Counted from the stretch's first letter, positions 1-27,310 are shown. The stretch: DNA of 27,310 nt from Verrucomicrobiota bacterium (GCA_038214755.1 JBBQRQ010000067.1:1-27310), one strand, 5' to 3'. The notes: a model not told the origin generated them from the letters alone. Numbers and translations: made by a program.

Positions 1-149
1 AGTCTCTACACCATTCTACAGATCTTGAGCCTCACACTTTTCGAGAAAACGCCCATTTCACAGGCCCTTGCTCAACTGCCGCCACCCTCGGAATCGCTCG
101 ACCCTCGATATCACCCGTGTTTACCGGGCTTTTAAACCGGACAGTAGTG
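1..149 (+). mobile_element. 3' end of an IS4-family insertion sequence (transposase C-terminus 1-135 and right terminal IR ending ~149)
   Basis: Frame 1 reads SLYTILQILSLTLFEKTPISQAL...PGF* (TAA 133-135), the typical C-terminus of DUF4372/DDE_Tnp_1 IS4 transposases. It is followed directly by ACCGGACAGTAGTG (136-149), a typical end for this group. The rest of the element is outside the window. Confidence 0.85.
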
Positions 150-150
150 A

Positions 151-363
151 AAATTTTTAAAACAGAACAAGTTCACAACCATCGTTGCCGCTTCGGAAAC
201 GCTCTTTGACCGGGGCGTGGAATTTTATTCTAAACGTCCCGATAAAAATTGGCCATTGACCGACTGTATTTCTTTCGTGGTGATGCAAGACCTCGGAATG
301 AACGAGGCACTGACTGGCGACCAACATTTCGAGCAAGCTGGGTTTCGCGCGCTGTTGAAATAA
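151..363 (+). pseudogene. C-terminal half of a PIN-domain (VapC-like) toxin, truncated by the IS4 insertion
   Basis: Not in the ORF track (no start codon). Frame reads KFLKQNKFTTIVAASETLFDRGVEFYSKRPDKNWPLTDCISFVVMQDLGMNEALTGDQHFEQAGFRALLK*, with the PIN motifs DK.W.LTDCISF and ALTGD.HFEQAGF. Confidence 0.85.
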
Positions 364-379
364 AGAAGGTGAATGTCGA

Positions 380-2059
380 TCAGCCACGCCGCAGCACCGT
401 GTCCCGTTGAGCGAACTCAGGATTAGCCTCTGGAAAATCCAAATTGAAGTGCAGGCCGCGGCTCTCCGGTCGCCGCAACGCCGAATGAATAATTAATTCC
501 GCGACAGTGGCGATGTTGCGCAGTTCCAACAAATCGGTGGAGACGATGAAGTCCCAATAATATTCCTGAATTTCCTCCTGCAAATTGGCGATGCGTTTCG
601 ACGCGCGCTGCAACCGTTTGTTCGTGCGAACAATCCCGACGTAATCCCACATCAACCGGCGAATTTCATCCCAGTTGTGCGAGACGACGACTAGTTCGTC
701 GGGGTTGCTGGCGTTGCTCGATTGCCAGTCGGGAATGGCAAACTTATTTTCCCCGGGCGCAGTCGAAAGAGATTTTTCCGCAGCGCGATGAGCGCAAACC
801 AACGCTTCCAAAAGTGAATTGCTCGCGAGCCGATTAGCTCCGTGCAATCCGGTGCAGGCGACTTCTCCCACAGCATACAACCCGCGAATTTCCGTTTCGC
901 CGTCGATGTTCGTCAACACGCCGCCGCATTGATAATGCGCCGCCGGCACCACCGGAATCGCCTCCTCGGTAATGTCGATCCCGTATTGCAAACAGGTTTG
1001 ATAAATGTTCGGAAACCGTTCGATGATAAATTGCGCGGGCTGGTGGGTGATGTCCAAACAAACGTGCTCCGCCCCGGTGCGTTTCATTTCGCTGTCAATC
1101 GCGCGCGCCACCACATCGCGAGGCGCCAAGGATTTGAGCGGATGATATTTGTCCATGAATTCCACGCCGTTGAAATCCTTCAGCACGCCTCCTTCGCCGC
1201 GCACCGCTTCGCTGATGAGAAATGATTTGGCTTTCGGATGATAAAGACAGGTCGGATGAAACTGGATGAACTCCATATTCGCAATCGCCGCACCCGCGCG
1301 ATACGCCATGGCCACGCCGTCGCCCGTCGCAATATCCGGATTCGTGGTGTAGAGATAAACTTTTCCGCAACCGCCCGTCGCCAGAAGAATGGTGTTCGCT
1401 GAAAAAGTTTCCACCGCTCCGGTTGTGTTGTCCAAAACATAAACGCCCAGGCAGCGATTTTCTAACGCGGAACTCGGAACTCGGAACTCGGAATTTCCGC
1501 GCTCAGAAGTTTCGGCGCTTCCGCGTTCCGCGTTCCGCGTTCCGCGTTCAAACCCGAGCTTTTGACTCGTGATGAGATCTATGACGAAATGGTTTTCAAA
1601 AACTTCGATGTTCGGTTGCGCCGCAACGGCGGCGAGCAAAGCGCGCTCGATTTCGCGACCTGTCACATCCTTGGCGTGAAGAATTCTTCGTTTGGAATGA
1701 CCACCTTCGCGCCCCAAATCCAACTCCCTCACTCCTCCGGATTTTGGAATTTCTCTTTCCGAAAAACGCATTCCCAATTCGATCAACTCCGCGATGCGCG
1801 CCGGGCCTTCTTCAACGATGGTGCGAACGACATTCTCTTTGCATAAACCCGCCCCGGCTTCGAGTGTGTCGCGGATGTGCGCTTCGAAAGAATCCTCCTT
1901 GCTCGTCACCGCGGCGATTCCGCCCTGCGCATAATTTGTGTTGGATTCGGCGCGAGATTTTTTCGTGATGATCGCAACCCGCCCATGCGCTGCGACTTTC
2001 AGAGCAAAAGATAGTCCGGCGATACCACTGCCGAGGACGAGAAAGTCGAATTGCTTCAT
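380..2059 (-). CDS. nadB: L-aspartate oxidase (carries an in-frame repeat-derived insertion)
   Basis: FAD-binding GSGIAG, plus [47 protein letters not shown] and [15 protein letters not shown] motifs. Confidence 0.97.
1464..1548. repeat. Inverted heptamer-array palindrome inside nadB
   Basis: AACGCGG(AACTCGG)x3 at 1464-1491 and (CCGCGTT)x4 at 1521-1548 are near reverse complements. Confidence 0.9.
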
Positions 2060-2090
2060 TTAAACAGTGGTGAAAGATGCGGAAGTCGAA

Positions 2091-2576
2091 TTAGGCGCGA
2101 TTCATTTTTTTGCATTTTCTTTCCTGATACAGGCGCCAGACGAGATAGGCGACAATGGCAACGTTCAAAATGATAACCATGACTTTCGTAGGGTTGAATC
2201 CTTTGGCCACCTCGTAGAATTCAATCGGCAAAAACGACGAGGTGATGACCACGGTCAGATATTCAGCCCAAGTCCGTTGCAGCAACAATCCAACCCCTTC
2301 GATAAAAAACACGGCGGCATAGATAAAAGTCCCTGCGCTCAGATAGGATAATTGTCTGGCATCGAGGCCCGCTACTTTTTGCACCGCTTTTTTCAAATAC
2401 TCATTGTTGGGATCGAAAAAAAACTTTTGCGCGAAACTCTCCAATTCGTCGGCGATGTTCCTGTTGATTAATTTTAAGAGCGCGAAGGCCAGAAGCAAAA
2501 GGACAATGCCTTTAAATAATTTTAAGCCGCCGATCAGATACAACATTTTGCTGCTCGGCCGCTTGAACGTCGCCAT
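2091..2576 (-). CDS. DUF2127-family membrane protein
   Basis: Four hydrophobic segments; LIGGLKLFKG and YAAVFFIEGVGLL...WAEYLTVVIT...LPIEFYE motifs. Confidence 0.85.
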   Translation of the reverse strand: MATFKRPSSKMLYLIGGLKLFKGIVLLLLAFALLKLINRNIADELESFAQKFFFDPNNEYLKKAVQKVAGLDARQLSYLSAGTFIYAAVFFIEGVGLLLQRTWAEYLTVVITSSFLPIEFYEVAKGFNPTKVMVIILNVAIVAYLVWRLYQERKCKKMNRA

Positions 2577-2582
2577 AGAAAA

Positions 2583-3431
2583 TTAAAGTGTCGCGTTATC
2601 AATCAGCCGCGTTTTGCCGAAGAAAACTGCGAGCGCCATTTGCGTTCCGCGCGTCACTTCTGCAACGGCTTCCAGCGTGGGCGGATCGAAAAATTCCACG
2701 TAATCGAGCCGCGCCTCAGATTGGGTGGAGATCATCTTTGTGATTTCTGTCTTCAATTGTTTCGCCAACACGTCGCCGCGTTTCACTTTATCTTTGGCGA
2801 GTTGAATGGCGCGCCAGAGGACTGTCGCCTGCTCGCGTTGTAATGGTGAAAGATATTGGTTGCGCGAACTCATGGCGACGCCGTCCGGTTCACGGTGCGT
2901 CGGCAAAACGACAATTTTCACGGGGAAATTCATATCGCGCGTCATGCGTTTTACGACTGCGGCCTGTTGAAAATCCTTTGCGCCGAATACCGCGGCGTCC
3001 GGCTGAACGAGGTGGAAAAGTTTTGCCACGACCGTTGCCACGCCGCGAAAATGGGTCGGACGCGCCGCCCCTTCCATCACGCGCGAAAGTTTTTCTTCAA
3101 CAACGTAAGTGCTAAAATCTGCCGGATACATTTGATCGCCGTTGGGAACAAATAAAATATCAACGCCAGCGTCGCGGCAGACTTTTTTATCGCGTTTCAA
3201 GTCGCGCGGATATGTTTTGAGATCTTCGTTCGGAGCGAATTGAGTGGGGTTGACGTAAATGCTGACGACAACTTGCCCGCCTTTTCCGACAAGCTGCCGG
3301 GCGCGTTTGACCAGGCTTAGGTGTCCCCGATGCAAACAACCCATTGTCGGCACGAAGGCGATCGGGATTGTTTGAAATTTCAATCGACGCGCGAGCCGTT
3401 TCATAGCTGCGACCGATTTGACTATACGCAT
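2583..3431 (-). CDS. panC: Pantoate--beta-alanine ligase
   Basis: FVPTMGCLHRGH, SIYVNPTQF, RPTHFRGV, FGAKDFQQ, AMSSRN and TRLIDN motifs. Confidence 0.97.
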   Translation of the reverse strand: MRIVKSVAAMKRLARRLKFQTIPIAFVPTMGCLHRGHLSLVKRARQLVGKGGQVVVSIYVNPTQFAPNEDLKTYPRDLKRDKKVCRDAGVDILFVPNGDQMYPADFSTYVVEEKLSRVMEGAARPTHFRGVATVVAKLFHLVQPDAAVFGAKDFQQAAVVKRMTRDMNFPVKIVVLPTHREPDGVAMSSRNQYLSPLQREQATVLWRAIQLAKDKVKRGDVLAKQLKTEITKMISTQSEARLDYVEFFDPPTLEAVAEVTRGTQMALAVFFGKTRLIDNATL

Positions 3432-3511
3432 AAGAAAAATTGGTGTGCTCGAGGCGAAGTATCAATGCTATTGTCAACCCATCGGCTGCCGTTTAGAACA
3501 GTCTTCCAATT

Positions 3512-4453
3512 ATGATAAAAAAAATTCGCTCGCGTCTGCTCGTCGCAAGTTTGGTCTCGGTTGTTGCAACGTTTTTTTGGGGGAGTTGTCGAACCTCACA
3601 AGCCGTCGCGACGAAATCACCCATTCGCGTGGTCGTTTGGGATGAGCGCCAACCAGCGCAGAAGTCCGCTTACGGAGATTTTTTGGGCAACAAGATTGCT
3701 GATTATCTCAGAAAAAAACCCGGCCTCGCTGTCCAATCGGTCGGACTGGACGATCCCGAGCAGGGTTTGTCCACGGCGATATTGGATCAATGTGACGTCC
3801 TGATCTGGTGGGGGCATCAGCGTCACGGCGACGTCACGCCTGCGCACGTTAAAGCAGTTGTGGATCGGTTGCAGGCTGGAAAACTTTCATTGATCGCGTT
3901 GCATTCTGCGCATTGGGCGAAACCGTTTATGGAGGCGATGAATCTGCGCTCGATTGAAGACGCGTTGAAAACAGTGTCAAAGGCCGACCGCGAAAAAATC
4001 AAAGTGAGCGCCATTCCTCCTTCGGGTGGATTGCCAAAAGGCGACACTCCGGTGACGCCCTCATTCAAGCGACTGAAGTCCGACGATGGCTCCGACACTT
4101 TGATCGTTCAATTGCCGCGATGCGTTTTTCCCATTGTAAAAAATGAGGGGAAGCCCAGTCGGGTTGTGACGTTGCTGCCAAACCATCCGATGGCGCGCGG
4201 CATTCCGGCCACGTTTGAAATTCCGCAAACAGAAGTTTACGCGGGGCCGTTCCATGTGCCGAAACCAGACGCTGTGATTTTCCAGGAGCATTGGAGCGAC
4301 AACGAAACGTTCACCAGCGGATGCGCGTGGCAGGTTGGCAAAGGCAGGGTTTTTTATTTCCGGCCCGGACACGAAACTTATGCGATTTATACGCAGGAGA
4401 TTCCGCTGAAAATTGTGGAGAACGCTGTGCATTGGGCGCATAGCGGGCAATGA
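3512..4453 (+). CDS. ThuA-like (class I glutamine amidotransferase-like) protein with N-terminal signal peptide
   Basis: IRVVVWDE, DVLIWWGH..H, LIALHSAH and GRVFYFRPGHETY motifs. Confidence 0.85.
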   Translation: MIKKIRSRLLVASLVSVVATFFWGSCRTSQAVATKSPIRVVVWDERQPAQKSAYGDFLGNKIADYLRKKPGLAVQSVGLDDPEQGLSTAILDQCDVLIWWGHQRHGDVTPAHVKAVVDRLQAGKLSLIALHSAHWAKPFMEAMNLRSIEDALKTVSKADREKIKVSAIPPSGGLPKGDTPVTPSFKRLKSDDGSDTLIVQLPRCVFPIVKNEGKPSRVVTLLPNHPMARGIPATFEIPQTEVYAGPFHVPKPDAVIFQEHWSDNETFTSGCAWQVGKGRVFYFRPGHETYAIYTQEIPLKIVENAVHWAHSGQ

Positions 4454-4467
4454 ATTCTTCCCGGCAT

Positions 4468-4500
4468 AAAAAAAGCGAAGGCTCTCACCTTCGCTTTTCT
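4468..4500. terminator. Bidirectional intrinsic terminator
   Basis: AAAAGCGAAGG-ctctca-CCTTCGCTTTT hairpin with A/T tracts, between convergent genes. Confidence 0.8.
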
Positions 4501-4520
4501 ATTGCACAAAAATTTCCGAC

Positions 4521-4859
4521 TTAGCGGCGAAACTCCAGCGGTGACGCTTGCGGCATTTCGTGGGCGCAAGGTTGGTCGATCGGCGCGTCGGGCGTGCGGT
4601 CGTTGGAGCCGACGAGATTATTTTTCAAAAGATACGATTCCACTTCTTCACCGCTGACATCGGGGAGCATCTGGCCGTTGACTTCCACACAAGGGCTGAG
4701 CATCTGGCCGCTTTTTTCGATCATCTCCTGGCGTTGCGCCATGTCGTTGATGATGTCGCGGTCTTCGAAGGGGAGATCGTATTTTTTCATGATGGCGCGA
4801 ACCCCCTGGCTCCAGCCACACGACGGTTTCAAGTAAGCAACTATCTTCGGTTTGTTCAT
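4521..4859 (-). CDS. Glutaredoxin-family protein (monothiol CGWS)
   Basis: MNKPKIVAYLKPSCGWS..., KSGQMLSPCVEVNG (cis-Pro loop). Start placed at the ATG at 4859. Confidence 0.85.
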   Translation of the reverse strand: MNKPKIVAYLKPSCGWSQGVRAIMKKYDLPFEDRDIINDMAQRQEMIEKSGQMLSPCVEVNGQMLPDVSGEEVESYLLKNNLVGSNDRTPDAPIDQPCAHEMPQASPLEFRR

Positions 4860-4965
4860 ATTAAAAATCTGGTTCAAGCTGCCACAGCGAGTTTCAACTT
4901 CAAGATTTATATCCGCCGTCTCGTTGGCCACAGTTGAATCGCGTTTCAGCAGCGCAATCGAAACC

Positions 4966-6762
4966 ATGAAACTTTTCCCCCTGATTTTTTTGGCAACTGT
5001 CTTCGCGGGAAATTCGACAGGCGCGCCAACACTTCAACTTCCCCATCGTCCGCCCGCCGCAATGTCCGGGAGCAAATTTGCTGAAACCATTCAGACCCTC
5101 GATTTGCAGAGGCGCGAAGAAAAAATCTTTACCCAAATCTCGTCAGGAAATGTTCCCAACTTTCTGCGGAAGCTTGCGCTGATTTCCGTCACCAACATGG
5201 CCAACGGACAAACCAATCTCGCCAGGTTTTTCGTCACTCCTGACTATCTCGCCATTGGCTCCGATGAAGATTATTTTCTGACGCCGATGACTCCGTTCAC
5301 CGCGCAAAAAATCGCCGATGCTCTCGATTGCGCTTTGCCGACGCGCAAAATGGTCAATCAGATTTATTCCAACGCCGCCGTCAAAATGACTCCGACGCCA
5401 ATCCCGCCAACGCCAGCGATGATTACTGTTCCCATTTTCAAGCGGCACAACGAAATCGTCCGCGGACAGCGCGCAGCGTTTCTCAAAGCATTTCCACTCG
5501 GCGCGCAGACCGCTGGCGACAAAAAGGATTTGGTCATTTCCGCGCGGCTGGCGGAGTCGCCGGGCAAAGTCGCGATCTACGGCTGGCATCAAACCAACGG
5601 AGTTCCCATTCAACCTTTATATCTCGGTCACGCGGCCTCGTGGGCCGATTACAGTCACGGCGTCCGGCTCATTCAGAAAAAAATGTTGGTCAACGGGGAA
5701 GCCAAAACAGTCGAAGAAGTTTTGGCCGATCCGAACCTCGCTGGTTTGTTGAGCGATGAAGGAATTGTTCGCCCAGCCAGATATATTCTCAAGGAGTTTC
5801 CAAAAACCGCGCCGCCCATCTCGACTGACACAAATAAAATCGTTCTCGGAGAATTTAAAAAAAGTCGCTTGTTCGATGAACAAACGATGCTCCTGAATTT
5901 GGAGCACGGCGTCCGAGTTTTAATCAATGCGCCGTCCGCCGAACGGCTGGCCTCGCCCAAAAAAATGAAACTGATTTTCTACAGTTTGCCTAATGGGAAC
6001 ACGATTGAGCAAACCGTTGGAAAAGTCACAGCGACCGACGACGACTGGCATTTCAACATTCAACACATCGGCGCGCAGACCCGATTTCTCCGCGAAAAAA
6101 TGACCAATGAAAATCTCGTGGTCGCGTATTTGGAAAACAGTTTGCAATCGTGGCCCGCGTGGCGAAAAAAATTCGGCGACAGTGCAATTGGCGAGATCGT
6201 CGAGAAAGTCACGAGCCGCTTCGAAGCGTTCGAGCCGAAAATAGTTTTGAGCGGGCACAGCGGTGGCGGCAGTTTCATTTTCGGCTATTTAAATTGCGTC
6301 GAAAAAATTCCCGCTGGGGTTGAACGCCTCGCCTTTCTCGACAGCAATTACGCCTACGAAACGGCGCTGCACCGCGACAAGCTCGCGAACTGGGTGAAAA
6401 GTTCCGACCAACATTTTGTCGTCGTGCTCGCTTATCACGACGACATCGCGCTGCTGAATGGAAAAACTTTTGTGAGTGCGGCGGGTGGAACGTGGGGCAA
6501 AAGTCACTTGATGAAAAAAGATTTGGAGACGCAGTTCAAATTTTACGAGAAGGAAATTGCGCCCGATCTTAAACAATATTTTGCGCTGAATGGTCGCATC
6601 CAATTTTTTCTCAAAGAAAATCCTGACAAAAAAATTCTTCACACCGTGCAAGTGGAGAAAAATGGTTTCATTCACTTCCTGCTGGCGGGAACCTCGCTGG
6701 AAAATGTTGGCTACGAATATTACGGCGAACGCGCCTACACCAAATGGATTCAGTCGGAATGA
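4966..6762 (+). CDS. Exported two-domain hypothetical protein; C-terminal alpha/beta-hydrolase-like domain
   Basis: Signal peptide MKLFPLIFLATVFAG from ATG 4966; nucleophile-elbow-like VLSGHSGGG in the second half. Confidence 0.7.
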   Translation: MKLFPLIFLATVFAGNSTGAPTLQLPHRPPAAMSGSKFAETIQTLDLQRREEKIFTQISSGNVPNFLRKLALISVTNMANGQTNLARFFVTPDYLAIGSDEDYFLTPMTPFTAQKIADALDCALPTRKMVNQIYSNAAVKMTPTPIPPTPAMITVPIFKRHNEIVRGQRAAFLKAFPLGAQTAGDKKDLVISARLAESPGKVAIYGWHQTNGVPIQPLYLGHAASWADYSHGVRLIQKKMLVNGEAKTVEEVLADPNLAGLLSDEGIVRPARYILKEFPKTAPPISTDTNKIVLGEFKKSRLFDEQTMLLNLEHGVRVLINAPSAERLASPKKMKLIFYSLPNGNTIEQTVGKVTATDDDWHFNIQHIGAQTRFLREKMTNENLVVAYLENSLQSWPAWRKKFGDSAIGEIVEKVTSRFEAFEPKIVLSGHSGGGSFIFGYLNCVEKIPAGVERLAFLDSNYAYETALHRDKLANWVKSSDQHFVVVLAYHDDIALLNGKTFVSAAGGTWGKSHLMKKDLETQFKFYEKEIAPDLKQYFALNGRIQFFLKENPDKKILHTVQVEKNGFIHFLLAGTSLENVGYEYYGERAYTKWIQSE

Positions 6763-6892
6763 AAAACCCATTTTGCAGCACCTTGAAAGGTACGCCGTCG
6801 AAATCGTGGAAGATTCTGTAAAGGATCAATGAAGTGAGTGGTCTTGTTGCCATTGACGAAGCGTTCCGCAGCCATGTATTTATCGTCCACAT

Positions 6893-7111
6893 ATGAAAAA
6901 GTTCACAGCTATTCTTCATCGCGGAGAGCCGGACGAGGGCGGCTATTGGGCCACGTGTCTGGAAGTGCCGGGAGCAAATGGCCAGGGAGAAACACGGAGC
7001 GCGTGTCTGAAAAATTTAACTGCCGCAGTGCGCGATTTGTTGGAATTAAACCGGGCGGAAGCGGTGGCCGGCGATCCGCAAGCCGAACAGATCGAACTGG
7101 CGGTGCCATGA
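6893..7111 (+). CDS. hicB: HicB-family antitoxin (short, no DNA-binding domain)
   Basis: GGYWATCLEVPGANGQGET motif, 72 aa. Confidence 0.9.
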   Translation: MKKFTAILHRGEPDEGGYWATCLEVPGANGQGETRSACLKNLTAAVRDLLELNRAEAVAGDPQAEQIELAVP

Positions 7112-7302
7112 AGCGTCGTGAATTGGAGCGGCACTTGCAGGCGCATGGCTGCCAGTTTTACCGCGAAGGTTCGGCACATTCCATTTGGGTGAATCCACAG
7201 ACCGGGCACAAAGAGTCAATTCCGAGACATCAAGAAATCAAACGCCACTTGGCGCGGAAGATTTGCCGTTGTCTTTCCGTTGAAGTTCCCAAAGGAGCGT
7301 GA
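7108..7302 (+). CDS. hicA: HicA-family toxin
   Basis: MKRRELERHL..HGC.FYREGSAHSIW.NP....IPRH.EI; ATGA overlap with hicB. Confidence 0.9.
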   Translation: MKRRELERHLQAHGCQFYREGSAHSIWVNPQTGHKESIPRHQEIKRHLARKICRCLSVEVPKGA

Positions 7303-7319
7303 GTCGTAGAGGGCGGCAT

Positions 7320-8309
7320 TCAGACTATCTCTTTTGCTTCCATTCCTTTTCTGTCCGGTTCGGAGAATTGGCCGTGCGCGCGAAATTTTTCGTAACGCAT
7401 TTTTAAACGTTCGCTCACGGTATGTTTTTGCAACGCCTCCAGGTCCCGAAGCAAATGCGTCTTCAATGTTTGAGCCGTGAGAGCGTGATCGTGATGCGCG
7501 CCGCCGAGTGGCTCGGGAATAATTTCGTCCACCAGTTTGAGTTCCAATAAATTTTTTGCGGTGATCTTCAAAGCTTCCGCCGCTTTGGCCGCGGCGGCGC
7601 GGTCTTTCCAAAGAATCGCCGCGCAACCTTCGGGGCTGATCACCGAGTAATAGGCATTTTCCAAAATCAAAACGCGGTCGGCGATCCCGATCCCGAGCGC
7701 GCCGCCAGAACCTCCTTCGCCGATGACCACCGCGATAATTGGCACTTCGAGCAACATCATTTCGCGCAAGTTCACGGCAATGGCCTCGGCGATATGTCGC
7801 TCTTCGGCGCCGATTCCGGGATACGCGCCAGCGGTGTCAATGAGAGTAATAATGGGCAAACCAAACTTGTCCGCCATTTGCATCAAACGCAGCGCCTTGC
7901 GATAGCCTTCGGGATAGGCGGAACCGAAATTGCGCAAAATATTTTCCTTGGTGTCGCGGCCTTTTTGCGTGCCGATGACCATGACCTTGTGGTCGCCGAG
8001 CCGCGCGAATCCGCCGACCACCGCGCGGTCATCGGCATAAAGTCGATCTCCATGCAGTTCCTGAAAGTCCTGAAAAGCGAGCGAGAGATAATCCAGAGTG
8101 AAAGGCCGTTTGGGATGGCGCGAAAGCTGGACGCGCTGCCAGGGGGTCAGATTGGAAAAAATTTCGCGCCGAATCTCTTCGAGTTTTTTCTCAATGGCTT
8201 GAGTTTCTTCAACGACATCGACGGAATTGGCTTCGGAATGTTTTTTTAATTCTTCGAGCTTTCTCTGCAATTCCATGACTGGCTTCTCGAAATCAAGCTG
8301 ATGTTTCAT
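7320..8309 (-). CDS. accA: Acetyl-CoA carboxylase carboxyltransferase alpha subunit
   Basis: MKHQLDFEKP start; RHPKRP, PEGYRKALR, DTAGAYPG, GEGGSGGALG and YSVISPEGCAAILW motifs. Confidence 0.97.
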   Translation of the reverse strand: MKHQLDFEKPVMELQRKLEELKKHSEANSVDVVEETQAIEKKLEEIRREIFSNLTPWQRVQLSRHPKRPFTLDYLSLAFQDFQELHGDRLYADDRAVVGGFARLGDHKVMVIGTQKGRDTKENILRNFGSAYPEGYRKALRLMQMADKFGLPIITLIDTAGAYPGIGAEERHIAEAIAVNLREMMLLEVPIIAVVIGEGGSGGALGIGIADRVLILENAYYSVISPEGCAAILWKDRAAAAKAAEALKITAKNLLELKLVDEIIPEPLGGAHHDHALTAQTLKTHLLRDLEALQKHTVSERLKMRYEKFRAHGQFSEPDRKGMEAKEIV

Positions 8310-8366
8310 GTCGGGAGAAAGTTTAGTTTCGCTCCGGCGGGCAGGCAAGAGTTGAAACCAATCTTA

Positions 8367-8541
8367 AATCTGAATTCCGAAATCCGAATTGCCGAAGCCC
8401 GAAAGAAGCTCGAAATCCGAAGACCGAACCCGTTTGGCCGCTGGGCCGAAAAAAGTTGTCCGAAGTGATGCCTGACTGGGAGGCATTCGGGCTTCGGGTA
8501 TTCGGATTTCTTTCGGCATTCGGATTTCGATCTTTGGTTTT
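8367..8541. repeat. Intergenic inverted degenerate heptamer arrays (CCGAAAT-like / ATTTCGG-like)
   Basis: Left arm ~8367-8428 (TCCGAAA TCCGAAT...CCGAAAGAAGCTCGAAATCCGAA); right arm ~8486-8541 (TTCGGGC TTCGGGT ATTCGGATTTCTTTCGGC ATTCGGATTTCGA). Confidence 0.8.
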
Positions 8542-8626
8542 CCGGTTAAACCCGGCACTCAACGACTGTGATTTTTCCATCTGAAAAAATAGTGTCGCGA
8601 CCTTGCGACTGTGGTTTCTTTGTTGC

Positions 8627-9424
8627 GTGAAAAAACATCCAGTGGTCATCAAAGAAAAAATCCGTCTCACCGATTTTCCGACAAACGACGACGGTGGGTT
8701 GGACAAGGAAAAAACCAAGGCGCAGATCGCAAAGATTGGCGAGCGTCTCGGCTACCTACAGCAACTTCTCTACGCCAACTCCAACCACGCGGTGCTGCTT
8801 CTTTTTCAAGGGGTGGACGCCAGTGGAAAGGACGGTGCCGTCCGCACTCTGCTCCAACACGTCAATCCCGCCGGAGTGGAAACGGCGAATTTCAAAGTTC
8901 CCTCCAGCGAGGAGCGCGCCCACGATTTTCTTTGGCGGATTCACAAGGCCATTCCGCGCTACGGCAACATTGGCGTCTTCAACCGTTCCCACTACGAAGC
9001 GGTGCTGGTGGAGCGCGTGCAAAAAATAGTTCCAAAAAAAATCTGGGCGCGACGTTATGAACAAATTGTGAATTTCGAAAAAATGCTCGTGGAAAATAAG
9101 GTCGTGCTCCTGAAATTTTATTTGCACATCAGCAAGGAGGAACAAGCCGAGCGGCTGAGAGAACGTCTGGCCAATCCCCGCAAGAATTGGAAATTTGAAA
9201 AAGGCGATCTCGATACTCGCCAGCATTGGGATGATTACATGAAAGCCTACCAAGACATGTTGAATGCGACCAGTCACGACGCCGCGCGCTGGCATTTGAT
9301 TCCGGCGGACCGCAATTGGTATCGCGATTTCCTCGTCGCCCGCACGGTCTGTGAAGTGATGGAGAACCTGAAAATGAAATGGCCCAAACCCAAAGAAGAT
9401 TTATCGAAGATCCGAATCGTTTGA
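8627..9424 (+). CDS. ppk2: Polyphosphate kinase 2 family protein (probably class III)
   Basis: FQGVDASGKDG Walker A, FKVPS.EE..HDFLWR, FNRSHYE and KFYLHISKEEQ motifs. Start uncertain (GTG 8627 chosen). Confidence 0.92.
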   Translation: MKKHPVVIKEKIRLTDFPTNDDGGLDKEKTKAQIAKIGERLGYLQQLLYANSNHAVLLLFQGVDASGKDGAVRTLLQHVNPAGVETANFKVPSSEERAHDFLWRIHKAIPRYGNIGVFNRSHYEAVLVERVQKIVPKKIWARRYEQIVNFEKMLVENKVVLLKFYLHISKEEQAERLRERLANPRKNWKFEKGDLDTRQHWDDYMKAYQDMLNATSHDAARWHLIPADRNWYRDFLVARTVCEVMENLKMKWPKPKEDLSKIRIV

Positions 9425-9519
9425 ACGCGGATCACACATTTAAATTCTGTTCGGCGCATCACTCTCATTAGCACGGCGGCTTCAGTTCTTTCATTACCAA
9501 CATCTCGGCGGGTGTTTCT

Positions 9520-9791
9520 TCAATCCTGAAAGAATTGGCATCACTCAGCCCAGCGTTGCGAGGAACGAGCTACGCTGGGAACGGCAAAGAAATGTTCATC
9601 AACTCGGAACGAGTTGGATCAAAATCAAAAAAACAATCGCAAATAGACGGTTCATCGAATGGGATTTCGGAGACGGCGGGGGAGGGTTTGATTCAACCTT
9701 TTCAAGGTTGGTGAATCGTTTGTAACGATGACCCAGCGTAGCTCGTGCCTCGCAACGCTGGGCTGATTGATTTCAATCCCGTTGGGATTGA
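9520..9791. repeat. Large REP/REPIN- or MITE-like inverted-repeat element
   Basis: 61-bp arms 9520-9580 and 9731-9791 match at 51/61 as reverse complements; inner hairpins at 9600-9616 and 9694-9710. Confidence 0.85.
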
Positions 9792-9902
9792 TAGTCGCCG
9801 ACGAATTGCGGGGCATGGCAAGGGTTTTAGCCCGGTGAGAAAATCGTATTAAAATATATTCAGCCGTTTTAACGGCTTCGGCCCGGTTGAAACGGAAAGG
9901 AG

Positions 9903-10556
9903 ATGAAAAGCGAAATGAATCTTTCCTCACCACCGGCGAAATTCTTCCCTGTGTCGCGCACTTTTTATGAACCCTCCGCCCGAGTTGTCGCGCCGCGTTT
10001 GCTCGGGCACTGGTTGATCCGGAAAACGGCGGATGGACCTTGCGGAGGAACTATCGTCGAGACGGAAGCTTACTTGATCAACGATCCCGCCTGCCACGCC
10101 GCAGTCGGGGAAACATCGCGCAATCGCGCCATGTTTGGAGTGCCAGGGCGGAGCTATGTTTATTTAATTTACGGCTATCATTTTTGTTTCAACGCGGTTT
10201 GTCGCCCCGAGAAAATTGCCGAAGCGGTCTTGATTCGCGCCCTCGAACCCGCGTTTGGAGAAAAATTTATGCGCGCGCAACGGCCCGTGGCCGAACCACG
10301 CAATCTTACCAATGGCCCCGCCAAACTTTGTTCCGCGATGAACATCACCCGCGCTCTGGATGGAGTCGATTTGTGCGACGCAGAATCTTCCTTGTTCATT
10401 GCAAAAAATCCGATGAGCCGGAGGTTTGTCGAGCAACGCGGGCCGATCATAGCAACGACGCGCATTGGCATTTCCAAAGCGGCGGATTTGCCTTTGCGAT
10501 TTTATCTGGAGGGAAGCCCATTCGTTTCGCGCCATGCTCCACGAATTAAATGTTAG
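9903..10556 (+). CDS. mpg: DNA-3-methyladenine glycosylase (MPG/AAG family)
   Basis: IVETEAY...DPACH, YVYLIYG.H.CFN, AVLIRALEP, GPAKLC and TRIGI motifs. Confidence 0.93.
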   Translation: MKSEMNLSSPPAKFFPVSRTFYEPSARVVAPRLLGHWLIRKTADGPCGGTIVETEAYLINDPACHAAVGETSRNRAMFGVPGRSYVYLIYGYHFCFNAVCRPEKIAEAVLIRALEPAFGEKFMRAQRPVAEPRNLTNGPAKLCSAMNITRALDGVDLCDAESSLFIAKNPMSRRFVEQRGPIIATTRIGISKAADLPLRFYLEGSPFVSRHAPRIKC

Positions 10557-11575
10557 TGCGGAACGCGGCTGTGTCGAAGGCCAGCCGCAGGATTTTCATC
10601 AGGCGGCTGGTCGAGGATGACACAGCCGCGCTCCGCAAAAGATTTGTCGGTAATCCATTTCGCCGTCCGCGTCATCAGCGGAATTGACATCAGGATGCTG
10701 ATATGGCCGTGTCGCAAACGCCAGATTTCCGGTTGGCCCCACGCCTGCCAAAATTCTTCGATGGCATCTTTGGCGGCAAACAAATCGTCCTCCGCTTCCT
10801 GAATCAAAATGCTTTCAGTTGCGATCAGCGGCCGATGCGAAACCAGATTCAGTTTCGCCAACGAGAGTCCGGAGTTCGCAAAGCTCTTGCGAATCGGCGC
10901 GCAAAAGACCAGTTCAGCGATGGCCCGTTCGAGTTTGGCCAGCGGTATGGTGAGGACGGCGAAATCGATTTGCGGTTCGTGACAAATAATCAATCCCCCG
11001 AGCCACGCTCCGAGCGACGTTCCCCACAAACCGATTCGACCGCAGCCCTGCCCGCTCAACCATTTTACCAAAGCGCGGGTGTCGGCGATGGATTGGCGTG
11101 TCGCTTCAACCATCCGAAACAAATCTTCAGAAATAAAATCCGTGACTGCGCCGGGGGCGCGCGGGCGGCGTTGCAAGTGATAAGGCAGTTCGAGGGCGAG
11201 GGCGTTCACCTTTTTTCGACGCAACAACGCCGCACAAAAAGGAAGCCGGAATCGATAACCCAATTCGTCGTTCCAACCGTGCAAGAGGATGACCGTGGGA
11301 AATTGTTGCCAGTTCTCCGCGCAACAAAATAATTTTCCCCGGACCAAATTATTATTCTCCCACGGTGTAGAAAGCGCCGAACGAAACTGAAACGCATTGC
11401 CACCAGTAAAAACCAAATCGGAGGGGCCTTTGACAAAGGCACAAAAAAAATCGTCGCCTTCCAGCAACGCCCCGGCCTCTTCCGCGTGCGGCTGATGCCG
11501 TGCGTTGCAAGACATGGCTGCCGCCGCCAGCCGAATAATCAGCCGGTCCAACGGGCGCGTGAACCACGGATGCAT
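10553..11575 (-). CDS. Alpha/beta hydrolase (ABHD18/DUF2048-like)
   Basis: ILLHGW, LPYH..RRP, GTSLG nucleophile, D.F and GH triad motifs. Start set at ATG 11575. The last ~28 aa are encoded by a palindrome. Confidence 0.8.
   Translation of the reverse strand: MHPWFTRPLDRLIIRLAAAAMSCNARHQPHAEEAGALLEGDDFFCAFVKGPSDLVFTGGNAFQFRSALSTPWENNNLVRGKLFCCAENWQQFPTVILLHGWNDELGYRFRLPFCAALLRRKKVNALALELPYHLQRRPRAPGAVTDFISEDLFRMVEATRQSIADTRALVKWLSGQGCGRIGLWGTSLGAWLGGLIICHEPQIDFAVLTIPLAKLERAIAELVFCAPIRKSFANSGLSLAKLNLVSHRPLIATESILIQEAEDDLFAAKDAIEEFWQAWGQPEIWRLRHGHISILMSIPLMTRTAKWITDKSFAERGCVILDQPPDENPAAGLRHSRVPH
10557..10637. repeat. REP-like palindrome (GGA.CGCGG...CCGCGCTCC type)
   Basis: TGCGGAACGCGGCTGTGTC (10557-10575) pairs with GACACAGCCGCGCTCCGCA (10619-10637); inner pair CCAGCCGC/GCGGCTGG. 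Confidence 0.85.
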
Positions 11576-11635
11576 GGGCGAAATATTAACACAAAAGCTC
11601 TTTCCGAAATGGGTTTTGAAAAATAAATTCAAACC

Positions 11636-12364
11636 ATGCAACAGAATATTTTTCGCGGGCCGTTTGGCACAGCAGCGCTCGTTCTTTTAGCCGCGGCGGG
11701 TTGTGTTTCAGAATCGCGCGAAGTGCCGCCGCATCATTCCACCGACAAGCCGCGAGAGGAAATCCCCACCCCCGAGCCGCCCGCCGGATTGGTTGAGCGA
11801 GTTCTTCCCCATGAAATGGCTTTGTTCAACGGGAAAGATTTGCACGGCTGGCGGGAAACTGACTTCGGCGCTCACGGCGAAATTTCCGTCACAAACGGTG
11901 AAGTAAAAATTAAGATGGGCGGCGAGTTGACCGGAATCAACTGGACGAACGCTGCTGTGCTGCCCAAAACAAATTACGAAATCGAACTCGACGCGATGAA
12001 GTTGGAGGGCAACGACTTTTTTTGCGGACTTACTTTTCCCGTTGGAAAATCTTTTTGCAGTTTGATCGTCGGTGGCTGGGGCGGCGGCATCGTTGGAATC
12101 TCCAGCATCAACGGCGCGGACGCTTCCGAGAATGACACAACGCGGAATTTATTTTTCGAACGCAACCGCTGGTATCACCTCCGCGTTCGAGTCACTCCCC
12201 AAAAAATCATGGCGTGGATCGATCAGGACAACGTGGTGGACGTGGAAATCGAAGGGAGAAAAGTTGCGATGCGCGGCGGCGATATCGAGCTGTCTGTTCC
12301 GCTGGGAATTGCGACGTGGCAAACTTCCGCTGCTTTCAAAAATATCAAACTAAAAAGTTTTTAG
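11636..12364 (+). CDS. DUF1080 (3-keto-disaccharide hydrolase family) lipoprotein
   Basis: Lipobox-like AAAGC; LFNGKDL.GW, NYEIELDA, DFFCGLTFPV and FKNIKLK motifs. Confidence 0.85.
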   Translation: MQQNIFRGPFGTAALVLLAAAGCVSESREVPPHHSTDKPREEIPTPEPPAGLVERVLPHEMALFNGKDLHGWRETDFGAHGEISVTNGEVKIKMGGELTGINWTNAAVLPKTNYEIELDAMKLEGNDFFCGLTFPVGKSFCSLIVGGWGGGIVGISSINGADASENDTTRNLFFERNRWYHLRVRVTPQKIMAWIDQDNVVDVEIEGRKVAMRGGDIELSVPLGIATWQTSAAFKNIKLKSF

Positions 12365-12385
12365 CCGGCGCCGCAGGCGGAAAAT

Positions 12386-12856
12386 TTATTCCTTCACCTG
12401 CAGCGTCGAGATCACCTGCGTCACTCCATCGACGGCCAGCGCAAGATTCATCGCTTTTTGGATCGCCTCCGCAGACGAAACCGTCCCTGACAACGTGACC
12501 ACTCCATCGGTGGTGTTCACCGAAATTTTAAACGCAGACAAATCCGATTCCAAAGTCATCCGTGTTTTAATCGCGGTGGTGATCCGTGCATCAGCCGTGG
12601 CATCAGAGATTGCGGTCCCGGCTTGTGCGGCTTTATTACGAATGACTTTTCCAGTGCGCTTCAATTCATCGCGAATCTGGTCGGTGTCGATGTCGCTGAC
12701 TGTGTCCTTCACTTTCGTTTTGATTTCGCCCGCCTTTTCGGAGACGCGGTCTTCCGTCCGTTCCAGCTTCGGATGATCAGACGGCGGCGCTTTAAGAAAA
12801 ATATACGCGCCAATCCCAATTGCCGCGCCAATGAGCAGAGCTAAAAATATTTTCAT
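12386..12856 (-). CDS. BON-domain protein (OsmY-like)
   Basis: N-terminal TM segment; DARITTAIK...ISVNTTDGVVTLSGTV...VDGVTQV. Confidence 0.9.
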   Translation of the reverse strand: MKIFLALLIGAAIGIGAYIFLKAPPSDHPKLERTEDRVSEKAGEIKTKVKDTVSDIDTDQIRDELKRTGKVIRNKAAQAGTAISDATADARITTAIKTRMTLESDLSAFKISVNTTDGVVTLSGTVSSAEAIQKAMNLALAVDGVTQVISTLQVKE

Positions 12857-13017
12857 GAGGCGAATATAATAATGGAAAGGCAACTTGCAATCCTCCTGAT
12901 TTGAAGGTCACCCCGAAAAGACCTCTCGCCGGGTTAGCATCCGCCTCCGCCGGGTGCGTTTGTAAAAATTCATTCGCACCCGCCAGAGGCAGATGCTACC
13001 CGTTACAAACTGGAGCC

Positions 13018-13596
13018 ATGTTAATTTACGAAATCGAATCCCTCGTCGAACGGCTTGACGTCGCAAAACTTTTTCCGCAACAGCAATCCGTGGAAGTTGA
13101 ACTGGGCGCGGGCGATGGATCGTTTCTTGCCAGGTATGCGTTGGAAAATCCTCAGCGCAATTTTATCGGTGTGGAACGGTTGCTCGGACGCTTGCGAAAA
13201 ATTGACAAAAAAGGTTCACGCGCGGGGCTGACGAATCTGCGGTTGGTCCGCATCGAGGCATCCTATTTTTTGGAATTTCTTTTGCCGGAAAAATCTGTTG
13301 TCGCGCTGCACGTTTATTTTCCCGATCCTTGGCCGAAGCGGAAGCACCGCAAAAATCGCCTGGTCAACGAGCGATTCGTTGAGTTGGCGAAACGAGTTTT
13401 GCTGCCGGGCGGGATGGTTTATTTGCGGACGGATGACCCGGATTATTTTTCGCAAATGAAGAGAGTGTTTGATGCGAACTTTTCATTCGAGAAAATGGAA
13501 ACACCGTCGGAGATTTCCGCATCTGTGACAGACTTTGAGCGGACTTTTAATCTTCGCGGCGTGCCGACTTTGGCTGGGGCCTATCGTTTGAAATAA
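13018..13596 (+). CDS. trmB: tRNA (guanine-N7)-methyltransferase
   Basis: VELGAGDG, NFIGVE, YFPDPWPKRKH and LRTD motifs. Start at ATG 13018. Confidence 0.93.
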   Translation: MLIYEIESLVERLDVAKLFPQQQSVEVELGAGDGSFLARYALENPQRNFIGVERLLGRLRKIDKKGSRAGLTNLRLVRIEASYFLEFLLPEKSVVALHVYFPDPWPKRKHRKNRLVNERFVELAKRVLLPGGMVYLRTDDPDYFSQMKRVFDANFSFEKMETPSEISASVTDFERTFNLRGVPTLAGAYRLK

Positions 13597-13616
13597 TTTT
13601 TTCGGAGAGGAAAACC

Positions 13617-13647
13617 CCTTGGAGAGAGCCAACTGGCTTCCAAGAGG
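13617..13647. terminator. Possible hairpin/terminator between convergent trmB and glucosidase
   Basis: Imperfect stem CTTGGA..AGCC-aact-GGCT-TCCAAG; no clear U-tract. Confidence 0.35.
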
Positions 13648-13667
13648 AGCAGTGCTACCCGGCGAGA

Positions 13668-16391
13668 TTACGCCGGCTTTTTCTCGCGCTTGCGGTGTTG
13701 CAGAAGGATGGCGATCAATCCGCTCCAGCCGGTTTGATGCGATGCGCCAATTCCCCGACCGTCATCGCCGTGAAAATATTCGTGAAACAAAACGCAGTCG
13801 CGGAAATGCGGATCGCCCGCGAGTTTGGGGTGATACTTCAGCACCGGCCGTTCCCCATCGGCGTTTTTCAAAAACAATCGCGTGAGACGGCGCGCCAATT
13901 CGTCGGCCACTTCCAGGATCGTGATGAACTGTCCCGAGCCAGTGGGGCATTCGATTTTAAAATCGTCGCCGTAGTAATGATGAAATTTTTCCAGAGATTC
14001 GATCACGAGAAAATTGACGGGCATCCACACCGGGCCGCGCCAATTGGAGTTGCCGCCAAAAATTTCTCCGCGTGATTCCGCCGGCCAATAATTTACCTCG
14101 TGGACCGTGCCGCCAAAATCGAGTCGATACGGATTCGCTTCGTAAACTTTGGATAAAGCGCGGACTCCATAGTCGGAAAGAAATTCGGTTTCGTCCAACA
14201 TGCGGCGCAGGAGGCATTTCATCCGATGGCCGCGCAGAATGGAAAGGAGGCTGCGCTGGCCCGCGCCATGTTCCTCCCAATGCGAAACCAGTTTGGCGAG
14301 GTCAGGCCGGTAATTTAAATACCAGTCCATGCGCGCTTTGAAGTCCGGCAATTGCCGCAACAACTCCGGCTCCAATGTTTCCACCGCGAAGAGTGGGATC
14401 AACCCAACCATCGAGCGCAGTCGTATCGTGAGACTGCTTCCGTCCGCGCGGTTGAGGGCGTCGTAATAAAATTCATCCGTCTCATCCCACAAGCCGTCTT
14501 CAAATCCATTGATGGCGGCGGAAATGTTCATGAAGTGTTCAAAAAATTTCGTAGCGATGTCTTCATAGACTTTGTTGTGCACCGCCAGTTCCAGCGCGAT
14601 GCGCATGAGGTTCAGGCAATACATCGCCATCCAACTCGTGCCGTCGGCTTGATTGATAAATTCTCCGTCCGGCAATTTTACGTTGCGATCGAACACACCG
14701 ATGTTGTCGAGTCCGAGAAATCCGCCTTGAAAAATATTTCGGCCCTGCGCGTCTTTGCGATTCACCCACCAGGTGAAGTTCAACATCAGCTTGTGAAAAA
14801 CCCGCTCCAGAAACGCGAGATCGCCGTGGTCGCCGGGATTATTTTTGCGGCGATGTTTTCGATCAATTTGAAAAACGCGCCACACAGCCCAGGCATGCAC
14901 CGGAGGATTCACATCATCGAACGCCCACTCGTAGGCGGGCAATTGTCCGTTCGGATGCATGAACCATTCGCGCGTGAGCAGGACGAGTTGGCGTTTGGCA
15001 AATTCGGAATCGATCTGCGCCAGCGCCAGACAATGGAAGGCGAGATCCCAAGCGGCGTACCACGGATATTCCCATTTGTCCGGCATGGAAATAATGTTGG
15101 CGTTATCGAGATGAGTCCAATCGTGGTTGCGCCTGTCCTTGCGTTCCCGTGGCGGCGGAGGTTGCGCGGGGTCGCCGTGAAGCCATTGCCGCACGTCGTA
15201 GTAATAAAATTGTTTGCTCCAGATCATTCCCGCGAAAGCCTGGCGCTGCACCATCCGCGAATCCGAATCGGTCACATTTTTTTGCAGCATCGCATAAAAT
15301 TCATCGGCCTCATTTTTGCGTTGCTCGAAAATGGAATCGAAGTCGGCGAACGGCTGGGAATTTTTCCCATTGCCGAGACGGAGTCGGATCGTGACGGAAC
15401 TTTGCGCGGGCACGGAGTGTTCGGAATGGGCGACGAACTTCGTGCCGGTGCGCATGGGGTTCACCGCATCGTGATTGCCCGCGACGACATATTCATGGAA
15501 GGCGTCTTTGAAATAACCCGGCGCATTTTTCTGCCCGAAAAGACGGCGGACATTGGTCTCGTTGTCGCAAAAAAGTAAATTGGGTTTGCCCTCGAAATAG
15601 AGCGAGTAACTTCCGAGGTCAGGATGTTTTCCTTCGATGGAATTTTCTCCAGACACGTTGAACTGCGGAGGGGTCGCGTCTTTTTTCCACGACCAGGTGT
15701 TGCGAAACCAGAGTTGCGGCAGCAGATGAATTTTCGCCTCGTCCGGCCCGCGATTGTGAACGGTGACTTGCGCCAAAATATCTTCCGGGCCGGCCTTGGC
15801 GTATTCGACGAAGACATCGAAATAACGGTCGTCATCGAAGAGGCCGGTGTCGAGGAGTTCGAACTCCATTTCGTTTTTTCCGCGGCGATGATTTTCGGCA
15901 ACGAGTTGCGCGTAGGGAAATTCCCGCTGGGGATATTTGTAAAGCATCTTGAGGTAGGACTGCGTCGGAGTGGCGTCGAGGTAATAATAAAGTTCCTTCA
16001 CGTCCTCGCCGTGATTGCCTTCCGCATTGGTCAAACCAAAAAGACGTTCTTTTAAAATCGGATCGTGGCCATTCCACAACGCCAGACTGAAACAAAGACG
16101 CTGGCGGTTGTCGCTCAACCCGGCGATGCCATCCTCACCCCAGCGATAAGCGCGGCTGCGCGCATGGTCGTGCGGAAAATATTCCCAGGCCGTGCCGTTG
16201 GGCGAATAATCTTCACGCACCGTGCCCCATTGCCGCTCGGAAAGGTACGGGCCCCACAAATGCCATCGTTTTTTTCCGGCGTGATTTTCGGCCAGGCGTT
16301 GTGACTCGGCGGTTCCGCCATGATGACTCGACGAGAGTTTCGCTCCATCGTCGGGAGCCGCCTCGAGATGACCTTGAACTTTAAACTTCAA
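13668..16391 (-). CDS. MGH1-like / GH63-family glucosidase
   Basis: WGPYLSERQWGTVREDYS, SMPDKWEYPWYAAWDLAFH, GGNSNWRGPVW and EYFHGD.GRG.GASHQTGW motifs. Start codon uncertain. Confidence 0.9.
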   Translation of the reverse strand: MKFKVQGHLEAAPDDGAKLSSSHHGGTAESQRLAENHAGKKRWHLWGPYLSERQWGTVREDYSPNGTAWEYFPHDHARSRAYRWGEDGIAGLSDNRQRLCFSLALWNGHDPILKERLFGLTNAEGNHGEDVKELYYYLDATPTQSYLKMLYKYPQREFPYAQLVAENHRRGKNEMEFELLDTGLFDDDRYFDVFVEYAKAGPEDILAQVTVHNRGPDEAKIHLLPQLWFRNTWSWKKDATPPQFNVSGENSIEGKHPDLGSYSLYFEGKPNLLFCDNETNVRRLFGQKNAPGYFKDAFHEYVVAGNHDAVNPMRTGTKFVAHSEHSVPAQSSVTIRLRLGNGKNSQPFADFDSIFEQRKNEADEFYAMLQKNVTDSDSRMVQRQAFAGMIWSKQFYYYDVRQWLHGDPAQPPPPRERKDRRNHDWTHLDNANIISMPDKWEYPWYAAWDLAFHCLALAQIDSEFAKRQLVLLTREWFMHPNGQLPAYEWAFDDVNPPVHAWAVWRVFQIDRKHRRKNNPGDHGDLAFLERVFHKLMLNFTWWVNRKDAQGRNIFQGGFLGLDNIGVFDRNVKLPDGEFINQADGTSWMAMYCLNLMRIALELAVHNKVYEDIATKFFEHFMNISAAINGFEDGLWDETDEFYYDALNRADGSSLTIRLRSMVGLIPLFAVETLEPELLRQLPDFKARMDWYLNYRPDLAKLVSHWEEHGAGQRSLLSILRGHRMKCLLRRMLDETEFLSDYGVRALSKVYEANPYRLDFGGTVHEVNYWPAESRGEIFGGNSNWRGPVWMPVNFLVIESLEKFHHYYGDDFKIECPTGSGQFITILEVADELARRLTRLFLKNADGERPVLKYHPKLAGDPHFRDCVLFHEYFHGDDGRGIGASHQTGWSGLIAILLQHRKREKKPA

Positions 16392-16402
16392 ACCTTGAAC
16401 TT
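16372..16402. repeat. Short heptamer tandem array
   Basis: CCTTGAA CTTTAAA CTTCAAA CCTTGAA CTT at the SDR/glucosidase junction. Confidence 0.6.
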
Positions 16403-16412
16403 TTTTTTAGAT

Positions 16413-17336
16413 TCAACCGCCTGTTTCAAAACCCGGATAAAGCGTCATCCCGCCATCCACGTAAATCGTCGCGCCATGCACATAATCGGAATCATCACTG
16501 GCCAGCCAAACCACGGCGCGCCCAATATCTTCCGGTTCGCCAATGCGTTTGTAAGGCACAAGTCTCATCAAGGCGCGATACGCTTCCGGCGTGCTCCATG
16601 CCTCCATGTTGATCGGAGTGCGGATCGCTCCCGGCGCCACCGCGTTGACGCGGATGCGGAAGGGCGCGACTTCCTGTGCGATGCTTTTCATCATCATTTG
16701 GATGCCGCCTTTGCTGGTCGCGTAATTGACATGGCCCGCCCACGGAATGACATCATGCACTGAACTCATGCAAATGATTTTTCCCGCCGCACAGGAAATT
16801 TCCTGCTGCACCCCGCGCCGTTTGAATTCGCGAATGGCCTCGCGCGCACAAAGAAATTGCCCGGTTAGATTCACATCAATGACCTTCTGCCACTGCGCCA
16901 GGGTCATCTGATCAATCGGCGCGTCTTGTTGAATGCCGGCGTTATTGACGAGAATGTCGATGGTTCCAAATTCGTCGCGCATCCTGCGAAACATGGTTTG
17001 CACTTCGTCCTCTTTCGTCACATCGCATTGGTGGGCGAACGCGCGCGTGCCGTGGCTGACTATTTCCTGAACGATTTCATCGGCGGCTTCGGGATGAGTC
17101 ACGTAATTGACGACGACATCCGCTCCCGCGTGGGCCAGCGCGAGAGCGACGCCCTGGCCGATTCCAGAATTGGCTCCGGTGACCAGCGCCTTCTGACCTT
17201 GCAACACTTTCTGGATCGGTTTGCTGGGCATGACCGGTTTGGGCAAATCATGCGTGCGAAAGTAATTCTCCATCACCGGATCAGCCGGGAGCGGTTCGGT
17301 GAATCGATTGATCGGAGGGTTGGATTCTTCTTCCAT
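16413..17336 (-). CDS. SDR oxidoreductase, glucose 1-dehydrogenase-like
   Basis: TGANSGIG, NNAG, SSVH..IPW, YATSK and PGAIRTPIN motifs. Confidence 0.9.
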   Translation of the reverse strand: MEEESNPPINRFTEPLPADPVMENYFRTHDLPKPVMPSKPIQKVLQGQKALVTGANSGIGQGVALALAHAGADVVVNYVTHPEAADEIVQEIVSHGTRAFAHQCDVTKEDEVQTMFRRMRDEFGTIDILVNNAGIQQDAPIDQMTLAQWQKVIDVNLTGQFLCAREAIREFKRRGVQQEISCAAGKIICMSSVHDVIPWAGHVNYATSKGGIQMMMKSIAQEVAPFRIRVNAVAPGAIRTPINMEAWSTPEAYRALMRLVPYKRIGEPEDIGRAVVWLASDDSDYVHGATIYVDGGMTLYPGFETGG

Positions 17337-17423
17337 GTTCAGTTTGGTTGGCAGCTTCCTGGCTGAGTGAATCAGGGTTGTCGATTATCTGGAGCGGTTC
17401 TCAAAATAAATTTCCGAATAGAA

Positions 17424-17491
17424 CGGAGCGCGGAGCATTGCTCCGCTCGAAAATACATGGATCAATGCACAGAGCAATGCTCTGCGCTCCG
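17424..17491. repeat. REP-like palindrome (GGAGCGC...GCGCTCC type)
   Basis: CGGAGCGCGGAGCATTGCTC pairs with GAGCAATGCTCTGCGCTCCG. Confidence 0.85.
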
Positions 17492-17536
17492 ATCTGATAC
17501 CGACACCTTTCGGAAATTTACTTTGGCGACCGCTAT

Positions 17537-17592
17537 AATTCCGTATTCCGAAATCCGAAAGCCGAAAGAAATCTGAAGCTCGAACGCCAAAG
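17537..17592. repeat. Single arm of the CCGAAA-type heptamer array
   Basis: TTCCGTA TTCCGAA ATCCGAA AGCCGAAAGAAATCTGAAGCTCGAA shares the GCCGAAAGAAATC(C/T)GAA core with 8367-8541. Confidence 0.7.
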
Positions 17593-17726
17593 TGTCGGGA
17601 ACTGCCGGGGCGCAAAGCACTTTTCTCGGCGCGCTGGCGAACTAGTTGCGCCTTGTTCAACGTCGCACCAATGGATCACGTTCTCCTCTGCAATCGAATG
17701 TCGGCAGCACTTGGCGGAGTCGTCAC

Positions 17727-20012
17727 TCAAATCTTTTTCACCGCAAAACGGATGACGACCTTTTCTTTTCGACCCGTTAAATCGACGGTTCCTCTTTCGT
17801 CCACCCTCAACGCTTTGCCCTCGACGGTCGCAGAAGTGATTTTCCAGCCGTCTGGCAAGCGCGCGCGAAATAAAATTTTCTCCGCGACGTTCCTTTCCGG
17901 CAGCGACAAGTTCGCGAAGATTTCACCCTTGCTCAATTTTGATTGAACATTCAGTGAGACTGGACCAAACGCCGTCGGCGCGCGTTCCACGTTGTAACCT
18001 TTTCCATCTTCGAGCCAACGTTTGGGCGTCCCGAAACCGAGCCGCAAAGTTTCGGGCTTGCCGTCGTTATTCAGATCCCAATCCTGCACGAACAGATGTC
18101 GCAACGTCCAAAGCCATTGCCCGTTGCTTGCCGTATTGGGCGGGCAATAAAAAAATCTGCCGCCGTCGTCGAGCGGTTCCAACGCCGTTCCTTCCGCGCC
18201 GATAAACGTGTTGCGCGTCATGCCGTGGGCCAGCATTCCATAGAAGCTCACGAGCGCGCGCTCCACTTCGTCGCGTCGCAGGCAATCGTTGATGTAACGC
18301 ATTCCGTAGAGTGGATTGGTGCGATGCTGTCCCGTCCAAAAAGTGTGGTTGGCCGCGCCGGAACGAGTGAGTCCCATGCAAAGCCCGCCGTGCGTCTCAA
18401 AATATTTTGGTATCCAGGTTTCCTTTTCGCTGCCGAGGAAAATGCCGGAACCGATGATATAATTCGCGACCAGATTCCAATAACTTCCAATGCGAGTTTC
18501 GGTGATCGGATCGTGAATCTCCTCTGCGCCAAACAGCGCCATCGGAACAAACGGTGGTTCGGTTTCGCGACGAATACTTTTGTCGGCGGCATCGAGAATG
18601 TCTCGTTTGTATTTCGCGGCGACCTCCGAAACACGCTTGGCTGTTTCGGAATCACCCATTTCCTCCAGCACCGGAATCAAGTCGCGCAACGCGGCCCAGC
18701 AACTCGCATTTGCTCCGAGCGAATAAACCGGCTGTTCGATGTCGGTGCAGTAATTGTCTTTGGGCAGCAGGCCGTTTTCGCCGTTGCGATTGTTCAAAAT
18801 CCAGTCGAGCTCCTTCTGCCAGCGAGAACGCAACGCTTTAACGAATTCCACATCGCGGGTCTGCCAAAAAAATTTGCAAAGCGTGTCGAGTTTGTGCGCC
18901 GCAAAATGGTTGGTCAGGCGACGATCCACGAGATCAAGAATCACGGGCAGAAAACGGCGCATGTCGTTTTCATAACCGAACCCCATCAACGGCACGGCGG
19001 CGTCGCTCGTCTCAGCCGCATACATTTTTTGATACTGATTTCCCGCGCTGTAAAAAAGATTGCTCCCGCTGCAGATCGAAAAATTCTGAATGATTAAATT
19101 TTTGAAGGCATGGTTGACGAGCGGCTCCGGCGTTTCGACCTTCGTTCCCTCGGACAAAAGTTTTGTCCAGGCCTCCGTGCAAAGTTTGCGCTGCTCGTCA
19201 TAACTCTCTTTTGAAAAATGAAAAGCGCTGTTAGTCGCGAGCGGTTTCGCGGCGATGGCCAGCGTCGCAAATTTGTTTCCGCTGATTTTTGCGTGCATCG
19301 TTTTGCGATCCAAATCCCATGTTTTTTCAAACCACGCCAGCGTTTCGTTTTTTTCATTCACGGCGACGCCTCCGACATATTTCACCGCTGATTTCGAATC
19401 CATCTCGACGGTGACAAATCCGTTTGAGCCTGCGACGAGAGAAAATCTCGCGAACACGACTCCGCTTTCGGAGAGACTTGGGTCAGTGCTGGCAAACGCT
19501 TCCAACCGATAGATTTCCGGACTGGGATCATGGGAAGGATTTTGGGAAGCGGCGGGGCAGTTGTCGTGACGCGGCGTGGGATGTTCGTAATCAATTTGGA
19601 CAATCGGCAAAAAACCTTCCGCAAGTTTTGGATGTTGAAGTCGGCTTAAAATATCGCCGAAGCGAAATTCGTCCGGGCCGACTCGAAAAATAACGGGCAC
19701 GCCGACATCGTTCCAACTTCGAGTTCCGCCGCGAAGATTGACGCCGCTGCCATTGGAAACGAGCCGCGCTTTGATCTTCGCATTCGGCGCGCTCAAGACG
19801 ATGGGATAGAAACGAAAATCCGCGTTGACGTAGCGCGGCGGCGGCAAAAGGTTGTCAAAAAACTCGTAACTCGCGCCGTTGGGCTGGCCTATGGCGGCTT
19901 CGCCCCAAAGATCGCGTTTGGATTTCAGGACTTCATCGAACGAAGGAATTTGAGACTGGGCTGCAATCGAAAAAGCCGCGAAGAAAAAACTAAACAGTTT
20001 CCACGCCTTCAT
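17727..20012 (-). CDS. Exported hypothetical protein, probable (alpha/alpha)6 glycoside-hydrolase-like; paralog A
   Basis: Signal peptide MKAWKLFSFFFAAFSIAAQ; helical core with NGLLPKDNYCTDI; C-terminal LRLGFGTPKRWL..G....VERAPTAFGPVS, a type of tail seen after six-hairpin glycosidase barrels. Confidence 0.65.
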   Translation of the reverse strand: MKAWKLFSFFFAAFSIAAQSQIPSFDEVLKSKRDLWGEAAIGQPNGASYEFFDNLLPPPRYVNADFRFYPIVLSAPNAKIKARLVSNGSGVNLRGGTRSWNDVGVPVIFRVGPDEFRFGDILSRLQHPKLAEGFLPIVQIDYEHPTPRHDNCPAASQNPSHDPSPEIYRLEAFASTDPSLSESGVVFARFSLVAGSNGFVTVEMDSKSAVKYVGGVAVNEKNETLAWFEKTWDLDRKTMHAKISGNKFATLAIAAKPLATNSAFHFSKESYDEQRKLCTEAWTKLLSEGTKVETPEPLVNHAFKNLIIQNFSICSGSNLFYSAGNQYQKMYAAETSDAAVPLMGFGYENDMRRFLPVILDLVDRRLTNHFAAHKLDTLCKFFWQTRDVEFVKALRSRWQKELDWILNNRNGENGLLPKDNYCTDIEQPVYSLGANASCWAALRDLIPVLEEMGDSETAKRVSEVAAKYKRDILDAADKSIRRETEPPFVPMALFGAEEIHDPITETRIGSYWNLVANYIIGSGIFLGSEKETWIPKYFETHGGLCMGLTRSGAANHTFWTGQHRTNPLYGMRYINDCLRRDEVERALVSFYGMLAHGMTRNTFIGAEGTALEPLDDGGRFFYCPPNTASNGQWLWTLRHLFVQDWDLNNDGKPETLRLGFGTPKRWLEDGKGYNVERAPTAFGPVSLNVQSKLSKGEIFANLSLPERNVAEKILFRARLPDGWKITSATVEGKALRVDERGTVDLTGRKEKVVIRFAVKKI

Positions 20013-20095
20013 TGTTTTTCCACGGCGAAATGCATGGTTTGCGTTCCGTTTAAAGATGAACAAAGACGTAACACCACATCGGCGGAAGGAAAACA

Positions 20096-20392
20096 TTAAA
20101 CGGTCTTCTGAGGCGGCGCCCGTCTGCGAGTAAGCGCTTTTTTGATACCAGCTGTACGTTGCGGGTCTGGCGGCTTCAAATCGTCAAGCAAGCGATTGGG
20201 ACTGACTTCCAAAAACTGTGAGAGGCGAGCAAAGGTGGTGACAGCAAATGGAAAATCGCCGCGCTCAAGAGCGCCGATGGTTTGCACATGGACACCTGCC
20301 AATTCAGCCAAACACTCTTGCGTGAGACTCGCTTTAAGACGAGCCGCACGGATATTTCGCCCGATCACCCGCAGAATCTGCCGGTCGTTCAC
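20096..20392 (-). CDS. XRE-family HTH transcriptional regulator
   Basis: IGRNIRAARLKASLTQECLAELAGVHVQTIGALERG. Confidence 0.9.
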   Translation of the reverse strand: MNDRQILRVIGRNIRAARLKASLTQECLAELAGVHVQTIGALERGDFPFAVTTFARLSQFLEVSPNRLLDDLKPPDPQRTAGIKKALTRRRAPPQKTV

Positions 20393-20422
20393 TGGGTTCA
20401 GTGAAGCGAGGGATTTGCGTTG

Positions 20423-20453
20423 TTGACACCGGATAACGGCTAGACTAGAAAAT
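20423..20453 (+). promoter_or_regulatory. Candidate sigma70 promoter for the cassette operon
   Basis: Perfect TTGACA at 20423-20428, then 17 bp to TAGAAA(AT); lies in the divergent XRE/operon spacer. Confidence 0.35.
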
Positions 20454-20625
20454 GGGGCGCTTCGCTCCTGCGCTAATTTGTCAGCACAGGATTATGCGTT
20501 TGTAGTGCTCAATAAAATTCTGGAAAAACTTATGAAAATTAAAAACGTGAGAAATTTTCTTGTATTGATGGTTTTGGCGCAGTCGGGAATTTTCAATATC
20601 GCGGCACAGGATCCTCTATTTACGA

Positions 20626-21956
20626 GGTTCCCCGCTGTTTTCGGTGGAATAGAAGTTGGGGCTGGATAGTTTGTGGGGATGACACCGGAAAAACTATTTC
20701 AAGAGTTATTGGGATTGGGGCTGAGTTGGGAAGTAATCGAGAGCCGTTTCGAGCGCACGAGCGGGACGGTCTTTTTGGAGATCGGCGAGACGTCGCGGTT
20801 GTGGGAGTCGGCCCGTTGTCCCAAAGAGGGGGGCTTGGTCTTTTGCTACGACCACACCGAAGTAATCACCTGGCGACATCTCAATGTTTTCCAACACCCC
20901 TGCCAGATCACGTGCCGGCTGCCACGGGGAAAGTGTCGCCAGTGCGGGCAGGTCTTCCGCGTGCGTCCGCCGTGGGAAGGTTTAAGCACGCATTTCACCA
21001 AGGAGTAAGCCTTTGCCCTGCTGCTCATGCGCGAGATGCCCATGAGCAAAGTAGCCGAGATGGTTGGCGAGACGGACACGCGCTTGTGGCGCATGCTCTT
21101 TCGCCAGGTGGAGGCAGCCTATGCCCAGGCGGATTTCAGCCAGGTCTGTTGCGTGGGCGTCGATGAGATGAGTGTGCGCAAGGGCCATGAATATATCAGC
21201 GTGTTCGCCGATTTAGTGGCCAAGCGCGTGCTTTTTGCCACCGAAGGCAAGGACAAGGAAACGTGGATGAAATTCGTGGAGGCACTGGAAAAACACCATG
21301 GCCATCGGCATGCCATCACCCAGGCCAGCATGGACATGAGCCGGGCCTATCAGAGTGGAGTGGCGGAGAACTGTCGTAACGCCCAAGTGGTATTCGACAA
21401 GTTTCATGTCATTAAGAATGCCAACGAAGCGGTGGACAAGGTGCGGCGGGCGGAAGTCCGGCTGGGCGGTCCAGGGGTGTGGGAAGCGCTGAACAAAAGC
21501 CAATGGCTCTGGCGTAAAAACCCGGAGAACCTGACGGACAAGGAACAAGAGCGAATGGCCAGGATCAAGCACAAAAACCTCTGCACGGCCAAGGCGTATC
21601 AAATGCGCCTGGTGCTCCAGGATATCTATCGGTCGGCGGATGCGGCGACGGCGCGGCATCGTTTCAAAGTGTGGTGTCGGTGGGTGCGTTGGGTGGCTCG
21701 TTTCCACAAGGCCAGCCTCTTTACCTCGATGGTGAAGCTGGCGCAAATGGTCGCCAACCATCTGGCGGGAATCCTGGCGCATTGGAAGTGGGGAGTGACC
21801 AACGCCTTCATGGAAGGATTAAACAGCGTCTTTAGCGGGACCAAACGCAAAGCGCGCGGCTACCGTTCGACCACGCACCTGATCACCATGCTCTACCTCG
21901 TCGCCGGAAAACTTCGCCTCCCACAATTCTAATTCCACTGAAAACAGCGAAGAACC
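20626..21956 (+). mobile_element. ISL3-family insertion sequence, 1331 bp
   Basis: IRs GGTTCCCCGCTGTTTTCGGTGGAAT (20626-20650) and ATTCCACTGAAAACAGCGAAGAACC (21932-21956) match at 22/25; 8-bp target duplication ATTTACGA at 20618-20625 and 21957-21964. Confidence 0.96.
20679..21932 (+). pseudogene. ISL3 transposase with in-frame internal stop
   Basis: zf-ISL3 (WRHL...RLPRGKC), GVDE, SMDM, FDKFHV and TNAFMEGLN...KRKARGYR motifs. TAA at 21006-21008 splits two same-frame ORFs. Confidence 0.92.
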
Positions 21957-23924
21957 ATTTACGAATGTCCGCGCGGTTGAGGATGAAGGTATACAATTGT
22001 TTTGGCAGAGCAAATCCAACACCACCTATCGGATCGAACACGCGACCGAATTGATCGAAGGCAACACGTCATGGAGCGTTCTATACGATAATTATCCCTC
22101 GCATGGAACAAACACCTTCTGGATGGACACGGGGAATTACGATCAAATTCCGTGGATTCTTACTCCCAAAAAAGAATTGATGCGTTTCTATCGGGTCGTC
22201 GCCAAGGGAACGAATTCGGGCGCGGCTCCTTATGCATCGATTCTTTCACCAACTAACAATGCCGTCCTATCAGGCGAAATTATCATATCTGTCGTGGCGA
22301 CCAGTAGCTACCCTGTGTTGAACACGACGCTGTTTGTTGACGGCCAGGAAATGGAGAGCAGCGACGACGGGACAAATTACGTGATTAATACCTGCGAATG
22401 GCCGAACGGCCCACACATACTTTTTGTTACGGCAATGGCGGAGTCAGGTTTGTCGGGGCAAACAGGAGTCAATTCAACCGACATCGGACGCGCAGTTTCA
22501 TCGTACGTCAGCGTTGATTTTGACAATCTGATTCACAAAGTAGATTTCAGTGAACCATTTTTTGAGCCCTCCTTGGGACAAACCCAACGAGTCACGGCTG
22601 TGTTCGCAGCGAATGTGAACTGGACGCTGCAAGTTCTTGATGAATCCAGCAACGCTGTCCGCACAGTAACCGGCAGTGGCACGTCACTCAGTTTTAATTG
22701 GGACGGAACGGGAGATGGCGGAACAAATATACCAGATGGTGTTTACATGTATTTAATCTCTGTGGAAACGAATGGCCTCGCCTCTGGGTCTGAAGGTGGT
22801 TCCAGTGGCGGTGGTGGAAGCCCGCCTTCTCCCAATTCATTTTTAAACTCCAGTTCCGAGCCAGAGTTTTACGAAATCCCCTTGCCTCCTTTACCACTTG
22901 GTCTGTCGTACGGTACTGACGAAGAAGGAAAGGAAATTACTGGTATGATCGTCCCACGCCCGGCACGCTCTCATACAAGCGCGAGCGTAGGCTTCTCCGA
23001 ATCGGTCGAAAAAGGCGGCCCTTCCCCTGCAGCTTATAGCGGTGGATCGCAAAGCACCCTCGCGCCAACCAAGCCACCTACGAAGCGGGTTAAGAATTTA
23101 GTGGGAACAGTGGGCGTTGCTTACTACGACTGGAGCACTCCTCGCACTCTTGCGGTTCCGAAAAATGGATTACCCCTCTCGGGCAACAGCGGAAAAGTCC
23201 AAATTCAGGGTTCCTACGGCGACAGATTTCTGCCAGATCTCCCCGGGACCGATGTGCTCGTCAAAAGGTTTGCAAAGAAAATGGCAAATGCTGGGTACAA
23301 GTTGAGCTTCAACAAATCGGGAACAAATCTTATGGCAGTAGAACTGAAAAATTCATCGCTTGGTGGAAGCAATCTTTTTGCAAATGTAAACATTGGCTAT
23401 TTTTCCGACCATGGTGAATTCGGCACGACCATAGACTGGCATAATTGGGCCGGCCAATCTCTTCAAACGTATTTTCCCAGCGATAATCCATCGGATTCAT
23501 CCGCTCCATGGATTGGTTTCTCTGAATTTGGCTTCAGCGGAGGCAGCTTGCGCTGGATAGCTTTTGACACTTGTTTCAGTGTGCATCACGACCAGTATTC
23601 GAGCATGCTCAATAAGGGCGTTCTGCCCATAGGTGCTGACAATCATCTTTTTTGCGGAGCGACAACGGTTACCTACGACGTTCGGAATTTGGGCGAGCTT
23701 TGGGCAAAAAAAATGATTGGCGGATTTTTTACTTCGCCGGAAACAGTATCCCAAGCCTGGTTCGATGCTGGAATCGACGCCTACAGAAAGTACTCCGGCC
23801 TTAGCAATATGGTTTTCCGCGTGGTTGGTTGGGAAGACTGTTTCGATGACAAACTAAAGGATTTCGTGAGTAGTCCCAGTGGAAGCCTTACTTATCGTCA
23901 GCGAATAGTATATCCTCCGCCGCC

Positions 23925-24908
23925 ATGAAAACGGAGGCGATTGTCTTGGCGGCTTTTATAAGTTGCATCTCTGGCCTCGCAGAGACTTCCCCACGACAAG
24001 AGATGATGATTGGCACGAATCGGATTGAATTAATCTGGAACGCTCCGCTGTCGAACCACTATCCATCGATGTTATGGGTTTACAGGATTGTCCCGCAAAG
24101 TTTTTCTCCGGCTGTAATATCCAACCTGATGGCACTCGGATCATTCACGATGGCTGACCGCACGCATGTAGAAGGACAACCGTCATTTAAAGATAAACAG
24201 ATGATGTATTTCACAGATGAGAACAAGAGGAAGGAGCTTGGAGTTTTTCCTTCCATCGGTTGGATATACTATAATGATCGCGATGCTGAACCAAAGAAGA
24301 ACGAAGTGTCCACCGTCCCCAATGACGAAAAAGCGTATGAACTAGCTCTCGAGTTTTTACGGAAGTTCGGCGTTGACCGCTCGCAACTTGTGACCAAGCC
24401 GGGAAGCACCGAATTAAAAATCATGCGTGACGTGGAGATTCGCGGCTATTTCAATGATGAAAAGAAAAAGGAGATTGAGGATGTCGTCAATCGTGGTGTG
24501 TTTTTCATTCGCCGAGTGGACGGCATTGATTTCGATGGAATCGGCAGCCGGGGCGGCGTCTATTTTAACTTCGGGAAGGATTGCAGATTAGCGCGGTTGA
24601 AGATTGTCTGGAAAGGTATTGAACCGTTTCAACTTCATAAAACCCTGACGCCACAAGAGATTATGGCTGGCATTGTAGTCGGAAAAACACAGTGGGAAAA
24701 CGGACCGATGGCGTGGCAATCGGCGAAAACAATTACGATTACAAGCTGTGTGCCTTATTACCGCGGCCTGCTTGGCGACGATAAGGAACATAAATTCATA
24801 GAGCCTTACGCAGAACTATCCGCATTAGTGGATGATGGCGTTAGAAAGATAGTTTTGAAGGTTGAATGTCCGACTCTCGGCGAGTTACTCGAAATGGAAA
24901 ACGAATAA
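23925..24908 (+). CDS. Exported hypothetical protein, cassette partner 1
   Basis: 327-aa ORF with signal peptide; ATGA overlap with the upstream stop; paralog of the next gene. Confidence 0.85.
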   Translation: MKTEAIVLAAFISCISGLAETSPRQEMMIGTNRIELIWNAPLSNHYPSMLWVYRIVPQSFSPAVISNLMALGSFTMADRTHVEGQPSFKDKQMMYFTDENKRKELGVFPSIGWIYYNDRDAEPKKNEVSTVPNDEKAYELALEFLRKFGVDRSQLVTKPGSTELKIMRDVEIRGYFNDEKKKEIEDVVNRGVFFIRRVDGIDFDGIGSRGGVYFNFGKDCRLARLKIVWKGIEPFQLHKTLTPQEIMAGIVVGKTQWENGPMAWQSAKTITITSCVPYYRGLLGDDKEHKFIEPYAELSALVDDGVRKIVLKVECPTLGELLEMENE

Positions 24909-24939
24909 TGGTAAACTCTATTCATCTTAGAAAGGAGCC

Positions 24940-25908
24940 ATGAAGAAAATGTTGCCACTTCTGGTGACAGTCTTCGGGTTGCCCTTTCTATTAGTAGGCA
25001 GCGATCTGAAATTGGAAGATATTTCCCTGCATCTTTCAACCAATGCCTCAATTGTTTGGAAGGCCGCAACCAACGATCTTCCAAAAAGCTATGGCGTTTT
25101 TACAAGAGCACCGAGGTTTTTTTCGCCGAACGTGATTTCAAACGCCATTCTTCTCGCGTCGTTTCCTTTGCCGCGTGCCATCTTTGCTTCCACGAATATC
25201 CTCCGATTACAGGACGGAGAGAAAGATCGCTGGTCGCGCGCTTTAAACGTTCTGCCGGAATCGGGACAGATTGACTATGAAATACGATTTGATTCCGGAA
25301 ATCCCTCAGGCGTTCCCGCCGCCGAGGAAGTTTCAAAGCGCGCGTGGAATTATGCGGCTCGTTTTGAGATAGGTGCGTCTGAATTACTCGAGAAACCGGA
25401 GAGCCGACGGACGAATAGATGCGACCACAAAAACACAAATCAAATTTGCTCTCGTCGTACATTCCTGACGCGAAAGGTTGACGGGATTGAGATGAGGGAT
25501 TTTGGGTTTGGAATTACCATCGGCGGCGAGGGACAAATCAAAAGATTTGAATTACTCTGGCCGGAATTGAAGCTGCGCGAAACTCATGTCGCGGCAAGTC
25601 TGGAGGAAATAATCAGACTCATCCGGGCAAATAAAGCCGCTGTGCTTCCGAATGAAAATGAGCCTGATTATTTTGCGAGAGTAAAAACGTTGGCCAAAAC
25701 AAAAAAGCTCACCCTGACCAAAATCACTCCGTTTTATGCCGAAGGCCGGTATGGTGAGCCGCCGGAAAAACAGCTATCCAAACTCATTTCGCCGATGGTG
25801 GAGCTAGAAGGGCGTGCCGAACTTGATGACACGATTGTTGATGTTCGACTTCTCTCGCCCATTCTGACAACCGATATCGCCAGATTTTTGAAGCAAGAAA
25901 AGGACTAA
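24940..25908 (+). CDS. Exported hypothetical protein, cassette partner 2
   Basis: 322-aa ORF, AAGGAG RBS, signal peptide; motifs collinear with partner 1. Confidence 0.85.
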   Translation: MKKMLPLLVTVFGLPFLLVGSDLKLEDISLHLSTNASIVWKAATNDLPKSYGVFTRAPRFFSPNVISNAILLASFPLPRAIFASTNILRLQDGEKDRWSRALNVLPESGQIDYEIRFDSGNPSGVPAAEEVSKRAWNYAARFEIGASELLEKPESRRTNRCDHKNTNQICSRRTFLTRKVDGIEMRDFGFGITIGGEGQIKRFELLWPELKLRETHVAASLEEIIRLIRANKAAVLPNENEPDYFARVKTLAKTKKLTLTKITPFYAEGRYGEPPEKQLSKLISPMVELEGRAELDDTIVDVRLLSPILTTDIARFLKQEKD

Positions 25909-26015
25909 CATTTTGTGCTCGATTGGGCGCAAAGTTCCGCCGAGCCCCGTGAGGAAATCGAACATCGCCATGTGGTCTTGATTTCACCGGAACACATCGC
26001 CAGCCAGTAGAGTCG

Positions 26016-27310
26016 CTACTCTTTTTTAACCGCAAAACGCAGTGCCACTGTTGCTTTTTCTCCCGTGAGATCAATCGTGCCTCGATCATCAGCGTTGATC
26101 TTTTTTCCGTTGGCTTTTGCCGAAACAATCTTCCACCCGTCCGGCACACGCGCGCGAAATAAAATTTTCTCCGGGGCGTTTCGCTCCGGCAATTGAATAT
26201 CCGCGATGACTTCGCCTTGGCTCAACTTGGACTGAACATTGAAAGAGACGGGGCCAAACGCCGTCGGCGCGCGTTCGACTTTAAAACTTTTTCCATCCTC
26301 CAACCAACGCTTCGGAGTGGCAAACGCGAGCCGCAACGTTTCTGGTTTGCCGTCATCGTTCAGATCGGAATCCTGGACAAAGACGTAACGCAGCATCGAA
26401 AGAAAATGCGAATTAGCCGCGCTGTTCGGTGGACAATAAAAAAGCCGTCCGCCTTCATCGAGCGGTTTGAGCGAGCAACCTTCTGCGCCGACAAACGTGT
26501 TGCGCGTGAGACCTTGCGCGAGCATTCCATAGAGGCAAACCAGCGCGCGTTCCGGCTCGTCGCGACGCAAAACATCCTGCGCGTAACGTGTGCCGTAAAG
26601 CGGATTGATTTTGTATTCGCTGTTCCAAAAAGTGTTTTCCTGTCCGCCCGCGCGCAGCATTCCCATCGCGAGTCCGCCGTGTTGTTCCTGATAATGCGGA
26701 AGCCAATTTTCCTCCGCGCTGCCCACGGGAAAAATTCCGCTCGCAATCGTGTAGCCGATAATGATGTTCCAATAACTGCCGATGCGCGTGTCGCAAATCG
26801 GCGTGTGCGCGAGTTCGTTGGTGTAGAGCGCGATGGGAACAAACGGCGGCGTGGTGGAACGGTCGGCGCTTTTTTCAATTGCGGTTAAAACGGTTTTGCG
26901 AAATTCGCGCGCTACTTTTTCGTAATGTTCGGCTTCAGTTTTCTCGCCGACTTCACCGAGCACCGTCGCCATGTCGCGCAACGCCCGCCACGCTTTTGAA
27001 TTCGCGTTGAGCGTTTGCACCGGCGTGCTGATGTCGCCGCAATATTGTTCCTTGGGAAATAAACCGTGTTCGCCCGTGCGATGTTCGTCGAGGCGGCGCG
27101 CTTCACTTTCCCAACCGGAAACAACTTCTTTGGGGCCGGTGCGATAACGTTCCGGCTTCGACCAATTGCGAAATTCCTTGATGATGGAGGCATCGCGTGT
27201 TTGCCAATAGTAACGGCAAACGTCGTTCAATTTAAAACCGGCCTGGTGATATTCGAGACCTTTGCGCGTGAAATCAAACAGCGGAACCATCCAGCGCTTC
27301 ATGTCCTTTT
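26016..27310 (-). CDS. 3' part of glycoside-hydrolase-like paralog B (starts beyond the window)
   Basis: Collinear with 17727..20012: GL.PK..YC.DI, TRIGSYWN, NPLYG.RY, YGMLA.G.TRNTF.GAEG, YCPPN and VERAPTAFGPVS. The frame stays open to the window edge. Confidence 0.8.
   Translation of the reverse strand, partial: KDMKRWMVPLFDFTRKGLEYHQAGFKLNDVCRYYWQTRDASIIKEFRNWSKPERYRTGPKEVVSGWESEARRLDEHRTGEHGLFPKEQYCGDISTPVQTLNANSKAWRALRDMATVLGEVGEKTEAEHYEKVAREFRKTVLTAIEKSADRSTTPPFVPIALYTNELAHTPICDTRIGSYWNIIIGYTIASGIFPVGSAEENWLPHYQEQHGGLAMGMLRAGGQENTFWNSEYKINPLYGTRYAQDVLRRDEPERALVCLYGMLAQGLTRNTFVGAEGCSLKPLDEGGRLFYCPPNSAANSHFLSMLRYVFVQDSDLNDDGKPETLRLAFATPKRWLEDGKSFKVERAPTAFGPVSFNVQSKLSQGEVIADIQLPERNAPEKILFRARVPDGWKIVSAKANGKKINADDRGTIDLTGEKATVALRFAVKKE

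Follow-up and report, generated by a model that had tools for sequence, protein, structure and literature searches.

The window analysed here is a stretch of 27,310 nucleotides from a sediment Verrucomicrobiota bacterium, and the block of interest lies at 20096..25908. It begins with a minus-strand gene for an XRE-family HTH regulator (20096..20392; an ORF of 98 aa with a GTG start), whose product matches Pfam HTH_3 (E 1.6e-10). A 139-nt intergenic region, read from the sequence (20393..20531), separates this gene from the divergent gene 1 on the plus strand. The 5' fragment of gene 1 (20532..20625) contains 31 codons, with the signal-peptide-like N-terminus MKIKNVRNFLVLMVLAQSGIFNIAAQDPLFT, and the first base of codon 32, while its 3' part (21965..23928) contains codons 32-685 in a frame that is open end to end. 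Gene 2 (23925..24908, plus strand, 327 aa) encodes an apparently exported or membrane-anchored type-A partner, and its paralog gene 3 (24940..25908, plus strand, 322 aa) encodes a type-B partner. The ATG of gene 2 and the gene 1 stop codon share bases, giving an ATGA junction (CCATGAAA at 23923-23930), and gene 3 follows gene 2 after 31 nt, with an AAGGAG box ahead of it. This spacing suggests that genes 1-3 form a three-gene operon. Signal-peptide-like N-terminal stretches were read by eye. The GC content of genes 1, 2 and 3 was 0.494, 0.464 and 0.478, respectively, lower than that of the flanks (0.524 for bases 1-20095 and 0.536 for 25909-27310); the insertion sequence (IS) within gene 1 had a value of 0.571. 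The layout given in the earlier note was thus confirmed, namely a divergent XRE gene, ATGA coupling of genes 1 and 2, and a block more AT-rich than its surroundings.

Gene 1, which starts at the ATG at 20532, is cut after codon 31 by a 1,331-bp ISL3-family element (20626..21956, plus strand), recognised from its transposase, inverted repeats and target duplication. The transposase matches DDE_Tnp_ISL3 (E 1.8e-62) and a Zn_ribbon_ISL3 domain in Pfam, and its frame (20673-21932) is interrupted by one in-frame TAA at 21006-21008. The terminal inverted repeats are 36 nt long and imperfect (78% complementary; 20626-20661 and 21921-21956). ISL3 elements generate 8-bp target duplications, and an 8-bp direct duplication, ATTTACGA, was found at 20618-20625 and 21957-21964. 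The assembly holds one full copy of the element and a 180-nt end fragment on contig C58. Both IS junctions were bridged by contigs of the probable source sequencing run, and no IS-free joint was found among the listed contigs of that run. When the element and one duplicate are removed, the frame at 20532-20625 runs on into 21965-23928, yielding 31 + 1 + 653 codons and the 685 aa stated previously. The 5' fragment aligns with the N-termini of homologs, and the junction residues align with their '...AQ-LQFT-DV...EGIQLYW'. The element splits gene 1 directly behind the signal peptide; therefore, an exportable form of the predicted protease is probably not made here, and the function of the locus in this genome is doubtful because gene 1 is broken. 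An intact ortholog with 66% identity is present in a genome of the same genus.

The gene 1 product consists, in order, of an N-terminal beta-sandwich, a Big_7 domain (~22228-22416), a further beta domain, an FlgD_ig domain (~22618-22767), a Ser/Gly/Pro-rich linker (~22790-23090) and a DUF6345 domain. Big_7 and FlgD_ig are both Ig-like domains in Pfam. The tail scores 54.1 bits with Pfam DUF6345 (PF19872), for which the cut-off is 26.9, over residues 424-605 of the 653-aa part (E 1.9e-14), and this match was found again in a whole-genome search. The best 120 of 324 homologs are full-length proteins of ~690 aa with a query coverage of ~100%; they cover 100% of the 3' part, and nearly all carry PF19872. 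Pfam searches at E<=0.1 returned only DUF6345 and Ig-type domains for gene 1, with no profile match to the C14, C11, C13, C25 or CHAT families, and a sequence profile search of the PDB at E<=10 returned FlgD-type Ig matches only. Pfam, the alignments and the structural model together agree with the earlier description of beta-rich domains, a linker and a C-terminal alpha/beta domain. The system had been reported as unrecognised by name; we likewise found no described system, and a literature search found no description of a DUF6345-plus-keeper pair ("keeper" meaning a partner that folds or restrains the enzyme), but the family itself can be named as Pfam DUF6345, even though that name is empty of meaning.

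We then considered the fold of the tail (23101..23925, plus strand), for which an AF2 model had block pLDDT values of 95-98 over residues 80-354. The earlier note had placed this domain in clan CD and had proposed a fold search. A VIA search with the model gave 35 chains at Z>=8, and the listed rows were all clan-CD enzymes or pseudo-enzymes. The top match was SAVED-CHAT 8tl0 (Z 15.1, rmsd 2.9, 182 aligned), and the other rows included metacaspase-4 (13.2), caspases 3/8/9 (11.8-12.6), OaAEP1 ligase (11.8), legumain (11.6), RgpB (11.3), GPI transamidase (10.6), clostripain (10.3), c-FLIP (9.3) and Raptor (8.1). Foldseek returned 20 matches at E<=0.001, led by 8tl0 (8e-5) and followed by MALT1, caspase-6/7 and RgpB. 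The predicted model shows the alpha/beta/alpha sandwich that MEROPS describes for clan CD. In addition, its SDHG motif follows strand 177-181 and its FDTC motif follows strand 231-235, which is the clan CD order of His-Gly then Cys, each right behind a hydrophobic core strand; the dyad codons lie at 23410-23412 (His) and 23572-23574 (Cys). H482, C536 and H560 were invariant in 35 aligned sequences. Across 105 sequences of 29-71% identity, the Cys was invariant and His-Gly was kept in >=90%. These results support the assignment to clan CD, and the DUF6345 tail is predicted with high confidence to adopt a caspase fold. Catalysis would be carried out by His183 and Cys237 of the domain, which in the model, like their counterparts in caspases, come after core strands three and four. 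A shared fold does not establish function, however, as clan CD includes inactive members (c-FLIP, Raptor) and transpeptidases (GPI8, legumain-type ligases).

Genes 2 and 3 share 26% identity over 305 columns (BLASTP, E 2e-18), in agreement with their earlier description as paralogs. Neither matched a Pfam or NCBIfam family at E<=0.1, PepSY/FTP profiles included, and a PDB sequence search with the partners gave no match below E 0.18. Relatives of gene 2 comprised 396 cluster representatives at E<=0.001. The AF2 model of gene 2 (pLDDT 91.7) has a helix at residues 2-16 and three predicted alpha/beta modules of the YycI/YycH/YpeB/FTP-PepSY kind. Foldseek matched it to 5coz (6e-9) and YycI (5e-6), with probabilities of 0.99-1.00 for YycI, YycH and YpeB, and to the propeptides of fungalysin (4k90_B, 2e-2) and vibriolysin (3nqz_A, 4e-2). 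The VIA scores were Z 12.9 for 5coz, 9.6 for YycI, 8.9 for YycH, 8.0 for YpeB-C (5boi), 6.8 for the fungalysin propeptide and 5.4 for the vibriolysin propeptide. The top match, 5coz, is itself uncharacterised, and YycI and YycH are kinase regulators, not protease inhibitors. Gene 3 was matched by the A3 partner profile at 6.7e-64 and, in a quick tree, was placed in a 12-row clade (SH-aLRT 99) that includes 9 second-position genes; by sequence it belongs to this old "second-position" partner clade, type B. We infer that the partners are exported, three-domain proteins of ~320 aa. Based on fold analogy and gene linkage, the products of genes 2 and 3 likely fold or restrain the protease domain and are candidate keepers. 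Their predicted propeptide/regulator fold fits the inhibitors or maturation chaperones suggested earlier.

A survey of the neighbourhoods of gene 1 homologs, which the earlier note had proposed, showed that the partner order is conserved and that the block is a cassette conserved in Verrucomicrobia. In 40 of 49 loci the gene 1 homolog is immediately followed, in the same orientation, by a partner gene, and 8 of the remaining 9 end at a contig edge. Among the 41 loci with downstream DNA, 40 thus have a partner, in 1 to 3 copies; the exception is L073. Most of these partners are translationally coupled, as 28 of 50 gene junctions have an ATGA/GTGA overlap and 47 of 50 have a gap of <=13 nt, which supports the earlier proposal of dedicated partner proteins. 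Presence within the order is patchy (10 of 151 genomes); 8 of the 151 contain both families, adjacent in all 8. One relative (G092) encodes a canonical DUF6345 protein without an adjoining A3-family partner. The source genome also has a second divergent cassette on contig C8 (XRE gene, DUF6345 protein and partner), as well as a distant paralog of gene 1 (25% identity) with a shared trunk (hhalign probability 98.5%, residues 21-285) and another head with an HG...C pattern. The neighbours of the cassette loci included no other conserved family, and the cassette sometimes adjoins integrase, Rep or restriction genes. A search with PADLOC defence profiles (E<=0.01) assigned none of genes 1-3 to a family, and the XRE gene matched generic control-protein HTH models only.

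Regarding control, a small inverted repeat (TTCACTG-N4-CAGTGAA, 20388-20405), a candidate operator, overlaps the start codon of the XRE gene, and no sigma-70-like site was found in the 139-nt intergenic region. An XRE-type gene occurs <=1.5 kb upstream of gene 1 homologs in 14 of 46 loci, 8 of them Pfam-confirmed, whereas many other loci have a conserved leader in its place. The XRE gene is therefore an optional part of the cassette, and the earlier term "XRE-regulated" is partly supported, by these 14 loci and by the XRE gene beside the second cassette of this genome.

We consider it somewhat probable that the locus encodes an exported clan-CD protease with propeptide-like keepers encoded in trans, inactivated by the IS in this genome. 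An unlikely though serious alternative is that gene 1 encodes a clan-CD protease that is active and exported but whose partners are adaptors, membrane or surface anchors, activators, substrate-presenting factors or YycH/YycI-style signalling regulators and not keepers. Among characterised structures, gene 2 indeed comes closest to the kinase regulators YycI and YycH, the hydrophobic N-terminus of each partner (helix 2-16 in gene 2) could serve as an uncleaved anchor, and the two old subtypes A and B suggest distinct roles. However, the same match lists contain YpeB as well as propeptides from secreted M4/M36 proteases, the tight translational coupling is in keeping with a complex that assembles stoichiometrically as the proteins are made, and neither kinase nor sigma-factor genes are recurrent neighbours of the loci. 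We regard as rather improbable a transpeptidase or ligase role (sortase-like; GPI8, PorU or legumain-type), in which DUF6345 would process or attach surface proteins with the partner as a cofactor. The long Ig-like stalk would suit a surface enzyme, and GPI transamidase and OaAEP1 ligase are among the tail matches, but their scores do not exceed those of the hydrolases. Moreover, no sorting-signal family or conserved substrate gene was found beside the loci, and presence in so few genomes of the order argues against a core sorting machine.

It is very unlikely that gene 1 is a non-catalytic surface protein, such as an adhesin or binding module on a caspase scaffold, with the pair being structural. 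Pseudo-enzymes of this fold exist, as the c-FLIP and Raptor matches illustrate, and the window protein reads FDTC where the family consensus is LACN; yet the conservation of the Cys and His-Gly at such divergence is hard to explain without catalysis. Least probable of all is a polymorphic toxin used against competitors, built from a trafficking trunk and an interchangeable toxic head and accompanied by matching immunity genes. The earlier note had seen this layout in the C-terminal head and the adjacent partner genes, present in 1 to 3 copies, and the patchy cassette near mobile or restriction genes and the paralog with a different head are in line with it. Nevertheless, the layout was not supported by the homologs: the best 120 of 324 showed no swapped heads on a conserved trunk, and the DUF6345 head is nearly always kept. 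The partners are large and apparently exported, in contrast to small cytoplasmic immunity proteins, and their copies represent old subtypes rather than arrays of orphan immunity genes. Genes for secretion systems or toxin delivery do not recur next to the loci, and T5/T6/T7, CDI and Rhs markers were absent among the 83 ORFs flanking the cassette.

The cassette was further compared with known systems. The gene 1 tail shares its predicted fold (Z 10-15) with clan CD peptidases, namely CHAT domains (SAVED-CHAT 8tl0, DdvA 8rot), C14 metacaspases and caspases, C13 legumain and C11 clostripain-like enzymes, and its model has their His-Gly...Cys dyad after consecutive core strands. The DUF6345 domain has no sequence-level match to any of these families in the Pfam and PDB searches above, and it differs from them in its apparent export, its place at the end of a stalk of Ig-like domains and its pairing with a partner encoded by a gene of its own. 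In gingipain RgpB (PDB 4ief), as proposed for gene 1, a clan-CD protease bearing an Ig-like domain is secreted and kept latent by a dedicated pro-piece, in that case an N-terminal prodomain. The RgpB pro-piece belongs to the polypeptide of the enzyme itself, and gingipains are exported through the type IX system by means of a C-terminal signal, whereas the candidate keeper here is a separate gene with another predicted fold, and any type IX signal in gene 1 is below the Pfam cut-off (CHU_C, 17 bits versus 27). FTP-PepSY propeptides, which act as folding helper and inhibitor of secreted M4/M36 metalloproteases, align with the gene 2 modules at the modest scores given above; they act in cis on metalloproteases, while gene 2 encodes a separate three-domain protein beside a cysteine-protease-like gene. 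SleB-YpeB of Bacillus spores has a comparable arrangement, with the enzyme encoded ahead of a partner built from PepSY-type repeats; YpeB-C resembles the gene 2 model, and SleB and YpeB each require the other for stability. SleB, however, is a Firmicutes cell-wall lytic enzyme, and the pair has no sequence relation to the DUF6345 cassette. YycH, YycI (WalK kinase regulators) and EUBREC_2869 (5coz), the best matches of gene 2, are all alpha/beta proteins located outside the cytoplasm, with several domains and a hydrophobic N-terminal segment, but the target of YycH and YycI is a membrane kinase, and kinase genes are not recurrent neighbours of the cassette.

Under the reading of a protease with keepers encoded in trans, gene 1 would be a multi-Ig protein exported by the Sec route, with its DUF6345 tail acting as a caspase-fold cysteine protease. 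Protease and partner would be made in step by coupled translation and form a physical complex, in which the products of genes 2 and 3 would bind the protease domain in trans and either help it to fold or inhibit it. The enzyme may then be activated outside the cytoplasm when the partner is released or removed, and in the XRE-bearing subtype the divergent XRE repressor would control transcription. We tentatively extend this to the family: DUF6345 may be a new family of exported clan-CD proteases with the pro-piece in separate genes, the type-A keeper always being co-made by coupled translation and the optional type-B keeper adding a second level of control. The cassette may move between genomes, and it may be switched either by the XRE repressor that it carries or by a structured leader RNA, so far undescribed, that other secreted-protein genes of these bacteria share. 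If true, the DUF6345 cassette would represent an undescribed split-zymogen control of extracellular proteolysis.

Gene 1 begins with an ATG at 20532 on the forward strand, and its signal-peptide-like N-terminus runs for 31 codons up to an ISL3 element of 1,331 bp (20626-21956; DDE_Tnp_ISL3, E 1.8e-62). The ends of this element are 36-nt imperfect inverted repeats, and an 8-bp direct duplication, ATTTACGA, flanks it on both sides. Once the element and one duplicate were removed, the frame resumed at 21965-23928 to give 685 codons in total, and the residues on either side of the break aligned with homologs, with none lost. The insertion looks recent, as does the inactivation of this copy, since the two 8-bp repeats are identical and gene 1 is otherwise open and complete in length. 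The transposase frame (20673-21932) carries a single in-frame TAA (21006-21008), leaving ORFs of 111 aa and 301 aa, and the element may no longer be mobile by itself. Only one sequencing run, a DNA run from a sediment metagenome that is probably the source sample, contained the stretch; no RNA run containing it was listed. Contigs from this run, which are not independent of the assembly, spanned both IS junctions, and no IS-free joint was found among them, contigs being apt to hide rare alleles. At the right end of the IS, one loose end continued into other flanking DNA, a hint of another IS copy elsewhere. In this genome the element cuts the signal peptide off from the remainder of gene 1, so an exportable protease is probably not produced; the partner genes are intact. 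The locus is of interest here as a natural knockout, not as a working system.

The 653-aa part of gene 1 contained Big_7 and FlgD_ig Ig-like domains, a Ser/Gly/Pro linker and a C-terminal DUF6345 domain (Pfam, 54.1 bits against a cut-off of 26.9); NCBIfam gave only weak Ig-type matches, and PADLOC gave none for genes 1-3. A word-indexed search returned 324 relatives at E<=0.001, and the best 120 of these were mostly ~690 aa long, with ~100% query coverage, 38-68% identity and the same domains in nearly all. H482, C536 and H560 were invariant in an alignment of 35 relatives, and in 105 sequences the Cys was invariant and His-Gly was present in at least 90%. An APTRPPTxPVKN stretch is conserved as well, and an intact ortholog from the same genus is 66% identical. 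The caspase-like domain covers residues 376-685 or so. With the alignment of relatives as input, AlphaFold2 modelled the C-terminal 354 residues, and the block from residue 80 to the end had a pLDDT of 95-98. Foldseek against the PDB matched this model to SAVED-CHAT, MALT1, caspase-6/7 and gingipain R (E 8e-5 to 1e-3). An independent all-against-representatives alignment gave 35 chains with Z>=8, with clan-CD folds throughout among the matches listed: SAVED-CHAT was the top match (Z 15.1, rmsd 2.9 over 182 residues), metacaspase-4 scored 13.2, and caspases, legumain, RgpB, Kgp, clostripain and separase were also found. The modelled dyad has the order and placement seen in caspases: the His (SDHG) comes after strand 177-181, and the Cys (FDTC) comes after strand 231-235. 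The caspase-like domain had no sequence-level match to known clan-CD families in Pfam or among solved structures, and we therefore read DUF6345 as a predicted separate family within clan CD. The head of gene 1 is likely a clan-CD-type enzyme.

Gene 2 (23925-24908, forward strand) shares an ATGA with gene 1, its start overlapping the gene-1 stop codon, and gene 3 (24940-25908, forward strand) follows 31 nt after gene 2, behind AAGGAG. The two are paralogs with 26% identity (E 2e-18). The earlier note had described a 685-aa gene 1 with a signal peptide, beta-rich domains, a Ser/Gly/Pro linker and a C-terminal alpha/beta domain, coupled by an ATGA overlap to the first of two paralogous partners, and every detail checked was borne out. 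Neither Pfam nor NCBIfam matched genes 2 and 3, and solved structures gave no sequence-level match for the partner. An exhaustive search at E<=0.001 defined a partner family of 396 cluster representatives, the best 150 of which were mostly ~320 aa proteins standing alone. In the ESM Atlas, gene 2 fell among unnamed Verrucomicrobial clusters; the nearest named cluster was DUF6034 (0.86), a link that we treat only as a lead.

The gene-2 model (pLDDT 91.7, pTM 0.85) began with a helix that might act as a signal peptide or as an anchor, and three alpha/beta modules came after it. The two structure aligners agreed on its matches, the best being EUBREC_2869 (5coz; Foldseek 6e-9, Z 12.9), itself uncharacterised. 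YycI (Z 9.6), YycH (Z 8.9) and the C-terminal PepSY-repeat domain of YpeB (Z 8.0) were also found, with weaker matches to the propeptides of fungalysin (Z 6.8) and vibriolysin (Z 5.4). These matches are extracytoplasmic regulator or pro-piece modules. Propeptides such as that of fungalysin help secreted proteases to fold and also inhibit them, and YpeB confers stability on the enzyme whose gene lies next to its own. We then placed 50 partner proteins in a quick maximum-likelihood tree, from which pieces spanning <250 profile positions were left out. Gene 3 fell in a 12-row clade (SH-aLRT 99). Nine rows of this clade are second-position genes, and a tenth, from locus L054, is truly second as well, the first copy at that locus being split and for that reason missing from the tree. 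Gene 2 paired with its ortholog from the same genus, within the group of first-position genes. These placements indicate that the pair is an old recurring arrangement of a gene-2-like type A and a gene-3-like type B partner, not a recent duplication.

To assess linkage, we surveyed one genome per species, obtaining 49 loci with gene-1 relatives, nearly all from Verrucomicrobiota MAGs. The partner-family profile placed a same-strand partner gene immediately downstream in 40 of the 49 loci, with one copy in 30 loci, two in nine and three in one; a conserved effector-then-partner order and variable copy number were what the earlier note had suggested looking for. Eight of the remaining nine loci stop at a contig edge, and the ninth (L073) has a fragmented gene 1 and downstream DNA without a partner. 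Among protease-partner or partner-partner junctions, 28/50 were ATGA or GTGA overlaps and 47/50 had gaps of <=13 nt. Of the order's 151 genomes, 10 had DUF6345 and 13 had the partner family; both occurred in eight genomes and were adjacent in all eight. Five genomes had the partner family only: G019 has a gene-1 ortholog missed by the Pfam model, the contig of G118 stops just beyond the partner gene, and the matches in G105 and G129 are no more than short fragments of 53 and 89 aa. The fifth, G154 (L076:5417-6843, on C105), has an intact partner preceded by only a 140-aa C-terminal remnant of a gene-1 homolog; in this lineage too, the partner has outlasted a decayed protease gene. G092 carries a canonical DUF6345 protein of 1,357 aa with CARDB domains and has no partner of this family; the 394-aa ORF after it lacks profile similarity to the family (hhalign probability 2.2%).

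In the loci surveyed, no other gene family recurred beside the protease-partner pair; the 83 immediate neighbours were housekeeping genes, with integrase, Rep, Toprim or restriction genes in a few loci. The cassette is patchy, with full-length matches in 4/41 related genomes (G000, G005, G013 and G019). By the names attached to homologs, the relatives of the window's genome are Verrucomicrobiota/Limisphaerales MAGs. Within the window's genus, only G000 and G005 of nine genomes have it. The two same-genus copies differ in context, the window's flanking genes being unmatched in 18 kb around the G005 copy. These flanking genes (17727-20096 and 26016-27302, both on the reverse strand) are mutual paralogs with 55% identity over 428 aa, and the cassette is therefore positioned between tandem paralogs. 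A third copy lies on contig C158 of the same genome, and no Pfam family matched them except for a weak glutaminase-A six-hairpin match. Each of four same-genus genomes has the flanking 789-aa gene in single copy (47-56% identity), although one of the four, G001, shows a second match that is weak and partial. The surroundings of the gene differ there, so that no empty site can be defined.

The genome itself (5.1 Mb, 97% complete), in which the window is contig C67, has a second divergent cassette on contig C8 (L024:7067-10653). It consists of an XRE gene (L024:10231-10653, forward strand), a 791-aa Big_7 and DUF6345 protein (L024:8052-10427, reverse strand) and a partner gene split by a frameshift (L024:7582-8055 and 7067-7690). 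With this partner frameshifted and gene 1 split by the IS, both cassettes are disrupted, barring assembly error. The signal peptide and whole Ig-like stalk of gene 1 recur in a 628-aa paralog on C14 (56130-58681; L018:1360-3243) at 25% identity (hhalign probability 98.5% over residues 21-285). This paralog ends in another domain, which also has hydrophobic strand-SHG and strand-LDGC motifs, and its end is overlapped by a 238-aa ORF whose N-terminus is lipoprotein-like. The two may represent another caspase-like head with another partner.

Upstream of gene 1, a 98-aa XRE-type HTH gene lies on the reverse strand (20096-20392; HTH_3, E 1.6e-10), separated from gene 1 by 139 nt. A perfect 7-nt inverted repeat (TTCACTG-GGTT-CAGTGAA, 20388-20405) overlaps its GTG start and could be an operator or a chance hairpin. 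A promoter and terminator scan, whose site counts were at or below the expectation from shuffled sequence, found no sigma-70-like site between the two genes. Among the 46 loci with enough upstream DNA, an iterated local profile found an XRE-type gene <=1.5 kb upstream of gene 1 in 14, eight of them confirmed by Pfam, and the C8 cassette is likewise preceded by one. In 24 other loci a conserved leader of ~115 nt stands upstream of gene 1 in place of the XRE gene. Only one cassette locus has both, and the window has the XRE version without the leader. The earlier note had called the system XRE-regulated and AT-rich relative to its flanks. The divergent XRE gene and the composition were both as described (GC 0.46-0.49 in genes 1-3 versus 0.52-0.54 in the flanks); given this distribution, XRE regulation is a reasonable inference for the XRE-bearing subtype, not a general feature.

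The leader, seen for example at L056:6762-6875 and upstream of gene-1 homologs in 23 other loci, has a predicted GC-rich hairpin (CCAAGGCGCGCCC-loop-GGGCGCCGCCTTGG or similar) with compensatory changes. RNAalifold predicted 16 pairs, seven with double changes. Rfam gave nothing credible for the L056 leader, and no family reached its gathering score within the window. The window's own genome carries four copies (C68:23301-23412, forward; C10:52102-52004, C4:85261-85153 and C3:98530-98429, all reverse), which precede ORFs with signal peptides, and the leader also lies upstream of other genes at two further loci (L034 and L069). It is apparently structured and may represent an undescribed regulatory RNA that acts in cis on genes for secreted proteins in this lineage.

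We favour, by a narrow balance, the reading of an exported clan-CD protease with trans-encoded keepers, that is, putative folding helpers or inhibitors. Gene 1 would be exported by Sec, its Ig-like stalk carrying the protease head, and in the XRE version the divergent promoter would be repressed by XRE. The type-A partner would be translated in step with gene 1 and then exported, and would bind the head as a trans-acting pro-piece serving as folding aid, latency factor or both; type B would add to or vary this control. The keeper role, drawn from fold analogy and gene linkage, has about an even chance of being right.

The partners might instead be adaptors, anchors or regulators, which we consider rather unlikely. 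That the head is a transpeptidase seems improbable, and slightly less probable is a non-catalytic scaffold, which is hard to reconcile with the invariant Cys. The earlier note had also likened the layout to that of polymorphic toxin-immunity loci. This reading fits poorly, because the same DUF6345 head, with no exchange, was found in nearly all of the best 120 of 324 homologs, the partners are large and predicted to be exported, and no delivery genes recurred among the 83 neighbours; we regard it as highly improbable.

Clan-CD proteases, including caspases, metacaspases, gingipains, legumains and separase, act in cell death, virulence and protein maturation, and to our knowledge every known family of the clan stays latent in its own way. 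We found no description of a DUF6345 protease-partner pair in the literature; in one paper, DUF6345 appears as a name in a protein list, for a Tannerella forsythia vesicle protein. Searches for DUF6034, EUBREC_2869, PF19872 and PF19499 gave no match, and the titles and abstract openings of the best matches for PepSY with a caspase-like cysteine protease inhibitor held nothing relevant. What is new is the predicted clan-CD family with a putative split pro-piece, along with the two partner types (A and B), the figures on coupling between the genes and the choice between XRE gene and leader. If there are hundreds of members in the Verrucomicrobia and relatives in other phyla, kept latent through a separate partner, this would be a new enzyme family, and its control by a separately encoded, co-translated, propeptide-like protein would be a new principle. 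A Pfam DUF and a partner family without any profile would also gain a function.
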